Source: a virus. From it: DNA of 64,000 nucleotides. Of the stretch, positions 1 through 64,000 are shown piece after piece. The notes under the pieces are model-generated. The model worked only from the letters and a program-made list of their open reading frames with translations. It made no database searches and was not told where the DNA came from. Within the stretch, counting starts at the first letter, position 1, and every line of letters starts with the position of its first letter. The stretch is from positions 30,159 through 94,158 of the IMG/VR virus record IMGVR_UViG_3300032289_001637; one strand, written 5' to 3'. Both the position numbers and the translations under genes were made by a program.

Positions 1-513
1 TACAACTACCCCACCCTCATTAACTTGAGAAAGCTTTGATAAAACTTTTGGTCTACAAGATTCACATGATGAAGTAACTTCTTTAAGAATACTTATAAGT
101 ATTTCTTGCTTTCTTTCTGTTTCTAAAAGTTCATCAGCAAGTTCCTGATTATCAAGTAACCCTGCTTTTTGTAGCATCTCAAGTCTTTTACCTTCAATAT
201 CAGCAATAAGTTTAATAGATGTAGTTTTTGCTGTTAAGTTTGCAGTAGCATCTGCAGAATCTATAACTTCATATGCTTTTTTAATTAAAGATGAGAAGTG
301 TTGGTCTGCACCAGCAAGGGCTTCTTTTGCACGAGCGTGAATTGCCTGATTATTAGCAGCCATCACTCTCCAGTCAGTAAGAAGCTCAGTAACCTTTACT
401 CTAGGAATGTCAAGTATTTTTGAGATCTCTGAAGCATCAGAGCCTTTTAGATACTCTGAAGCAACCTTGTTAACAAGGTCTAAATGGTTAACTAATGCTG
501 CTTCGCTTGACAC
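1..513 (-). CDS. Probable terminase small subunit / HTH protein (runs off window edge; not in ORF track)
   Basis: Read by hand from GTG at 513: MSSEAALVNHLDLVNKVASEYLKGSDASEISKILDIPRVKV...LEMLQKAGLLDN..., open to position 1. N-terminal HTH plus helical body. Function inferred from synteny with BE/BK-like phages. Confidence 0.55.
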   Translation of the reverse strand, partial: MSSEAALVNHLDLVNKVASEYLKGSDASEISKILDIPRVKVTELLTDWRVMAANNQAIHARAKEALAGADQHFSSLIKKAYEVIDSADATANLTAKTTSIKLIADIEGKRLEMLQKAGLLDNQELADELLETERKQEILISILKEVTSSCESCRPKVLSKLSQVNEGGVVV

Positions 514-775
514 GTTTACCTCTCTTATTTACTGCCTTTACTCTGTCAGGATAAAAAGACCTTGTTGGTCCAGAAATATCTTTAAACATTTGAAAGCAAT
601 CTATCCATTCTACACCATTTACAGGGTTTTTTACAAGACTTTTAAACTTAAAAGTAGAACCATGTTCTCCAGTGATCTTTATAAGATCTCCTTCATTTAC
701 TTCATGACCGCTTTCAGTTACCATTAAAGATTTTCTCTCAAACTTGTCATTGAATATAGTTTTCTTTTTAGCCAC
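488..775 (-). CDS. Hypothetical protein
   Basis: 95-aa ORF overlapping both neighbours in the minus-strand operon. Confidence 0.6.
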   Translation of the reverse strand: MAKKKTIFNDKFERKSLMVTESGHEVNEGDLIKITGEHGSTFKFKSLVKNPVNGVEWIDCFQMFKDISGPTRSFYPDRVKAVNKRGKRVKRSSIS

Positions 776-1103
776 GTTTTTTAGCCTTTTTTAGTAAAAG
801 ATAGCCGATTAAATCGTCTTCATCGTTATCACCTGCGTATAACTTTTTATTTTTAATTCTATTCAACTTATCATCAATACGAACATTTAACTGCTCCATA
901 TCATCTGCATCACTAAAAATACGAATTGGATTAAGAGCAGAGTTACCATAGGCTACATTCTTTTCTAAAAGCATTTCTGTAATGTCTAAGCAAGCAGCAA
1001 GAATGCTGTACCCAGCTGGTGCGGTTTTAGAAAGTTCAAAAATCTTTTTAATCTTTTCTTCGTTCTTATTTACATAAAATACTTCTGACGGATATTCAGC
1101 CAT
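768..1103 (-). CDS. Nucleotide-modification-associated (DUF1599/Nmad1-like, MazG-superfamily) protein
   Basis: Motifs LLEKNVAYGNS, RIDDKLNRI, DDLIGYLLL. Confidence 0.65.
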   Translation of the reverse strand: MAEYPSEVFYVNKNEEKIKKIFELSKTAPAGYSILAACLDITEMLLEKNVAYGNSALNPIRIFSDADDMEQLNVRIDDKLNRIKNKKLYAGDNDEDDLIGYLLLKKAKKRG

Positions 1104-1255
1104 TATTTTCTCCTGCTTTTTCTTAATCCAAATTTACCAAGATATACATAAACAGTCTCAACTGAAACACCACATTCTTTTGCAATATCTTCTGGAGATT
1201 TTTTATCCACTAAAAATCTTTTTCTTAGCCAATTTTCATTCGTGTACATTTTCAT
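1103..1255 (-). CDS. Small HTH DNA-binding protein (50 aa; not in ORF track)
   Basis: MKMYTNENWLRKRFLVDKKSPEDIAKECGVSVETVYVYLGKFGLRKSRRK; TAATG coupling to next gene; TATAAT 6 nt upstream. Confidence 0.75.
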   Translation of the reverse strand: MKMYTNENWLRKRFLVDKKSPEDIAKECGVSVETVYVYLGKFGLRKSRRK

Positions 1256-1271
1256 AGTATCATTATATCCT

Positions 1272-1865
1272 TTATAAGTCAAGCTTAGTTATCTTATTCC
1301 AGTTATTTGTTGCATACCATCCAATAGCAATTGCATCTGCAACATCATTATCATTTACATCGGTCATAAATTCTATGTTAACAAGTCTAATAGTTCTATT
1401 CTTTCTAAACTCTCTTTCCTTGCCTTTGTACCAAGAGTCTGACTTTCCAGGAGTTTGTTTTCTTAATTCAACCTTCTCTTCTTTTGTTAAAACCTTATTT
1501 CCAATCCAGTTCTGCCAAGCAACTGGTACGCAAGGGTAGATATCTTTTACGCCATTAATATATGCTGCACTAACAATAGCCCCTTGTGCAAGGGCTAACT
1601 GCATTGATGTTTTTGGAGAGTTTGCAAAAATAGTATTTTCAATTACAACTGCATCAAAATCAAAGTCTTTAAACAATGGAGTAAGTTTTTTACAAGCATC
1701 TCCAGCTTTTTTATAATGATCATTTCCAGTAAAATTAATCTTTCCAAATTTTATTAACTCATTATTTTCAAATATTGCAAAGGCAGCTGAAGTAGAAGAA
1801 GCATCTATTGAGATAAATCTTTTTGGCTTTCCAATATCTTTCCAACTACTTTTGCTCATAATCAA
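1272..1865 (-). CDS. ruvC: RuvC-like Holliday junction resolvase
   Basis: ISIDAS, VVIEN, LALAQGAI, NDVADAIAIG acidic catalytic motifs. Confidence 0.8.
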   Translation of the reverse strand: MIMSKSSWKDIGKPKRFISIDASSTSAAFAIFENNELIKFGKINFTGNDHYKKAGDACKKLTPLFKDFDFDAVVIENTIFANSPKTSMQLALAQGAIVSAAYINGVKDIYPCVPVAWQNWIGNKVLTKEEKVELRKQTPGKSDSWYKGKEREFRKNRTIRLVNIEFMTDVNDNDVADAIAIGWYATNNWNKITKLDL

Positions 1866-2139
1866 AAAATCCTTTTATGTCTTTTAAAGTTTGATCAAGT
1901 TTTCTTTTACTCATCATACATCCATTACAAAAACCAATATCGTTATAAATGCTAATTTCTATACCACACCCACCAGAACATTTTCTAGACTTAGTAGCAC
2001 GAGACTTAACCTTTGAAACCTTGTATCTTTGCATAATCTTTTCCTTTGTAGCAGTAGACCTGCAATCAGGTGAGCAATATATTTGATTTTTATTATTGCT
2101 TTGAAATTGATTATCACATAGTTTACAAAATTTACTCAA
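1846..2139 (-). CDS. Zn-finger hypothetical protein
   Basis: CxxC...YCSxxC...CxxxC...CxxC. Confidence 0.65.
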   Translation of the reverse strand: MSKFCKLCDNQFQSNNKNQIYCSPDCRSTATKEKIMQRYKVSKVKSRATKSRKCSGGCGIEISIYNDIGFCNGCMMSKRKLDQTLKDIKGFFDYEQK

Positions 2140-2929
2140 GGTCTTTCCTTGGTGCTATTTTAATATCACCCTTTGGCTTAGTGCGACATACTGTTTCGAA
2201 ATCACAACCTTTACAAACCTTTGAGTTTGAACGGTAAGGATTTTCAGGCAAAAGACCATCGTCATATGCTTTCTTTACTTCTCGCATCCAATCAAAAAAG
2301 TAGTTAATAAAGTTTTTATAATGGTCAGTTAGTTTAACTGGAAACAAAGAAAGTTCATGACTATTCTTTGATTCATAAACTAAGAATGCAAAACTCTTTT
2401 TAAGAATTTTCATGTAAATAAGAAGCTGTTCAACATGATACTTTCTAGCTTCCCCCTTTACATTTAAGTAATGAAAAGAATCTTCATTAAGTGTTTTAAT
2501 TTCAGTAAGAATATCCATTTCATTCCACTTAATAATTGCATCAGTTCTTCCAGAAATTGGAGGATCTTCGTAAGACAAACGCTCCTCATTAGTTACAAGA
2601 ATACCAGCAGACTCCATAGCTTTTTCAATACGACCATGACGATCAGTACCACTATCCATATTGGCTACCGAATACCAATCTGTTTTTACATCTGATTCAT
2701 TTCCTTCAAACCATAAGTACCAAAATCTAGGACACTTACCTGCACCATAAGTTAATGTTGATGGAGTAAAACTATCTCTTTTCTTAAAGGATGCTTTTCT
2801 TTGTAAAGCATATCCTTCTTTAATCTTGTCAACAATTGCCTGACTATCAATTAAATTTTCTTCACTCTTCTTTGGTTTTTCAACCAACTTATTAATAAGG
2901 CTTTTAGCCATTGTTAATCCTAACTGCAT
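2132..2929 (-). CDS. Cas4-like PD-(D/E)xK exonuclease (likely start 2911)
   Basis: CPR...GRTD...EIKT...QLLIY...CxxCxxxxxC (four-Cys Fe-S pattern). Confidence 0.8.
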   Translation of the reverse strand: MQLGLTMAKSLINKLVEKPKKSEENLIDSQAIVDKIKEGYALQRKASFKKRDSFTPSTLTYGAGKCPRFWYLWFEGNESDVKTDWYSVANMDSGTDRHGRIEKAMESAGILVTNEERLSYEDPPISGRTDAIIKWNEMDILTEIKTLNEDSFHYLNVKGEARKYHVEQLLIYMKILKKSFAFLVYESKNSHELSLFPVKLTDHYKNFINYFFDWMREVKKAYDDGLLPENPYRSNSKVCKGCDFETVCRTKPKGDIKIAPRKDLE

Positions 2930-3221
2930 ATTTCAATGCATCTACTAGTCTATCCGTTGCTTCTTTAGCTGAATAGTATATATTCTTCTTTGCTCTTTCA
3001 TCTTTCTTAACATTAGTATACCAGGAAGCAAGCATTGCAAATTTAGCAGAATACGCTTGTAGCTTTACAATTAGTTCAACACCAACGGCTGCAGGAACAT
3101 CTGGTTTAGAAATTAACTTAGCAACCAAAACCAAAGTCTGTGTGAGTTCATCATCCTGCATATGCTCAGATATTTCATTAAAACCATTTACTTGATTTAA
3201 TAGTTCAATCGTTGTTTCCAT
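2904..3221 (-). CDS. Helical hypothetical protein in recombination operon
   Basis: 105-aa ORF overlapping both neighbours. Confidence 0.6.
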   Translation of the reverse strand: METTIELLNQVNGFNEISEHMQDDELTQTLVLVAKLISKPDVPAAVGVELIVKLQAYSAKFAMLASWYTNVKKDERAKKNIYYSAKEATDRLVDALKYAVRINNG

Positions 3222-3504
3222 TATTCCTCAATTCTTCAAACACTTCCCATTCAATAACAGCAAGTCTAACTTTTTTATTTCCTTCACCGATAACAAGCAT
3301 CAATGCTGGATTCTTAGATCTATCAACCTTTAAAGTGTCTGTAACAATTTTTGCCCAGTTGTCTTGACTTATAGAGAATGATTTGCTATATTCTTTCACA
3401 TCAACAACAAATTCATCATCACTTCCATCAGCTTTTACTGCACCTCTACCAGAATTTTTATGAGCTTTTAAACCTGCTTTTTTAAGCTCTGCACGTTCGC
3501 TCAT
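3205..3504 (-). CDS. Hjc-like PD-(D/E)xK endonuclease/resolvase
   Basis: SERAE...NSGRG..KAD...VDVKE motif. Confidence 0.65.
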   Translation of the reverse strand: MSERAELKKAGLKAHKNSGRGAVKADGSDDEFVVDVKEYSKSFSISQDNWAKIVTDTLKVDRSKNPALMLVIGEGNKKVRLAVIEWEVFEELRNNGNND

Positions 3505-3659
3505 GATGATCCTCTTGTTAAAATAACTTGAGACATATGTCTATTTGAACAAAGCCAAGTTAGCTTCATATCTTCCCTATAAAATCTTGCAATCAAAACT
3601 AATTGCTTACATGAATGGCAAGAGAATTTTCCTCTGTACTCAGAAAAGTTTTTATACAT
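3501..3659 (-). CDS. Small Zn-ribbon protein (52 aa; not in ORF track)
   Basis: MYKNFSEYRGKFSCHSCKQ...LTWLCSNRHMSQVILTRGSS fills the gap between recA and the next gene, overlapping both. Confidence 0.7.
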   Translation of the reverse strand: MYKNFSEYRGKFSCHSCKQLVLIARFYREDMKLTWLCSNRHMSQVILTRGSS

Positions 3660-4665
3660 CTAATTTTGCTTCTAAGTCTAAGACTCTTTTAGGATCTTCT
3701 TTTAACCAATCAATAACTTTTGCTCTACCCTGCAATCGCTCTTCTCCTATGGTATACCAGGCTCCACCCTTTTGTATAGCACCAACAAGTTCTGCGGTAT
3801 CAACTAAGTCTGCAACCCTGTCTACACCCATAGATCCATCTCCATCGAAGTAGAAGTCGTAAGAACCTGCAACGAATGCTGGACCAGTCTTATTAAAATC
3901 AACGTGCCAGTTAACTACACGACCAATCTTAGACTCAATAATCTTATCTCCTGAAACTATCTTACCCTTAATTGCCTGATTGTCAGACTCACTTGACCAA
4001 AGTTTAACAATGGTACTACTAAAGAATTTAACAGCATGTCCACCAGTTGGTTGATGGGATGCAAACATTGCACCAATATTATTTCTTTGTTGAGAAATTA
4101 AAACAAGCAATGTTGGCTTATCATTATTATTTGCATAGTTAAGCATCTTTACTGCATTAGTCATGTCTCTTGCCTCTGCACCAATTTGTTTAGTATTTTC
4201 TAACTGCTTTAATTCTTCTGAATCTTTTTCAAAGTAAATAGCAGGAAGGAGTGCAGAGATAGAATCAACAATTAAAATATCTACGCCAGCTTTCATTAGC
4301 TGAACTCCAACGTCTACCATTTCATTTATACTTCTAGCATTTGAATAAATTAGTTGTTCTACATCTACCCCAAGTTTTCTTGCCCACTCTGGATCAAAAG
4401 ATGCTTCTGCATCAATCCAAGCACATATCTTTCCATCTTTTTGAGCATCAGCAATCATTTGTAAACAAAATGAAGATTTTCCTGCAGATTTATTTCCCCA
4501 AATAAGGACTTGACGACCATAACCAAACCCACCTTTTAGTGCATTGTTCAAACTAATGCTTGGAGTTTTTTGCTTAGTTATTTCAATAGTGTTTCCACTA
4601 GTTATTTTCTTACGCAACTTTGGATCTAATTGAGACAAAAACTCATCAAGGTCTATTTTACTCAT
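3652..4665 (-). CDS. recA: RecA/UvsX-like recombinase
   Basis: Walker A GNKSAGKS, WIDAE, IVDSISAL, PTGGHAVKF, GAWY. Confidence 0.92.
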   Translation of the reverse strand: MSKIDLDEFLSQLDPKLRKKITSGNTIEITKQKTPSISLNNALKGGFGYGRQVLIWGNKSAGKSSFCLQMIADAQKDGKICAWIDAEASFDPEWARKLGVDVEQLIYSNARSINEMVDVGVQLMKAGVDILIVDSISALLPAIYFEKDSEELKQLENTKQIGAEARDMTNAVKMLNYANNNDKPTLLVLISQQRNNIGAMFASHQPTGGHAVKFFSSTIVKLWSSESDNQAIKGKIVSGDKIIESKIGRVVNWHVDFNKTGPAFVAGSYDFYFDGDGSMGVDRVADLVDTAELVGAIQKGGAWYTIGEERLQGRAKVIDWLKEDPKRVLDLEAKLDV

Positions 4666-4985
4666 GCTAGTAGCCCATGCATATTTGGTCGTTCTAAATT
4701 ATATTGAGCTTTGTCCAACAAGTTTTCTTGCAATGATTCTTTTGTATATTCATCTTCTACAAGACCTGCATACAAATCTAGAGTTCTAATAATAATATCC
4801 GCCAACTCTCTAACAACAGCACGATCACCTTCGCTCTTACGAAGAGCCTCTGCTACCTCTGCCACTTCAGTTGTTATCATCATTAGCTGTTTAAGATAAA
4901 AGATTATCCCATTGTTGTCATCCCAAAATCCTTTTTGCTTTGCAGTTTTGTGCAAACTACTTGCTAATTCATCTATGTCAATCAT
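4662..4985 (-). CDS. MazG-like NTP pyrophosphohydrolase
   Basis: EVAEVAEALRK...ELADIIIR..D motif. Confidence 0.8.
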   Translation of the reverse strand: MIDIDELASSLHKTAKQKGFWDDNNGIIFYLKQLMMITTEVAEVAEALRKSEGDRAVVRELADIIIRTLDLYAGLVEDEYTKESLQENLLDKAQYNLERPNMHGLLA

Positions 4986-7900
4986 TAATTTACTTCTTTC
5001 AATGTAATAGTTCCTTCTTTTGTTTCACCAAAATTAATTTTTGCTACTTTTCCAGGCTGACATTTCATATATCCAGTAGAAAACATTGTTGGGAATACCA
5101 TTACAGCAGTCATTTCTCTTGAACTATCAGCAACAATCATGTTAGCCATTCTTTTTCCAGCCTTAGTAACTCTAGGAGTAAATGATAGCACAAAGTGTTC
5201 ATCATTTGCAAATGGTATTTGCTTATAGTTTAAAAACTTTATAAGTGGATTTTCTTTATGCTCTTTTAATTCATCAATTGGAATTGCTTCAGAAATTCTA
5301 TTTGCACCTGCAAGAATTAAATAAGTTCTTCCTGGCTCAATTTTAGTCTCTTCTTCATCAAAGATTCCAATGACTCCAGTAGAGTCCATAATTTCTACTC
5401 TTGACCAGCCCTTGCCACGCTTAATATTTTTTGCAATACCAAGTAGTACAAAGACACCCTGTTCATCAAAGTCTTCTACAAGATCTATATATGCATAGTA
5501 ATGTTGTGGGACACTTGTATTTAATTCTGGAAGATTTAGATACTCATAAAGATTATCTCTAACCTTTGCCTCATCTCTTGGATTATCTTCAAATGTTAGT
5601 GCACCAATAAGATCTAACGCTTCTACTGCTCTTGAATTTATTCCACTACCTTTTTGAATAGCAAATTTTTTAAATTGATCTTTGGATTCAAAAGGTCTTC
5701 CAGCAATGATCTTATTTGCAACACCCTCAGAAAGCCATTTTATTGCAGCAAGTCCAAATCTAATACCCTTACCTTCAATTTTAAAATCTGAATCAGACTC
5801 ATTGATATGTGGAAGCTTTAGAGACAATCCCATACGCTTAGACTCAATTAAATACTCAGTACGAGTATCACTATCCTTTTCACTTTTTAACAACGAAAAC
5901 ATAAATTCAATAGGGTAGTGGTACTTTAGCCAAGCGGTCCAATAGGACAGTGTTGAGTACGCAACAGCGTGAGACTTATTAAAAGAATAACCAGCATGTG
6001 CTTCAAAATCATGCCATAAATCTTTTGCTCTAATGCCAATATGCTTTTCTGCATTGTTAACAAACTTATCTTTAAATATGTCAAACTCTTTAGCATCTTT
6101 TTTCTTACCAATAATTTTTCGAACTTTGTCAGCTTCAACCATTGTCATTCCGCCAAGAACTACACAAGCTTGCATAACTTGTTCTTGATACAAGACACAA
6201 CCATAAGTATCTTTTAGATAATCATTCATAGAAGGATGAATATATTCAACCATCTCCCTGCCGTGCTTACGGGCAATGTATGACTTTCCAATTGTATTCA
6301 TAGCACCTGGACGAACAAGAGCATTTGATGCAACAAGTTCATCAAAGTTTCCAACTCTCATTTTAACTAAAAGATTTGTATATGGAGTTGCTTCACACTG
6401 GAAAACACCCTTTGTACGCCCCTCAGAGAGCATCTCAAAGACTTTCTTGTCATTTAGGGGTATCTGCTTTAGATTTATATCTGTTCCGTGGCGTTCTTTA
6501 ATTGTTTTAATAGTCTGATCAATTACAGTAAGAGTTTTTAGACCAAGTACGTCAAGCTTAATTAGCCCAATTTCTGCAGCCTCTTCCATGTCTACTGCAA
6601 CTACTGGAATTCTTTCTTTACTTCCTGGAGCAATTCGTGTTTCAAGTGGAGCGTACCTAAATATTGAATCTTTTGCAGTAACTACACCTGCAGCATGGAT
6701 GCCAGTACCACGAATTCTTCCACGAAGTTGCTCTCCGTATTTAACAATTTCAGGATACTTCATTCTAAACCACTGAGCATTAGTTGACCTTGTAAAGTCA
6801 TCCCAACTATCTACACCTTTAAGAACTTTATTAACATCGTTAAGAGGAATATTAAATGCTCTAGCAACATCTCTTACAACACCCTTATCTTTAAATGCCA
6901 GAAACGTAGCAATAGAAGCAACATTCTTATATTCACGCTCAAGGTATGCTTTAACTTCATCTCTTCTATCGTCTGCTATATCAGAGTCAATGTCAGGAAA
7001 ATCATCTCTATCTGGATTAATAAAACGGAAAAACAGAAGACCATATTCAATCGGATCAATTTCTGTAATTCCTAATGCATAACAAACCAAAGAACCTGCT
7101 GCTGAACCACGACCTGGACCAACCATGATTCCCTGATCTTTTGCCCAGTTAAGCATATTATGAACAACCAAAAAATATGGTGAAAAGTTTTTACTTTTAA
7201 TAACATCAAGTTCTAAGTTTAATCTATCCAAATATTCTTTATTTTCAGAAAGACCTTTTAAAACTAATCCTCTAGATGCAAGTGCAAGAAGTTCTTCATT
7301 TGGATTCTCAACTTTTATTGGAAGAAGATCTAAGTTACTTTTAATAGTATATTCTTCTATCTTGTTTGCAATCTCAACAGTATTTTCATAAATATCTTCA
7401 CGCTTAATTCCCTGCTGTTGCATTGCTGATTTTATTTCTTCATAAGAAAGCAAGTGAATATCAAAACTTCTAAAAGACATCATTCTATCTTCACCATATA
7501 AATAGTCAAGTCTTTTCATAGGGTCTTCAATTTTTGATGCCTTGTCAAAAGTTGCTTCCTTATTTAACTTAGCGTGAGTATTAAGAAGAAGCATCATTTC
7601 TTGAATTACCTTTTGACTCTTGTCAGAGTGATGGCAATCAGGAGTTACAACTGGCTTTACGTCATAAATATCAGCCATCTCAAGCAATTCTTTATTTAAT
7701 TCTGCAGAATTGTGTGGCATAACCTCTACATAAAAATCGTCACCAAAGGTTTCTTTAAACCATGTCATGTGTTTTTTTGCAGCAGCATATTCTTTATACT
7801 CAATTGCTTTTGCAAGAAGTCCACTCATACATGCTGATAAAACTATTACACCCTCTTTATACTTTGATAGAATTTCAAAATCAATTCTTGGCTTTCTATA

Positions 7901-8254
7901 ATATCCTTCAGTCCAAGCAAGTTCGTTAAGCTTATTTAAATTTTCTAATCCCTTATCATTTTTTGCAAGAAGAACAATATGGTTATAAACCATATCAAGT
8001 GGTTCAATTCTTTCAGACTTATCTCTGTTATCAAATCTATCTGCAGTAATATATCCTTCTATACCCAAAATTGGCTTAATGCCATTTGCTTTTGCAGCTC
8101 TATACATAGGTCTATGACCAGACAGAACGCCATGGTCAGTTATTGCAATTGCTGATAGTCCAATTTCAGAAGCACGTTTTGCATACTCTTCTGGAGTTGC
8201 AACACCATCCATAAGGGAGTAGTGTGTGTGAACGTGTAGTGGAACGTAAGTCAT
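4985..8254 (-). CDS. dnaE: DNA polymerase III alpha subunit
   Basis: PHP HVHTHYS/TDHG, GRGSAAGS, PDIDSD, KLDVLGL, YSFNKSH; no intein evident. Confidence 0.97.
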   Translation of the reverse strand: MTYVPLHVHTHYSLMDGVATPEEYAKRASEIGLSAIAITDHGVLSGHRPMYRAAKANGIKPILGIEGYITADRFDNRDKSERIEPLDMVYNHIVLLAKNDKGLENLNKLNELAWTEGYYRKPRIDFEILSKYKEGVIVLSACMSGLLAKAIEYKEYAAAKKHMTWFKETFGDDFYVEVMPHNSAELNKELLEMADIYDVKPVVTPDCHHSDKSQKVIQEMMLLLNTHAKLNKEATFDKASKIEDPMKRLDYLYGEDRMMSFRSFDIHLLSYEEIKSAMQQQGIKREDIYENTVEIANKIEEYTIKSNLDLLPIKVENPNEELLALASRGLVLKGLSENKEYLDRLNLELDVIKSKNFSPYFLVVHNMLNWAKDQGIMVGPGRGSAAGSLVCYALGITEIDPIEYGLLFFRFINPDRDDFPDIDSDIADDRRDEVKAYLEREYKNVASIATFLAFKDKGVVRDVARAFNIPLNDVNKVLKGVDSWDDFTRSTNAQWFRMKYPEIVKYGEQLRGRIRGTGIHAAGVVTAKDSIFRYAPLETRIAPGSKERIPVVAVDMEEAAEIGLIKLDVLGLKTLTVIDQTIKTIKERHGTDINLKQIPLNDKKVFEMLSEGRTKGVFQCEATPYTNLLVKMRVGNFDELVASNALVRPGAMNTIGKSYIARKHGREMVEYIHPSMNDYLKDTYGCVLYQEQVMQACVVLGGMTMVEADKVRKIIGKKKDAKEFDIFKDKFVNNAEKHIGIRAKDLWHDFEAHAGYSFNKSHAVAYSTLSYWTAWLKYHYPIEFMFSLLKSEKDSDTRTEYLIESKRMGLSLKLPHINESDSDFKIEGKGIRFGLAAIKWLSEGVANKIIAGRPFESKDQFKKFAIQKGSGINSRAVEALDLIGALTFEDNPRDEAKVRDNLYEYLNLPELNTSVPQHYYAYIDLVEDFDEQGVFVLLGIAKNIKRGKGWSRVEIMDSTGVIGIFDEEETKIEPGRTYLILAGANRISEAIPIDELKEHKENPLIKFLNYKQIPFANDEHFVLSFTPRVTKAGKRMANMIVADSSREMTAVMVFPTMFSTGYMKCQPGKVAKINFGETKEGTITLKEVN

Positions 8255-8275
8255 TTTAACCTTTCAGTTGTATAG

Positions 8276-8300
8276 GGTGGGGGAGTATTTCTCCCCCACC
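8276..8300. terminator. GC-rich hairpin between ssb and dnaE
   Basis: GGTGGGGGAG-tattt-CTCCCCCACC perfect 10-bp stem; no U-tract on the coding strand, so it may be an attenuator or RNA-stabilising stem. Confidence 0.55.
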
Positions 8301-8304
8301 ACTT

Positions 8305-8955
8305 TTACCAGTCTACAGAAGTAGATACAGATGGATTGTCAAAGCCAAGATAGAAAGACTCTTGTTCAGCGTAAGGAACTTCTCTTACAACTGCCTCAAG
8401 ATCTGGAACCTCATGCTTGGACCAATCAAACTTTTCTTCATCCTGCTTAATTGGAATTAGAATATAGGTTGTCTCAGTTCCCTTACCATTTCGCTTTAGC
8501 TTCCATGTCATGTTTGAAAGACTTTGAGAATCTTGAACATATTCACGAATTGTATCAAATGTTGCAGACTTTGCAACACCCATGCTCCATACAGCAATGT
8601 ATGGTTCATTAGATCCATCATCAACTAGAACATTTATGTAAAAACGAAGACGTGATCTCCAACCTGCCTTCATGTCTTTTCTGTGCATCTCACAACCAAA
8701 GCAGCGACCTTCGCTTTCAGCAGAACAAGCTGCCTTACGCTTATAGTCCTTTGGGTTTGTATGTTCAGAAACAACAATAGCTAGACCATTTTTTTCGTCA
8801 TAGCTTGGCGAGTCTCCATCAAGTTCATTTACAAAACGAACGGATACACTCTGATTATCTTCTAGTTTTAGCCACGTTACTCGTGGACCATTATTTTCAA
8901 ATTTTGGCTTATCTAGCATTGCTTCGATATTTTTTAGCCCTTTTACAATTGCCAT
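8305..8955 (-). CDS. ssDNA-binding protein (gp32-like)
   Basis: H...C...C..C Zn site, FYINVLVD, KRNGKG..T.Y motif, C-terminal W; lies between primase and polymerase. Confidence 0.75.
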   Translation of the reverse strand: MAIVKGLKNIEAMLDKPKFENNGPRVTWLKLEDNQSVSVRFVNELDGDSPSYDEKNGLAIVVSEHTNPKDYKRKAACSAESEGRCFGCEMHRKDMKAGWRSRLRFYINVLVDDGSNEPYIAVWSMGVAKSATFDTIREYVQDSQSLSNMTWKLKRNGKGTETTYILIPIKQDEEKFDWSKHEVPDLEAVVREVPYAEQESFYLGFDNPSVSTSVDW

Positions 8956-8997
8956 AATATTTCTCCTAATATTTTGTCCTATAGATGAACAGTTGTA

Positions 8998-9951
8998 CTA
9001 TTGTAACACATTTGCTATTAGATCGTCAAATTGTGAAACAAACTTTTTTAAATCTTCATCTGATAAGTCTGATACATCTTTTACTGATTCTGGAAGACTT
9101 GCATTTATTGCACTTGAACCAAGTATGTTAGATAGCTTTTTAGCCATTTCTTTTCCAGCATCATCGTTATCTCCTAAAATAATTACATTATTAAAATACT
9201 GTTTTAAAAGTTCTCTCTGCTTACCTGACACAGATGCTCCTAAAGTGGCTACAGCGTGTGCTCCTACTTGTTCTAGACGTATTGCATCAAAAGATGACTC
9301 TACAACAAATACCTTATCAAATCTTTTTGCTCTAAATAAATTAAACATTGTCTTTGCTTTTGGAAGTCCTGGAGTATTTTTAAACTCTTTACCCTCTACA
9401 GACCTACCAACAAATCCTAAGCACATGCCATCTGGAGAGTGAACTGGTATTGTAACCATGTCTTGGGATTCAGAGTATCCAAGTAGATACCTTTCAACAC
9501 TTTCCTTTTTTATTCCTCTACCAAGATAGTACTGGGCAGCCCTTTGTGAATTAAGTGCAGAAACATTTAGTCTTTTAATTAATTCATTATCAAACTCTAC
9601 AAACTCAGGCTTTTTATTAAGCTTTGATTCAAGGCTTTCAATAAAATTAATACTCTCTGATTTAGAATCAATCATTCTTGCTGATTCAAAGTATGATCTT
9701 TTTGTTACATGCATTATTACTTCAATGAGTGAATGAGATTCTTGACATCCAAAGCAGTAAAATAATCCGCTTTCTTTTGAAATTTCTGCAGCAGGAGATC
9801 TATAATTATTATGATATGGACAAAAAATTATGAAGTCAGACTCTACTTCGTATACTACATCAATTCCTGCAGCTAACAGACTTCTTCGGACTTGATCCTC
9901 TGAGTAGAAGTAGCCATTACTGGCTTGTTTTTGTCTATCCCTGATATACAC
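8998..9951 (-). CDS. dnaG: DNA primase
   Basis: CHC2 zinc finger CPYH...CFGC, TOPRIM VVESSFD and DNDDAG. Confidence 0.9.
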   Translation of the reverse strand: MYIRDRQKQASNGYFYSEDQVRRSLLAAGIDVVYEVESDFIIFCPYHNNYRSPAAEISKESGLFYCFGCQESHSLIEVIMHVTKRSYFESARMIDSKSESINFIESLESKLNKKPEFVEFDNELIKRLNVSALNSQRAAQYYLGRGIKKESVERYLLGYSESQDMVTIPVHSPDGMCLGFVGRSVEGKEFKNTPGLPKAKTMFNLFRAKRFDKVFVVESSFDAIRLEQVGAHAVATLGASVSGKQRELLKQYFNNVIILGDNDDAGKEMAKKLSNILGSSAINASLPESVKDVSDLSDEDLKKFVSQFDDLIANVLQ

Positions 9952-10184
9952 TCTGCTGTTCTCTTTCCTACATATACGCCATATATTGATATTTCAAAAT
10001 TAAATGTCTTACCATTATAACTAATTGTAAAGTCTGTGTCAATATCATATCTTGGAACATATCCATCAGATCTCATTCCAGCGACTATCATGCTATAGTA
10101 CTGCTCTTTAAGTCTTATAATATGAGAGTCATCATAAATCTCACCATCAAGGCTAAACTTTTTTATTGACTTATGAGCGTACAT
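9873..10184 (-). CDS. Hypothetical protein
   Basis: 103-aa ORF with TGATATAAT 7 nt upstream of the ATG. Confidence 0.7.
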   Translation of the reverse strand: MYAHKSIKKFSLDGEIYDDSHIIRLKEQYYSMIVAGMRSDGYVPRYDIDTDFTISYNGKTFNFEISIYGVYVGKRTAECISGIDKNKPVMATSTQRIKSEEVC

Positions 10185-10216
10185 ATCATCAATTATATCA
10201 ATGGAATTAACTAGTT

Positions 10217-11431
10217 TTATTCAAAATCCTTATAAATAAAGCGACCTGAGTCAAAATCAATATCTACCATAAATTCACCACAGAATCCATGACGGTTTTT
10301 TCTAAATATACATTCAAGAATTGTACTTCCAGTAGCACGACCAAGAGCTAGTACCCAGTCAGCATCATAGGCTAATTGCTTTGACCACGCTACTTGACCA
10401 AGAGACGGAACACTATTCATATCAGTTGCATCATCAGGTGTAGCAGAAGCAATCGCAACAATTGGTACTTGAGAAGAAATTGCAAGAACCTTTAATTCTC
10501 TAGATATATTCTTAATCTTTACAACTTCATTATCATTTCCTTGATTTGAATTCATCAATTGAATATAGTCAACAAATACAACATCAGGGGAATATTGATC
10601 TATTTTTCCTCTAATGACAGAAGGAGACACATCTGCAAGACCATCATTAGAGATTATATAAAATGGTGGCTTATCTTTTAAGTTTTGCTTAGCCCAATTT
10701 TCAAAACCTTCAATATCAACTATTCCTGCACTTAGTTTTCTATGCGAAAAATATCCCTCAGCCATGATTGTGTAAACACGATTTCTAACTTCTTTCTCTG
10801 TCATTTCAAGAGAAATTATTAAAGGTTTCTTGCCAGCTTTCCACGCTTGTACAGCCATAAAAATAGCAAGCCAAGACTTACCAATGGCAGGGTAAGCAAG
10901 AAGAATACCAAATTGACCAGGAGCAATACCACCAGGTAGATAGTTATCAAAACCTGCCAAGTTTGTTCTAACACCGTGTATACCTTTTTCACTTAACTCC
11001 TTAATATGTGTAAAGTGTGCAGAAGCATCCTCTACATCTGTTGCATCAATGTCTCTTACATCAGAGCTAATTCTTTTAAGGTCTGATGTTTTTGAAATTA
11101 TTGAATTAAGAGCCTCAATTGGTTGATGCTCGTTCAATTGCTTTGCACTAGTCATTAGTGCATTTCTTAAATTATCTTCAAGGAACTGTATTCTTAATTC
11201 TTCTAGGTGATGCTTTGTTGTACCAATTTCACCTACTGGTTGAAAGTCTCTAAACTTTTCTACCAAAAGTGACTTAGTAGGAACGGTTGAATTTTGCTCA
11301 TAATAATTTTTTACAAAATCCCAAACATCTTTATGAGTTCTAAACAAAGTATCTGGATTTGCCTGAAATAGCACATGAATTTGCTTATCATTTAAAACTG
11401 CAGATATTACCTTTGCTTCTAAATCAGACAT
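10217..11431 (-). CDS. dnaB: DnaB-like replicative helicase
   Basis: AYPAIGKS Walker A, SLEM, VFVDYIQLM, YDAD, KNRHG. Confidence 0.92.
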   Translation of the reverse strand: MSDLEAKVISAVLNDKQIHVLFQANPDTLFRTHKDVWDFVKNYYEQNSTVPTKSLLVEKFRDFQPVGEIGTTKHHLEELRIQFLEDNLRNALMTSAKQLNEHQPIEALNSIISKTSDLKRISSDVRDIDATDVEDASAHFTHIKELSEKGIHGVRTNLAGFDNYLPGGIAPGQFGILLAYPAIGKSWLAIFMAVQAWKAGKKPLIISLEMTEKEVRNRVYTIMAEGYFSHRKLSAGIVDIEGFENWAKQNLKDKPPFYIISNDGLADVSPSVIRGKIDQYSPDVVFVDYIQLMNSNQGNDNEVVKIKNISRELKVLAISSQVPIVAIASATPDDATDMNSVPSLGQVAWSKQLAYDADWVLALGRATGSTILECIFRKNRHGFCGEFMVDIDFDSGRFIYKDFE

Positions 11432-11739
11432 TACCTATTTAGCCATTCCTTTGCTTGTTCTCTAAGTAGCTTTCTAGCTACATCATCTTCTTCTTTAATT
11501 CTTTTTGCATCATAAATTTTATCAGCATTATTGACTAACCATTTCCAGGTTGGTGATGCAGAAACGCTGACGTAGTATTCAATTAGATCATAACTTTGCT
11601 CTATACCGTATGATTCAATCAATGAGTCTGCAGCCCACTGTTGAATGTGTATGTTTATATTTTCTTCTTTTAAGTTTTTTTCTTTTGTTATTTTCTTATA
11701 TCTAGATATTAGTGCAAAGCGATCTTTCTTATCCGCCAC
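11431..11739 (-). CDS. Hypothetical protein (possible helicase accessory)
   Basis: Translationally coupled to dnaB. Confidence 0.6.
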   Translation of the reverse strand: MADKKDRFALISRYKKITKEKNLKEENINIHIQQWAADSLIESYGIEQSYDLIEYYVSVSASPTWKWLVNNADKIYDAKRIKEEDDVARKLLREQAKEWLNR

Positions 11740-11942
11740 TAGTCCTCTAGTTCTTTCTTAGCTTCTTCAACCTTTTGAATTACTTTGTTTTCTACAAATT
11801 GATAAACTCTGTCAAGAGCTTGATCTGTATTTTCTCCGCTACGAACAAAGTCTGTAATTCCTAAATCAATTCTAAGACTTTGAAAATTTCCAAGGTTTAA
11901 TGTATATCCTAGTGTTACTGAAACATTTGTTGTTTCTGACAT
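11739..11942 (-). CDS. Hypothetical protein
   Basis: GYTLNLGNFQSLRID motif; AGGAG RBS. Confidence 0.7.
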   Translation of the reverse strand: MSETTNVSVTLGYTLNLGNFQSLRIDLGITDFVRSGENTDQALDRVYQFVENKVIQKVEEAKKELED

Positions 11943-11951
11943 TTTGGTCTC

Positions 11952-12464
11952 CTACCATGTCTCTTCTTGCCAAGTCGGAATGAAACGCCCATCCGATGTC
12001 TTCGTATAAAGCATTATAGCATCTCCCATTCTAGAACGCAAGTCTTGCTCTGTTAACACGTTTCTAGGGGTAATCTTACCATCTTTTCTTGGTCTACCAC
12101 CATGTATAGTTGCCATAATATCCCTAATTTCAAAAATATGATCTTCAGAATAATAAGCATTAATTTGAAAACCTCTTTCTCCACCAAGACTATCACCAAT
12201 TGGCTCAGGAATCAAACCATTTGCAATTATTCTTTGAAACTGTACTCTTGATCTATTTAAAATCCTTGCAGTATTAGCAATTGTGTAAGCCCTTTTTCTA
12301 TGTTTTTTAAAATCTGAGTACAGCATACTTTGCTCTTTACCCTGAGTTACATTATAAAAATTAACGATATTGCTACTTTTATTTATATGAAAAACTTTTA
12401 CAAGCTCTTTGTTTATAAAAAATATTTTTTTACAAGGATTTATTTTATCCTGAGGTTGAGACAT
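11952..12464 (-). CDS. HTH (MerR-like) DNA-binding protein
   Basis: YTIANTARILNRS...GLIPEP...YYSE and a GRPR AT-hook-like motif. Confidence 0.6.
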   Translation of the reverse strand: MSQPQDKINPCKKIFFINKELVKVFHINKSSNIVNFYNVTQGKEQSMLYSDFKKHRKRAYTIANTARILNRSRVQFQRIIANGLIPEPIGDSLGGERGFQINAYYSEDHIFEIRDIMATIHGGRPRKDGKITPRNVLTEQDLRSRMGDAIMLYTKTSDGRFIPTWQEETW

Positions 12465-12473
12465 GTCCCCTGC

Positions 12474-12908
12474 CTAAGAACTAATTCTTTCACCAATTGC
12501 AATTATTGAAACGTCAGCAGAAAAGTCTCCAGCAGTTGATGATGAAAATACATTTACTGTACAAGAGCTTTGAGTAACTCCATTTAGGACTGCATATAAG
12601 TTTGAAACTCCAGTTACAGAAGTTACTGAGCACAATACTACTGGAGTGGTTTTAAATATTCCAGGATATTGGAATGAAGCAGGGGCATTTGGCTGAACGG
12701 ACAATTTTGCATCAATGATTTTTTGAGTTTCTGCATAGAATGTTAAATTTGATGTTAACACTTGAGATGGAGTAGACGTATCTCTATATTTAATTTTTGA
12801 AAGGCTACTTCCAACCAACTCTGAAACTTTATTTATTTCTTGAGCTATTCTAAATAAATAAGATATGTCAAGTGGTTGACCTCTATCTGGTAATTCAATT
12901 TGTGCCAT
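12474..12908 (-). CDS. Minor tail protein (H-type lectin-like beta-sandwich C-terminus)
   Basis: FKTTPVVLCS...VSIIAIG terminal pattern; end of tail module. Confidence 0.55.
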   Translation of the reverse strand: MAQIELPDRGQPLDISYLFRIAQEINKVSELVGSSLSKIKYRDTSTPSQVLTSNLTFYAETQKIIDAKLSVQPNAPASFQYPGIFKTTPVVLCSVTSVTGVSNLYAVLNGVTQSSCTVNVFSSSTAGDFSADVSIIAIGERISS

Positions 12909-12930
12909 CTTTTTCTCCTAGTTAATTATA

Positions 12931-13509
12931 TCAGGTTAGTGATACAACGCCTGTATCAAATATTTTAAATAGATCATACACGCCTTGTGCAGATCCAGAA
13001 ATTCCTAAGTAATTGTCAAACGTTTGCTGATATGCTGATGCCGATTGAAAAATTCCTATTACAGGAACGTCTTTTAATGCAACAGTTCCAATAACTCTGA
13101 CTGAAGCAGAGCCATTCGGTATAACAATACTTGTTGTATCTGAAGAAACTCTATCATGATATTCAAAATTTCCCATATCAAATCCTGATCCCCATTGAAC
13201 AAATACATCAGTTTCGTGCTGCTTAGAAGCTCCTGAATTATTATGAGCTATAGAAGCACTGGTAATTGAAGCAGAATTATAGTTATAAATTCTTGGAGTA
13301 TCCCAAGTTAGACTTACTTCTTGTAGAGAAATTACTGCAGTAACATCTGATTCTAAGGGTCTATACTGACCAATACTTTTAATTATATAAAGTTGAGACC
13401 AAGCTGACCATTGGTTTTTATCAACAGATATAATTCTAAATTGGAAAGCATGATCTCCATTTTTATCTGGTGGAGGTAATTTTTCTACAGGAATTCTTAT
13501 CTCTGCCAT
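12931..13509 (-). CDS. Minor tail/baseplate protein
   Basis: Position in tail module; FN3-like SAWS strand. Confidence 0.55.
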   Translation of the reverse strand: MAEIRIPVEKLPPPDKNGDHAFQFRIISVDKNQWSAWSQLYIIKSIGQYRPLESDVTAVISLQEVSLTWDTPRIYNYNSASITSASIAHNNSGASKQHETDVFVQWGSGFDMGNFEYHDRVSSDTTSIVIPNGSASVRVIGTVALKDVPVIGIFQSASAYQQTFDNYLGISGSAQGVYDLFKIFDTGVVSLT

Positions 13510-14696
13510 TAAGAAACCCCTATACCAAACCTATATTCTACATAACTTGTAGAATTTTCTCTCTTTAAAATTGGATTTTTATCTAAAGTTTTTACATACT
13601 CACCAGCAACTAAAGAATATAATGGATTATAGCTAGAAACATTTTCAAATCTTAAGCCGTCATAAAATACAAAATGTTCTCCAGTTCTAACATTAGAGTC
13701 ATTATGAATACATGTATAAATTCTTACACCATTTACAGAACTCCAAGAAAAGTTAGGCTCTGTTGTAAAATCTGACAATTTCCTTGTTACAACTTGATAC
13801 CTTGAATTATCTAAAGATTTACTTGGATCTAATGCATCTATATCTTGAAGTGCAATGTTTACAAAAGCTTTTGATGTAGAATTTCCTGAATTATTCAAGA
13901 ACTCTAACCTAATTTTAACATTGTCTGGAGCTAATGCATTGACTCCTTCTCTTGATAAACTTACTACTGAAAAAGCTAACTTTATTTGATCTGTTGGTAA
14001 ATTTTTTCCTAAGTTTAAACTAATAGAATTATTTTCAATATAATATGAAGCACTACTAGATATATTAATTGAAGCAGAACTTGCTGGCATTGCTGCATTT
14101 ACAACAGAAGTGCTACCAGAAACGCTTAGACTTCTATTCAAATATCTTGGTGGCTCTCCTCTATTTAGTCTATCTGAATATTCAAAAATTGAAGAGTTAC
14201 TATTTATAAAAACAAAATCGTCCCAGTTTATAGCAAATATATCAATATCTCCTACAGGGGAATTTTTAATTGGAACTGGTCCTGCATACAAAACAGTTCC
14301 AGAATTATTTAAATTATTAGAATATGCCCATGGCTCTGAATTAGAAAATGTTGAAATAATTCTACTATCAAAATTTCCAGCTACTGCGTTTGTTGCTGCT
14401 GGATATAGTCCAAGTTCAGTAATTTTATACCTTTGTTCAATAGGAAGTTCTGCTTTAAAAACAATTTTTTCAACATATTCGTTTGCTTGTTGATCAAATT
14501 CTTTTAACAAACCTTTTGACAAAATTGGAACTCTTCCTACTTCAAATTCTAAAGACTGGACACTTGCAGAAAATGTTGCAGAAGAAGATGTTGGATAAGC
14601 CTGTCCACCAACACCAATTGCAATATGACTTGCGAATTCTGGAGCTTGGTTTAAAAGATATTTAGCTACGATATTTTTTCCATTTGTTGTAATCAT
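13509..14696 (-). CDS. Baseplate/minor tail protein
   Basis: MITTNGKN...HIAIGVG...ITELGLY N-terminal domain typical of baseplate/fibre-attachment proteins. Confidence 0.6.
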   Translation of the reverse strand: MITTNGKNIVAKYLLNQAPEFASHIAIGVGGQAYPTSSSATFSASVQSLEFEVGRVPILSKGLLKEFDQQANEYVEKIVFKAELPIEQRYKITELGLYPAATNAVAGNFDSRIISTFSNSEPWAYSNNLNNSGTVLYAGPVPIKNSPVGDIDIFAINWDDFVFINSNSSIFEYSDRLNRGEPPRYLNRSLSVSGSTSVVNAAMPASSASINISSSASYYIENNSISLNLGKNLPTDQIKLAFSVVSLSREGVNALAPDNVKIRLEFLNNSGNSTSKAFVNIALQDIDALDPSKSLDNSRYQVVTRKLSDFTTEPNFSWSSVNGVRIYTCIHNDSNVRTGEHFVFYDGLRFENVSSYNPLYSLVAGEYVKTLDKNPILKRENSTSYVEYRFGIGVS

Positions 14697-15253
14697 GATT
14701 CCACCTTATATATTGTACCATTTGTGTCTATTTGAATTTCTACTTGTTGATTTTTTTCTAAATTAATAAGCTCTATAACTAAATCGCCATTTGTATCAAT
14801 ATAGTAATATCCTTTTTGACGAGTAACTATTTTATTATTTTCATCAAGATATTGGTATGTTGAGTTTAAACTTTCTAATGCTATATAGTCTTCTTGAGGT
14901 ATTTTATCTTGAATATTAATAGTATAAATACTTGTAAGAGGCTTAAGCTTATCCATAATGCTTAATTGTTTTACTGTGTCATACTTTTTTCTTACTTCAG
15001 AAAGGTTAGAAATAATTGAATATTTTTGACTAATGCCTTCAATTGTGTCATGTCTTTCAACTTTTGATAGTTCTATTGCAGAAATATTTTCAAATATTAG
15101 TTTTTGAATTTGTTCTGCATCAAATTGTGGAACTAAAGAAGAAATTTCTGTAACATTTCTTGTTGGAGTCCTTACAACACTAGAAGTAGATCCTGTGCTT
15201 GTTGGACTAGGATTTGGAGGCATTGGACTACTGCTGTCTATATCTGTTGGCAT
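14693..15253 (-). CDS. Minor tail protein
   Basis: Synteny downstream of the large minor tail gene. Confidence 0.55.
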   Translation of the reverse strand: MPTDIDSSSPMPPNPSPTSTGSTSSVVRTPTRNVTEISSLVPQFDAEQIQKLIFENISAIELSKVERHDTIEGISQKYSIISNLSEVRKKYDTVKQLSIMDKLKPLTSIYTINIQDKIPQEDYIALESLNSTYQYLDENNKIVTRQKGYYYIDTNGDLVIELINLEKNQQVEIQIDTNGTIYKVES

Positions 15254-15254
15254 C

Positions 15255-18200
15255 TTAAACCTCCACCACTCTTAACTGAGTTTTAATATCTGAAGAAGAT
15301 CTTTGGTAAGTGGCAGATATAACTACAAACTTTTTATCTTTATCTACTAATTTAACACCTTCTGGCAAATCATAATTAATTTTTATTAAATCACCAAGTT
15401 GAACATGTTGGGTTCCAAAAGTATCTAATTCAAAAACTTTTCTTGGTCTAATTGTTTTATCTAAAATCCATTTCATAATATCTTTTGCGGAGTCTTCATT
15501 TTGAATATAAACTGAGTCAATAGAAAAAGATTTATTTCCATATATAGATCTACTATTTTTAATATTATCATAAATTTTTTCAGATCTTCCAGGAGACAGG
15601 ATTGTATTTTCAAGAGTCACTGGATCAGAAAAATTAGAAAGCTCTTTAAAATAATCGTCTACCGTAAGAACATTAGAAATATTTTGAGTAAATGTTATTC
15701 CTTGAATCATAATTCTATTTGTAGAACTTTCACTTAAATCAATTGCCTTATCTGTTGTATTAAATATTAGGAATTCAGCCCCATAAGATCCTGGCAAAAA
15801 TCCTGATATTTCATAAGATTTTTCTACAGTAAATGGAGGAACAATCTTTGCTATTAATGCTGGATAGGCTTGATCGTATTTAATATTAAAGTATGCACAC
15901 TCTCTTAAAATTGTTCCAAACTCTTCAAAATAAAAGTCTACAGTTGGTCTTGTCTCTGTACTAATAGAGGATAAAAAAGTATTTTGAATTATTGCTGGTA
16001 CAGAGTATTTTCTTAGAGATTCAGCAGATACCACATTATTTACCTTTTTTGACAAAGAAACATCATCTTCCTTTATATTTTTTAAAGCAAAAATATTTTC
16101 AAACATACACTTAGAAGATCCTCTTGTAAACAAGCAAGTTTTTAATCCACTGCTTGGCATTTGTAAAGGATTGTTATCAGTTACTGTTCCTATTAATTTG
16201 TTATTTAAATAAATATTAAAGTCAATTCTATAAATTCCTTTTGAATTTCTTTGAATTTCAGCATCCAAAGATAGGTCATATACGGGTATATCTTGAGAAG
16301 TTAGCCTATCAGATCCTACAAACTTTCCTTCATCAACAATAATTCTTGCAAGACCTCCCCAAAGTTTTTTAGGAATTGCAATGTTTATTTTTCCTAATTC
16401 TTGTGTAGAATATGGAGTTTTTTCTATTTTATAAAAAATTATATTTTCAATTACAGATTCGTAAGAAGCGGATCCAGAACTTACAGAGCGAGGTGATCCA
16501 TAATATTCAAGAATATCTTCAGACATAGATGCAATTTCAAGGTAGTATCCAGAATTTGTATTTGGATCAACCATATATCCAATTCCACCAGCTCCACCAG
16601 ATAAGGTTTCTAGATTTACATCTCCTACACCTCTATCAATTTTAAAAAGATCTATAGCATTCAAAGCAGACTGAGTTTTATCATCCTTTGTTTTTCCAAT
16701 AATTCTCATTCTAGTTCCAACATGCCTATAATCTGTGTCTAAGTCTTTATAAACATAGCTTATCAAATCTCTGTCAGTAGTTGAAGATAGATTTAAAAGT
16801 TTATATTTTGGATCTTGTAATGCTGGAACAGGATATGGTCCATTAAATATTAATGCAGATGATTGAATTCCTGCAACATCTTGTTGGCTATAGCTAGAAA
16901 ATCCTTCAGACCTTGTTGACTGCTTCATAAAATTAGCAATCTTACTAGTTATTAAAGATTGATTTTGCGATGCCGTATCATTTCCAAGCGGATAAACAGA
17001 CGCTGAAACTGAAGCAGAAATTTCTCCATAAGATAAAAACTCTATTGGTGTTGTGCTAAATATATTTTTAGAATCCATTCTAAAAGATTTTCTATTATTT
17101 AAATTTTCCCAGTAAGGATTTAACCCAGCAAAGTGACTAGTAACAGAAGTTCCAAATTGACCTCTACCACTAGATCTTACTGCACCATTTTTATATCTAA
17201 CATTTTCTTCTAGGTCATCAAAATTAGACCCAGATGCATTTTCATAGTAAGGCTCTGTATAAATTCTAAGAAGTCCTGTTAAAACCATTTTTCCATTAAA
17301 TACCAATTCAGAAAAATACTTTTGATATTCACTATTACTTGTAATCCAAACAAGACCATTTGTTGCAGAAGCAGACGGAGAGTCTACTTGATATTGTTGT
17401 GCATCATATCTTATAATTTCTCCATTAGCAAATAGGTATCCTTGAAATCTTGGAAGCCAAAAAGCACTTTCTCCAACATCAATTGTATTATTAATTATTT
17501 TATGATTTACTACAGTTGGCACAGCACTTCCAAGACTATTTTGCAATGGTACTGCTCCAAGTGCATAACCTACATTTCCTGTTGGTTGATTTATTGTTCT
17601 TGCTTCTTGCTGATCTCCAAGTTCCCAAAGTATTGCACTTTTATATCCATAAGTTCTTTCACTAAGGCTTAAGCTTGCTTGTTCTAGTTTTGATACTTCT
17701 CTTTGTATATATCTAGTTGTATAATTAATTTGACCATCATTTAATATTTTTGTTTCAAAACTAGAAATTGCCTCAATATTTGGAACAATACTATTAGTTT
17801 TTTGTCCATAAAGGGTTGTTAGTCTTTCAGAAATTGCAGAGTTGTCTTCTCTTACAGAAATATCTGGCATTAAATATTCTTTTGGCATTATTACAAAATT
17901 ATTATATTCATCAAAAAACATTGCAGTTTGAGTAGCTTGTGCAAGCCTTTGCAAAATTTCTGAAACAGAAGCATCTGGCTCAACAAAGAAGAATGGAATT
18001 ACTGGATCATTAGCAGTATTAATATTTTTAAATACATAGTTACTAAAACCAATATTGTCTAATAGCAATGCTACTGCTTTCGTTAGGGTAGAGTTTTGTA
18101 AAAATATTGAAGTAGCATTATTAGACTCTAGTATAAAAAAGGCATCTCTTAAATTTAATGAAACATCTTCCATGCCACTAGTAGCAGCTGCAGCATTTTC

Positions 18201-19772
18201 TGAATAAAATGTTTTTAATGGAATAAATTTATCATATCCATTAACATCTAAAATAGCTTCATAAAAATCAAACTTAATCTGTGGCTTAAGATTATTTGCA
18301 ATTATACTTCCAGTTCTAGTTGTACTATTAAAAATATTTAATTCTGTAAATACCCCATCATGATTAGATAGATTAATCTCTCCAGTTGAAGCAACCAGAC
18401 CACCAACTGGAAGACCAAAATCTGTTGCCATAATATTCTTAGTAATTTGATAATCTATAGTATAGTCTGTTATATCAACTTTTAATCTTGGTGATAGCTC
18501 AATTAATTCAAATGGTTTATTTGGGGCATACATTGTTTCTACAACAACTCTAATTCCTTTAATAAAAATAAAATCCCTATAGATATCATTACTTCCAGTA
18601 TTAAAATAATCTGGATTCAATATTTTTTTAATTAATCCAACTCTTTTTGTATCATCCTCTTCTAATAGTGAAAATCCATATTCTACATTGTAAGTTTTCC
18701 ACTCTTCATCTTCTTGGCTCCAAACATAAAGAGTTCCTGGCTGTGTAGTAGAGCTACCAAGTATATAAGCATCTCCATCTCTAACATTTTTTGTGTTATT
18801 GTATATACTTGTATCTGGTAGCTGATCTACTGTGTCAAGATATTGATATAAATGAAAATTTTGTTTAAACTGTTCTGGTATTTTTATACCATAATATATT
18901 TCTACATGACCATCCCAAGGAACAATTCTAGAACCATCTTTTCTTGTAGATGATTCACTAAACCCTATTGCATCTATCCAGTTGTTATTGTCATTAAGAT
19001 ACTGTATTTTCCATCTTTTTGGAACTGATGATTTTGTTATATCTTGAAGTGGATCTATAACTAAATTATTATTAGTTCTAATTTTTCCTGGAACTAAAAA
19101 CTCTCCATTAATTCCAACTGCTTCTGGATCTGCTAAATTAGTTTGTAACTTTATAACTATTCTATTTGTAGCAACCTTATTTTTATAAGTAACAAAAGGA
19201 GCACAGTCATTTATTTTGTAAGAAGGGTCTCCAGTAGTAAAGAATGTAGCAGCCTGACTTGATATACCAAACTCCACCCCATCTTCTTTTCTATAAGAAT
19301 TCCAATATTTAAACTTATCAAATCTTGAGCAAAAGTAATATCTTGGTCTTTTCCCAGATCTAATACTATCTACAAACTTTGTATTATTTATGTTTGACTC
19401 TCCAAAATAAAGAATCTTATTAATTCCAGACCTTGGTCTAAATGGTTTAATACAATCTTTTAAAGAGTAGTAAAGCTCTCTGCTTGTTTCTCCTGAATAA
19501 AATGTTAAAGGTTCGTTTGGATCTTCTGTTTTATATTGAGAAATATAATTAGAGTCTAGAGCATTTGTATAAACATCTGCATTATCTTGAGAGTCATACT
19601 CTGAATATAAATTTCTATAAACAACATTTGCACTATCTGGTCTATATCTATAATTTCCATAATTATCTAGATTTGAAAAATCATTTTGATTCCATTCAGC
19701 AATAACTAAAGAATCTACATCAATGCTATTTTTTGTCTGAAGATAATTTATTAAGTCGTTGTCTAAAAACAT
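15255..19772 (-). CDS. Large minor tail / tail-tip hub protein
   Basis: 1505 aa, second gene after TMP; C-terminal VQLGDLIKI hub-like motif. Confidence 0.7.
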   Translation of the reverse strand: MFLDNDLINYLQTKNSIDVDSLVIAEWNQNDFSNLDNYGNYRYRPDSANVVYRNLYSEYDSQDNADVYTNALDSNYISQYKTEDPNEPLTFYSGETSRELYYSLKDCIKPFRPRSGINKILYFGESNINNTKFVDSIRSGKRPRYYFCSRFDKFKYWNSYRKEDGVEFGISSQAATFFTTGDPSYKINDCAPFVTYKNKVATNRIVIKLQTNLADPEAVGINGEFLVPGKIRTNNNLVIDPLQDITKSSVPKRWKIQYLNDNNNWIDAIGFSESSTRKDGSRIVPWDGHVEIYYGIKIPEQFKQNFHLYQYLDTVDQLPDTSIYNNTKNVRDGDAYILGSSTTQPGTLYVWSQEDEEWKTYNVEYGFSLLEEDDTKRVGLIKKILNPDYFNTGSNDIYRDFIFIKGIRVVVETMYAPNKPFELIELSPRLKVDITDYTIDYQITKNIMATDFGLPVGGLVASTGEINLSNHDGVFTELNIFNSTTRTGSIIANNLKPQIKFDFYEAILDVNGYDKFIPLKTFYSENAAAATSGMEDVSLNLRDAFFILESNNATSIFLQNSTLTKAVALLLDNIGFSNYVFKNINTANDPVIPFFFVEPDASVSEILQRLAQATQTAMFFDEYNNFVIMPKEYLMPDISVREDNSAISERLTTLYGQKTNSIVPNIEAISSFETKILNDGQINYTTRYIQREVSKLEQASLSLSERTYGYKSAILWELGDQQEARTINQPTGNVGYALGAVPLQNSLGSAVPTVVNHKIINNTIDVGESAFWLPRFQGYLFANGEIIRYDAQQYQVDSPSASATNGLVWITSNSEYQKYFSELVFNGKMVLTGLLRIYTEPYYENASGSNFDDLEENVRYKNGAVRSSGRGQFGTSVTSHFAGLNPYWENLNNRKSFRMDSKNIFSTTPIEFLSYGEISASVSASVYPLGNDTASQNQSLITSKIANFMKQSTRSEGFSSYSQQDVAGIQSSALIFNGPYPVPALQDPKYKLLNLSSTTDRDLISYVYKDLDTDYRHVGTRMRIIGKTKDDKTQSALNAIDLFKIDRGVGDVNLETLSGGAGGIGYMVDPNTNSGYYLEIASMSEDILEYYGSPRSVSSGSASYESVIENIIFYKIEKTPYSTQELGKINIAIPKKLWGGLARIIVDEGKFVGSDRLTSQDIPVYDLSLDAEIQRNSKGIYRIDFNIYLNNKLIGTVTDNNPLQMPSSGLKTCLFTRGSSKCMFENIFALKNIKEDDVSLSKKVNNVVSAESLRKYSVPAIIQNTFLSSISTETRPTVDFYFEEFGTILRECAYFNIKYDQAYPALIAKIVPPFTVEKSYEISGFLPGSYGAEFLIFNTTDKAIDLSESSTNRIMIQGITFTQNISNVLTVDDYFKELSNFSDPVTLENTILSPGRSEKIYDNIKNSRSIYGNKSFSIDSVYIQNEDSAKDIMKWILDKTIRPRKVFELDTFGTQHVQLGDLIKINYDLPEGVKLVDKDKKFVVISATYQRSSSDIKTQLRVVEV

Positions 19773-20356
19773 TATACTTCCTCAAGAGAAATAGAAATAT
19801 CCCAAAGGTCGTGGTTAGTTCCGCCTCTTTTAACAACATTGTAGCTAAAATCTGAAACAAAAACTTCTAAGATGTCAGAGTATTTGTCAAGTTTACTATA
19901 AGATCCTACAGAAAAACTTTGTGGCTTATCATAAGACAAGAACATGTAAAAAGATCCAGGATTAGTGCTGTACCAGTCTAACAGCTCTGCTCCACCTGCA
20001 CCGCCATCTGCGGTATATTCAACTAAATCATCTATATACTGACCACTTGCAGTAAAAGATTGACTTCCACTAAATGATCTGGATGGTAGTAAATTGTAAG
20101 AAAAAGAAATATTTATCTTATCTGCAATGTGATAAGAACGCATGTGACCGTTTACCATTCTTTTTTTATTTTCAAGTCTATTTGTATTAAAACTAATATC
20201 ACTTCTATTGTGATCAGAGAGTATTATGAAGTCTTCTCCTTCTACCCCAGAAATTTGTGGAACACCGTCTAGAAGCCCTCCAGAATTATTAGAAAAAATA
20301 ACTGCTTGTGGTCTAATCCATTTTTTTCTACTACTTAAATATGCACTACTAACCAT
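19772..20356 (-). CDS. Distal tail (Dit-like) minor tail protein
   Basis: Immediately after TMP; ends ISLEEV. Confidence 0.6.
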   Translation of the reverse strand: MVSSAYLSSRKKWIRPQAVIFSNNSGGLLDGVPQISGVEGEDFIILSDHNRSDISFNTNRLENKKRMVNGHMRSYHIADKINISFSYNLLPSRSFSGSQSFTASGQYIDDLVEYTADGGAGGAELLDWYSTNPGSFYMFLSYDKPQSFSVGSYSKLDKYSDILEVFVSDFSYNVVKRGGTNHDLWDISISLEEV

Positions 20357-23300
20357 TAGTATCTACTACTCCTTAAATTTCCTCTATTTTGCTGTGAAAG
20401 CTTAGCCATTACAACATTTGCAATATCATCTGGACTTGCATCTGTACCAGCAACATTTACATTTACGTTGTATGTATTATTATACATTGTTTCAGGTCCT
20501 TGTGCTTTACCAGATTGAGGAATGTCGTATCTAGATCCACTAACTCCAAATGTTGGCTGACTCATTTCTGGCAATTCAAAAGCACCCAGATTAATTGCTT
20601 CAAGAAGTGGCATTCCATATTTTCCAACCATTGCTTTTCTTATTACAAATTCTCCAGGAGTTAGTCTTGCGGAAACACTGTCTAGACTTCCAATACCTGG
20701 AACAATTCCTCCAGTATTAAAATAGTTTGTTGATGCAATTGCTTTCTTTACAAATTTTGTAATTTCTATCTTTTTATCATTGCTAAGAGTTGCATACTTT
20801 TCATCCATTTCATCTGCTTTTACAGTATATGCTTTTGGATCTACATATCCCATTTTTTGAGCAATATAGTGTTGTTCTTTATTTTTACCAAAGGAAAGCT
20901 TAGAATTTAAAATACCTGCTTTAAATTCAGCTTTGGTATAAGGAACATAGGCAGCAACAGGGGATATGACAGGAGGCTTCACAGGAGTTGTTACAGGAGT
21001 TGCCACAGGAGTTGCCACAGGAGTTGTCACAGGAGTTGTCACAGGAGTTGTCACAGGAGTTGTCACAGGAGTAGGGGAAAGAGAGTCAACTTTTTCAACA
21101 ACAACTGGTGCAGCAATATTATCGGCTGTACCACCGCCACCACCAGTACCAAGAATTGTGTTATCAGCCTGTCCAGGAGTTCCAATTTTCTCAACAACTG
21201 CAGCTTTTTCTGCAACGTTATATGCATCAATATAGTCTTGCAAGTCTTTTAGTGCTTTACCAGTTAAACCTGCTGCCCTCAATGCTTCAATATTTTGCTT
21301 CATCTTTGTTAGCAATATCTTGTATTCTAATTTAGCTCTTTCCTTATCTATATCATTCTGTTTTTTAGAATTTTCATATATTGCATCTTGAACCACTTGC
21401 ATATCTTGTTCATTTTTGTAAATTGTTTCACCAAAAGAGGAGATTTGTTCTGTAATTTGCTTTCTTGTCATTAAGACACCATTTACAGATATAGATAGTG
21501 ACTCAAGTTCTTTTTGTCTTTGTGTTTCTAATGCAGCCCTTGCATCTTCAATTTGATATTGAGCATCTTGTGTTTGAATTTCACTAGCCATATTTGCTGC
21601 TGCTGCAATATCTCCAGATGCTAAGGCTGATGCTAATCCAACTCTTGAACGGTTTTGTTGATCAATTCTGTTATTTGCTTTTTCAACCTTATCAAGTGCA
21701 GAAATTCTATCATCATAAGTTTTATTAACCTTTTCTTCTTCTTTTGCAAGAAGATCCAAAGCATGGTTTCTTATATTTATTTGACGTTGTATTAATTCAT
21801 TTTCTCTTTCCATTCCAGAAAGTTTTGTTTCTAATGCTGAGTTTTCAAGAGTTATTGCTGAAGCTGCAAGATCTAACGTATCTAAAGTTCTTTCTTCTGA
21901 ACTCTTTGTTAAAAATTCAAGTGCTCTTTGAACATTTAATTGCTCTTTTAATGTATCTATATACTCTTTCTTTGCAGCAGTAGTAGAATGTTGATAAAGT
22001 TCTACATCTATCAATCCAGCAATTTCACCATTAATACCTTGAGTTACAAGTTGCTTGGTTATGTCTAACTGATCTTTTAATCCATTTACATTTTTCTTTA
22101 TATCTACAAGACCTTGTACTGCATTTAGTTTCTTTTGAGCCTCAGTTTGCTTATTTAATTCTTCAATATAGGATTTTCTTTGTTGAGTTGTCATAGCCAA
22201 GAATGCTTTTTGATCAATCATTCCTTCAACATCTGAATTTATTTCAACGCCTAGCTTATTTAATGCATCAGAATATTCGCTTATCTCTTTTGTTTGTTTT
22301 TTAGCATCAGCAAGTGCCATTGTTGCTGCTAGTGTAGATTGTGCCTGTACTTGTTTGTTTAACTCTGCAATGTAAACCTTTCTTTCTGCAGTGGTCATTG
22401 CTAAGAAAGCCTTTTGATCAATCATTCCTTCAACATCAGAATCTATTACAACTCCTAAACCACTTAGTACAGAAGAATAGTCACTCATCTCTTTTGTTTG
22501 TTTTTTAGCATCAGCAAGTGCCATTGTTGCTGCCAACCTAGTTTGTGCTGATGCTTGTTTGTTTAACTCTGCAATGTAAACCTTTCTTTCTGCAGTGGTC
22601 ATTGCAAGGAATGCTTTCTGATCAATCATCCCTTCAATGTCAGAAGTTATTACAACACCCAAAGATCCAAGTGTCTTTGAATATTTACTTAGGTCTGATG
22701 TAGCTTTTTGAGTTTCTGCAAGAACCATTACTGCATTTAATCTATTCTGCAATGCAATTTGAGATTGCATGGTCTTAATAAGGTCTGCTCTTTTATTTTT
22801 TGCAGTATTTAAATATACATCTTGAGGAATCATGCTAAGAGCTTCTACATTATTGGCATCTGCAACACCCTTAATCAGATTTGTATAATTTTTAATTTCT
22901 TTATTTTGACTCTCAGCATCTTTTAAGAATGTTACTGCCTGTTCTTTTTTAGTAGGAGGTTTTGTCCCTCCTCCTCCTCCTCCTCCATCTTCATTAAAAG
23001 GAGTTTGACCTGTACCATCAATGTTTAATGATTGAATAAAGTCTGCCTGATCTTTTATCTTTTTTGCATAGTCTGCTTTTATTTTTGCATTTGCTGCTGC
23101 TACCCCTGCACCACCTCTACCATCTGTTTCTTGTTGAAGCTGTGGCATTGCTCCAACTGTTTGCATTGCAATCACAAAAGATGTTAAATATGTTTTTTGC
23201 TGACTTGCAGGAAGTGCGTTAAATGCATCCACTTCTTTTTGAGTTGCATCATATCCAACTGATTCAAATACGGTTGTTAATGCTTTTTCATTATCACCAC

Positions 23301-26300
23301 CACTTTGCATTATAAGATTATTAGCTTTTGTTACAGCATCTTTAATTTCTTTTTCAGGGTCCTTTCCAGTTCCATCAAATAGTTTAAATAGTTCAATTGG
23401 ATCAAATCCCTTTGGTGCAACTTTAGCAATTTTATCTATTGTGTCTTGTATTGACTTAGTGTAAGCTTCTGGATCTGTAAACTCTGTATCTCCATTTAAA
23501 TATGATGTATACATTGAAAGGTCAAATCCATCAGGAAGACTGTTTAAAACTTCTTCTAAATCTTTTATAGAGTCTGCATTTGTTCCAATTTTTATTGCAA
23601 TATCTGGATCTCCAAGTTCTGTAAGAGCAGATTCTATTTGAGTAAACGATAAAGTTGTTCCAGAATCTGTAATAGCTTTTTGCATATTTGTTGCTACTGT
23701 TTGAGGGTCATAATTTTTAGTAGGACTAGAGGCAATGGTAGCTCCAACAAATTTTTCAAGTTGGGCAGACTCCATAATTGCTTTCATTTCTTGCGGAGTT
23801 GGGGTTGTTCCATCTTCAGATGCCTTTAGCAACTTTTCTTTGTATAAAGCCCAAACGCCTTGAATATCTCCTATTTTTGCTCCATAGTTTTCTGGAGTTA
23901 GTCCATCTAATGTACTTGCAATAATAGTTGAAACAATTTCTTGCTGGGCTGTATCAAGCTTTGAAAAGTCTGCTTGTCCAAAAACTTCTGCAGCAACCTT
24001 ATCTCTATCGGTTGCCCTTGCTACTACAGCTGCTGAATCTGAACTAAATCCTGAAAGAAATAATTGATCAGCTATTGTTTGCTGAGTCGCTCCAGAATCT
24101 TTTGTATTCATTACTGCATTTTCAATATTGTCATAAGATATCTGTCTAATCTCTTGAATCTTTTTTTCTCTAGTTTCAAATTCTTGAGTAGTGATGCTTC
24201 CATTTTTTCTTTCTTCGTTTAAAAGAGCTTCTGCATTTTTTAATTCTTTTAATGTTTGTATTGAAGATCCAAAAGTTTTTCCTACTGCTGCAACATTTGC
24301 TTCTATTGCTTTCTTGTTAGCAAAAAATGCAGTTGCTGCACCGCCAACTGCACCAATTACAGCACCAAGGGCTATACCAAAAGCTGCAAATGGACCACTC
24401 CAGGATGTTAAAACTCCACCAAGAACTGCACCTGCTGCTCCACCAGCAATAGCTCCACCAGCAAAACTTTGATTTGCAGTAAAGCGGTTAGAGTTAATTT
24501 CAGGCAGGTCTTTATTTAAAGCGGCTTGTCTTTTTTCAATAGAAGAAATCATTGCTTTAGATCCAGATTCTAAAGTGCCAGATCTAATAAGACCAATAAC
24601 CTTTGATTTTAATAATGAATCGTCTAATGCAAAAGCAATTGCAGATCCAAAAGATTCTGCTTTTTTAGGATCCATTCCGTCTGCAATAGCCATTTCAAGC
24701 ATAGATGCAACTTTTTTATACCTATCTTCTGATGAAGATTTTTTAAGATCCTCAACTAACTTCTTTCCTTCATCAGTATCAAAGTAAGGCATAATTTCAG
24801 AAGCACCCTGTGCTTGTTTTTCTGTAAACCTATAGTCTTGCGTTCCAGATCTAACTGATGCAAAAGAATATCCAGTAGCAGAACTTATTTCTTCCATTCT
24901 ATTTGCAGTCCCACCAAGATTTGCTCCTGCAATTGCAGAAGACTTTGCAAGACCATCAACATGCTTTCTCATCATTACAAAACCTGCTGCCAGTAGTCCA
25001 ACTCCAGCAGTAACTGTTCCAGCTGTTTTTCCTAGTTGCTGAAGCATTGGAATAATAGCCATAGCAGCACCAACACCCATAAGAGCTTGTTGTTGTTTTG
25101 GATTTTCTACGAAACTTGAAGCCATCATTGGAACCATTGATGCCATCATCATTCCTTGACCTGCTTTTTGCATTCTTTGTGCTCTAGCTTCTGCTCTTGC
25201 TGCTTTTGCTTCAGGAGTATTCCTAGCTTCTTTTCTAGCTAACATAGCAGCTTTTTTATTTTCAATTAAGCTTAAAGCCATATTTTTTCCAAGTAGGGCT
25301 GTATTTTTTGCAGCACCAGTCATTGCTGTTCCAATATTTCCAAGCTGTCTATTTATTCCAATCATTCTATCTTTATTAATGATTTGTTGTTGAACTACCT
25401 TCTTTTCAATTGCCTCTCTTGCTTGAAAATATCTTTCTCCAGCCCTTGCATATACCATATTGTTTGCTGATATAGTTTTAAAAGTTTCTGTCATTTTTTT
25501 TGCAGTAGATGAAAGTGTGGCTGAAGTATCTTTAAATACTCCTTGACCAGTATTAGATCTACTTTGCAACTGATATGGATCACTCATGCCCATCATAATT
25601 CTTGCTCTTCTTGATGGCATTCCAGGAAGTGTTGGAAGAACTACTCTCTGTCTATTTTCTTTAGCAAAATATTGCATACCTGGTACTTTTCCACCAGAAT
25701 TCATCATTAGTCTTGGAGGAGCTTCTCTAGAACCCTTGTAAGCAATTCCTCCCATATTTAGTCCTTGTGCATTTCCACTATTAATAGCAGTTAATAAATC
25801 ATAATTTCTTCTTGTTGCATCTTTATTAACTACAAATTCTCCAGGAGTTAACATTGCAGGAACTGTATCTGTATTGCCTTGACCTGGAACAATACTTCCT
25901 TTATTTGCTTTTAGCATTCCTTGGAATCTTGAAGCACTTGAATAAATATCTCCACCGAGACCTCTGATTGAAGTTAGATCTCTAAGCATAATTGCAGAGT
26001 AAGCTTCATCTGCATTTCTATAACCAGCTGATTTTGCTGCTTCATCTAATGCTGATCTATCTCCAATTCTTGAAGGAAGTTTGAAAGAAGGAACTCTAGC
26101 AATAGCTGACTCAACAGCATCATCATACATTTTTGCAAATTGTGCTTTAGTTAATCCTTCACGAGCAATAGCATCTCCAAGCATCTTAACAAAGTCTTTT
26201 GATGCCCCTGTTTTTTCAGTTACTTGTGTAATTGCTCTTGCAGTATAAGCCCCAGTATTTGTTGCCTCATTTCCAAAACTAATTTCAGACCCAGTTGCTC

Positions 26301-29300
26301 TTCTAAATACACCCTTTGAGTTTCTAATTAATTTAACAGCTGCAGCACCAGGATCAATTGTTGCAAGTCTTCCTCCACCAGTTGAAAGAATGTTTCCAGC
26401 TGTTGCATCCATGTCTCCAAGCATTGATGAAGCAGGTATTTGTTTTAAAAGTTCTTTAGTAGGAAGCGTTGTTCCTGCCTTCATTCCTGGAATCATTGGA
26501 GCAGTTGTTGCAAAGATTTCTCCCTCAGGACCATCCATTCTTACAATTCTTGATCCAGGAGTTGCAGTACCTGCAATTCTTCTTCTTGCGGCATTTCCAA
26601 TTAATTCTGCTTGAGCCTCTGCAAGAGTAGGAAATGGCTTAACAAACATCTTTCTACCATCAACATCATAGACTCCAGCTATGTCTCTAAACCTACTGCT
26701 ATGTCCTGTTGAATCTTCAACCTTTGTTCCAGTAAACTTTTTAATTTGAGATTTTGCAACAACACGATTTGGCATTCTTGCACCAAAGTATTGAACAGCT
26801 CCACCAGCATTATAACCAAGTCTGCTGCCTCCTGTTGTAAGATATTTTTCTAAACCAATTAGTTGGCTTGGAACAAAGTTTTGAGGACCAGTACCAGAAG
26901 CCATAAAGACTTTTCCATCACCTTGACCATCTGATGCTACAAAGGAAATTTTTCCAGGTGTACCTGAAGAACCAATACTTCTATATACTCCAACTCTTCC
27001 TTCAGAATCTCTGTAATTAGCCCCAATACCTCCAAGGCTTTTTAAATCTATAACTTCTTGACGAGACAAGACTCTATATCCTTCTCTTTCTAGTCTGGAA
27101 ATAACTTCAGGCTTATCTAAATCTGATGGTCCTGAAACTTTAAGCTGTCTATTAATTTCCGAAGTTTCAGTTCTAAATTGCATAGGTTTTTTTAATAGTT
27201 TATAAATTTCTGGATTATTCTTTTTAATAATGCTTTGATAAATTGGACCAATATCTGCATCCATTAAAGTTTTGCTTGGATCCATTCTTCTAATTCTTTC
27301 TACAAACTGAGCTTTTATTTTTTCTAAGTTTGCTGGAGATTCAAGTCTTCCTGCAACAGCCGACAATGGTTCAAACATTTTAGAGGCTGGAACATTTTCT
27401 AATCTTTGAGCCAATTCTGATGGACTAAATCCACTTCCACCTCTTCTTAAGTTTTGGTTAATGCTTCTTGGAAGATTAACTGTAAACCCAGTTTGAAGAG
27501 TTAAGGGGGATCCGCCAATTGTTTCAAATATTCTTCTTAACAATGGATGCTTGATTTGCTTAGCTTGAGAAATATTTACCGATTCTAAATCTTTTCTAGA
27601 AAGCATATGTGTTAATTCATATTTTTCATCTATTTGTCCAGCTCCAACAGGCTGATTTCTTGGTTGTAATGGTACTGCTACATTTCCTCTCCTTACTGCT
27701 TGACCTTGTGCAATATTTTCTAGCTCTCTTTGTCTTCTTGCATTTTCTCCTACTCCAACCTGTCCAAATGGAACATCTTCTCTTCTAAGATTATTATTTC
27801 TATTTCTAACTACACGATTTGGTCTTGGTCCTGCAAAATATTGCATTCCAGGAATCATTCCACCATTATTAAAATTATTACCGCTATTAATTGCATCAAG
27901 AAGTGCATAGTTTTGTGCAGTAGCCTGTTTGTTTACAACAAATTCTCCAGGTGTAAGCATCGCTGGAACTGTGTCTGTATTTCCAACTCCAGGAACAGTA
28001 GTTCCTCCAGACATAAAGATTGGTCCACCTTTATTTCTTCTTAGACCTCTTATTCTAATTGAACTAGCTTTTACTCCACTTGCTGCTGCAGCTCCAGCTG
28101 CTGCTGCCACTCCAAGCCCAGGTCTGGTCGCTGCTGCTTGTTGCTGAACTGATATTAATGCTCTGTATTCTGCAACAAGACCTGCTACTGCATTCCTAGC
28201 TGCTCCTGTAGAAGTTGCTTGTTCTAGCATTGCAGCGTTTGCTATCTGTGTAGAACTTGCTAATTGTTTTGCAGCACCAGCTGCTTCTAATTCTTCAATT
28301 GATAAATATTTTGCAGATTGTGTAAGTGCTTTTACTGCTGCTACTGGACCACCCTTAATAAGTGCCTTTCCAAAAATTCCAAATCCATGAGTAATTTTTC
28401 CAAGGGTTCCAAGTAAGTTAATTAAAAGACCAAGGAACATTGTTCCAGCAGGAACTACAACACCAACAATTACTGCTGCAATAGCTGCAAATTGTTTTTG
28501 ACCATCTGAAAGACCATCAAATTTTTCAACAATTTTTGTTAAGAAGTTTACAACTGGAATTGCCATCTTAATAAATATTTCACCAATTGGTTCAAGAGAT
28601 AGTTTTAATCTTTCTACTGCTCCAGTAAGCTGTGTTCCTAAAGCATTTTCTACCGCTGCAAGTTCTTTTTCTGCTGTAGTTCTTAATGCTGTAACATCAT
28701 ATTCCATCAAACTTAAAACTTGACTTGCTTGAGATCCATCTCTAACAATATTTTCAAACAAAGCTCCAAGTCTTGCATATTGATACTTTCCAAACACCTT
28801 TTCAAGTGCTTGTTGCTTTGAAAAATCATCTAATCCTTTAAGGGCTTCACCAAAAGCAAATACTGTTCCCATCAAATCTCCACGATTTGCAGAAATAATT
28901 TTATCTAAATTAATTCCAAATCCTGACAAAGTTTCTGTTGCTGCTTTTGTTGGATTAATTAAAGATGCAAGACCAGACTTTAATGCGTTAGCACCTTGCT
29001 CTGCACTTACACCACCTTCTTGCATTGCTGCAAGGAATACTGACATGTCTCGTACATCTCCACCAAGACCTTTAATAACTGGAGCAACTCTTGGAATTGC
29101 TGCGGATAAGTCTTGCAAAGAAACTACTGTTTGGTTTTCAACCATATTCAAAAAGTTAATTGTATCTGCTAAATCTTCTCCAGATAATCTAAAAGCAGAC
29201 TGTAGGGCTATTGTAGTTTTTAATGCCTCTTGCTGTTCCATTTGACCAAGCGTTGCAAGTCTTGTCGCTTGTCTTGTTGCATCTATCAAATCACCATTTC

Positions 29301-30087
29301 TTGCACCAGATGCTGCTGCGTTTGCAGCCAACCCAATAGTATCTTTTACTGCAATTCCATATTTTGTATATTCTTCAGCAAGTTGTCTAACTTGTGCAAT
29401 GTTTTGATTAACTTCTTCTGGAGTTGTAAAAGCATCTCCATATACCTTTTTAAGGTTTACTAATTGCTTTTCAATATCCATAAAGGTTCTACCTGCAACT
29501 GATCCTAGTACAGTTAATGGAACAGTAAATCCAACCATAAGCTGACGACCAGACCATTGAACATTTTTACCAAAGTTAATCATGTGGGTAGTACCCTGTC
29601 TAAACATTGTATTTAGAAGAGCTTGTCTTTCTGCAGCTATTGCTGCTTTAGAAGAAAAAGCATCAAGTGGTCTAATTGCAAGGGCTTCTCCCATACCCTT
29701 TGCTGATGCACCAGTATTAATAAACTGTGTTTGCAGTGTAGAAGCTCTTCTTGCTGCAAGATCCATAGTTGCTGCAAAAGCAGCACTGTTCTTATTAAAT
29801 GCAGAACTAAAGAATTGACCTAAAGTTCCTCTACCCTTTTTTAAAGTACTATCAAGATTTGCAGCTGCAGAATTCATCTTCATAAATTCTGAAGTGAATA
29901 GCCCACTTGAATTTATTGCTTTTGAAAGATCTCTTGTATAGTCGGAAGCAAACTTGCCTTGGGCAAGATTCCCCTTAGCCAAGGCAGCGTTAAATGAGTT
30001 TATTTGATTTTGAAGTGCTTTAAGCTCAGCAGCAGCAGATCCAGTATTAATCTGGATATCAATAATACCTTTAGCTACTCCAGCCAT
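20356..30087 (-). CDS. Tape measure protein with inserted cargo domains
   Basis: 3243 aa, follows the tail assembly chaperones; N-terminal TMP core, hydrophobic segments, coiled coils, three PxxLTPGEFV motifs. Confidence 0.92.
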   Translation of the reverse strand: MAGVAKGIIDIQINTGSAAAELKALQNQINSFNAALAKGNLAQGKFASDYTRDLSKAINSSGLFTSEFMKMNSAAANLDSTLKKGRGTLGQFFSSAFNKNSAAFAATMDLAARRASTLQTQFINTGASAKGMGEALAIRPLDAFSSKAAIAAERQALLNTMFRQGTTHMINFGKNVQWSGRQLMVGFTVPLTVLGSVAGRTFMDIEKQLVNLKKVYGDAFTTPEEVNQNIAQVRQLAEEYTKYGIAVKDTIGLAANAAASGARNGDLIDATRQATRLATLGQMEQQEALKTTIALQSAFRLSGEDLADTINFLNMVENQTVVSLQDLSAAIPRVAPVIKGLGGDVRDMSVFLAAMQEGGVSAEQGANALKSGLASLINPTKAATETLSGFGINLDKIISANRGDLMGTVFAFGEALKGLDDFSKQQALEKVFGKYQYARLGALFENIVRDGSQASQVLSLMEYDVTALRTTAEKELAAVENALGTQLTGAVERLKLSLEPIGEIFIKMAIPVVNFLTKIVEKFDGLSDGQKQFAAIAAVIVGVVVPAGTMFLGLLINLLGTLGKITHGFGIFGKALIKGGPVAAVKALTQSAKYLSIEELEAAGAAKQLASSTQIANAAMLEQATSTGAARNAVAGLVAEYRALISVQQQAAATRPGLGVAAAAGAAAASGVKASSIRIRGLRRNKGGPIFMSGGTTVPGVGNTDTVPAMLTPGEFVVNKQATAQNYALLDAINSGNNFNNGGMIPGMQYFAGPRPNRVVRNRNNNLRREDVPFGQVGVGENARRQRELENIAQGQAVRRGNVAVPLQPRNQPVGAGQIDEKYELTHMLSRKDLESVNISQAKQIKHPLLRRIFETIGGSPLTLQTGFTVNLPRSINQNLRRGGSGFSPSELAQRLENVPASKMFEPLSAVAGRLESPANLEKIKAQFVERIRRMDPSKTLMDADIGPIYQSIIKKNNPEIYKLLKKPMQFRTETSEINRQLKVSGPSDLDKPEVISRLEREGYRVLSRQEVIDLKSLGGIGANYRDSEGRVGVYRSIGSSGTPGKISFVASDGQGDGKVFMASGTGPQNFVPSQLIGLEKYLTTGGSRLGYNAGGAVQYFGARMPNRVVAKSQIKKFTGTKVEDSTGHSSRFRDIAGVYDVDGRKMFVKPFPTLAEAQAELIGNAARRRIAGTATPGSRIVRMDGPEGEIFATTAPMIPGMKAGTTLPTKELLKQIPASSMLGDMDATAGNILSTGGGRLATIDPGAAAVKLIRNSKGVFRRATGSEISFGNEATNTGAYTARAITQVTEKTGASKDFVKMLGDAIAREGLTKAQFAKMYDDAVESAIARVPSFKLPSRIGDRSALDEAAKSAGYRNADEAYSAIMLRDLTSIRGLGGDIYSSASRFQGMLKANKGSIVPGQGNTDTVPAMLTPGEFVVNKDATRRNYDLLTAINSGNAQGLNMGGIAYKGSREAPPRLMMNSGGKVPGMQYFAKENRQRVVLPTLPGMPSRRARIMMGMSDPYQLQSRSNTGQGVFKDTSATLSSTAKKMTETFKTISANNMVYARAGERYFQAREAIEKKVVQQQIINKDRMIGINRQLGNIGTAMTGAAKNTALLGKNMALSLIENKKAAMLARKEARNTPEAKAARAEARAQRMQKAGQGMMMASMVPMMASSFVENPKQQQALMGVGAAMAIIPMLQQLGKTAGTVTAGVGLLAAGFVMMRKHVDGLAKSSAIAGANLGGTANRMEEISSATGYSFASVRSGTQDYRFTEKQAQGASEIMPYFDTDEGKKLVEDLKKSSSEDRYKKVASMLEMAIADGMDPKKAESFGSAIAFALDDSLLKSKVIGLIRSGTLESGSKAMISSIEKRQAALNKDLPEINSNRFTANQSFAGGAIAGGAAGAVLGGVLTSWSGPFAAFGIALGAVIGAVGGAATAFFANKKAIEANVAAVGKTFGSSIQTLKELKNAEALLNEERKNGSITTQEFETREKKIQEIRQISYDNIENAVMNTKDSGATQQTIADQLFLSGFSSDSAAVVARATDRDKVAAEVFGQADFSKLDTAQQEIVSTIIASTLDGLTPENYGAKIGDIQGVWALYKEKLLKASEDGTTPTPQEMKAIMESAQLEKFVGATIASSPTKNYDPQTVATNMQKAITDSGTTLSFTQIESALTELGDPDIAIKIGTNADSIKDLEEVLNSLPDGFDLSMYTSYLNGDTEFTDPEAYTKSIQDTIDKIAKVAPKGFDPIELFKLFDGTGKDPEKEIKDAVTKANNLIMQSGGDNEKALTTVFESVGYDATQKEVDAFNALPASQQKTYLTSFVIAMQTVGAMPQLQQETDGRGGAGVAAANAKIKADYAKKIKDQADFIQSLNIDGTGQTPFNEDGGGGGGGTKPPTKKEQAVTFLKDAESQNKEIKNYTNLIKGVADANNVEALSMIPQDVYLNTAKNKRADLIKTMQSQIALQNRLNAVMVLAETQKATSDLSKYSKTLGSLGVVITSDIEGMIDQKAFLAMTTAERKVYIAELNKQASAQTRLAATMALADAKKQTKEMSDYSSVLSGLGVVIDSDVEGMIDQKAFLAMTTAERKVYIAELNKQVQAQSTLAATMALADAKKQTKEISEYSDALNKLGVEINSDVEGMIDQKAFLAMTTQQRKSYIEELNKQTEAQKKLNAVQGLVDIKKNVNGLKDQLDITKQLVTQGINGEIAGLIDVELYQHSTTAAKKEYIDTLKEQLNVQRALEFLTKSSEERTLDTLDLAASAITLENSALETKLSGMERENELIQRQINIRNHALDLLAKEEEKVNKTYDDRISALDKVEKANNRIDQQNRSRVGLASALASGDIAAAANMASEIQTQDAQYQIEDARAALETQRQKELESLSISVNGVLMTRKQITEQISSFGETIYKNEQDMQVVQDAIYENSKKQNDIDKERAKLEYKILLTKMKQNIEALRAAGLTGKALKDLQDYIDAYNVAEKAAVVEKIGTPGQADNTILGTGGGGGTADNIAAPVVVEKVDSLSPTPVTTPVTTPVTTPVTTPVATPVATPVTTPVKPPVISPVAAYVPYTKAEFKAGILNSKLSFGKNKEQHYIAQKMGYVDPKAYTVKADEMDEKYATLSNDKKIEITKFVKKAIASTNYFNTGGIVPGIGSLDSVSARLTPGEFVIRKAMVGKYGMPLLEAINLGAFELPEMSQPTFGVSGSRYDIPQSGKAQGPETMYNNTYNVNVNVAGTDASPDDIANVVMAKLSQQNRGNLRSSRY
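20976..21072 (-). repeat. 12-bp tandem repeat (PVTT/PVAT) in TMP
   Basis: ACAGGAGTTGTC-like unit repeated about 7-8 times. Confidence 0.9.
21910..22850 (-). repeat. 204-bp (68-aa) tandem repeat in TMP
   Basis: EGMIDQKAFLAMTT recurs at 204-bp spacing (about 22211, 22415, 22619), with degenerate flanking copies. Confidence 0.85.
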
Positions 30088-30458
30088 TAATTAACCACCT
30101 CATAATCCAAGCCCATTCCAATTCCGAATCCAGCTCTTTGAGCTGCTATTCCTTGTAGGGCAAGAATATCATCTGGATTAGAAGTCGCACCTTTGCTATA
30201 TGCTCTGGCTTTGATTTCTTCCCATTTATTACTAGACGAAGAGGATTCATCTATATTAACACCTTGAAGTGCTGCTAAAAATTTTCTATCTTCATAGTCT
30301 TGATTATTTTTAGCCTCTAGTATTGCTACTAATTCAGGCATTGATATAGATTCCTCCATTTCAGAATAATTCTTCCAGAATCCTAGAAGAAATACTCTTG
30401 ATTCTAACTCAGCAAGATCTAGTTCGTCCCAACTAGAGCCGCTGCCAGTGCGTTTGGG
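30087..30458 (-). CDS. Tail assembly chaperone, frameshifted (GT) extension
   Basis: The -1 frame is open from the CCCAAAC slip site: PKRTGSGSSWDELDLAELESRVFLLGFWKNYSEMEES... Confidence 0.8.
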   Translation of the reverse strand, partial: PKRTGSGSSWDELDLAELESRVFLLGFWKNYSEMEESISMPELVAILEAKNNQDYEDRKFLAALQGVNIDESSSSSNKWEEIKARAYSKGATSNPDDILALQGIAAQRAGFGIGMGLDYEVVN

Positions 30459-30754
30459 TCATTCAATTTAATCCCTGCAGCAACCTCAATTACCTTATAC
30501 ACAGTTGGGAGATCCATGATCTCTTCCAATTGCTCCTTAGTTGCTAACTCTGCATTGTATTGCTTCATTGCAATAACAGCACAGTTTAACAAAAGATCCA
30601 TTGATTTGATATTATCTTCTGCAATTTTTGGATCACTAATCTTTTGAAACTCTTTCATAAAATCTCTTAACAAAGAAATTTTAAGTGGTTTCATAGAAAT
30701 GTTAGAACCATCTAGTAGCTCTACTTCTACAACTTCATATACGCTAGTTGCCAT
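30419..30754 (-). CDS. Tail assembly chaperone (G)
   Basis: Between major tail and TMP genes; slippery heptamer near the 3' end. Confidence 0.85.
   Translation of the reverse strand: MATSVYEVVEVELLDGSNISMKPLKISLLRDFMKEFQKISDPKIAEDNIKSMDLLLNCAVIAMKQYNAELATKEQLEEIMDLPTVYKVIEVAAGIKLNDPNALAAALVGTN
30452..30458 (-). other. Programmed -1 ribosomal frameshift site C CCA AAC
   Basis: X XXY YYZ heptamer in the correct phase (GAC CCA AAC); a TGA in the -1 frame immediately upstream bounds the shift window. Confidence 0.85.
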
Positions 30755-30800
30755 TTATTCCTCCTATAGAATATATTCAATTATATCATAGAAGCCTTGT

Positions 30801-30838
30801 AAAACAAACAATGCCCACCCTTTTTGGGGGTGAGCACT
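30801..30838 (-). terminator. Intrinsic terminator after major tail gene
   Basis: GTGCTCACCC-loop-GGGTGGGCAT followed by TGTTTGTTTT. Confidence 0.75.
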
Positions 30839-30861
30839 GTTTCTATATTTAGTTTTGTTGG

Positions 30862-31563
30862 TTATCCAACGGTACGATCAACGATCTTACCATAGACACC
30901 ATTGGATGCTGGAAGTAAACGGAATGTAACTTCAAACATAGATGCTTCGTCACGCTTTGCAGATACAGTCACATTCTCAATTGAGAGAACACGATTTGCT
31001 ATATACACACGCTCTACCTTTGCATTACCAGTTGCTAAAGGATCACCAGAACCTGGACCAACAGCGATAAGTGCACGTTCTACAGGAACGTCACCTATTT
31101 CGCCACCTGATAGACTAAGGTCGAATTCTCCAGAAGTCAATCTACCTGAAGCATTCACAGATGCTGAAACACTTGTAACACTTGTTGGTGATGCAATTGC
31201 TACAACAAGGTTTTCAAGAGTGGCTTCAGCAAATGCTGTTACCATGTTTACTTGCATACCTTGCTTGTAAAGCTTTGCAACATCAAGAAGCTGATCTACC
31301 TGAACTTCACCGAAGTCTGGTTGGAACTGTAGTTCTAAACCATTCATTGTGAATCCTAGATTTCTCCAGTTTACAGATGCAGATGCTGTTTCAAGAAGGT
31401 CTGCGTAAGCTCCAGAACCACTTAGTGCTGGAAATGCATTTGCACTACCACTTGAAAATCTGTAATCACTGTTAGCTGTGTTAAATTCTAGTGCACCCTG
31501 CTTCGAAACGAAGAGTTGGGCTGCACCAACGATAATTTGATTGGAATTTCCACGAGTTGCCAT
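30862..31563 (-). CDS. Major tail (tube) protein
   Basis: IIVGAAQLF, GFTMNGLEL, VDQLLD, EATLENL, FEVTFRLLP; own terminator. Confidence 0.85.
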   Translation of the reverse strand: MATRGNSNQIIVGAAQLFVSKQGALEFNTANSDYRFSSGSANAFPALSGSGAYADLLETASASVNWRNLGFTMNGLELQFQPDFGEVQVDQLLDVAKLYKQGMQVNMVTAFAEATLENLVVAIASPTSVTSVSASVNASGRLTSGEFDLSLSGGEIGDVPVERALIAVGPGSGDPLATGNAKVERVYIANRVLSIENVTVSAKRDEASMFEVTFRLLPASNGVYGKIVDRTVG

Positions 31564-31641
31564 ATTTTTTTCACCTCTTTTTTGATCTTAAATTTATGGG
31601 GAGATTGGCGTTTCCTAACTTAAGTATACATCTAGTTTTTA

Positions 31642-32223
31642 TCATTCATTAAACTGTTTTGAATGATAATCATATTTAATAATAAGATCTCTAGTTGGAT
31701 TATATTCCATAAAGTCTGATACGTCTTGTTGATTATCTGTGAATCCAGACTGATAAACATTTACACAATGAAAATGATACCTATTTAACTCTGGATAACT
31801 AGGACTATTGTAGTCTGGCAAATTTTTAGTAAATTCGTTAATATCTTTTCCTGCATCATCTTCCCTATCTAGTATGCTTTGAACTAAAGAAGTAAGATTG
31901 TAAGTAGTTTCAAACCTATCTTGCTGGAACTTATTAACGCCCCACAGAGAGCCACCATGGATAGTATATCTCATCTGATCAGTTTTGATAGGGTAAAAAT
32001 ATTTATACCCTCCACGGATTCTACTAAACTTATCAAACACAATATATGGTAGATCATTTTCTAAAACTTGGGATGGAAGGTTAGAAGCTGGTGCTGGAAA
32101 AAATGGAACTATTTGAGAACCTCCAGAACTTGGTGGATATAAAGATGAAAATTGCGGAGCATAAGTTTTAAACTGTTCCCAAACATATAAGTTTATAATT
32201 TGCTCTGGTCTATAAATTATCAT
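31642..32223 (-). CDS. Tail terminator/completion protein
   Basis: Synteny immediately upstream of major tail; PYIVFD motif. Confidence 0.55.
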   Translation of the reverse strand: MIIYRPEQIINLYVWEQFKTYAPQFSSLYPPSSGGSQIVPFFPAPASNLPSQVLENDLPYIVFDKFSRIRGGYKYFYPIKTDQMRYTIHGGSLWGVNKFQQDRFETTYNLTSLVQSILDREDDAGKDINEFTKNLPDYNSPSYPELNRYHFHCVNVYQSGFTDNQQDVSDFMEYNPTRDLIIKYDYHSKQFNE

Positions 32224-32903
32224 AAGGCTTCTCCTGGAGCTTTAGCTATCCAAGAAAGTGCAGTTGCTCTTCCTGTAGAAGATCCTCCACCATTTACACC
32301 TGATGAAAAATAATCTTCATACACTTTTGGATTTGAAAAATAATCATAAAATTTTATTGCAGGAAGGTAAACATTTGTAAAGTAGGATCCATAGAACTCA
32401 TTGAAGGCTTCTACAAAAGATCCTCTTGTTGCTTCTCCGCCAGGATTAGCAATTATAATTGGACCAACTCTAAAATATTCTTCACCATTAATTGTAAATG
32501 CAAGAGCTTTTGCATTTTTTTCATTAATAGTTACTGGAATTCCCTCTTCCATAATAATAGCTTTATTATAAAATGGCTCTCCTCCATCTTGAGATGGTAT
32601 ATTTGATTGTAAAAATTCTGCATCAATAACTGCTGAAGTATTATTAACTTGAAGAGATAAGTCATATAGTCTTTCCATTGGATTTCCAACTTCTCCCCAC
32701 TCATAAACATGGTGCAACATTCCAGGGTGGGATCTGGCTAAACCATCAAGGTATTCGTAAAATACTGAAATAGAAGTAGCACCAACTTTTTGATTTAACA
32801 AAGACTTATTTTTATTTAATTCTGTAACAAATCCATTTGAATACTTAACTGTATTATTTAACTTTTTAATTAAATCATCTGCTTTAATTCTTGAACGAAT
32901 CAT
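32220..32903 (-). CDS. Neck/tail completion protein
   Basis: Synteny; LHHVYEW motif. Confidence 0.55.
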   Translation of the reverse strand: MIRSRIKADDLIKKLNNTVKYSNGFVTELNKNKSLLNQKVGATSISVFYEYLDGLARSHPGMLHHVYEWGEVGNPMERLYDLSLQVNNTSAVIDAEFLQSNIPSQDGGEPFYNKAIIMEEGIPVTINEKNAKALAFTINGEEYFRVGPIIIANPGGEATRGSFVEAFNEFYGSYFTNVYLPAIKFYDYFSNPKVYEDYFSSGVNGGGSSTGRATALSWIAKAPGEAL

Positions 32904-33376
32904 AATTCTTCATCCCATTTCTGATTTCCAGACCTTGAAATAAACATTCTATACATGCCAATATTATGAAACATGTCAAATGATGGAACTATTGTTTTTA
33001 TTTCATACTTTGTTTTTGTAGCACCTTGTTCATATTTAAGGTTTTCTCCATTAACCCAGGCAGGTTCTCCTGACGGGTCTTTTATATTTGTAATTGCTAT
33101 TGCAGTTATTGGATAATACTTTCCAGTATTAGATTTTCTAACATCTTCTGAAACTCTAAAAGCAATGTTTGAACTATAGTCAAAAGTTTTATTTCTCACT
33201 TTTAATTCTGGTGCAATCATTGCATCAACAAGTTCACTAATTGCAGAACAGTTAATTGTTCTATTAAAAACCCATTTTCTAATAATATTTCCATATGGTG
33301 ATTGAGTTTCTTCTGCATAGTATATGTCTGCAGTCATTGGGTAAAAAATACTGTCTAATGAGGAATTAAAAAGCAT
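32900..33376 (-). CDS. Head-to-tail stopper-like protein
   Basis: Synteny; beta-rich; YG....W motif. Confidence 0.55.
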   Translation of the reverse strand: MLFNSSLDSIFYPMTADIYYAEETQSPYGNIIRKWVFNRTINCSAISELVDAMIAPELKVRNKTFDYSSNIAFRVSEDVRKSNTGKYYPITAIAITNIKDPSGEPAWVNGENLKYEQGATKTKYEIKTIVPSFDMFHNIGMYRMFISRSGNQKWDEEL

Positions 33377-34249
33377 TTATAACACCCCAATACGAATATT
33401 ATTCTTATACTTTGTTAGGATTCTGTCAACAACAAGATTTCCAGTTGATGCATTAAAATTCTTTGCAAACTTAATTTTAAAATCAGCATTATCAAATGAT
33501 TCAATATACTTATTTAAATATTTCATATTGTCACTTGAAATGTCAGCAACTAAAAGCTCTGTTGCTTCTTTTATGTCTTGAGGAATTACCTTCCATCCAA
33601 AATCTGCATCAACAAGGTATTCAAATCCATCTGCAAAGTCAACATCCAAGTATCTATCTCTCCATACCCTGTTGTAGTTAACTCTATTAGTTTCAGTTTG
33701 TGTTAGCACAATAGATGTCTTATCTTTTGAAATTTCAAATTCTTGGTCATTTACTGCTGCCGTTGCATCATAAACAAGTTCTAAATTTTCATATAGCTTA
33801 TGAAGTTTATGAATCTTTTCATCAATAACGAGATAATCAGATCCCATTCCAACTACTTCTTTTTCTTTTCTTACAAATTTAAATCCACCAAATGTCTCAG
33901 AATCTATGATATATCTTGCAATTCTTTCCATTTCTTTTACTTGTGCAACAGTTTTTCCTAAAGCAGTTGCAAGGGAATAAATATCACAATATGGTCTTAA
34001 AACATCTATATTAGTAACAACTACTTCATCATCATATATGTTATATACTGTTGCTTCTAAATTACCATCATAGGATATATACTTGCTATTTAATACAAAC
34101 GAAACAACTCCAGTAGCATTTGCTGTTGCACTTGCTGAAAATACTTCATCTGTTAAAAGATCTGAATAATCAATTGTATATTGACCATTTGGAATAAGGT
34201 CTGAAAATGAAGCTATTGGCACACTTCCATTAATTCTTAAAATTTCCAT
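33377..34249 (-). CDS. Head-to-tail adaptor
   Basis: ARYIID...IPQDIKEAT...TGNLVVDRIL..Y pattern. Confidence 0.7.
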   Translation of the reverse strand: MEILRINGSVPIASFSDLIPNGQYTIDYSDLLTDEVFSASATANATGVVSFVLNSKYISYDGNLEATVYNIYDDEVVVTNIDVLRPYCDIYSLATALGKTVAQVKEMERIARYIIDSETFGGFKFVRKEKEVVGMGSDYLVIDEKIHKLHKLYENLELVYDATAAVNDQEFEISKDKTSIVLTQTETNRVNYNRVWRDRYLDVDFADGFEYLVDADFGWKVIPQDIKEATELLVADISSDNMKYLNKYIESFDNADFKIKFAKNFNASTGNLVVDRILTKYKNNIRIGVL

Positions 34250-34440
34250 TACTTAGCACCGAAAGCTTCGGCTACCTCCTCTGGAGATGCGACTCTAATT
34301 CTTGGGAACTTACTAACCCATACATCAGCATCTTTTTTACTTACAACATTATATCCTCTATTAAGTTTACCAAGACTTGTTTCATAAACGCTTGCATTTT
34401 CTACAAACAAACATATTAAATCTTTTTTAACTTTTTCCAT
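34249..34440 (-). CDS. Small hypothetical protein
   Basis: RVASPEEVAE C-terminal motif; follows MCP. Confidence 0.65.
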   Translation of the reverse strand: MEKVKKDLICLFVENASVYETSLGKLNRGYNVVSKKDADVWVSKFPRIRVASPEEVAEAFGAK

Positions 34441-34468
34441 AATGCATCTATATTATTATATCATTCAT

Positions 34469-34504
34469 AAAAAGTAGAGGGGAGACAAGTCAATGCCTCC
34501 CCTC
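34469..34504 (-). terminator. Intrinsic terminator after major capsid gene
   Basis: GAGGGGAGGCA-ttgact-TGTCTCCCCTC-TACTTTTT. Confidence 0.8.
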
Positions 34505-34519
34505 CAAATTTGACTAGAA

Positions 34520-35515
34520 TTAGTCGTTCATGAATGCTACTGCATCAGTTTCTTCAACTGCTACACCAAAGCGTAGGAATACTGTATATTCTACGGTATC
34601 CTTCTTTGGCTTGAACTCACGATGTACTGTGATGTCTCTCTGGAAGCCCCAGATGCGGTTTTCTGGGAATGTAAGTGATACATAACCATGTGGCATCAAA
34701 GGAACTTCAACTAATGGAAGACCAAGAACACGGTATGCGATTGGGCTACCAAGGGTCTGCGGAGCAGCACCATCAATAACACGCTCAACGATACGCTCTG
34801 AATTCAAGTTACCAGAAGAACCAAGACCATTGATAATTTCTGCAACGGTTTCAGTGTCTGCATAGAACTTCATGTTTGAACGGGAACCACGGTACTTACG
34901 AGGCATTGCAAGAACAAGTCCCTGCAGTCTTTCGATAGTTGTACCGTAAGTTGCTGAATTACCATCGGCTTCGATTGATACGAAACCTTCAAGGATGTTT
35001 AGGAAGTTGTTTGTACCAGTTCCTGTACCATTGATGGCTAGATCTTCAAGATCGTTAGCAAACGCACGGGTCATTGTACGGACCAAGTGATCCTCCAGAC
35101 CAGAGCCTTCGATATTATCTTCAAGAGCTTCAGTTGAAACTTCCCAATCAAGACGAATCTTCTTGGTTGTAAGAGTAACCTTTGTGAACTGAACATCAGC
35201 ATTGGTGTAGGTTGCATCAGCCTGGGCTGCTGCACGAATTACACGCTCTCCAACATTCATCTTTTCAAGTTCAGTTGTGTTAGCTCTCATTGTGACTCTA
35301 CGACCATCTTGGGCTAGAACCTGCTGTTCAAAGATATATTCGATAAACTGACGTGATTGTTCAGGCTGCAAAATACCGCCATCAGACACTAGAGCACCAA
35401 CTGGGTTAGTATTGTCAAGAATTCCAGCTGCTGGAGTACTTACTCCACCAATACCACCCGATACGATGGAACTAGCTGCAGCCGCTTTTTCTAAAATTTC
35501 ATTATTTTCTGTCAT
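34520..35515 (-). CDS. Major capsid protein (HK97 fold)
   Basis: GGILQPEQSRQFI, EALEDNIEG, NDLEDLAING; strong RBS; follows protease/scaffold. Confidence 0.92.
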   Translation of the reverse strand: MTENNEILEKAAAASSIVSGGIGGVSTPAAGILDNTNPVGALVSDGGILQPEQSRQFIEYIFEQQVLAQDGRRVTMRANTTELEKMNVGERVIRAAAQADATYTNADVQFTKVTLTTKKIRLDWEVSTEALEDNIEGSGLEDHLVRTMTRAFANDLEDLAINGTGTGTNNFLNILEGFVSIEADGNSATYGTTIERLQGLVLAMPRKYRGSRSNMKFYADTETVAEIINGLGSSGNLNSERIVERVIDGAAPQTLGSPIAYRVLGLPLVEVPLMPHGYVSLTFPENRIWGFQRDITVHREFKPKKDTVEYTVFLRFGVAVEETDAVAFMND

Positions 35516-35539
35516 TTTTTATTTCACCTCCAGTTTCTT

Positions 35540-36082
35540 TTAATGATATAGGTCAGCGGAATTTAGGAAACGTCCACCCCACACAGACCCTTTTTTGATT
35601 GTATTGCCCTGAACGATCCCGCCAAGATCGCCAGACTTACGGACAGCGGTATCGTCTTCTAGACCATCTACACGCTTTCCAAACTCTTCAAGATTGCCTT
35701 TTACCGCAGAAATATCTTCATTGGTTGTATCAACTGACTTTTTGATACCTGCAACTTCTTCTTTTAGTGACTTAATTGTTGAAACAAGTTCACTCACTGC
35801 CTCTGTTACTGAAACCTTAATTTCGTCAACAGCTTTTACAAGCTCAGAATCAGCTGAATCTGTCTCAACAACAGACTTTTCAACCTCAACACTATCTGAA
35901 GCTTCTTCTGTATCTTCTACAGGTGCTTCTTCTGGATCAGCAGACTTAACCACTGTTTCCTCAACAGCGTCAACTGCGTCAACTGACTTTTCTACGGTTT
36001 CTTCGGCAGGAGCTTCAGCAACAACTTCTTCAGTTGCAACTTCTTCAACGGTCTCTTCTACTACTGTATTATCTTCTGACAC
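35540..36082 (-). CDS. Probable nested in-frame scaffold protein (internal GTG start)
   Basis: GAGGAGG then GTG TCA GAA GAT in frame at the start of the acidic region. Confidence 0.6.
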   Translation of the reverse strand: MSEDNTVVEETVEEVATEEVVAEAPAEETVEKSVDAVDAVEETVVKSADPEEAPVEDTEEASDSVEVEKSVVETDSADSELVKAVDEIKVSVTEAVSELVSTIKSLKEEVAGIKKSVDTTNEDISAVKGNLEEFGKRVDGLEDDTAVRKSGDLGGIVQGNTIKKGSVWGGRFLNSADLYH

Positions 36083-36931
36083 GTTGTTCTCCTCCTCTAT
36101 ATTGTTTTTAACAATTGACTCATTATTGTCAATCGCTGTTTCAAGCGTTTCGCCTGAAGTTTCTGGGGTTTTGGAAACATCTTCAGATTTAGAAAGGTCT
36201 GTAGAACCAATAAACTTGTTTAAAATTGATTTAACTGTCATAGCTTTTTCTGTATCCTTTGTCTCAACAAAACCAATATTTTTCATACTGACTTCACATG
36301 ATGGGCAACTTGAATCATCAACTTCTGAAAGTCTGACTATACCATCATTCTCACACCAGTAGACATTTTCAAGGTCTGCTTTTGCAATTATACCATCTAT
36401 TTGTGCATCTTTGTTAATTTTCTGAATTGACACGACATTTGCAAATTGATTTGCTGGATTGTCTACCAAAGACAGCTCATTAAGTTCATAGTCTTTAACT
36501 ACTCTAATTGTCTTAGCAATATTTTCATCGTAGGCATTTTCTGAATCTTTAATTATTCCGCCAATTGAAAAACCTGAAAGAGTGCCATCAAGTACCTTTT
36601 CCCAAGTATCTTGAGCACCTTTAGAAATGTAAGCATCTACATAAACACCATTATAAAGTTTATCTGTAGATTTATCAAAAAACTTTTCTTGTCTAAAATT
36701 GACAACTTTTCCAACTGCAATAGCTTGGTGCATTTCTCTTAAATTACCACGGAACATTTCAAAGGCTTTTATACTAACATCAGTAGGAACAATATCTGCT
36801 TGTTTGTCAATGTTATCAAGCGTGGCAAATCCAGAAACGATTCTACGCTCTACATCCACTTTAGCAATTGGCATAGATAACTTTATATCATCGTTATCTG
36901 AAGTCCAATAAGCCTTGCTTAAATTAGTCAT
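35540..36931 (-). CDS. Prohead protease fused to acidic scaffold
   Basis: LREMH, GFSIGG, ELSLVDNPAN (HK97-type protease); Zn-ribbon linker; Glu-rich coiled-coil C-terminus. Confidence 0.88.
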   Translation of the reverse strand: MTNLSKAYWTSDNDDIKLSMPIAKVDVERRIVSGFATLDNIDKQADIVPTDVSIKAFEMFRGNLREMHQAIAVGKVVNFRQEKFFDKSTDKLYNGVYVDAYISKGAQDTWEKVLDGTLSGFSIGGIIKDSENAYDENIAKTIRVVKDYELNELSLVDNPANQFANVVSIQKINKDAQIDGIIAKADLENVYWCENDGIVRLSEVDDSSCPSCEVSMKNIGFVETKDTEKAMTVKSILNKFIGSTDLSKSEDVSKTPETSGETLETAIDNNESIVKNNIEEENNVSEDNTVVEETVEEVATEEVVAEAPAEETVEKSVDAVDAVEETVVKSADPEEAPVEDTEEASDSVEVEKSVVETDSADSELVKAVDEIKVSVTEAVSELVSTIKSLKEEVAGIKKSVDTTNEDISAVKGNLEEFGKRVDGLEDDTAVRKSGDLGGIVQGNTIKKGSVWGGRFLNSADLYH

Positions 36932-36981
36932 GTTAATCCTATTATATATGTATTTTTTTATATATTTATAATATTGTTATA

Positions 36982-38541
36982 TTATAGTACTGATCTTCCT
37001 TCGCCACCAGGATTTCTTCCTGTTGTGGTTGCAGTAGAATCAGACGCTTGTGCCGTTCTTTGCTGATCTCTTTCTCTTGTTCCAGACATTTGAGCATTTT
37101 GCTCTGCACGTTGTTGAGGGGTCATAACTACTGGAGTGTCTCCTTGCGGAACCACTGGGAGTCCAAGTCTAGGTCTAATATCATTTGGAACAACAACTTG
37201 TGCTCTTAGATATCTTTCATCAATTTGACTTTGAGTATTTTCATCAGTCAAAGTTAATTCATTAAACTTTAATAAAAGGATGTCTGTTTTTTCTTTAACA
37301 AGTTTATTTATTGTTTTTTCTAAATTCTTTTGAGCTGGTCTAGCTACCTGTTCTTTAAATGTTCTGTCAGATACAAGTGCTGATGCAATTGAACTACCAG
37401 GATCTGAACCAACTTTAGAAATTGGAACTTGATGTGCCATAAGAATGTCGTGAACATTTGAAGTTCTGTACTTATCAAATGATCCTTCTTGAATTCCATT
37501 TTCAACTGGTTCCATTTTAAATTCAACTTTATTATCTGGACCGTCTCCAGGAAGTGGGATGTAAAGAGTTCTATGGTTCTGTCCACGAAGCCCAGACTGC
37601 AAAAATCTAAACAACTTGTCTTCTGCTTCTGAGCTTAGCTTTGCACCCTTAAGTGTAACAATATATCTTGGGACTGCCTTATTTTCAAAATAGTCAATAT
37701 TGTATCTTGCAGCAAGATGATCTCCAACTACTGAAGTTGCAGCAGATACAACATCTGGAACACCATAATAAGTATTTTTTGGACTATATTTTTTAATATG
37801 AATAAGTTCGTTTGGTCTTTGATCTGTTGTAACTGGATTTACTGTTTTTTTATCTTGAAAGTTTTTAAAAAAAACAACTCTTTGATTTACAATCTGGACA
37901 TAGCCATCACGCATACGTCTTACACGAACTGTTGTTGCAGGGATGTGACCAATATATCCAATCTCTCCAGTATTCTTTCTTCCAATTTCAATGTATCCAT
38001 TTCCAGTTGCTTCATAGTCTGTCATTGCTTTTTCAAGGACATGGGTAAAAGTATCTTCATCGTTTAATTCTTCAAGCCAATTTGCAAGTTCAGACTTTGC
38101 TCTTTCAACTTTTCTTTGTGCTCTAACTCTTTGATTTGGATCATCAATTTCTTCTATTCTTGCTTTAACAATATCGGACATTATAAATCCATATCCAAGA
38201 CCAACTGTATTTGCAACCTTTGCATTAATTGCAGCATGGTTTGCAAATGAATTATCAAAAAAGAATGCTAGTTCATCAAGATTGTAAGGTGGTAGAACAA
38301 CGTCAAAAAGACCATAGGCTGTAGTGATATCTTGTTCTGGAAACAACTGCTTAGACTTTGCACCATCTTGACCAGTATAAGCTTTATTCATTCTTGTAAT
38401 TCTGCGTTTAAAGTTTGCATCTATCCCATCAAAATTTTTTACAAGGTCTGCTTCGGTCATAAAGTCATCTGTTTTATTTGCAGATGGTTTATTTCTATCT
38501 AGATTATCAATTCTAGCAATTACTTCATTACTCATCTCCAT
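36982..38541 (-). CDS. Portal protein
   Basis: GNGYIE, YYGVPD, YFENKAVP, ILMAHQVP, PNDIR..LGL. Confidence 0.92.
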   Translation of the reverse strand: MEMSNEVIARIDNLDRNKPSANKTDDFMTEADLVKNFDGIDANFKRRITRMNKAYTGQDGAKSKQLFPEQDITTAYGLFDVVLPPYNLDELAFFFDNSFANHAAINAKVANTVGLGYGFIMSDIVKARIEEIDDPNQRVRAQRKVERAKSELANWLEELNDEDTFTHVLEKAMTDYEATGNGYIEIGRKNTGEIGYIGHIPATTVRVRRMRDGYVQIVNQRVVFFKNFQDKKTVNPVTTDQRPNELIHIKKYSPKNTYYGVPDVVSAATSVVGDHLAARYNIDYFENKAVPRYIVTLKGAKLSSEAEDKLFRFLQSGLRGQNHRTLYIPLPGDGPDNKVEFKMEPVENGIQEGSFDKYRTSNVHDILMAHQVPISKVGSDPGSSIASALVSDRTFKEQVARPAQKNLEKTINKLVKEKTDILLLKFNELTLTDENTQSQIDERYLRAQVVVPNDIRPRLGLPVVPQGDTPVVMTPQQRAEQNAQMSGTRERDQQRTAQASDSTATTTGRNPGGEGRSVL

Positions 38542-38899
38542 GTTTTTTCAACCCCTTTGCTGCATCTTGGAAAGCACCAGTGTCAAATTCACTTGGGATG
38601 TATCCTTGCTTCATTCTGTCAATTTGAACAGAGTGCTCTTCATCGGTAATTCTTGTTACACCTGCCATAAACTTTGCTTCCCCTGGACCAGCACCATAGT
38701 ATGCTGCAGCCTGTGTAATTCTATTAATAGCAGCTATGTCATATTTTCTGGCTGGAATGTTCATAAAACTTCCATTACCATCTCCAAATATTTTTCCTGT
38801 TTCTGTTTTCCAAACATATATACCGTATTCAGCATCGTTTTCTACAACTCTTATTTTTGGCTTGTTTGGTAATTTTTGTAATCCTTCTAAATAATCCAT
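38528..38899 (-). CDS. Hypothetical protein upstream of portal
   Basis: 123-aa ORF with TGGTACAAT 6 nt upstream. Confidence 0.7.
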   Translation of the reverse strand: MDYLEGLQKLPNKPKIRVVENDAEYGIYVWKTETGKIFGDGNGSFMNIPARKYDIAAINRITQAAAYYGAGPGEAKFMAGVTRITDEEHSVQIDRMKQGYIPSEFDTGAFQDAAKGLKKHGDE

Positions 38900-38925
38900 G
38901 ACAACATTGTACCATAAATTGCTCT

Positions 38926-41900
38926 TTAAACCAAATATTCATCCCAAGTTATGTCATTTATTATTACAATTGAATCTTGGGTGACATTTAATATACTGTT
39001 GTCGTTAGCAATTCCTGATGAAAGACCTAGATAAGTATTGAATACTTCTTGTCCATCTAAAGAAAGTACAGTAACCTCTAAAGACTGTGCATCTAAAACT
39101 TGCGTCCATGTTGCAGATGAAGACCAGTAACTCCAGTTTTGGTCATCAACAACATTCCATTCATCAAAAACAATTAAGTCTTGCTTGATAGGATTTAGCT
39201 CAATAAAACTTGCAACATTATCTATTTTAACTCCAGAGTATATTTCAATTTCACCCATAATTCCATTCAAAGGTATTGAGTTTTCTTGTAAAGATATAGC
39301 AATATAGTTCCAATAAAGTGGTTCAATTACTACATTATTAACAATTTTTCCATTTAAAAAGAATTTAGCGTTAGTAAACTCTGTACCTTTTTTGGAATCA
39401 AAAATTTTAAAGAAAGCTCTTTTTCCATCAGCTTCAGGCTGTAGTACTATGTCATAAGAATCGTCAGAACTGAATATCTTACCAATCTTTTTTGTTTCAG
39501 TAAAAAAGTTAGATTCATTGTACATTAAAAACATCTGTAATCCAACAACTTCTTGATCTTTTTTTAAAGTTTCATTTATTGGAATAGCAAGTCCTTTTAC
39601 CAAATTTTCATCTACATCTGGTAAAACTTCTATTCCAGAATCTCCAGTCAAATATAAATATGGAGAAGATTCAGTATCAATAATTAATGGAGTTTTTCTT
39701 TTATATAAATATTGATCTTGATTCTTAACTATTGGATAAAACTTTCCTGTAGCAGGTGTATTAATTGAATAGAACTGACCTTCATCAAAAGACAGTGAAG
39801 CAAATCCCATATTTTTAATTTTTACATTCTCTGTATTTACTCCTCTAGAAAAAATTTCGACATGAACAGTTATGTAGTAATTAGTAAAACCAGACATATC
39901 TTTTGGAGGGTAGATAATAGTTTTATCATTAATTCTATACTTTGTATCTTCTGAAGAAGTAATTTCTCCTAAATCTAAAATTTTATTCATTCCAATATTT
40001 TCTATATTTGTAAATTGAGTATAAACTACTTGCCCAATCTCAGTAATATTTTGTAATGTTACATAAACTTTTGTTGATAAAGAATCCTCATAATTTGAAG
40101 ACGTTATGTTGTAATTTGAAAAAATTGAACTTGGTGTATCAATGTTAAACTGTATCAAATCTAGGTCGTATTTTAATTCACCATTAGCTTGAGTTATATA
40201 TTTTCCAAAATACGAAAGGGGTATTGAATTTTCCCAATATCCTGCAACTCCCACATCTAAAACTATTGAAGTGTTTGTTGTTTTTGGCAACAATGTGTAA
40301 GATCCAATATAATCATACAATTCTTCGTTAAAGTTTTTAATTGCTATTCCAGAAGAGTTAAATATTTTATATCCGTCTTTATCGGTAAAGAAATCATTAT
40401 TTATTGTTAAAGAAAATATTTTTCCAAAAAAAGTTTCTTCTTGATTACCTGCAAAATTTAAAGAAAGAGTTTCTGGTCTTGAAAAGAAAGATCCAACAGT
40501 TGAGTAGTAAGTTTGCTCAATTTTGTTAAAATCAATACCAACTGCAAAGTAAGAACTTGCACTAATAGGGGATGAATTTAAAATAGTTTCATTATATATA
40601 TACTGGATACTTCCAGAGTTTATAGCTACTTCAAAAATGTTTTCATTAAAACTGTTTGAAATATAAATTAAAGACTGTCTTGTTGAAACGTTGTTGGAAG
40701 ACTTCATTATTGAATGTATAGATCTTGTTTGATAATTTGTTTGATTTAGTTTTGAAAAATAAATTGTTCCATAAGATTCGTTTGCTATATAAGAATTATT
40801 TGGGTCCATAGAAATGTATGGATATTCTTCATTTTGAATTGCATAATTTTCTTCATAAAATCCTGAGGTAATTAAAGATTTTTGATTACCTGTCAATGTT
40901 GAAACATTGTTAAATATAATTTCTGGTAATTTATATTCTGGCAACGTAATTTCTTTATCACTAGCCAGAATGTTATTGTAAAATCCATCATTCCACTTGC
41001 TTCTATCTGGGTATCTAATTGTAGAACCATATCCAGAAAATGGGAAATCTACATAAGAAAGTGTTCCATTTTTTGCTGCAATAATGTTTTCTTGTTCTTC
41101 AACTCCTTGCCCAAACACATATCTCTTTTTTGCAACTTGCTCTGCAACAACATATGGAAATATTGAAAACGAATCTATTTCAAATATATATATAAATTCA
41201 TTTGTATAAAATCCTAAGTAGTCTTCATCTTCTGTTGGAAAAGTTGAAATATCTAATGAATCAATTGTAATTGATATAACTTTTTCTCCATTTATCATTA
41301 AAAAAATTTCATTTGGACTTTGACAGAAGTTTATTAGCATTGGTCTATACCATTTTCCAATAAAGTATGATTTAGTATATTTTCCAACATTTACAGTTAT
41401 AAAATCTCTATCAACGTATATACCATCATTTGATGAAAGTGGTCCAAAAATTCTTTTTCTTGTAGTTGCTTCAGGACTTATTCTTAACCAAAATTCTGCT
41501 GTGAGTGTCTTATTATAGCCGTACTGATTTAAAAATCCTTTTCCAGGAAATATTAGTGCTGGGAAATTAAAATATTGATCTTCTGTCAAATATAAAAATT
41601 GAAAAGCTCCACCTCCATCAATATACTCTAGATATGCTGAAGAAGAAGATCCTCCATCAATAGTTAAAGGCTCTGAAGAAGAACCGTCAATTAGTTCTGT
41701 TAAAACTATTCCATCTTTATTTATTTGTATATTTCCAGAGGATCCGTAAACCATTGGGATTCCAGAAAGTTTTGCAGAAAGAGAATTATTCAAGCATGTA
41801 ACGTATCCATTGTCTGAACTATCATTTAAACCATAGGGGTCTAGTATTGTACATTTTATTAATTCAGGAAAATCTATTAGTGAACTTATGTTACTTGGTA

Positions 41901-42525
41901 AATTAATTAGGGAAGCACTAGAGATTCCAGTACTTATTGAATTATAAGGCTCAGACCATTGTGCAATAGATACTCCATTAAAATAAACAGATGACTCTTC
42001 TTCATTAGCATCAACATCTGGATCAAATACAACTCTTATAAAAGGAGAAAAGCTTTCTCCTGACACTGGTTCTGTGTAAGAAATTTTTTCCCAGTTATTT
42101 GTTTTTAAAAATGAATATCTTGTATACCGTTCTTCTCCATCTACCACAAATCCGATATCTGTATATAAAATAGAAGTTTGTTCAGGTATATATATATAAT
42201 TAGAAATACAAACGCTTCCCTTATTTGGGTCAAACTCTGTATAGGATAATGAAGAGGATAAAGATACTGTAAACTCTATTGTTGCTGCTGAAGCTGTAGC
42301 AAGATATATTTTATTTACATTTAAATCTTCAAATGGATATCCAGACAATGTAAATGCAGCAGAAGAACTAATAGCATTATCAAAGTCCCAGGAAGAAGTA
42401 GTTATTTCTTTTTCTGCTTCTGAAATTAAAGAAATAAAATAGTTTGGCTCATCCATAGCCCATAAAGCTACTGGATGCTCTGCGTAGACTCTTGAAGCAT
42501 AAAGACTTGAACGTGTATAGGACAT
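38926..42525 (-). CDS. Large virion structural protein (LamG/concanavalin-like domains)
   Basis: EHPVALWAMDE N-terminus, TAEFWLR, LMINGE. Confidence 0.6.
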   Translation of the reverse strand: MSYTRSSLYASRVYAEHPVALWAMDEPNYFISLISEAEKEITTSSWDFDNAISSSAAFTLSGYPFEDLNVNKIYLATASAATIEFTVSLSSSLSYTEFDPNKGSVCISNYIYIPEQTSILYTDIGFVVDGEERYTRYSFLKTNNWEKISYTEPVSGESFSPFIRVVFDPDVDANEEESSVYFNGVSIAQWSEPYNSISTGISSASLINLPSNISSLIDFPELIKCTILDPYGLNDSSDNGYVTCLNNSLSAKLSGIPMVYGSSGNIQINKDGIVLTELIDGSSSEPLTIDGGSSSSAYLEYIDGGGAFQFLYLTEDQYFNFPALIFPGKGFLNQYGYNKTLTAEFWLRISPEATTRKRIFGPLSSNDGIYVDRDFITVNVGKYTKSYFIGKWYRPMLINFCQSPNEIFLMINGEKVISITIDSLDISTFPTEDEDYLGFYTNEFIYIFEIDSFSIFPYVVAEQVAKKRYVFGQGVEEQENIIAAKNGTLSYVDFPFSGYGSTIRYPDRSKWNDGFYNNILASDKEITLPEYKLPEIIFNNVSTLTGNQKSLITSGFYEENYAIQNEEYPYISMDPNNSYIANESYGTIYFSKLNQTNYQTRSIHSIMKSSNNVSTRQSLIYISNSFNENIFEVAINSGSIQYIYNETILNSSPISASSYFAVGIDFNKIEQTYYSTVGSFFSRPETLSLNFAGNQEETFFGKIFSLTINNDFFTDKDGYKIFNSSGIAIKNFNEELYDYIGSYTLLPKTTNTSIVLDVGVAGYWENSIPLSYFGKYITQANGELKYDLDLIQFNIDTPSSIFSNYNITSSNYEDSLSTKVYVTLQNITEIGQVVYTQFTNIENIGMNKILDLGEITSSEDTKYRINDKTIIYPPKDMSGFTNYYITVHVEIFSRGVNTENVKIKNMGFASLSFDEGQFYSINTPATGKFYPIVKNQDQYLYKRKTPLIIDTESSPYLYLTGDSGIEVLPDVDENLVKGLAIPINETLKKDQEVVGLQMFLMYNESNFFTETKKIGKIFSSDDSYDIVLQPEADGKRAFFKIFDSKKGTEFTNAKFFLNGKIVNNVVIEPLYWNYIAISLQENSIPLNGIMGEIEIYSGVKIDNVASFIELNPIKQDLIVFDEWNVVDDQNWSYWSSSATWTQVLDAQSLEVTVLSLDGQEVFNTYLGLSSGIANDNSILNVTQDSIVIINDITWDEYLV

Positions 42526-42556
42526 AGATTACCTCTACCCTATTTTATCATAGAGG

Positions 42557-44554
42557 CTACTTTGTAATGTCTACAATTTCACATGCACCAGCAACACAAG
42601 AAAGTTCTTGGCTTCCAGTTGTTCCATCTGTTGTTTCATATAATGAAAGCATATCCCAGCGAATTGAATCGGGCATTTTGCTTAGCCAAGATTCATATTC
42701 TTCTTTAGAAATTTCTTGATAAGGAGCTTGCTTATAAGAGTGCTCTACTGATGGAAGAAATGACACTCCGCCAATTGAATCAAAATTATCAAACACCCAA
42801 GCACCGACACGCATCCATTCATCTTCTTCAACATTTATAGTAACGCTTGGATTATGTTCTGTCCAATGAGTTCTATAAGTCTTCCACATTTCAAGATGAT
42901 CAATTGCAGTTAAGTCTTTTGTCAGAACTGCATTCTTTGGAGCTTTAATTGGGAAGTAAAATACAGTTGTAACTTCTGGTTTCATCACATCTGGTTCAAA
43001 AGGAATTCCAGAATCTTTTAAGAATTGAGTTAAAGGATCTTTATTGTCTGCTCTAACACTTCTTACATAATATTCTGAATACCATGGATGAATGCCAGAA
43101 GATACTCCTGTAAGCTGTGAGACAGTTCCTGAAGGCTTTACACAAGTAATGGATACTGAAGGGTTAATCTTTAAAGACTTAGCCTCTTTATCATTTACTG
43201 AAACAGATAGATCTCTCATTTCATCAAGCAGCGATTCTAAAGCTTTACCATTTGTAGCAGTAATTTTATTTCCATAGATACCTGTTAAAGATACGCCAAG
43301 AAGTCTTTCTTCTTCACAGTTATCTCTCCAGGTCTTTCTGATATATTTAAAGTTAGTTAAAGTTGACTGCCATGTTCCAAGAATAGTAGCTAACCTTACC
43401 TTTTCAAGCAGCGTCTCTTTAGTATCAGTTGCATCAATTACAACCTCAGTTAAATTACAAAATTCATTTGGACGAAGAAGAATTTCTCCACAAGGATTTG
43501 TACCACCAACAAGACTTGAGTCTCTACGACCAAATTTGTCAATATGCTTACGAACAGAATCAATGTTGTAAATTCCACGTTCGCCAGATTTTGACTCATA
43601 CAAGTTTCTCCACTCACGAAGGAACTGTGCAGTGTTTGGCTTTGAATTATACACAGCAGAATTATTTGCTAATGCTCTCTGACCATTTCCTTCCCACCAT
43701 TGACCGCTCTTTGCTTTTGCCATTTCAAAATCATCTAAATTAGAAAGTGAAATTAAAGCACTTCTACGAACTCCTCCAACAACAACAACTTCTCCAATCT
43801 TACACATTAAGTCATGTGCTTCAATTGATTTTAGTCGTCTTCCTGAAGCAACTTTAAATGTTTCAATTGTAAAATTGAATAGATCTACTAAAGGAGCTGG
43901 ACCAGATGCTCTACCACCAAATACCTTTAGTCTTGCTCCAGCAGGACGAACCTTTGAAACATCCCAATTTGGAATCTGACCTTGAAAAAGAAGTGCAATA
44001 AGTTCTTTATAAGCTTTTGCCCAACCAAGCTTTGAATCATCAACAACTATTGTTGTATCTGTTTTAAAGAATGACTCTGAAATAACTGGTAGTTGATTAA
44101 TATATTTTTGTTCAACACTAAATCCAACCCCAGTTCCGTTCATAAGGATATACATAGCCTCATCAAAGGCTCTAGGATTGTCTACAGCGATAAACGAGCA
44201 ATTGTAGGCTGCAATATGGTCTCTTTCTAAAGCAGGTCCAGCGGTCATCAGTGCCCTCATAGATGGCATTATGTGATGATGCAAGATTGCTTTTCTAACT
44301 TCATTAAAAACTTTTGCATTTGGACTATATCCATAATTAAGCACAAGATGGTCTCGCATGAAGTTACAATATCTGTCAACTGTTTCCTCCCACGTTTCTC
44401 TACGGTTTTCGCTTTCAATCCATCGAGCATACCTTGAGATATGAATAAAATTGCGGTATGGATCTGTTATAGATCCGTTGGAGTCAATAAATGACATTAT
44501 GTAACACGTCCTTCTGATAAAATGGGAATAGTTATATTCTACACGAGTATTCAA
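42557..44554 (-). CDS. nrdJ: Class II (adenosylcobalamin-dependent) ribonucleotide reductase, monomeric RTPR type (likely start MSFID, about 44497)
   Basis: SRYARW, YNCSF, GGVRRSA, TNPCGE, CVKPSGTVS, C-terminal CVAGAC; no beta-subunit gene nearby. Confidence 0.9.
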   Translation of the reverse strand: MNTRVEYNYSHFIRRTCYIMSFIDSNGSITDPYRNFIHISRYARWIESENRRETWEETVDRYCNFMRDHLVLNYGYSPNAKVFNEVRKAILHHHIMPSMRALMTAGPALERDHIAAYNCSFIAVDNPRAFDEAMYILMNGTGVGFSVEQKYINQLPVISESFFKTDTTIVVDDSKLGWAKAYKELIALLFQGQIPNWDVSKVRPAGARLKVFGGRASGPAPLVDLFNFTIETFKVASGRRLKSIEAHDLMCKIGEVVVVGGVRRSALISLSNLDDFEMAKAKSGQWWEGNGQRALANNSAVYNSKPNTAQFLREWRNLYESKSGERGIYNIDSVRKHIDKFGRRDSSLVGGTNPCGEILLRPNEFCNLTEVVIDATDTKETLLEKVRLATILGTWQSTLTNFKYIRKTWRDNCEEERLLGVSLTGIYGNKITATNGKALESLLDEMRDLSVSVNDKEAKSLKINPSVSITCVKPSGTVSQLTGVSSGIHPWYSEYYVRSVRADNKDPLTQFLKDSGIPFEPDVMKPEVTTVFYFPIKAPKNAVLTKDLTAIDHLEMWKTYRTHWTEHNPSVTINVEEDEWMRVGAWVFDNFDSIGGVSFLPSVEHSYKQAPYQEISKEEYESWLSKMPDSIRWDMLSLYETTDGTTGSQELSCVAGACEIVDITK

Positions 44555-44564
44555 GGAGAAGCAA

Positions 44565-44798
44565 ATGGATTTAACAATACAAGAAATAAATTTTTATAAT
44601 AATTTGGTTAAAGATAAAAAAGCATTACAAATTCTTTGTCCATTTAACGAAAATGAAGAATTTCCAGACACCGTAATTAGTAGAATAGATAGTAGTGATA
44701 AAGTTTATTTTTACTGTTTATCTTGCCAAGCATCTTTTTATCCAGGAATTAATTTAATGGAAAAAATTAAAGGATATATTTCTTTAGCTACTTCTTAA
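44565..44798 (+). CDS. Small Zn-ribbon protein, divergent from nrdJ
   Basis: AAGGAG RBS; CP...YCLSC. Confidence 0.6.
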   Translation: MDLTIQEINFYNNLVKDKKALQILCPFNENEEFPDTVISRIDSSDKVYFYCLSCQASFYPGINLMEKIKGYISLATS

Positions 44799-45318
44799 AC
44801 AAAAGTTTTGCATTGCTTGTTGGTTCTTGAATATATTTTCTATTAACAAAACTTTTATCACCTGGTTTTTTAATCTTTTCTTTTACTGAGAATGTATCAA
44901 AAACAGTTCCAGGATTAAAATATGAAACAATTCCTTGACCAATTGCTAATGCATAAACTTCTTCATCTATTTCTATTGAACTATTAGTTAAACTTATACA
45001 AAGCGTAGGGCATTTAAATTCTAGATCATATTCTTCTCTTGGTATAGACCTTTTAGAAATTGGGTTAGTTTTAATATCAGCTTTTGAGCATTGATAATTA
45101 ATTCTATTTGCTAGCTCTTCCATGCTTTGGTCGTTGTTATAAAGATATGAAAAGAATCTTCCTTCTGCTGGATATTCTGGAGTAAAAAGACTTATGCACA
45201 AGTCAGCATTTTTTTCATGAACCGATAGATTATGTGGAGTATGTTGCCTAATATATTTTTTTAAAAACTTTTTAACTGGTTCTGAATATTCATCACTTTT
45301 TATATATATGTTAGCCAT
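44788..45318 (-). CDS. Amidase_3-like protein lacking catalytic residues
   Basis: NADLCISLF, ELANRI, CPTLCISL, ALAIGQGIVSYF follow the amidase_3 skeleton; TATAAT 6 nt before ATG 45318. Confidence 0.5.
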   Translation of the reverse strand: MANIYIKSDEYSEPVKKFLKKYIRQHTPHNLSVHEKNADLCISLFTPEYPAEGRFFSYLYNNDQSMEELANRINYQCSKADIKTNPISKRSIPREEYDLEFKCPTLCISLTNSSIEIDEEVYALAIGQGIVSYFNPGTVFDTFSVKEKIKKPGDKSFVNRKYIQEPTSNAKLLFKK

Positions 45319-45325
45319 ACATATA

Positions 45326-46417
45326 TTATAACGCAAGAATTTTTCTACAAACTTCGTCCCAATCATATCCTCTTTGTTTCATTGAAAAGTTTTCAGATAG
45401 TATTTCAAAGTTTTTATCTCTTTCTTCAAGTCTTACTTTTGGATTTAATAATTCTTCCATGTGACCAATCCATTCATCAGGAGTAGTGGCAGCTCTTCCA
45501 ACTCCAGAATCAGCAAGGAGTTGATATTCTGGCAAGGCTTGTGCAATAAAAGGAATTCCTGCTGCTGCATTTTCTAATCCTTTCAAATATGACTTTGCAT
45601 GATTAAATTCAACATCTCTTAATGGAACAATTCCAACATCCATTTTTCTATATAGTTGTGGAACATTCATCATTGTCTTCATTGGCTCAAATGAGCAATA
45701 TTTTTTATCAAGACCTAGTTGATCTGATGCTTGTGGAGCGTTAATAATATTTCCAGCATGATGAAACTTTAAATGTTTTTTCTTTAAAAAATCTCCAAAG
45801 AATGGCTTTAATGTCTCTAGGTCTCCAGATCTCCAAGGAGTAGCACCAACCCAGCCAAACTTTGGAAGAAGACCAGCATAATCATTTCTCTTTATTCCCC
45901 ATCTTTCAACATCAATACCATTTCTTACCATAAATACTGGTTTATCTGGATATTTTTTTTGATAGAAGTCTCTTAAAAATGGGGTAGAAGTTATCAAAGC
46001 ATCTGCTTGTTCAATAATTGCAATATAGTGATCTCTATTATTATCTGGATTTGAATCTGGATGAGTTGTTTTATAAGCAAGATTAGTTTCTTCAAGACCT
46101 TCCATGTGATCATCAATATCTACAACTATTTTTTGACCCAACTCTTTTGCTATTCTAACATGGTCAACAAATCTTTTAAGCATTACCAATTTTAAAACAA
46201 CTATGTCCCATCCATGTATTGCTCTTTCATCTGGAATTAAAATACCAAAACCATGTTCTTCACTAAACCCTGGAAGTCCTATTCCACTTTCCCAGCCATG
46301 CTCCTTCAATTGCTTCATTGGAAGATATGCTCTATACCAACCACATCCATTTGGTTGTAATGGCTTTACGCCAAATGACCAGTCATAGGTTAAAAAAGCA
46401 ATTGTCGGAGTTGGCAT
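45326..46417 (-). CDS. Glycosyltransferase (GT-B, family 4-like)
   Basis: GCGWYR, DIDD, RNGID, GWVG, DVGIVPL..FNHAKSYLKGLENAAAGIP. Confidence 0.88.
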   Translation of the reverse strand: MPTPTIAFLTYDWSFGVKPLQPNGCGWYRAYLPMKQLKEHGWESGIGLPGFSEEHGFGILIPDERAIHGWDIVVLKLVMLKRFVDHVRIAKELGQKIVVDIDDHMEGLEETNLAYKTTHPDSNPDNNRDHYIAIIEQADALITSTPFLRDFYQKKYPDKPVFMVRNGIDVERWGIKRNDYAGLLPKFGWVGATPWRSGDLETLKPFFGDFLKKKHLKFHHAGNIINAPQASDQLGLDKKYCSFEPMKTMMNVPQLYRKMDVGIVPLRDVEFNHAKSYLKGLENAAAGIPFIAQALPEYQLLADSGVGRAATTPDEWIGHMEELLNPKVRLEERDKNFEILSENFSMKQRGYDWDEVCRKILAL

Positions 46418-46425
46418 AGGTCTTG

Positions 46426-46704
46426 TTACTTACTTTCTGTTTTCTTTACAGCAGCTTTTTTAACTGCTTTAACAACTTCTGTAGCAACTTCTTCTGAGGT
46501 TGAGTTTCCAGAAATTTTTCCAAAAGCAATATCATTCTTATTAAAATAACGAATTGCAACTGGAGCAAATGCAGCTACTAGAGCATATAGATATGTATAT
46601 AGATCTGTATTACCTGCAAGATATAGTGCAAGTGCTGCACCTAAAAATGAGCGACCATAGGATTGCAACATTTCTTTTTGTGACTTTGTTAATTTTAGTA
46701 CCAT
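46426..46704 (-). CDS. Holin-like membrane protein
   Basis: SYGRSFLGAALA...PVAIRYFNKND.AFG; two hydrophobic helices and a basic tail. Confidence 0.65.
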   Translation of the reverse strand: MVLKLTKSQKEMLQSYGRSFLGAALALYLAGNTDLYTYLYALVAAFAPVAIRYFNKNDIAFGKISGNSTSEEVATEVVKAVKKAAVKKTESK

Positions 46705-46768
46705 GTTAATTCTCCTGTCTATAGTACTTAGTAATATTGTATCTTAAAAGTATATCATTGTCAATACT

Positions 46769-48184
46769 TTAAATTCCATACTTCCATTCTGTTCCATTCC
46801 AAATACGGACTTGAGCAGGTGTCCATACTTGAGCTCCTGCTGTGTTGGTACAAACATAAGCTAAACCAGCAGCTGTAAAAGTAGATCCATTAGTAGATAT
46901 TCTTACAATTCCACCAATACTTGATGTATTTACTGAAGCAGCACCACTAGAGCCAACATCAGTACTAGCAGTAACTGTGTATGTATATGCAACAGAAGGA
47001 GCAACGGTATTGTCGTTAAATGTAGTATTAGAGGTTGTACCTAATGTATTTCCATCACGTCTAATAGTGTATGTAACTGGATATCCGTCACCATTACTAG
47101 CAACCCAAGACAATCCAATGACACCAAAAGTGCTAGTATTTGCATTTAAAGAAGTGGGATTAGTTGGTAAGCTTGGAGTTGTTACGGCAGCAGCAGTTCC
47201 AGTAGCAGAAGTACCTACAGCATTACTAGCACGAACACGAACCGTATAGGAAGTGTTATTGGCTAGTCCTGTAATAACATGACCACTGGTAATATTACTA
47301 GACCAGTTAACATTATCTAATGAGTATTGATAGTTAACAGTTGCTAAACCACCATTACTTACTGCTGGAAAAGTAACGGTAACTTGACGAATACCAGCAG
47401 TAGCAGTAGGAACTGGTGTTCCTGGAACATCATATGTAGTTGCAGATGCAGAATCTGCTGCACTAGTTCCAACACCATTTGTAGCAGTAACTGTATAGGA
47501 ATAGGTAGTACCATCAGCACGACCAGTATCAACAAATGATCTATTAGTGCCAGAGTAAATAGTTGTTGCACCACGCTTTAGCGTGTATCCAGATATTGCA
47601 ACTCCACCATCATCAGGTAAAGTCCAAGATAAAGATACTTGACCATTACCACCACTAGCACTAAGTGATGGAGCATCAGGAACAGTTACTAGTGTGTATA
47701 CAAATGTTCCAACAATGTTGCGAGCAAGAGCAGCAGTTGGAGAAAAGTCATTTAGATTTCCATTAGCTGCATCACCAGTTGCAGTACCGTTAGTCGTACC
47801 ACTTGCACCTTCAACATCCCAGTTGATGCTGTCTGCAGCAGATTTACTAAATCCAACATACCAGAAATCATTAGTACCGTTTACATTATTAAGTAGTCTA
47901 GTTGATCCTGGATCTCCTAAGTTCTTTTCACCAAATGGGGCTGAAGTGTCTGAAGCAATAAGAACTCCAGAACCTTGCCAATAATCTGAACCATTTTTAT
48001 CCCAAATATGACCGTAAACAGTTTCAGATGAACCGTTACCTGCCATCTGAATAGTAACATCTCTTACTAACCAGCATTGACCGTTAGGAACAGTAATCTT
48101 CGTACCAAAACTATAGGGGGGATTGTTTAGTCCACGGTTATTAAAATAACCACCACCAGCTTCACCTAGAATATATGTTGGCAT
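46769..48184 (-). CDS. Virion protein with three FN3 domains
   Basis: VSLSW...YSYTVTATN repeats; ends VRIWNGTEWK. Confidence 0.8.
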   Translation of the reverse strand: MPTYILGEAGGGYFNNRGLNNPPYSFGTKITVPNGQCWLVRDVTIQMAGNGSSETVYGHIWDKNGSDYWQGSGVLIASDTSAPFGEKNLGDPGSTRLLNNVNGTNDFWYVGFSKSAADSINWDVEGASGTTNGTATGDAANGNLNDFSPTAALARNIVGTFVYTLVTVPDAPSLSASGGNGQVSLSWTLPDDGGVAISGYTLKRGATTIYSGTNRSFVDTGRADGTTYSYTVTATNGVGTSAADSASATTYDVPGTPVPTATAGIRQVTVTFPAVSNGGLATVNYQYSLDNVNWSSNITSGHVITGLANNTSYTVRVRASNAVGTSATGTAAAVTTPSLPTNPTSLNANTSTFGVIGLSWVASNGDGYPVTYTIRRDGNTLGTTSNTTFNDNTVAPSVAYTYTVTASTDVGSSGAASVNTSSIGGIVRISTNGSTFTAAGLAYVCTNTAGAQVWTPAQVRIWNGTEWKYGI

Positions 48185-48192
48185 CTAGACTC

Positions 48193-49200
48193 CTAGAAAT
48201 CTATCCAGATATCGCCAATGTTGATTGCAGTAGGTTGTGTTGTCTGAACAAAAATGTTTCTATTTGCGATTGTACCCTGATAGCTTAAAGTTGGTTTTAA
48301 GGTAACTGTGTTAAGGTCTGTAGATGTTACGGTTAAAGCAGCACCAGAATTAATTATTGGTGAAGAAATTGATGCTGAAGTTAAAGTCTTGTTAAGAAGT
48401 GTTTGAGTACCAGCAATAGTAGCAAAATCTCCATCAGAAAGTGCAGTATTAAAATCAGCAGTAGTACCAGTTAATTTAGTGGCAACAATAGCTGCAGAAG
48501 CACTAATGTCTGCATTCATAATGGTTCCATCAACAATGTTTGTACTAGTTACAACAGCACCAGTTAAGTTACCATTTAAGGTGGCAGTAATAGTTCCAGC
48601 AGTAAAGTTTCCTGATGCATCTCTAGCAACGATTGCTGAAGCAGTATTTAGATTAGTTGCAGTAGTAGCACTGTTAGCAACTTTTCCAGCAGTAGAAATA
48701 ATTGCAAGCTTAGTGTCAGCAATAGCTGCAGAAGCACTAATGTCTGCATTCATAATGGTTGCATCAGCAATGTTATTTGAAGTAATAGTTCCATTTGCAA
48801 TGTCAGTTCCAGTAACAGTTCCATCAACAATGTTGGTAGAAGTAACAACACCAGTTCCACTAATAGTACCAGTAATAATTGGACTTGATAAAGTTTTATT
48901 GCTTAGTGTCTGCGTATCTGTTGTACCAACAAAACTTCCAGTAATTCCATGGACGTTAAAAGTTGCAGGAGCGTGACCTGTTATTGCTGCATCAGTTGAT
49001 GTAATTCTAGTATCAAAACCTAATAAATGTTCATGAATACTTTTTGGGTTTGTTGTATTTCCAACTGTAGAATCTCCATAGTAAAACAATTCAAATGCGT
49101 TTTGAATATTTGCATTATCCGACAATTCTGGAACATATGTATCAAAGGATTTATCATCAATTCCTTTAGTTGTACTAATTAACTCTGCCATTTTATGCAC
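48193..49200 (-). CDS. Fibre protein (likely start 49191)
   Basis: TQTLSNKTL and VTSTNIVDGT shaft repeats; C-terminal GDIWID. Confidence 0.7.
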   Translation of the reverse strand: MHKMAELISTTKGIDDKSFDTYVPELSDNANIQNAFELFYYGDSTVGNTTNPKSIHEHLLGFDTRITSTDAAITGHAPATFNVHGITGSFVGTTDTQTLSNKTLSSPIITGTISGTGVVTSTNIVDGTVTGTDIANGTITSNNIADATIMNADISASAAIADTKLAIISTAGKVANSATTATNLNTASAIVARDASGNFTAGTITATLNGNLTGAVVTSTNIVDGTIMNADISASAAIVATKLTGTTADFNTALSDGDFATIAGTQTLLNKTLTSASISSPIINSGAALTVTSTDLNTVTLKPTLSYQGTIANRNIFVQTTQPTAINIGDIWIDF

Positions 49201-49786
49201 CTACTCCAGCAGTTATGTAAAAATTAATAGGTACTGCAGATGATGAAATTAGAGACATAGATCCTGAAGAAAATTGTGCACCCTTTAATTCTGCAATAAA
49301 AGTTTTAACAGTAGATACTGTTTGAATATTTTTATTTGAAATAGATATAAAAGCTGGATTATTTAATTCTGATATTGCTTGAACAAGGATTGTGTCTGGA
49401 TTTAAATTTTCTGGAGGATTAGAATAAAAGTCTGTTAATGGTATTGAAATAGATCCAGTTCCAGATGTAAAATTAACTAATTTTTGAATGCTATAGGATA
49501 ATGGCTGAAACTTTAAAACTTCTTCCCAAATAGCACCTCCAGGAACTGCATTATAAATATAAACAACTCCATACTTTCCACCGTCAAGTTTTTGATTTAT
49601 ATATAAATCTTTTACTTTTGCACTTGTTAAAATAGAAACGTTTTCAGGTGCAGTTGGAGGTCCTAGTCCAAAAAAGAACTGAGATCCTCTTTCTCCTTCT
49701 GGACCAATATCAACACTTACAGATACTGAAGCAGGTGGTCCAACTACAACTAATTCATCATTAGATATAATAGTATCTATTGCCAT
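49193..49786 (-). CDS. Structural/fibre adaptor protein
   Basis: DIGPEGERGS short collagen-like motif, DLYIN. Confidence 0.55.
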   Translation of the reverse strand: MAIDTIISNDELVVVGPPASVSVSVDIGPEGERGSQFFFGLGPPTAPENVSILTSAKVKDLYINQKLDGGKYGVVYIYNAVPGGAIWEEVLKFQPLSYSIQKLVNFTSGTGSISIPLTDFYSNPPENLNPDTILVQAISELNNPAFISISNKNIQTVSTVKTFIAELKGAQFSSGSMSLISSSAVPINFYITAGVGA

Positions 49787-49787
49787 A

Positions 49788-50174
49788 CTAAGTTACCGCC
49801 ACATCTTGTGTAACATTTATTGTTCCAGTTAAAAGTGTGAATACTTTTCCAAAAGAGGATGAAGACGCACTTGTGTTTTGAATCTGAAGATCATATATGT
49901 ATGATGGAGCTGTTAACTTTCTGCCTCCAGATGGTTTTATAGTACAGGAAACACGTTCTCCATTTTGTACTATTGCTGAAGCATCTGTTGAGGCAGTAAC
50001 AGAGTTTATAGCAGCTGCAGATGCTGATCCACCTCTAACTGTAGAAACTAAGAAAAGTGCGGTATAACTAGAAAGATCATCAAATACTCCACCAGTAGAA
50101 TTTTTGGGGTATACAAAAAACTCAAAGGTATCACCAGCATAATAGTTAAAGTTATATGTTCCTGGAAATGCCAT
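49788..50174 (-). CDS. Ig-like adaptor structural protein
   Basis: GDTF...YIYDLQI...LLTGTINV; paralog of 57504-57857. Confidence 0.6.
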   Translation of the reverse strand: MAFPGTYNFNYYAGDTFEFFVYPKNSTGGVFDDLSSYTALFLVSTVRGGSASAAAINSVTASTDASAIVQNGERVSCTIKPSGGRKLTAPSYIYDLQIQNTSASSSSFGKVFTLLTGTINVTQDVAVT

Positions 50175-50319
50175 AGTTAATCACCTTAAATTATTATACC
50201 ATGTTTGATTTTATAGTTCTATTTATATCTGGTATTTATTACAGTAAATAAACATTATAAAATAGTCAAATTAGTCTTGAATAGAGTAATCTGTTCTACT
50301 TGTCATTGTTTAATCATCC

Positions 50320-52677
50320 TTATGTTGAAAGACCGATAGTGTTGCTATAAGCTGAATTTCCAATAGCGTTTGTATGGTAGACATTAAAAAAGGAAGTATC
50401 ATTATTTTCAAAATCTACAGGCATAGTAACTTCCCAACTTTCACCATTAGGATAGGATTGTGTAGAAGTAGAAACGTATGGACCATCGGTTTTTACTAAT
50501 GTACTGCTTGTAATTGGACTTCCATTATTATTAGTATATGGAGAAGATATATAATGTCTTGTAATGTATCCTACAATAAACTCGCCATATTCATCATAAA
50601 CGGCTTCTTGACCTCCGCCAGAAGAACTAATAGTTGGAGCGTCTGGAACAGAGGCAGAAGAAGGAGTTGTTGCACTTGCAGATGCAGTTGGACCCTCACC
50701 AGCAGAGTTATTAGCAGCAACTGTATATGAATAGGTTGTAGAACCAGCCAATCCACTATCGCTAAATGAAGTATTGGGAGGATAAGTAGTGTAAATTATT
50801 GATCCATTTCTTCTAACTGTGTAACTGCTAATTGAAGCACCACCATTGCTAGATGGTGCACTCCAACTTAGAGTAATAGCACTGGAGCTGGTTGCAGTTG
50901 CAGTAAATGACTGTGGTGCAGAAGGCACATTTGCAAGAGTTGTTCTGCTTACTGAGGCAGTAGGTCCATTACCAATTGAGTTAGTTGCTAAGACAGTATA
51001 CGAATAATTTGTAGCAAAAGACAATCCAGTATCATTAAAAGATGTATTAGGTCCTGTGTAGATCGTTGTAGCACCACGTTTTAATGTATAACTTGTAATA
51101 TTTCCTCCACCAATACTTGAAGGTAATGCCCAACTTAAGTTAATTTGCGTAGAACTTGCTGCGGTAGCAGTAAATGACTGCGGAGCAGTAGGAGTAAATA
51201 CAGGATTTACCCAAGCGGATCCATTCCAAGATTTTGTTGAACTAGTAACCCAACTTGATCCATTCCAAATTTTTGGATATACTGCAACATTAACAGAACC
51301 ATTAAAAATAATTGTTTTTCCACCTACTTGTGTTGTAGCACTTGCAGTTGCTGGTGAGATACTAGAACCATTTGCATTTACCGCATAAACAGTATAAGTA
51401 TATGATGTTTCAGGTGATAGCCCTGTATTACTATAAGACGTTCCAGTTGGGCTTGAAATTAATGTTGCATCACGATATATCTGATATCCAGTAATTGCTG
51501 AACCACCATCACTTGAAGGAGCAGACCAGGATAAATCTACTTGTGATTCACTTACTGCAGTTGCTGAAAAAGATGTTGGTGTTCCTGGAATAGTAGATAA
51601 TGTTGTTGCAGAAGCGGTATTTGATACGCCACCTTGACCCGTATTATTTGTTGCATAAACAGTATAAGAATAAGAAGTATTAGCAGATAATCCAGTATCA
51701 TTAAATGAAGTTCCAGTTGAATTATAAACTAAAGTTGGACTTCCACCTGATGGGGTACGATACAACTGATAACTTACAGTTCCATTTGTACCAACATAAG
51801 CTGGAGCAGTCCAAGATAAGTTAATTTGTGAACTGCTTGCAGCAGTAGCACTAAGGGATGTTGGAGCACCTGGAAGTGTAGCATAAGTATTTGTAAAAAC
51901 AATATCTGGAATACCTACAGAAGTTATAGAATAAGATATTGTTACTGTTATTGTGTATGCTCCTGGATTAGCATATGCTGCAGTTTTTGTTACTGTTTGA
52001 GGACTTGTGTTAAAATTTCTACCAGCTGCCATATTGTTTATAACTTGGTTAGCAGAGCCATCTCCCCAGTTAATAGACATATTTTTAGCAAGGGTTCCAT
52101 TAATTCCACCCAAAGTTACTCTAGGCTGATTGGTTGCTACTGTAGTAACAGAACGAGATATAGTTCCAGCATCATACAAATCATATGTTGCTGTTCCAAC
52201 CATTCTCCTGTTAGTGGTTTGAGTACCAGACAGAAGTAGGGGACCAGCATCGCCAGTACCTTCATAATTTGAAACTCTTGTACTAAAGTCTCCCTCGATA
52301 ACTTGCCAAGCAGTTGGGGACGATGCAAATCTTGAATAACCAACAAATACTTGATTACCACTACCAACATATACATCGCTGATATTAAATATTCTTGCAG
52401 TAAAAGGGGAAACAGTATCACTTGGTGCAGAAACTGCCCCCGTTACGGCTATTGAGTTTCCATCGTTATTCCATATGTTTCCATAAAGACTTGATGTGGC
52501 GGTATTGCCAGAGCAGTTAAGTGTTAATGATGTAAATATCACACCTTCATATCCACCAGACATACTAATGTCACTACCAACAGTAATTCTTGTACCTATT
52601 GCATATGGGGCTTGATTGGCTGTACGAAAATTAGCTGGAAATGGAGAAGATGAGGAAGCAAGAGTTAATACTGCCAT
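50320..52677 (-). CDS. Virion protein with multiple FN3 domains
   Basis: At least four INLSW...YSYTV units; internal WNGxxW motifs; N-terminal domain paralogous to 46769-48184. Confidence 0.8.
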   Translation of the reverse strand: MAVLTLASSSSPFPANFRTANQAPYAIGTRITVGSDISMSGGYEGVIFTSLTLNCSGNTATSSLYGNIWNNDGNSIAVTGAVSAPSDTVSPFTARIFNISDVYVGSGNQVFVGYSRFASSPTAWQVIEGDFSTRVSNYEGTGDAGPLLLSGTQTTNRRMVGTATYDLYDAGTISRSVTTVATNQPRVTLGGINGTLAKNMSINWGDGSANQVINNMAAGRNFNTSPQTVTKTAAYANPGAYTITVTISYSITSVGIPDIVFTNTYATLPGAPTSLSATAASSSQINLSWTAPAYVGTNGTVSYQLYRTPSGGSPTLVYNSTGTSFNDTGLSANTSYSYTVYATNNTGQGGVSNTASATTLSTIPGTPTSFSATAVSESQVDLSWSAPSSDGGSAITGYQIYRDATLISSPTGTSYSNTGLSPETSYTYTVYAVNANGSSISPATASATTQVGGKTIIFNGSVNVAVYPKIWNGSSWVTSSTKSWNGSAWVNPVFTPTAPQSFTATAASSTQINLSWALPSSIGGGNITSYTLKRGATTIYTGPNTSFNDTGLSFATNYSYTVLATNSIGNGPTASVSRTTLANVPSAPQSFTATATSSSAITLSWSAPSSNGGASISSYTVRRNGSIIYTTYPPNTSFSDSGLAGSTTYSYTVAANNSAGEGPTASASATTPSSASVPDAPTISSSGGGQEAVYDEYGEFIVGYITRHYISSPYTNNNGSPITSSTLVKTDGPYVSTSTQSYPNGESWEVTMPVDFENNDTSFFNVYHTNAIGNSAYSNTIGLST

Positions 52678-52961
52678 TACAAATCATCTCCAATATAATT
52701 TGGAGAATTTGGATCATTAAGAATATCTTCTAAAACAACTTCATCTAATGGATCTGGAATCTCAACAGGGGTAAAAATATTTGATGCAATTTCGTGTGTT
52801 ACATTCCAAATATCACCACTATCGTTAATTATCATAGGACCATCTCCATTAATTTTATCAACACAAGGACAACAATTAGTACAACATAATCCACTATATG
52901 AATGGCAAAGATATTCTGTGTGGGGATTGTAACAAGTTTTGCAATAAAATATTTGTAACAC
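52677..52961 (-). CDS. Small Cys-rich protein
   Basis: AGGAG RBS with GTG start; CxxC...C...CCxxCCPC. Confidence 0.55.
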   Translation of the reverse strand: MLQIFYCKTCYNPHTEYLCHSYSGLCCTNCCPCVDKINGDGPMIINDSGDIWNVTHEIASNIFTPVEIPDPLDEVVLEDILNDPNSPNYIGDDL

Positions 52962-52970
52962 TTATTTCTC

Positions 52971-55139
52971 CTAATATGCAATCCAGATATCGCCAGCAAC
53001 TAGGCTGGTTCCATCTGGTCTAGTTGTTGGGTTTGATCCTGTTCCTGTCATAACTACTCTTCCTACTCCAAATGTACCATTATAAAAAGAAGCTACTGCA
53101 ATATTTTTAGATGCTGCAATGCTTACTGCTCCAGAAAGAGCTAAATTGTTATTGATTGTTGTAGTTCCAGTTGCTGCACCCATAGACAAGGTAGTTGCTG
53201 CACCACCAATATTTAGTGTTGTTGCTCCTGTATTAATTAAATTAAAAGATGAAGATAGTGTTGTTATGCTTGTAGTAATTTCAGGGGAAATGCTAAATAC
53301 TGCTTTAGCACTAGAAGAGAATCCAGTCTCATCATTTATTAGTGCTGCTAATTCTGCAGAACTGGTAAATGATGATCCGCCACCCGAAACTGTTCCCCAT
53401 TCTAGGGCAGTACCACCAGAATTAACTCTAAGAACTTGACCTGCTGTGCCAAGTGTACCATTTAATAATAAATTTTTACCTGATGCAAGACTAATATGTT
53501 CTGATGAAGTCCAAGCGGATGTGGCATTAAGCCAGTTAAATGTTTTATCTGTAGTCCCTTTAAGGGTTATACCACCGCCATTTGCACTGGTATTTGAAGG
53601 ACCAATTACGTTAAATGTTAATTGTCCTGCGGTATTTGCAGATGCTGATGTAAATGTAAATTGTGTTGCACTATCAACAGATGTAACCGTAGTTACTCCG
53701 CCAAATGCTCCAGATCCAGAAATTTTAGTTATTACCATTCCTGGAATTATTCCAGCAGTATTTGTTCCAGTCATTGTTGTTGTTGTGGCAGTAGAGGAAA
53801 TTATTCCAAATCTTGAATCTGATAAGACGGAACCTAATTCAATGTTTTTGTCATTAACAGTTAGTGTTGCAGAATCAATAGTAGTAGTTGTACCATTAAC
53901 CGTTAAGTTTCCATTAAGATACAGTGATGTAGCAGTAATATCGCCAGTACTAATTGATCCTGGAAGAGTTAGAAATCCATTAATTTGAGTAAAAGATCCA
54001 GTACTACCAATTATAATAGTTCTAGAAAGTCCAGTTCCAGTTCCAATATTAACATTTATAAATGCTTCTGCTTCTGGAATTTCACTAGTATTTCCTGTTC
54101 CAATATTAATAATTTGACTGGAATTGCCAGTTGGTGCATATACATCTCTAACAGAATAGTTATCTGTTATTGTAATATCTGAACCAGCACTTTGAATTGT
54201 TCCACCAGAAAGGATGTTATTAGTAGCAGTTATATTTGTATATCCAGTAGACTTACCAATAGTTAAGTTATTTGTTGTATTAAATGCTGAAAATGTAGAA
54301 CCGCCGATAATACTTGTAGTAAATGTAGGGCTTGCACTAAATACCAAAGAACCACTTCCAGTTTCATTTGAAATAATACCAGCTAATTCTGCTGAAGTGG
54401 TAGAAGCAAACTGAGATAATTTACCAGAAGTTGTTGCAAGACCTGCTTCTACTGCTGTTTTATTAACCCATACGCCGTTTGAAAAATCATATGATAGTAA
54501 ATCATTATTTTGAACAGATCCAGAAATTGAAACATCGTGCATCCATTCTAAATGATTATTTCCTGGAAAAATTCTTACTGCAATTTGTCCAGTGGATGCG
54601 TGACGAACGGTAATAAAAGCAACAGCCAGGTCGTGCTGTGGTCTTACCTTAGTAAGTTTTCCAGCAACAGTTGGATGAGCAAAAAGAATATCTCCTGCAG
54701 CCCATGTTTCATCGCCAACAGCTATACTACTAGCAACGTTACCTCTAGTATCTAGTCCAGTTAAAGTTCCAAAACTTATTACTTCTCCATTAACACCGTT
54801 AGAAATATTTGCAGTAGCCATACCCATAACAGTTAGTTCTGAGTTAATTCCACCAACTGCTGCAAAAGGCTCTACGTCTATTCTTCCACTAGGCTCTGCT
54901 CCTGAAGCATAAACCAAAGTTCCCTTTAATATTGTTGATCCAGTATTATTTCTAACTAAATAAACAGAACTAGTTGACTTAGAATTAACGTCACCTGCAC
55001 CAAGGACTGACCAAGCTCCTGCTTGGTAAATCTTTGCAACAGATGCTGAAGAATTAAAATATAGCTCGCCTTCAGAGCCAGTAGCTGGATCTGTATCCAA
55101 TACTACTAAATTTAATCCTGTTAAAAATTTCTTTGCCAT
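52971..55139 (-). CDS. Tail/capsid fibre protein (start MAKKFL, 55139)
   Basis: GNLTVNGTTTT, VNDKNIELG, TSAELA repeats, C-terminal GDIWI. Confidence 0.75.
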   Translation of the reverse strand: MAKKFLTGLNLVVLDTDPATGSEGELYFNSSASVAKIYQAGAWSVLGAGDVNSKSTSSVYLVRNNTGSTILKGTLVYASGAEPSGRIDVEPFAAVGGINSELTVMGMATANISNGVNGEVISFGTLTGLDTRGNVASSIAVGDETWAAGDILFAHPTVAGKLTKVRPQHDLAVAFITVRHASTGQIAVRIFPGNNHLEWMHDVSISGSVQNNDLLSYDFSNGVWVNKTAVEAGLATTSGKLSQFASTTSAELAGIISNETGSGSLVFSASPTFTTSIIGGSTFSAFNTTNNLTIGKSTGYTNITATNNILSGGTIQSAGSDITITDNYSVRDVYAPTGNSSQIINIGTGNTSEIPEAEAFINVNIGTGTGLSRTIIIGSTGSFTQINGFLTLPGSISTGDITATSLYLNGNLTVNGTTTTIDSATLTVNDKNIELGSVLSDSRFGIISSTATTTTMTGTNTAGIIPGMVITKISGSGAFGGVTTVTSVDSATQFTFTSASANTAGQLTFNVIGPSNTSANGGGITLKGTTDKTFNWLNATSAWTSSEHISLASGKNLLLNGTLGTAGQVLRVNSGGTALEWGTVSGGGSSFTSSAELAALINDETGFSSSAKAVFSISPEITTSITTLSSSFNLINTGATTLNIGGAATTLSMGAATGTTTINNNLALSGAVSIAASKNIAVASFYNGTFGVGRVVMTGTGSNPTTRPDGTSLVAGDIWIAY

Positions 55140-55159
55140 ATTTTTCCTTTTAAATATGA

Positions 55160-55185
55160 GGGGCTGGGGTTTATTCCAGCCCCCC
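55160..55185. promoter_or_regulatory. GC-rich hairpin in 5' leader/intergenic region
   Basis: GGGGCTGG...CCAGCCCC stem just downstream of a TATAAT on the minus strand. Confidence 0.5.
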
Positions 55186-55200
55186 ACATTATATTATACT

Positions 55201-57012
55201 TTATCCAATTACTACAACACGGTAAGTGTCAGCATTAATTGTTGTTGCACTATTGATTTTAATAGTTATAGCAGATGTTGATGTATGTTGTACATCTACT
55301 TCTACCTGTGCATAATCAGCAGCAACTTCATATACTTGAACTGTTACATCCTTGGTTCCAAGGTTATGTGTTACAGTCCATGTGCATACTCCAGCGGTTG
55401 ATGTTAGTGATGTATTGCCAATTGCATATTTCTTTGGGAATCCATCAGTTACTAACTTTGATTCTACAGAAGAAATATCAACAGCAAGACCACTACCAGT
55501 TGTCAAATAGCTTGTTGAAGCTGTAATGATACCAGCAGTTAATGTTCCAGCACTTCCAGAATTATCTGAATATGTGAAATCAATCGTTGAAGAGTCTGTT
55601 AGCATTGTGCCAACTGTATCTTCAACATACTCCTGTAATCCAGTTATATCAGATGTTGCATGTGTATGACCTTCAAGAGAGATAGCAGTTTCACTACCTA
55701 GCAATCCAGCTGACCACTTATCTGATGATTCATTCCAAATTAAAGAAGCATTGGTTGAATCACCACGCTCAACTTCAATACCTGCATTTGCTGCAGGAAC
55801 TCCAGTTACGTTGCTATTAAGGGTAATTTGATTATCCTCAACTAGCAAAGTTTCTGTATTTAAAGTTGTTACGCTTCCGCTTACAGTTAGATTACCAGTT
55901 ACACCAAGATTTCCTCCGATTGTTACATCGTCTGGAAGACCAACTGTAATTGCTCCAGCAGATGCTGAAACAGTTACTTCATTAGCTGTTCCTGTGATAG
56001 ATGTCACACCAGTATTAGTAATAACTAGGCTTGAACCTTCACCACCTGAACCAGTTACACTGATACCTGCACCAGATGCACTTGCACCTGATACATAGTC
56101 ACCAGTTGTATCTGTACCAAGAGCAACAGAGTTTGCTGCAATAGTTGCTTCAATCGTTACATTCTGACTTCCGTTAAAGTTAACGCTACCACTTAGATCA
56201 CCACTAAGACCTATAGACCTTTCTGTCTGTAAGGTAGAAGCAGTGCTTGCGTTACCAGTTAAAGCACCAGTTACGTTTGCTGTAATTGAGTCTGGAAGAC
56301 CAATTGTTACTGCTCCAGCAGATCCTGAAACGGTTACTTCATTAGCTGTTCCAGCAACGGATGTTACACCAGTGTTAGAAATGGTTAGAGTTGAACCTTC
56401 ACCACCTGAACCAGTTACGCTGATACCTGCACCAGATGCATTTGCACCTGCTACATAGTCACCAGTTGTATCTGCACCAAGAGCAACAGAATCTGCTACA
56501 ATATCTGCTGTAATTGTTACGTTCTGACTTCCGTCAAAACTAACACTACCACTTAAAGATCCACCAAGACCGATAGATCTTGCTGTCTGTAAGGTATTAG
56601 CAGTGCTTGCGTTACCAGTTAAAGCACCAGTCACGTTTGCTGTAATTGAGTCTGGGAGACCAATTGTTACTGCTCCAGCTGATGCTGAAACGGTTACTTC
56701 ATTAACTGTTCCAGAAACACTAGTCACACCAGTATTTGAAATTGTAAGAGAGTTACCAGCATCATCATAGTTTAATGATATTCCAGTTCCGCTATCAAGT
56801 AGATCATTTACTGCATCTCCAATAAGTTCAACAGAGCCAACGGGTTCCCATTGACTAGTTGTACCATTGTAGACTTTTAGCGACTGAATAACGGTATTAA
56901 AATAAAGTTGACCAGCAACTCCAGTACCTGGATCTGTAGCCAAATTATGTATAACACCATTTTGCAATTCATTACGATTTAAATCAATACTTGTTAAAAA
57001 TTTTCTAGACAT
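55201..57012 (-). CDS. Fibre/decoration protein with internal 120-aa duplication
   Basis: SVALGxDTTGDYV twice at 360-bp spacing; C-terminal VTHNLGT domain. Confidence 0.75.
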   Translation of the reverse strand: MSRKFLTSIDLNRNELQNGVIHNLATDPGTGVAGQLYFNTVIQSLKVYNGTTSQWEPVGSVELIGDAVNDLLDSGTGISLNYDDAGNSLTISNTGVTSVSGTVNEVTVSASAGAVTIGLPDSITANVTGALTGNASTANTLQTARSIGLGGSLSGSVSFDGSQNVTITADIVADSVALGADTTGDYVAGANASGAGISVTGSGGEGSTLTISNTGVTSVAGTANEVTVSGSAGAVTIGLPDSITANVTGALTGNASTASTLQTERSIGLSGDLSGSVNFNGSQNVTIEATIAANSVALGTDTTGDYVSGASASGAGISVTGSGGEGSSLVITNTGVTSITGTANEVTVSASAGAITVGLPDDVTIGGNLGVTGNLTVSGSVTTLNTETLLVEDNQITLNSNVTGVPAANAGIEVERGDSTNASLIWNESSDKWSAGLLGSETAISLEGHTHATSDITGLQEYVEDTVGTMLTDSSTIDFTYSDNSGSAGTLTAGIITASTSYLTTGSGLAVDISSVESKLVTDGFPKKYAIGNTSLTSTAGVCTWTVTHNLGTKDVTVQVYEVAADYAQVEVDVQHTSTSAITIKINSATTINADTYRVVVIG

Positions 57013-57030
57013 ATATTTTCACCTCCTTCA

Positions 57031-57504
57031 TTATGATAAATAAGCCCTTCCCGAAAATGCTCCGACAAAGGTTAAAACTACAGTACTTGAATTTGGATAG
57101 TTATATGACCCCTCAACAACTGTTCCTGATGTATCAACTACTGTAATATTAGGGGTAAACCCTAATCCATGTGTTATGTTCCATACTGAAGATGGTACTG
57201 ATTGAATATGAACATAACTAATCTCTTGACTTTGAGCTAAACCTGTTGGACTTCCCCAACCAGAATTTGTTTTTGGACCATACAAATTCATGTTTGATGT
57301 ATCTAAGTAAAAATCTCCAATAATGCCAATACCTATTGAAGGCACTCCAACGCCATTTAAAAGACCTGTACTTCTTGGACCTTGTGGACCAGAGGTTCCT
57401 AAATCTACGTTTACTATTTGTTCTGTTAAGTTTATATCTACGTTTGTTTCATTTATAGAAACATTATTATTTATTTGACTAAGCTCTACTTTAACTTCAG
57501 GCAT
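57031..57504 (-). CDS. Structural protein (short collagen motif and THxL domain)
   Basis: GPQGPR, GDFYLD..LYGPK, WNITHGLG. Confidence 0.65.
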   Translation of the reverse strand: MPEVKVELSQINNNVSINETNVDINLTEQIVNVDLGTSGPQGPRSTGLLNGVGVPSIGIGIIGDFYLDTSNMNLYGPKTNSGWGSPTGLAQSQEISYVHIQSVPSSVWNITHGLGFTPNITVVDTSGTVVEGSYNYPNSSTVVLTFVGAFSGRAYLS

Positions 57505-57857
57505 TATCTAGTTACCTCTGGAGTTACATTAAATGTACCTTCAATTAATCTATCAACAATATTTGATGGACTTACTATTTCTAGGTCATATACATGTGTT
57601 CCAGTAGGGAATTGAGATGTAGCACTTGCTGAAATTAATATATCAATTGTTCCAGCAGATCCACCTAATGTAATTCCACTACCAGATACTAATGATACTA
57701 ATGGATTTTGTGAATAATATGCTTCTCTTACTTGAAGTCTTGAGGAATAACCAGATAAATTTACTGGAACTTCATCCAAGGTGTATGTCAAAGTTCTTCT
57801 AAACGTGCTTCCTTGTGGACAAACAAAGTTTACAAGCCCTGGGGTCATTTTGGGCAC
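57504..57857 (-). CDS. Ig-like adaptor structural protein
   Basis: QGSTF...VNLSGY..RLQVR...VYDLEI...RLIEGTFNVTPEVT. Confidence 0.65.
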   Translation of the reverse strand: MPKMTPGLVNFVCPQGSTFRRTLTYTLDEVPVNLSGYSSRLQVREAYYSQNPLVSLVSGSGITLGGSAGTIDILISASATSQFPTGTHVYDLEIVSPSNIVDRLIEGTFNVTPEVTR

Positions 57858-57896
57858 TCCTATTTATTTCTTACTTTCCTATTATAGCAAACTATT

Positions 57897-58193
57897 TTAT
57901 TTCTTATCTGCAATATATGCTACTAGAACATCGTGAATTACTTTTACTTCTCCAGTTAACTGCTTAACATCTGCTTTAATTTCACCTTGATTTTCTGACA
58001 ATCCATTTACTTTATCTGCAAGGCTTGAGCCACCATTTGGAAATATCTGATGCTCTACACGATCAAGGCGATCTGCTATAGTTCTACCCTTTTCATCTTT
58101 ACCAAGAATTCTTTCAAATTTTCTTAGGGTTGCATATCCAACGCCTAGAATGGCGGTAAGTGATAAAAACATTTGCCAGTTTTCAACAAACAT
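57897..58193 (-). CDS. Membrane protein with coiled coil (likely start MFVENW)
   Basis: N-terminal TM helix, PNGGSSLADKV motif. Confidence 0.6.
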   Translation of the reverse strand: MFVENWQMFLSLTAILGVGYATLRKFERILGKDEKGRTIADRLDRVEHQIFPNGGSSLADKVNGLSENQGEIKADVKQLTGEVKVIHDVLVAYIADKK

Positions 58194-58280
58194 AGATATT
58201 GAATTATTCACGATTTTATGGTACAATCTCCTATAAGACTTAATCACAATTATAACATATAAATAACATAGGAGTAACAA

Positions 58281-58499
58281 ATGCCTGAAACAAAAGTAAA
58301 AGAAAAAGTATTAAAAATTGCAGATCGTTGTGATAGATGTGGTGCTCAAGCATTTGTACTTGCTAGTGGAGTTTCAGGGGAATTAATGTTTTGTGGTCAT
58401 CATTATCACAAATATGAATATGCAATTACTCAATGGGCTTATAAGATTGTTAATGAATTAGATACTATTAATGAAAAGTCTGCAAGTAGTAATATTTAA
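58281..58499 (+). CDS. Small Zn-finger protein resembling a conserved actinobacterial family
   Basis: ADRCDRCGAQA...ELMFCGHH; AGGAG RBS; TGGTACAAT upstream. Confidence 0.75.
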   Translation: MPETKVKEKVLKIADRCDRCGAQAFVLASGVSGELMFCGHHYHKYEYAITQWAYKIVNELDTINEKSASSNI

Positions 58500-59359
58500 T
58501 CCCAGTATCCTGGTCCATAATTTTCAAGTGTTAAACTCCAGGTAACTGCTGGACCTACACCAACAGCATTTACTGCTTGAACTGTTAATTCATAATCTCC
58601 CCATGAACCACCTACTGAATAAGAAGTTGAATAATATGGAGAAGTTCCATAATTTAAGAAATAGTAAAGAATAGGGCTGCCGTTATCCGCAGGTGGATCC
58701 CAATAAAAGTTACCAGAAAGGTTTGCAGTTTGAGCACTTCCATATGAAGTTAGAGCACTTGGGACACCAGCAAAAGTAGTAGCACTTGTTGCAGGGTTTG
58801 TATTAGGACCAGCACCAACAGAGTTGTTAGCACGAACTCTATATGAGTATCCAGTTGCAGGAGCTAATCCTGTATCACTAAATGAAGTAGTTGATCCATT
58901 TGCAGTGGTGTGAATTGGAGTTTCGTTTCTACTAATTGTGTAACTGGTAATAGCAGCACCACCGTTGCTAGATGGAGCAGCCCAACTTAGGTTAATGGAG
59001 TTACTACTTGCTGCAGTGGCAGTAAAGCTTTGTGGAGCAGTAGGAACAGTTGCAAGGGTTGTTGTACTAACTGATGCACTTATACTAGATCCAATAGAAT
59101 TATTTGCCGAAACTCTATATGAATAACTAGTTGCATTAGCCAATCCTGTGTCATTAAATGAAGTAACTGATCCACTTGCAGTTGTATGAATTGATGACAA
59201 ACCTCTATAAACTGTATAGTTCGTAATTGGTAAGCCTCCATCAAAACCAGGTGCGACCCAATTTAAAGATACAGAGTTACTTGTAGGACTTGCGGTAAAA
59301 GATGTAGGAGAACCAGGAACAGTTGCTCCACCTTGAGCAATAACACCAACAGGAATCAT
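58496..59359 (-). CDS. FN3-domain virion protein (start MIPVGV, 59359)
   Basis: Two to three FN3 units; TAATG coupling to the upstream fibre gene. Confidence 0.8.
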   Translation of the reverse strand: MIPVGVIAQGGATVPGSPTSFTASPTSNSVSLNWVAPGFDGGLPITNYTVYRGLSSIHTTASGSVTSFNDTGLANATSYSYRVSANNSIGSSISASVSTTTLATVPTAPQSFTATAASSNSINLSWAAPSSNGGAAITSYTISRNETPIHTTANGSTTSFSDTGLAPATGYSYRVRANNSVGAGPNTNPATSATTFAGVPSALTSYGSAQTANLSGNFYWDPPADNGSPILYYFLNYGTSPYYSTSYSVGGSWGDYELTVQAVNAVGVGPAVTWSLTLENYGPGYWD

Positions 59360-60228
59360 TACTGTAAGTTTCCAATCAATACCCAAGTATTGGTCCCACG
59401 TTTAATCAAAGTTGCAGCAGACCATCTAGATTTAATTATGCGACTAGTAGCACCAGTAAGAGAATAGTAGTCAACTGTTACACTAGCAGAAGGAGAAATA
59501 GTTGTTGCACCAGCACCAGTTTGAATAACAGTAATTTCAGTACCAATTGGAAAAGCAACGCTTGCATTAAGTGGAACGGTAAGTGTATTAGCAGAAGCAT
59601 TGTTCATCTCAACATACTTACCAGCATCAGAAAGAATAAGAGTATAAGTAGTACCAGTTTGAGCATTAGTTGATGGATATAGTGGTGCATAAGTTGTAGA
59701 AGCAGATGCCTGGGTTAGGTAAGTTGTTGAGGCAGATGCTTGAGGAAGATACGTTGTAGAAGCAGATGCCTGGGTTAGGTACGTTGTTGAGGCAGATGCT
59801 TGAGGAAGATACGTTGTAGAAGCAGATGCCTGGGTTAGGTACGTTGTTGAGGCAGATGCTCTGGTTAGATAGTTTGTAGAAGCAGATGCCTGGGTTAGGT
59901 ACGTTGTTGAGGCAGATGCTTGAGGAAGATACGTTGTAGAAGCAGAAGCCTGGGTTAGGTACGTTGTTGAGGCAGATGCTCTGGTTAGATAGTTTGTAGA
60001 AGCAGAAGCCTGAGTTAGGTAAGTTGTTGAGGCAGATGCTGCAGTTAAATATGCTGATAAATCTGAACTATCTAGGAAATAATCTAAAGCAGACCAAACA
60101 CTTGATCCATTTCCAATTTTAAATTTTCCAGTATTTGTTTCAAATCCAATTTCACCTGCAAAAAGAGTGGGATTAGCACTTGTCCAGTTTGCTGCGGTAT
60201 CTCTTCTTACTTGAATTTTAGTTGCCAT
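59359..60228 (-). CDS. Fibre protein with Mtd_N-like N-terminus and 10-aa repeat stalk
   Basis: IQVRRDTAANW...GEIGFETNTGKFKIGNG; 12 TTYLTQASAS-like units; C-terminal NAQTGTTYTL domain. Confidence 0.8.
   Translation of the reverse strand: MATKIQVRRDTAANWTSANPTLFAGEIGFETNTGKFKIGNGSSVWSALDYFLDSSDLSAYLTAASASTTYLTQASASTNYLTRASASTTYLTQASASTTYLPQASASTTYLTQASASTNYLTRASASTTYLTQASASTTYLPQASASTTYLTQASASTTYLPQASASTTYLTQASASTTYAPLYPSTNAQTGTTYTLILSDAGKYVEMNNASANTLTVPLNASVAFPIGTEITVIQTGAGATTISPSASVTVDYYSLTGATSRIIKSRWSAATLIKRGTNTWVLIGNLQ
59690..60052 (-). repeat. 30-bp tandem array (TTYLTQASAS x12)
   Basis: Directly visible 30-bp periodicity. Confidence 0.95.
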
Positions 60229-60274
60229 AATAATTAATTATATCATTAAAGATTAATTATAATTCTGCAAACTA

Positions 60275-61762
60275 CTACAATTCCGCACTAAATCCGATAT
60301 AGCCAGAAGATGAAAGAGAAAGAACAATTCCCTCACCAATGGTAAATACTGAACTCCCATGTGTGTAAGTAATTGTTGGAATACCTATTGCTTGTAATGT
60401 AGAAGTCAAAACAGTAGTTCCTGTGTTGTATAAAGTCCCAGCCGAAGCAAATCTTGAAACAGAAAAACCTGAAGAATCAATAGATGAAGCTTGAGTTCTA
60501 AGTGAATTTACTGCAAGAACAGGAGCATTAATACCAGTTGCAGAAAACGCATATCCCGTGCCGATAAGAGATGTAGAACCATTGCCATTTAGTCTGTGGT
60601 AATACCTTCGACACAATTCTAGTTCTATACCAACATGTCTGTACTCAAAAGGGGTAGCGGTTGAACCTAGTTCTAGTTGTAAGCCTGTAACTTCAAACCA
60701 GTCATTAGCACCAGCAGTGCCAACTGGTGTTTGAAGAAGAAGAATTGATAGTGAAGACATAGTACTTGAAATAGTTGCTGTATAAGTAAAGCGTTGCCAA
60801 GAAGTAGTTAAAGTTGCTGTACTATTAAGTGCATTTGTTTGATTAGTCATACCATTACGAACAGATTCGTCAATACCAGTTCCTGTAACCAGTTGTACGG
60901 TTAAGGCGTTTGAAGCAGCTGAGTAGTTAGCTCCAGCACGAGCGTAAAAAGATAAGGAAACAGTCCTTCCTCTTAAAGCCCAAGCGTTAGCGGTCTCAAT
61001 ATGTTGAGTAAAAGCAATTGCTGCAGTGGATATATCACTTGCTATACGCTGAACACGAAGTGCGTAACGAAAATTTGCAGGAATTGTTGCGGTATCAGTA
61101 CTTTGAGACCAAGAAGCTCCTGAAGCTAACCCTGCTCGGTAAACATTCCAACGATCTGCTGTGTAAACAGTAGATGCACCAATAGCTGTAGGACTAGCTG
61201 TAGTAGGTGCACCACGTTGCCAAATATCCATTTCACCATTAATAATTAAGTTACGAAAACCTGTTTGAGCTGTTGGAACTATTGGTGCATAAGTGCTTGA
61301 GGCAGATGCTTGGGTAAGATAGGTACTTGAAGCAGAAGCCTGGGTAAGATAGGTACTTGAAGCAGATACCTGAGGAAGATAGGTACTTGAAGCAGATGCT
61401 TGGGTAAGATAGGTACTTGAAGCAGATGCCTGAGGAAGATACGTTGTTGATGCAGAAGCCTGGGTTAGGTATGTTGTTGAGGCAGATGCTCTGGTTAGAT
61501 AGTTTGTGGAAGCAGAAGCCTGGGTAAGATAGGTACTTGAAGCAGATGCCTGAGGAAGATACGTTGTAGAAGCAGAAGCCTGAGTTAGGTAAGTTGTAGA
61601 GGCAGATGCTCTGGTTAGATAGGTTGTTGATGCAGAAGCCTGGGTCAGGTAAGTTGTAGAAGCAGAAGACTGAGTAAGATATATGACTGAGGCAGATGCC
61701 TGGGTAAGTAGGGATCCTAGCTGAGATGATGAAGCTGTTCTAACAACTGTTACATTTGCCAT
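60275..61762 (-). CDS. Fibre protein with 10-aa repeat stalk and carbohydrate-binding-like head
   Basis: 14 repeat units, then FRNLIINGEMDIWQRG...QLELGSTATPFEYR...CRRYY. Confidence 0.8.
   Translation of the reverse strand: MANVTVVRTASSSQLGSLLTQASASVIYLTQSSASTTYLTQASASTTYLTRASASTTYLTQASASTTYLPQASASSTYLTQASASTNYLTRASASTTYLTQASASTTYLPQASASSTYLTQASASSTYLPQVSASSTYLTQASASSTYLTQASASSTYAPIVPTAQTGFRNLIINGEMDIWQRGAPTTASPTAIGASTVYTADRWNVYRAGLASGASWSQSTDTATIPANFRYALRVQRIASDISTAAIAFTQHIETANAWALRGRTVSLSFYARAGANYSAASNALTVQLVTGTGIDESVRNGMTNQTNALNSTATLTTSWQRFTYTATISSTMSSLSILLLQTPVGTAGANDWFEVTGLQLELGSTATPFEYRHVGIELELCRRYYHRLNGNGSTSLIGTGYAFSATGINAPVLAVNSLRTQASSIDSSGFSVSRFASAGTLYNTGTTVLTSTLQAIGIPTITYTHGSSVFTIGEGIVLSLSSSGYIGFSAEL
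61290..61711 (-). repeat. 30-bp tandem array (TTYLTQASAS x14)
   Basis: Directly visible 30-bp periodicity. Confidence 0.95.
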
Positions 61763-61770
61763 AATGATTA

Positions 61771-61779
61771 ATTATACCA
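61771..61779 (-). promoter_or_regulatory. Extended -10 promoter TGGTATAAT heading the structural block
   Basis: 8 nt upstream of ATG 61762; similar TGnTAnAAT elements precede many minus-strand genes. Confidence 0.7.
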
Positions 61780-62434
61780 TTTTAAAAAATTCGCAAAAAA
61801 TCCGCAAATTAAAAACGCAAAAATCGGCAAAATAGTATAACCCACCCCCTTATATAAATATACAGCTACGCTGTTCTTTGTTATATATGGAGGATTTTTT
61901 GGGGGTTTGAATTATTATATAAATATGCAGATATTCCCTATATGAAGAATATGCCAGATATGTCTATATTGTCAACATGTTAATAAGAATAAAGGATGCT
62001 AACGCATATGACCAGAAATGAATTTAATTAACCCCGAAAATATACAAAAATAGATGTTTTTATTTATTAACTGCCAGATAGTGTAGACATTAAAATTGCT
62101 ACTATTATAATCCAGAAGATGTATCTATAGTATTCTTTATTACTCATGTGTTTCTCTTTCTTTTAATAATTTCATTCCCCTGCCCCCCGAATTTTCTAAA
62201 ACTTTTTTGATTCGCTGCACTCATAGTGTAATTGCATTTTTTATACTTGTCAAGTTGAGCTGCCAGAAACATTGAACTATTGAATTATTTGTAACACAAT
62301 TGTAACATATCATCTCACATATTGAGATATATATTCATTACCCCGCAAAATCTGAATATTTTTATTTTTGCAGCTAGATCCCATTTTGAAGAAAATCTGA
62401 ATATTTTGTTAATGTGTATGATGCGTAAAAATAG

Positions 62435-62461
62435 AAAAAGCTCACCTTTTTATTAGTGAGC
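62435..62461 (-). terminator. Intrinsic terminator of the leftward early operon
   Basis: GCTCAC-loop-GTGAGC-TTTTT right after the stop at 62470. Confidence 0.7.
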
Positions 62462-62469
62462 CCATCTGG

Positions 62470-62655
62470 TTAGATAATTTGAAAGTCTTCTACCTCTTGG
62501 CAGTTCAAACAATTTTCTAAGTCTTCACAATAGCAACCGTGAAATTCTCCTGCACAGTCTTGACAATAGAGAACACTAGTTGACTTTTTATTTTTAGAAT
62601 TGAAAGCCTTTCCAATTCGATGTCCTGGATGTTCTAAAGTTATAGAATTAATCAT
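62470..62655 (-). CDS. Small Cys-rich early protein
   Basis: CQDC...CYC...CLNC; third gene of the leftward operon. Confidence 0.6.
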   Translation of the reverse strand: MINSITLEHPGHRIGKAFNSKNKKSTSVLYCQDCAGEFHGCYCEDLENCLNCQEVEDFQII

Positions 62656-62658
62656 TTC

Positions 62659-62847
62659 TTACCCCTCTAACATTTCGCAAATACCTGCACCAATGGCAGA
62701 TAGTAAACCGATAACGGCTGTCGCTATCATCACATTGGCAGACATAAAGTCAAAGCCAATAACTAGTAATTGTAATTCTAGTAGTAGTGCAGGTAATGAG
62801 AATACCGCAATGAATACAAGTGGTGCAATAAGGTTGTAGATAAACAT
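62659..62847 (-). CDS. Small two-TM membrane protein
   Basis: 62 aa, almost fully hydrophobic. Confidence 0.6.
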   Translation of the reverse strand: MFIYNLIAPLVFIAVFSLPALLLELQLLVIGFDFMSANVMIATAVIGLLSAIGAGICEMLEG

Positions 62848-62850
62848 AAT

Positions 62851-62982
62851 TTAGAATTCCTCTGTTAGTTCGTAGGAGTCAGGTTCGCAGATAATGCAAT
62901 ACACATTTTCCCAAGGGGTTAGTTTGTCTCCACATTCAACACACTTGGTTTTAGTAATGTTCTCGTATGCTAGTTCAGTCAT
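62851..62982 (-). CDS. Small Zn-finger early protein (43 aa; not in ORF track)
   Basis: MTELAYENITKTKCVECGDKLTPWENVYCIICEPDSYELTEEF; GAAAGGA RBS. Confidence 0.7.
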   Translation of the reverse strand: MTELAYENITKTKCVECGDKLTPWENVYCIICEPDSYELTEEF

Positions 62983-63014
62983 TTTGACTTCCTTTCGTTT
63001 GTTTCTATGTTCTA

Positions 63015-63036
63015 AACTTAGCAGATACCACCGACA
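63015..63036 (-). promoter_or_regulatory. Early-type promoter repeat TGTC-N9-TGC-TAAGTT (leftward)
   Basis: Same spacing as the three rightward copies. Confidence 0.65.
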
Positions 63037-63082
63037 AAATCAAGCCAGAAACGCCTTTTTGAGATGAATAGTTAGTGAACAA

Positions 63083-63229
63083 TAACTCACAGGTTATCCA
63101 CAGGATCCAGGCTGCGCCCCGTTTTCCACAGGTTATCCACAGCCTGTTAAGAAGTTGTTAATAAGTCCCCATTTTCTATGTATAAGTTGTGTATAACTAC
63201 TATGATTTATGTGTATAAGTTGTGAATTA
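63083..63229. promoter_or_regulatory. DnaA-box cluster
   Basis: TTATCCACA at 63094 and 63133, TTTTCCACA at 63122; reverse TTATACACA at 63188 and 63210; three degenerate copies. Confidence 0.75.
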
Positions 63230-63277
63230 ATTGTTCATCTATTGTTCATTTAACTACCCCCCTAAATGGGGCAAAAT

Positions 63278-63299
63278 TGTCAGACCCCTCTGCTAAGAT
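63278..63299 (+). promoter_or_regulatory. Early-type promoter repeat TGTC-N9-TGC-TAAGAT
   Basis: TGTCAGACCCCTCTGCTAAGAT. Confidence 0.7.
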
Positions 63300-63313
63300 G
63301 AAATCATAAAGCA

Positions 63314-63372
63314 GTTGAGAATGAGCCTAGCAAATAATCCCGCAAGGGTGAGCCTAGCAAATAAGTCTTAAC
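63314..63372 (+). ncRNA. Candidate structured leader RNA with two-fold symmetry
   Basis: Outer stem GTTGAGA/TCTTAAC, two exact TGAGCCTAGCAAATAA copies, central CCC-GCAA-GGG hairpin. Confidence 0.55.
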
Positions 63373-63393
63373 ACAAACGAAAGGGAAACCGAA

Positions 63394-63543
63394 ATGGCTT
63401 TCACTAAAATCAAAAATGCAAGACTGCTACTAGATGCAGTAAAGGGTTTGGAATACTATGAAAAGCAGTATCCACTAAACGAGTTAATGATTGCTTACTA
63501 CAAAAAGCAGGTTGAGGAATTAACTAAACGAGTCTACGGTTAA
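63394..63543 (+). CDS. Small early protein (49 aa; not in ORF track)
   Basis: MAFTKIKNARLLLDAVKGLEYYEKQYPLNELMIAYYKKQVEELTKRVYG; GAAAGGGA RBS. Confidence 0.7.
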   Translation: MAFTKIKNARLLLDAVKGLEYYEKQYPLNELMIAYYKKQVEELTKRVYG

Positions 63544-63547
63544 AAAC

Positions 63548-63569
63548 TGTCAGACCCTTATGCTAAGAT
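63548..63569 (+). promoter_or_regulatory. Early-type promoter repeat
   Basis: TGTCAGACCCTTATGCTAAGAT. Confidence 0.7.
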
Positions 63570-63603
63570 AAAACTACTAAACAAAAAAAGAAAGAGGTCA
63601 CAA

Positions 63604-63810
63604 ATGACTTACTCAGATGTAATGGAATTAGTAACTACCCCAATGGGTAACACATTCTACAACACCATTCGCTACTATGACGAATGTGAGATTTGCCAAT
63701 CTGCTATGGCTAAAGGTGAGATGCCTTTCATCTCTCACGAGAATTGCTTATACAAGGGCAAGCGTATCGGACACTCATTTGGTCATTGTACCGCTGGGAG
63801 TTGCTACTAA
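63604..63810 (+). CDS. Small Cys/His-rich early protein
   Basis: CEIC...SHENC...GH..GHCTAGSCY; GAAAGAGG RBS. Confidence 0.7.
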   Translation: MTYSDVMELVTTPMGNTFYNTIRYYDECEICQSAMAKGEMPFISHENCLYKGKRIGHSFGHCTAGSCY

Positions 63811-63941
63811 TGAACATTTGCCAAAACTGTGATGAATGGTCAGAATGGAAATCCTGCCCTGCCTGTGATGAATCTATCTGTGGCTATTGTGTCTACTATG
63901 TAGAGCAAGACCTAGCCAACTGTGACCGATACGGTCACTAA
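63810..63941 (+). CDS. Small Cys-rich early protein (start MNICQNC)
   Basis: TAATG coupling; three CxxC motifs. Confidence 0.65.
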   Translation: MNICQNCDEWSEWKSCPACDESICGYCVYYVEQDLANCDRYGH

Positions 63942-63945
63942 AAAC

Positions 63946-63967
63946 TGTCAGACCTCTATGGTAAGAT
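63946..63967 (+). promoter_or_regulatory. Early-type promoter repeat
   Basis: TGTCAGACCTCTATGGTAAGAT followed by an ACAAACGAAAGG leader. Confidence 0.7.
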
Positions 63968-64000
63968 AAAACTAATAAACAAACAAACGAAAGGTTGCCA

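Follow-up and report, generated by a model that had tools for sequence, protein, structure and literature searches.

The array of DnaA boxes located between the two gene arms of this phage is best explained as two early-promoter modules standing back to back, both promoters of which would be modulated by the DnaA protein of the host, a reading that we hold with moderate confidence. In the mechanism proposed, each of the divergent promoters would be served by three conserved upstream boxes and one weak one, all of them facing the promoter and centred approximately 80-130 bp before the predicted start of transcription. On infection, host DnaA would bind the boxes cooperatively, because boxes spaced 11 or approximately 21-22 bp apart share one face of the helix, and DnaA located on that face would alter the use of both promoters by host RNA polymerase. 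Activation is likelier than repression because the boxes are situated far upstream. The first transcription of the phage would be tied in this way to the amount or the nucleotide state of the host replication initiator, and more distant relatives appear to place CRP-type sites at equivalent positions. We infer DnaA binding, the identity of the promoters and the direction of the effect from the sequence.

An earlier interpretation of the same DNA (the sequence-only reading) had offered three options for the locus: recruitment of host DnaA to start phage replication, as an oriC mimic; sequestration of DnaA, as a sponge; or coupling of early transcription to the host. The last of these fits the data best, while the oriC mimic and the sponge are the poorer fit.

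Setting of the array and promoter-like motifs

The window, that is, the whole stretch of DNA analysed (64,000 nucleotides), corresponds to bases 30159-94158 of a 94,158-bp virus record obtained from lake water. The record is classed as a linear fragment with an estimated completeness of approximately 87%, and its ends are therefore taken to be assembly breaks; the array lies approximately 750 bp from the record end. Both ends fall inside repeated promoter/leader modules (window 63941-64000 and, at the record's start, positions 1-24 of locus L001). In contigs of three runs the end of the window is followed by a sequence like that of 63113-63142 and then by a promoter, which suggests that another tandem-box module lies in the unassembled gap past 64000.

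Genes for portal, capsid, a very long tape measure and tail fibres were identified in the record, together with genes for a DnaB-like helicase, a DnaG-like primase, DnaE, RecA and RuvC. The portal shares 52% identity with its counterparts in large Streptomyces phages, among them Comrade (52%), which is without a comparable box cluster. A WhiB-family protein is encoded at record 20621-20788 on the minus strand (locus L392; E 5e-14), which indicates an actinobacterial host, and an uncultured phage of freshwater actinobacteria is a reasonable reading of these genes. Near-identical DNA was found in metagenome runs, with small shares across many lake-water runs; all of the matching entries were contigs, and RNA runs were absent from the listing. 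A DNA search of a phage collection with a 2-kb stretch gave no match.

Between 6.4 and 93.1 kb of the record nearly all genes are on the minus strand, and a short plus-strand unit begins at window 63394 and continues at the record's start. The array sits in the 410-bp gap that separates these two arms, which is the main divergence of transcription. The features of the region are given below; identities are to G005, a related contig that is 82% identical over 1.4 kb.

63015-63036, minus strand: leftward early promoter-like motif (core word, 10 nt, -10-like hexamer); predicted start at approximately 63008; 98% identical in G005
63062-63084, plus strand: left flank with two RTGAAYART-like words 11 bp apart, inverted relative to the right flank (inverted repeats I1, I2 and I5)
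63083-63091, plus strand: degenerate DnaA-box-like word with two mismatches (one mismatch in G005), a doubtful binding site
63094-63102, plus strand: exact DnaA box, the nearest to the leftward promoter, 57 bp from its core word and centred at approximately -90; 9/9 in G005
63103-63121, no strand: GC-rich spacer with a GC-rich word adjoining the next box; 19/19 identical in G005
63122-63141, plus strand: tandem exact DnaA boxes (63122-63130 and 63133-63141), 11 bp apart; 18/18 in G005
63142-63176, no strand: central spacer between the half-arrays, 35 bp, moderately AT-rich; 91% identical in G005
63177-63196, minus strand: tandem DnaA boxes, 11 bp apart (63177-63185 with one mismatch, 63188-63196 exact)
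63210-63218, minus strand: exact DnaA box, the nearest to the rightward promoter, 59 bp from its core word and centred at approximately -92; 9/9 in G005
63221-63249, minus strand: one-mismatch box-like word (63221-63229), then two ATTGTTCAT words 10 bp apart; 33-37% identity to G005
63278-63299, plus strand: rightward early promoter-like motif; predicted start at approximately 63306; 22/22 identical in G005

On each side of the array there is a repeated promoter-like motif, in which the -10-like hexamer has TG before it. The leftward copy is at the head of a short unit of three small ORFs (62982 down to 62470), beyond which lies a terminator-like hairpin (62463-62438), and five more plus-strand copies head the small genes that follow them (window 63548 and 63946; record 1164, 2650 and 5241). 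We infer from their sequence that the motifs at 63036-63015 and 63278-63299 are promoters, and the setting between divergent early promoters, as described in the sequence-only reading, is consistent with a motif of this kind on each side. Against the promoter-module reading it must be said that the motif is without a canonical -35 element and was missed by a scan with the sigma-70 consensus.

The flanks of the array had been described as inverted, and this is borne out by arms at 63062-63084 and 63220-63249 which are 75-100% complementary. Inverted flanks are present in G001, a complete relative of 101.7 kb, and in locus L128, and are absent in G005. Tandem words like those of the left flank occur in G001, G005 and locus L335, and a flank like 63221-63249 occurs in L128.

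Two features of the neighbouring DNA were recorded. The interval 61763-62470 consists of 700 bp of AT-rich non-coding DNA with phased A-tracts of 11-bp period (61784-61832), an extended -10 late-type promoter directed towards a tail-fibre gene, and a 16-bp AT-rich word that occurs twice, at a distance of 65 bp. The tail-fibre genes at 58001-62000 have a GC skew of +0.14, compared with -0.1 to -0.2 for all other minus-strand genes, and this is probably due to their repeat-rich, Ser/Ala/Thr-rich composition or to recent acquisition.

DnaA boxes and their conservation in relatives

Based on the consensus TTWTNCACA, five exact DnaA boxes and one near-exact box were identified in 63094-63218. The window thus has five exact boxes within 125 bp and five across its remaining 63.9 kb, where approximately 13 would be expected per 64 kb of shuffled sequence; the Poisson probability of five boxes in 125 bp is approximately 1e-10 per span and approximately 5e-8 when corrected for position. 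On re-reading of the sequence the array was found at 63062-63250 as had been described, and the exact 11-bp spacing claimed for four pairs of boxes follows from their coordinates (63083/94, 63122/33, 63177/88 and 63210/21). The number of boxes, originally given as eight, needs qualification: six are supported (the five exact ones and 63177, which is exact in relatives), whereas the outermost two, 63083 and 63221, are weak and the latter is unconserved.

The exact 20-mer formed by the tandem pair at 63122-63141 (two boxes with a GG spacer) was found in more than 120 bacterial and some archaeal-labelled assemblies from many phyla, where approximately one occurrence would be expected by chance, and often lies within longer 11-bp-periodic box arrays (loci L215-L334). 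Because it is so widespread, and so often found amid further boxes, it is regarded as a natural DnaA-binding arrangement. Its use for inferring the host was dropped, since it is too common across phyla.

The 9-mers might instead be bound by a protein other than DnaA, such as another regulator of the host, or a phage factor that is made early or delivered with the virion, their match to the box being coincidence or mimicry. Dyad-symmetric arrays, and the near-palindromic box pairs only 2 bp apart that are found in some relatives, would suit a dimeric binder, and further conserved words (the GC-rich word, the flank repeats and the promoter core word) surround the boxes. However, the 9-mers are exact matches, in three accepted variants, to the universal 9-bp DnaA consensus, their occurrence singly, in 11-bp tandem pairs and in both orientations is that of bacterial DnaA sites, and the first promoters must work ahead of any phage protein synthesis. 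Of the explanations considered here we judge this one the least probable.

Conservation of the boxes in relatives, which had been suggested as a check, is evident in G005, where all of the exact boxes are kept. Segment by segment, identity to the window is 100% for the exact boxes, 23% for the spacer at 63197-63209 and 37% for the right flank, with 3/9 (33%) for the box-like word at 63221. The box at 63177 is exact in G005 and in the related strains of runs X2-X4 (G at 63178), and a 10-bp insertion in the right half of G005 converts an 11-bp box spacing to 21 bp. For related-strain contigs of three other runs, few differences were listed in the gap and many in the adjoining genes. Six boxes are thus under selection, being kept while the spacers drift; the outermost two are doubtful.

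In the complete relative G001 the homologous array is split by an insertion of approximately 550 bp, within which are a further promoter and a small gene, and the two halves stay with their own promoters at distances of 57 and 48 bp. Four further early promoters of G001 have boxes of their own, and a module recurs in this genome which consists of a GC-rich word, a box, an AT-rich repeat, a short C-rich word and a promoter. The sequence-only reading had allowed that the segment might be a host-derived chimera; that idea was dropped, since the array is also present in several contigs of related phages, which come from different samples.

A GC-rich word (GCGCCCC-like, in either orientation) adjoins many DnaA boxes, for example in the modules at 4261, 6430, 7472, 8205 and 9193 of locus L212. 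The word at 63103-63121 is fully kept between G000 and G005, and a related word abuts boxes in the G001 modules.

Box-to-promoter geometry and CRP-type sites

The survey of box positions covered 198 distinct promoter modules from related phage loci, representing 115 sequence clusters, of which 38 have a DnaA box or a perfect CRP-type palindrome at most 140 bp upstream. The distance from the core word to the nearest promoter-facing box was 15, 34-36, 44-47, 56-59, 67 or 78 bp, a ladder of approximately 10.5-11 bp (about one helical turn) in which 56-59 bp is the commonest class. The Rayleigh R at a 10.5-bp period was 0.70 with a nominal p of 3e-5, but these values are non-independent and inflated by shared ancestry, which weakens the promoter-module reading to that extent. 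Boxes less than 60 bp from a promoter all face it, except for the outer box of one convergent pair (38 bp), and all three spacer indels between orthologous modules (3/3) are of 10-11 bp.

In the window the boxes are 57, 85 and 96 bp from the core word of the leftward motif, and 59, 81 and 92 bp from that of the rightward motif. Judged by these distances each half-array is an ordinary promoter module of the commonest class, and the dyad symmetry of the locus arises because two such modules stand back to back. The DNA upstream of the motifs is enriched in boxes: in this record 1.7% of the DNA holds five of 15 boxes (p 4e-6), and in G001 13% of the DNA holds seven of nine (p 2e-5). Several box modules per genome are present in the relatives. 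As at DnaA-regulated promoters, the boxes are situated in the control region, 57-96 bp from the core words of the putative promoters, and both position and orientation appear constrained by the ladder, the indels, the facing of the boxes and the split halves of G001, with the statistics inflated by shared ancestry. Two observations run counter to the promoter-module reading, namely that six to eight phased boxes exceed the need of most regulated promoters, and that the arrays of some relatives adjoin no promoter motif (G010).

Relatives with DUF932 protein identities of 60-65% have perfect 16-bp CRP-type palindromes upstream of many early promoters. Seven were found in 8 kb of L095 and eight in 12 kb of L149, with others in L156 and L101, compared with a chance expectation of approximately 0.01 per 10 kb (our own estimate, based on ten specified bases). 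These palindromes lie 28, 38 and 48 bp from the core word and sometimes adjoin DnaA boxes; single ones occur in L202 (2127-2142) and L335 (1029-1044). In G005 a perfect CRP-type palindrome takes the place of the box-like word at 63221. The same module skeleton would seem to accept either host-regulator site, as transcriptional input would look, and the palindromes suggest that a host cAMP-receptor-type regulator feeds phage early transcription in the relatives. The only perfect CRP-type palindrome of the present record, at window 55993-56008, is inside a 360-bp coding repeat of a 603-aa structural-region gene and is probably fortuitous.

The same geometry bears on whether the array could be a sink, which would hold host DnaA as phage genomes multiply and so stop host initiation, any effect on the promoters being secondary. 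Its boxes are of the high-affinity type, phased at 11 bp and strongly conserved, and in relatives 5-12 exact boxes are distributed across the early regions, or seven follow one another with a 21-bp period away from promoter motifs. In E. coli, datA is a non-origin cluster of DnaA boxes. DnaA-holding clusters outside the origin also exist in B. subtilis (PMC2533591), and the phage array resembles both in being intergenic, in having approximately five or more strong boxes and in being not obviously an origin. Those clusters, however, serve the host's own initiation control, whereas the phage array is a strong-box cluster with promoter-linked geometry. A sink needs neither a fixed orientation nor helically phased distances to promoters and would not favour indels of 10-11 bp, and the exchange with CRP-type sites at the same position of the module suggests regulatory input, not titration of one protein. 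We consider a sink very unlikely.

Modulation of promoters by DnaA has precedent in bacteria, where the protein is established as a transcription factor at dnaA and nrdAB of E. coli, dnaA and sda of B. subtilis, and gcrA and ftsZ of Caulobacter, and the lambda origin promoter is a further established case (PMC8203912). Such cellular promoters likewise have consensus boxes, often several, in the promoter region, and their output follows the level and nucleotide state of DnaA. The present promoters differ in being of a lytic-type phage, with boxes far upstream at approximately -80 to -130, and in belonging to what appears to be a portable module, one that many early promoters share and whose boxes give way to CRP-type sites in relatives. 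Promoter-early stem-loop cassettes of T4-type phages, reportedly described by Arbiol et al. in 2010, are similar in that they are repeated, portable early-promoter cassettes located at gene boundaries which also break assemblies. We know of no host-regulator binding sites in the T4-type cassettes. In the literature searched, DnaA boxes within phage early-promoter modules were undescribed; the search returned only software predictions of origins for two phage genomes, and lambda.

If host DnaA does control these promoters, a group of abundant lake phages would read the host initiator as an input to their first genes, and their relatives would read a CRP-type regulator likewise. This would be a simple, DNA-encoded way of sensing whether a slow-growing cell is worth exploiting. 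The locus is a clean test object, being a 240-bp fragment with six conserved sites, two putative promoters and natural variants.

Possible origin function and other box arrays of the group

A further possibility is that the array is the replication origin of the phage, at which host DnaA on the convergent boxes would melt AT-rich DNA and help to load the DnaB-like helicase. Transcription from the flanking promoters might assist, as at the lambda origin, and such a function may coexist with promoter control. Several observations agree with it. Six to eight phased boxes is a number typical of origins and of DnaA-holding loci, the tandem pair is identical to one widespread in bacterial genomes, and the array is located at the main divergence of transcription. 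Helicase, primase and DnaE are encoded without a recognised initiator, as had been pointed out in the sequence-only reading, and initiator or loader families are still absent among the proteins scanned. An 80-bp stretch of the right half has a GC content of 23%, at the 2.6th percentile of the genome, but this relative AT-richness comes mainly from the boxes. These last two points, the missing initiator and the AT-rich half, also count against the promoter-module reading. The other non-coding gaps checked gave no iteron-type candidate, and the distant relative L390 has an eight-box array beside repeated words in a 900-bp gap.

Pfam DnaA domains (DNA-binding and ATPase) were absent from this record and from five relatives, including the complete one; any DnaA involved would therefore be that of the host. 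An iteron-type origin is not indicated, since the flanks hold only two plus two repeated words and no protein family was matched by the adjoining ORFs (43-68 aa).

The bacterial unwinding module comprises a box/box pair, a spacer of at most 16 bp, at least three DnaA-trios and then AT-rich DNA (PMC8287927). The window has a box cluster with a closely spaced tandem pair, and resembles bacterial oriC (PMC8287927) in the 2-bp gap of that pair, in its additional boxes and in the AT-rich DNA nearby. It differs in having no conserved trio run: three trio-like triplets only, a minimal run, are found 13 bp past the tandem pair (63141), they are unconserved, and the AT content is moderate. A trio-based unwinding element was accordingly considered and set aside as unconvincing. 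Because both sets of boxes point inward an unwinding site would be expected in the central 35 bp, but this space is unconserved and measures 2-15 bp in relatives (2 bp in L335, 15 bp in G003 and 14 bp in one G001 module). An origin of the oriC type is also expected once per replicon, at the switch in strand composition, whereas the relatives have several promoter-tied box modules per genome, the array of G001 is split by an insertion, and the turning points of the GC skew, 6375 and 88425 of the record, coincide with changes of coding strand and lie away from the array. The cumulative GC skew, which had been put forward as a check, proved uninformative, since it follows the coding strand. Finally, an origin gives no role to the phasing of boxes with promoters. 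The case for a phage origin copying oriC is weak, and we regard an origin at this site as unlikely.

In phage lambda the boxes are downstream of the promoter, and the phage has its own initiator, the O protein. The present locus differs in its two divergent promoters with upstream arrays and in that no initiator was recognised. The two are alike in the presence of host DnaA near an early promoter and in a link between transcription and the start of replication, which is here proposed. Activation of the lambda origin is reported to need DnaA-stimulated transcription (Szalewska-Palasz et al. 1998, PMC22473, cited in PMC8203912). A dual use may accordingly be imagined, in which the array would gate the first two promoters through DnaA and would, in addition, be the site at which the DNA is opened by host DnaA and the phage helicase loaded. 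We think this combination rather improbable, more so than an origin by itself; were it true, early transcription and the start of phage replication would both be licensed by a signal of the host's readiness to replicate.

Box arrays with other settings were observed in more distant loci. In L393 (G010:26700-28000) seven co-oriented exact boxes with a strict 21-bp period are located at approximately 570-705 of the locus, in very AT-rich non-coding DNA between converging genes and with no early-promoter motif nearby. This array appears to be a better candidate for an origin or a DnaA trap than that of the window. With arrays of this sort in the group, an origin or a locus that retains DnaA is a real possibility among these phages, and the array of the window might have such a function too, perhaps alongside promoter control. 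In L390, where the DUF932 protein is 48% identical, there are eight boxes (1767-1945), divided five and three by orientation and pointing outward, followed in the same 900-bp gap by approximately eight copies of a TCTAGAAC-like word (2040-2200). Three more boxes are found just past the DUF932 gene (3516-3558). Since some arrays adjoin no promoter motif, the DnaA boxes of this group need not share one role.

Follow-up and report, generated by a model that had tools for sequence, protein, structure and literature searches.

Behind the predicted promoter of the rightward early operon in the window, i.e. the whole stretch of 64,000 nucleotides analysed here, lies a hairpin element that, judged by comparison with its relatives, is a real, widespread and strongly covarying member of a large, apparently undescribed family of folded RNAs, located in leaders of early genes in uncultured phages from lakes. 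Its functional unit is predicted to be an asymmetric 12-nt internal loop, 5'-R-UGAGC opposite 5'-CAAAUAA-R, which is clamped by two helices of arbitrary sequence. We tentatively read the element as a multivalent RNA that would capture a conserved, probably host, factor early in infection, mainly as a decoy or sponge acting in trans.

Fold of the element and covariation in its family

The plus strand of the window contains two exact copies of the 16-mer TGAGCCTAGCAAATAA at 63322-63337 and 63349-63364. With up to two mismatches allowed, 0.09 occurrences of this 16-mer are expected by chance in the 64-kb window; two were observed, and none of 100 shuffles yielded two. The features described in the initial annotation, namely a 7-bp outer helix P1 including one G-U pair, the exact 16-nt repeats, a CCC-GCAA-GGG hairpin between them and a -10 element ending at 63299, were all present in the sequence. 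The single-sequence fold of the element on the plus strand reaches -12.2 kcal/mol (z = -0.62), a value equalled or surpassed by 45 of 200 shuffles, and the fold of the same region on the minus strand has a z value of +1.32. The folding energy of one sequence alone is uninformative for this element, and because the single-sequence fold is not better than chance, the case for the element rests on the comparison with its relatives. As shown by this comparison, the predicted fold is one continuous hairpin comprising, in this order, P1, loop A (UGAGC/CAAAUAA), the 4-bp middle helix Px, loop B (CAAAUAA/UGAGC) and P2. The window copy is predicted to be a single rod-like hairpin with its two loops placed head to head across the CUAG:CUAG helix, and this placement accounts for the two direct 16-nt repeats. 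Its parts are as follows, in window positions:

63278-63299, plus strand: promoter-like element consisting of TGTCAG (63278-63283) and an extended -10 TGCTAAGAT (63291-63299), by consensus match only
about 6-8 nt past the -10, plus strand: predicted transcription start according to the promoter-like match, with the folded element from about +8
63314-63320, plus strand: 5' strand of P1, GUUGAGA, pairing with 63366-63372 (7 pairs including one G-U)
63321, plus strand: junction purine A opposite G63365, a predicted non-canonical purine-purine pair
63322-63326, plus strand: UGAGC, short strand of the outer loop (module A), from the repeat comparison
63327-63330, plus strand: CUAG, 5' strand of the 4-bp Px, pairing with 63354-63357, from covariation
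63331-63337, plus strand: CAAAUAA, near-invariant long strand of the inner loop (module B), opposite UGAGC at 63349-63353
63338-63348, plus strand: P2 hairpin, a U followed by CCC-GCAA-GGG, from sequence, fold and covariation
63349-63353, plus strand: UGAGC, short strand of the inner loop (module B), from the repeat comparison
63354-63357, plus strand: CUAG, 3' strand of Px, from covariation
63358-63364, plus strand: CAAAUAA, long strand of the outer loop (module A), from the repeat comparison
63365-63372, plus strand: junction G, then the 3' strand of P1, UCUUAAC (63366-63372), from sequence and comparison
63379-63543, plus strand: generic A/C-rich Shine-Dalgarno leader ACAAACGAAAGGG and the first early ORF (49 aa, 63394-63543), from the sequence

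The exact 16-mer was found in at least 120 IMG/VR contigs and two degenerate patterns added about 115 more, resulting in 210 distinct versions of the element in at least 230 viral contigs of IMG/VR; many of these contigs are close relatives, and their counts overstate the number of independent events. The retrieval patterns fix most loop bases, so the invariance of the loop is partly built in and inflated. The 210 versions contain 79 distinct P1 helices, mostly of 3-8 bp, and 40 distinct P2 helices of 2-7 bp (9-20 nt in total, with unrelated loops); double-sided changes affect each of the six pairs counted in P1 and each of the five counted in P2. The length of Px is 4-5 bp. In a MAFFT alignment of 100 versions, 83% of the cells were standard pairs versus 59% in shuffles, with none of 500 shuffles reaching the observed value, and a model-based alignment yielded 88% versus 59-60%, in both cases against a control that ignores phylogeny. 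Sliding the pairing partners within the alignment gave 22-48% standard pairs. Compensatory changes thus occur in all three helices among the contigs collected, and the pattern of variable stems and conserved repeats that the initial annotation had expected of homologues is the one observed, with the repeats almost invariant.

For Px, we counted CUAG/CUAG 99 times, CUAC/GUAG 58 times and CUAU/AUAG 8 times, as well as GUAG/CUAC, AUAG/CUAU and an uncompensated combination once each. Changes at position 9 of the first repeat go along with changes at position 6 of the second, two changes affect the mirror pair, and the 5-bp variants of Px (CUAAG/CUUAG, CUAAU/AUUAG, CUAGG/CCUAG) are complementary as well. 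This co-change and the complementarity of the longer variants indicate that the repeats pair with each other via CUAG only (repeat positions 6-9 with 9-6); the longer pairing through GC(C)UAGC initially proposed for them was not borne out. The bases flanking the loops are A/G in 103, G/A in 23 and A/A in 10 of the 210 versions. Across 182 16-nt repeats, UGAGC shows only three single changes, its bases being fixed by the retrieval patterns, and CAAAUAA is near invariant under patterns that fixed most loop bases. Because a G is frequent at position 11 of the second repeat (44 of 182) but not of the first (7 of 182), and because the Px pair beside loop B varies often and the one beside loop A hardly ever, the two loops of the twin hairpin are not equivalent.

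We consider it very probable that the element acts as a transcript, on account of the variable spacing of its repeats with maintained complementarity, the nested and tandem logic described below and the constant co-orientation with promoters and genes. A strand test on the internal pairs recorded 35 instances with G-U versus 19 with A-C, a weak bias of about 2:1 toward the sense strand that is blind to the difference between RNA and single-stranded DNA of this strand. The G-U pair and the GNRA loop had been taken as signs of an RNA on the plus strand; conserved structure was indeed found on that strand, but the GNRA loop is not conserved, and the P2 hairpin varies in length. An element working at the DNA level, either as a pair of operators or as a single-stranded structure for replication beside DnaA boxes, is very improbable. 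Direct repeats are common as operators, two exact DnaA boxes lie about 180 bp away (63094 and 63133), and one subclass contains a palindrome resembling a CRP box, TGTGA-N6-TCACA. However, the start-to-start spacing of the repeats ranges from 25 to about 36 nt instead of being fixed, so that helical phasing is not kept, and the flanks and the spacer change freely, yet stay complementary by compensatory change. Moreover, every copy examined has the same orientation as the early genes, and the tandem and nested forms obey the logic of RNA helices. Repeats acting as double-stranded operators irrespective of the stems, the case that the initial annotation had named against its own reading, are not what this combination of varying spacing and persistent pairing depicts.

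In the largest subclass (81 of the 210 versions, e.g. L001, L009, L096 and L108), the central hairpin is always TGTGA-N6-TCACA, a box of the CRP/GlxR type with an invariant stem and a varying 6-nt loop, which may be a DNA site doubling as an RNA hairpin. The related GTGA-N6-TCAC occurs directly 3' of the element in L018, L071 and L205.

The internal loop as a repeated module

Further copies within the same contigs were found with a covariance model, and these are built in several ways. Single-loop hairpins are present at L091:1562-1603, L067:2799-2843 and L062:211-259, the first of which has the layout P1-G-UGAGC-CUC-GAAA-GAG-CAAAUAA-A-P1' with a capping helix of only 3 bp. Nested doubles with both loops in the same orientation occur at L083:2651-2697 and L045:2766-2837, whereas 32 versions are triple-loop hairpins (e.g. 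L018:11818-11883) and five represent a tandem form with two twin hairpins in a row. Since a hairpin may contain one, two or three of these loops, and two of them may point in the same or in opposite directions, two-fold symmetry is optional and not a defining property of the family. Together with the tandem hairpins, these forms remove the basis for the dimeric protein or symmetric ligand that had been suggested as the binding partner.

Among 233 loci of about 10 kb, 157 carry one twin hairpin, 46 carry two (four repeats) and 20 carry three (six repeats), and copies are present on both strands in 47 of these loci. The number of loops per phage ranges from one to ten. An extreme case is L205, where three sigma70-type promoters on the minus strand between about 400 and 1000 are followed by two, two and one twin hairpins, respectively, amounting to ten loops in about 550 nt; this array is RNA only, with no ORF until its end. 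The window genome has a single copy, and a scan of this genome for single loops retrieved only the known site.

The initial annotation did not recognise a known family, and this still holds after a search against Rfam 15, which gave no gathering-score match in the 64-kb window, no match overlapping the element at E<=10 in the region 63000-64000, and only tRNAs in the loci of 12 relatives. Searching the literature for the repeat sequence returned unrelated matches only, and nothing matching was found in the literature on IMG/VR structured RNAs and on the UAA/GAN loop. A screen of IMG/VR for structured RNAs (Fremin et al. 2023, PMC10690425) lists 10,006 candidates, some of them cis-regulatory leaders; its text describes no candidate with the twin-loop features, and the motif may stand anonymously among these candidates.

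The loop resembles both the kink-turn of the L7Ae family and the UAA/GAN loop in being an asymmetric internal loop between helices, in containing G-A and U-A-A elements, and in occurring in multiple copies per RNA and in either orientation. A kink-turn consists of a 3-nt bulge followed by tandem sheared G-A/A-G pairs beside a Watson-Crick stem. We rejected this assignment, as the required register of the C-stem (G4-C10', C5-G9') conflicts with the covarying C6-G9' pair, and by inspection the long strand, with AAA followed by UAA, places a U instead of a G at position 1b. We know of no L7Ae-like partner in the presumed hosts. The UAA/GAN motif requires a 5'-GAN and a 5'-UAA strand, and the two strands of the element contain 5'-GAG and 5'-UAA; this likeness is a lead only. 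We also rejected a likeness of UGAGC and CAAAU to the D-arm and T-loop of tRNA, which is a coincidence of 5-mers only, and a mimic of CRISPR repeats, which does not agree with repeats as short as these and with 'spacers' that are self-complementary.

Promoters, genes and genomes around the element

Of 137 copies, 125 have a promoter-like element, as judged by consensus matches only, on their 5' side within a narrow range of distances to the first repeat, namely 44-56 nt for TGTCRG and 28-42 nt for a sigma70-type -10. Family-wide, the fold would begin about 10-25 nt into the transcript. In 43 of the 137 copies, the element has its own near-consensus promoter of the sigma70 type and is followed, 10-11 nt past its end, by a TGTCRG promoter serving the genes; such promoter-hairpin cassettes occur up to three in a row. 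A longer outer helix P0, which in the cassette form would reach the downstream TGTC promoter element, was considered and dropped, since the pairing is possible in several loci but its register is inconsistent. The distance from the element to the start codon is not fixed (25-247 nt), and about 40 unrelated sequence clusters are represented among the first ORFs downstream of it. When 8,065 ORFs from 121 loci (about 5-8 kb around the element) were clustered all against all, no family for a partner protein emerged near all copies, and the two commonest neighbour families, present in 76 and 69 loci, have no homologue in the window genome. In every copy examined, the element is co-oriented with the downstream early genes. 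A gene-specific riboswitch or translational operator is unlikely in this context.

The window represents the last 64 kb of a single-contig IMG/VR record of 94,158 bp with 35% G+C, rated 87% complete. The record derives from a siphovirus-type phage, coding for a tape measure protein of 3,243 aa, a portal protein and a DnaE-like polymerase, whose nearest cultured relatives are those of Streptomyces phages (51% identity); the hosts are probably actinobacteria. The rightward early operon starts at 63.3 kb of the window and runs off the end of the contig, and nearly all other genes are on the minus strand. The element heads this long operon of about 20 small genes. The early region contains eight predicted promoters in about 6 kb, and all eight copies of the sequence TGTCAGAC in this genome lie on the plus strand of that region. 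No terminator-like site was found on the plus strand in the 2 kb around the element, the only one of the early region (L122:5213-5231) being several kb off in genome coordinates. Likewise, we recognised no terminator or processing site around the element that would release a discrete small RNA, and the element may therefore never exist apart from the mRNA.

Several further observations concern this region. Promoters of the class TGTCAG-N8-9-TGnTAAGAT are located at window positions 63278, 63548 and 63946 on the plus strand and 63015-63036 on the minus strand, and at genome positions 1164, 1958, 2650, 5241 and 34139. Their TGTCAG box, at about 11 nt from the -10, is too close for a -35 and looks more like an activator box, as in T4 middle promoters. 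In relatives, near-consensus TTGACT-N17-TAnnnT promoters are in use as well, preceded by a conserved ACGGCGTGTCG in either orientation. G/C hairpins directly precede the TGTCAG promoters at 63262-63289 (CCCC-UAAAU-GGGG, where a second CCCC after TGTCAGA offers an alternative pairing) and 63923-63953 (GTGACCG-ATA-CGGTCAC, followed by an A-run); they may terminate the preceding cassette or take part in promoter control. Two exact DnaA boxes TTATCCACA lie at 63094-63102 and 63133-63141 between the divergent early promoters, and the same pair is present 5' of the element's promoter in the relatives G002 (L319:9148 and 9193) and G010 (L320:9057 and 9096). A second small covarying hairpin (GAUUAG-AAAG-CUAAUC, AGUUAG-..-CUAACU) is situated between the element and the ribosome-binding site 3' of triple-loop forms (L018:11885-11925, L037, L050), and in L008 and L027 a hairpin ACGAAAGUAUCUUAGAAAGGAUAAC overlaps the Shine-Dalgarno sequence; these extra hairpins may be separate translational structures. 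The early operon codes for a DUF932 protein, an Api92-like ferredoxin-fold protein and an HslV/proteasome-like peptidase (L122:5966-6493, plus strand; phrog_1040, Pfam Proteasome at threshold), next to small unknown proteins. Two adjacent tail-fibre-like proteins encoded on the minus strand at 59359-61762 contain long arrays of the decapeptide ASASTTYLTQ.

Both ends of the contig cut the rightward early operon (window 63930-63999 and the start of the genome, compared with L320, i.e. G010:1-10500, and L321). In the close and colinear relative G010, about 3.8 kb of small early genes are present that are missing between the end and the start of this contig, so joining its end to its start is not valid for this record. 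In the complete relative G002 (101,664 bp, with terminal repeats), the promoter, the ACGAAAGG leader and the first ORF at the orthologous site are the same, but the element of about 62 nt is cleanly absent in the alignment. Instead, a single copy whose stems are entirely different lies on the opposite divergent early transcript of G002, with the nearest recognisable promoter at a distance of about 190 nt. Its absence from the orthologous site and its presence on the opposite transcript show that the element is a portable insert, of which the phages keep a copy somewhere in their early RNA and not before a particular gene.

Outside viral contigs, a search of 185,579 prokaryote genomes (one per species) yielded only four matches, all in short MAG contigs resembling phage fragments. 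Public sequencing runs containing the sequence were lake and freshwater metagenomes, in which it made up small shares, with no RNA run among those listed. A BLAST search of 50,697 GenBank phages with the early region, 20 kb of the window and the element returned no match, although the search with the element is blind to a bare 16-mer and thus no proof of absence from cultured phages, and the covariance model detected no copy in BillNye and Larnav, the two Streptomyces phages nearest by DnaE.

The tie to promoters raises the possibility of a leader acting in cis, in which the nascent RNA, alone or with a host factor, would either modify its own RNA polymerase by antitermination or anti-pausing in the manner of put, or block 5'-end-dependent decay by RNase E/J, so that early RNA would be finished and persist. 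We regard this as the main rival reading, albeit somewhat unlikely. The put RNA suppresses termination and pausing in cis via the beta' zinc-binding domain of RNA polymerase. The hairpin loop of boxB, which forms the lambda nut site together with boxA, is a GNRA-like pentaloop that is conserved and recognised by N. Both nut and the element are leader RNAs downstream of early promoters, and both include a small hairpin, often closed by a GNRA-like loop; unlike in boxB, the hairpin loop of the element varies (GAAA, GCAA, GACA, CUAA and 6-nt loops), and the internal loops are conserved instead. A boxA-like reading of the 3' flank UCUUAACACAA in the window was rejected, as it is not conserved in the relatives. 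The put RNA of HK022, an RNA-only processive antiterminator located behind PL and PR, consists of about 70 nt in two separate stem-loops arranged as a V (PMC9378689). The element is similar to it in size (about 60-70 nt), in its location just past phage early promoters, in its conservation as an RNA and in the lack of a dedicated phage protein (PMC9378689), and its position is tied to the promoter and not to the gene in the 125 of 137 copies mentioned above. In addition, the copies on both divergent early units in the 47 loci recall putL and putR, and the window element heads a long operon. However, put is V-shaped with a triplex and occurs once per operon in phages of enterobacteria, whereas covariation depicts the element as one continuous rod with repeated identical loops, which is present with one to ten loops per phage, also in tandem hairpins, and was cleanly lost from the long operon of a relative; the hosts here are probably actinobacteria. 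Neither tandem hairpins per transcript nor up to three loops per hairpin are needed for modifying one polymerase. Furthermore, the long DUF932 operon of G002 does without the element, and the only copy of this phage is remote from a recognisable promoter. Because of the many early promoters and the lack of a plus-strand terminator-like site within 2 kb around the element, a need for antitermination is not evident. As for RNA decay, the 10-25 nt between the predicted 5' end and the element leave a free A/U-rich tail, which sets the element apart from a simple 5' stabiliser hairpin.

Possible functions of the conserved loop

We consider the conserved loop most likely to be a docking site for a conserved factor. 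In the multivalent capture that we tentatively favour, the element would be transcribed first, as it lies within the first 70 nt or so past the predicted rightward early promoter; each loop would fold into a fixed non-canonical module and dock one copy of the factor, which would be captured at the start of infection by an RNA acting mainly in trans. The dose would be set by the loops per hairpin (one to three), the hairpins per transcript (one or two) and the promoter-hairpin cassettes (up to three). A host protein seems likelier than a small molecule, because the loop is near constant in the retrieved copies and the neighbouring small early phage proteins differ. A sponge fits better than a role in cis in view of the tandem hairpins, the one to three loops per hairpin, the gene-free promoter-hairpin arrays and the loss from the long operon of G002; a role in cis would account equally well for the presence of a copy behind every early promoter, as on the two divergent units of 47 loci.

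The closest likeness to known sponges is to CsrB and RsmZ, which also present a short motif many times on hairpins, vary in copy number between genomes and have their own strong promoter. They differ in using a GGA hairpin loop instead of an internal loop, and the element is a phage-borne RNA continuing into mRNA; to our knowledge, actinobacteria lack CsrA. The ToxI arrays and pseudo-ToxI of phages are similar in that direct repeats recur every 25-36 nt or so in the phage early region, and the repeat of the element contains AAAU, the cleavage motif of ToxN. However, ToxI units are identical head to tail including their spacers, whereas here only 16 nt are repeated and the spacer and flanks pair in a nested manner. 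No ToxN-like family was found among the early-operon proteins scanned (DUF932, Api92-like, HslV-like), and no toxin gene was noticed nearby.

It is improbable, although less so than an action at the DNA level, that each loop is a small aptamer and the RNA a riboswitch for early transcription or a sponge for a metabolite or a nucleotide immune signal. Several riboswitch classes occur in tandem, as does the element; in the retrieved copies, the unpaired bases are near invariant (partly because the retrieval patterns fixed them) amid freely varying helices, as is usual for aptamers, and an amplified copy number would raise the capacity of a sponge. Against this, we recognised no expression platform, the distance to the ribosome-binding site being variable and no terminator-like site following the element, and there is no consistent association with genes of a pathway, G002 even keeping the downstream gene unchanged without the element. 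Moreover, loops of 5 x 7 nt that can face either way within a rod are more usual in modules that bind protein or have a structural role, and no riboswitch of Rfam matches the element. Phages use protein sponges against the signalling of CBASS, Thoeris and type III CRISPR systems. An RNA counterpart, in which each UGAGC/CAAAUAA loop would be a tiny aptamer for an immune signalling nucleotide of the host, e.g. a cyclic di- or oligonucleotide, is a long shot.

A signal for processing has a comparably small chance of being correct; in that case, early transcripts would have their 5' ends trimmed at the hairpin, either by a nuclease specific for double strands or structure or through self-cleavage of a small motif. 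T7 early RNA has RNase III sites, and the element resembles their general layout in its position near the 5' end of an early RNA and in its rod shape, with about 25 stacked layers and conserved internal loops. Yet the helices are short (P1 3-8, Px 4-5 and P2 2-7 bp) and broken by the 5 x 7 loops, single-loop forms with a 3-bp capping helix exist, no ribozyme of Rfam matches, and multiplying a cleavage site tenfold would have no obvious use.

Irrespective of its function, the family provides a compact and portable RNA module that is used one to three times per hairpin, in both orientations and in at least 210 sequence contexts, which makes it attractive for structural study and ready for addition to RNA databases. 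If the multivalent reading is true, a whole clade of abundant lake phages, which probably infect actinobacteria, opens infection by making RNA, and a 12-nt loop that stays near constant amid changing surroundings points to a conserved partner. The identity of the partner would reveal either an RNA-based way of taking over or disarming the host, or an RNA-only device acting on RNA polymerase or RNA decay, a kind of control that is poorly known in the phylum of the presumed hosts.
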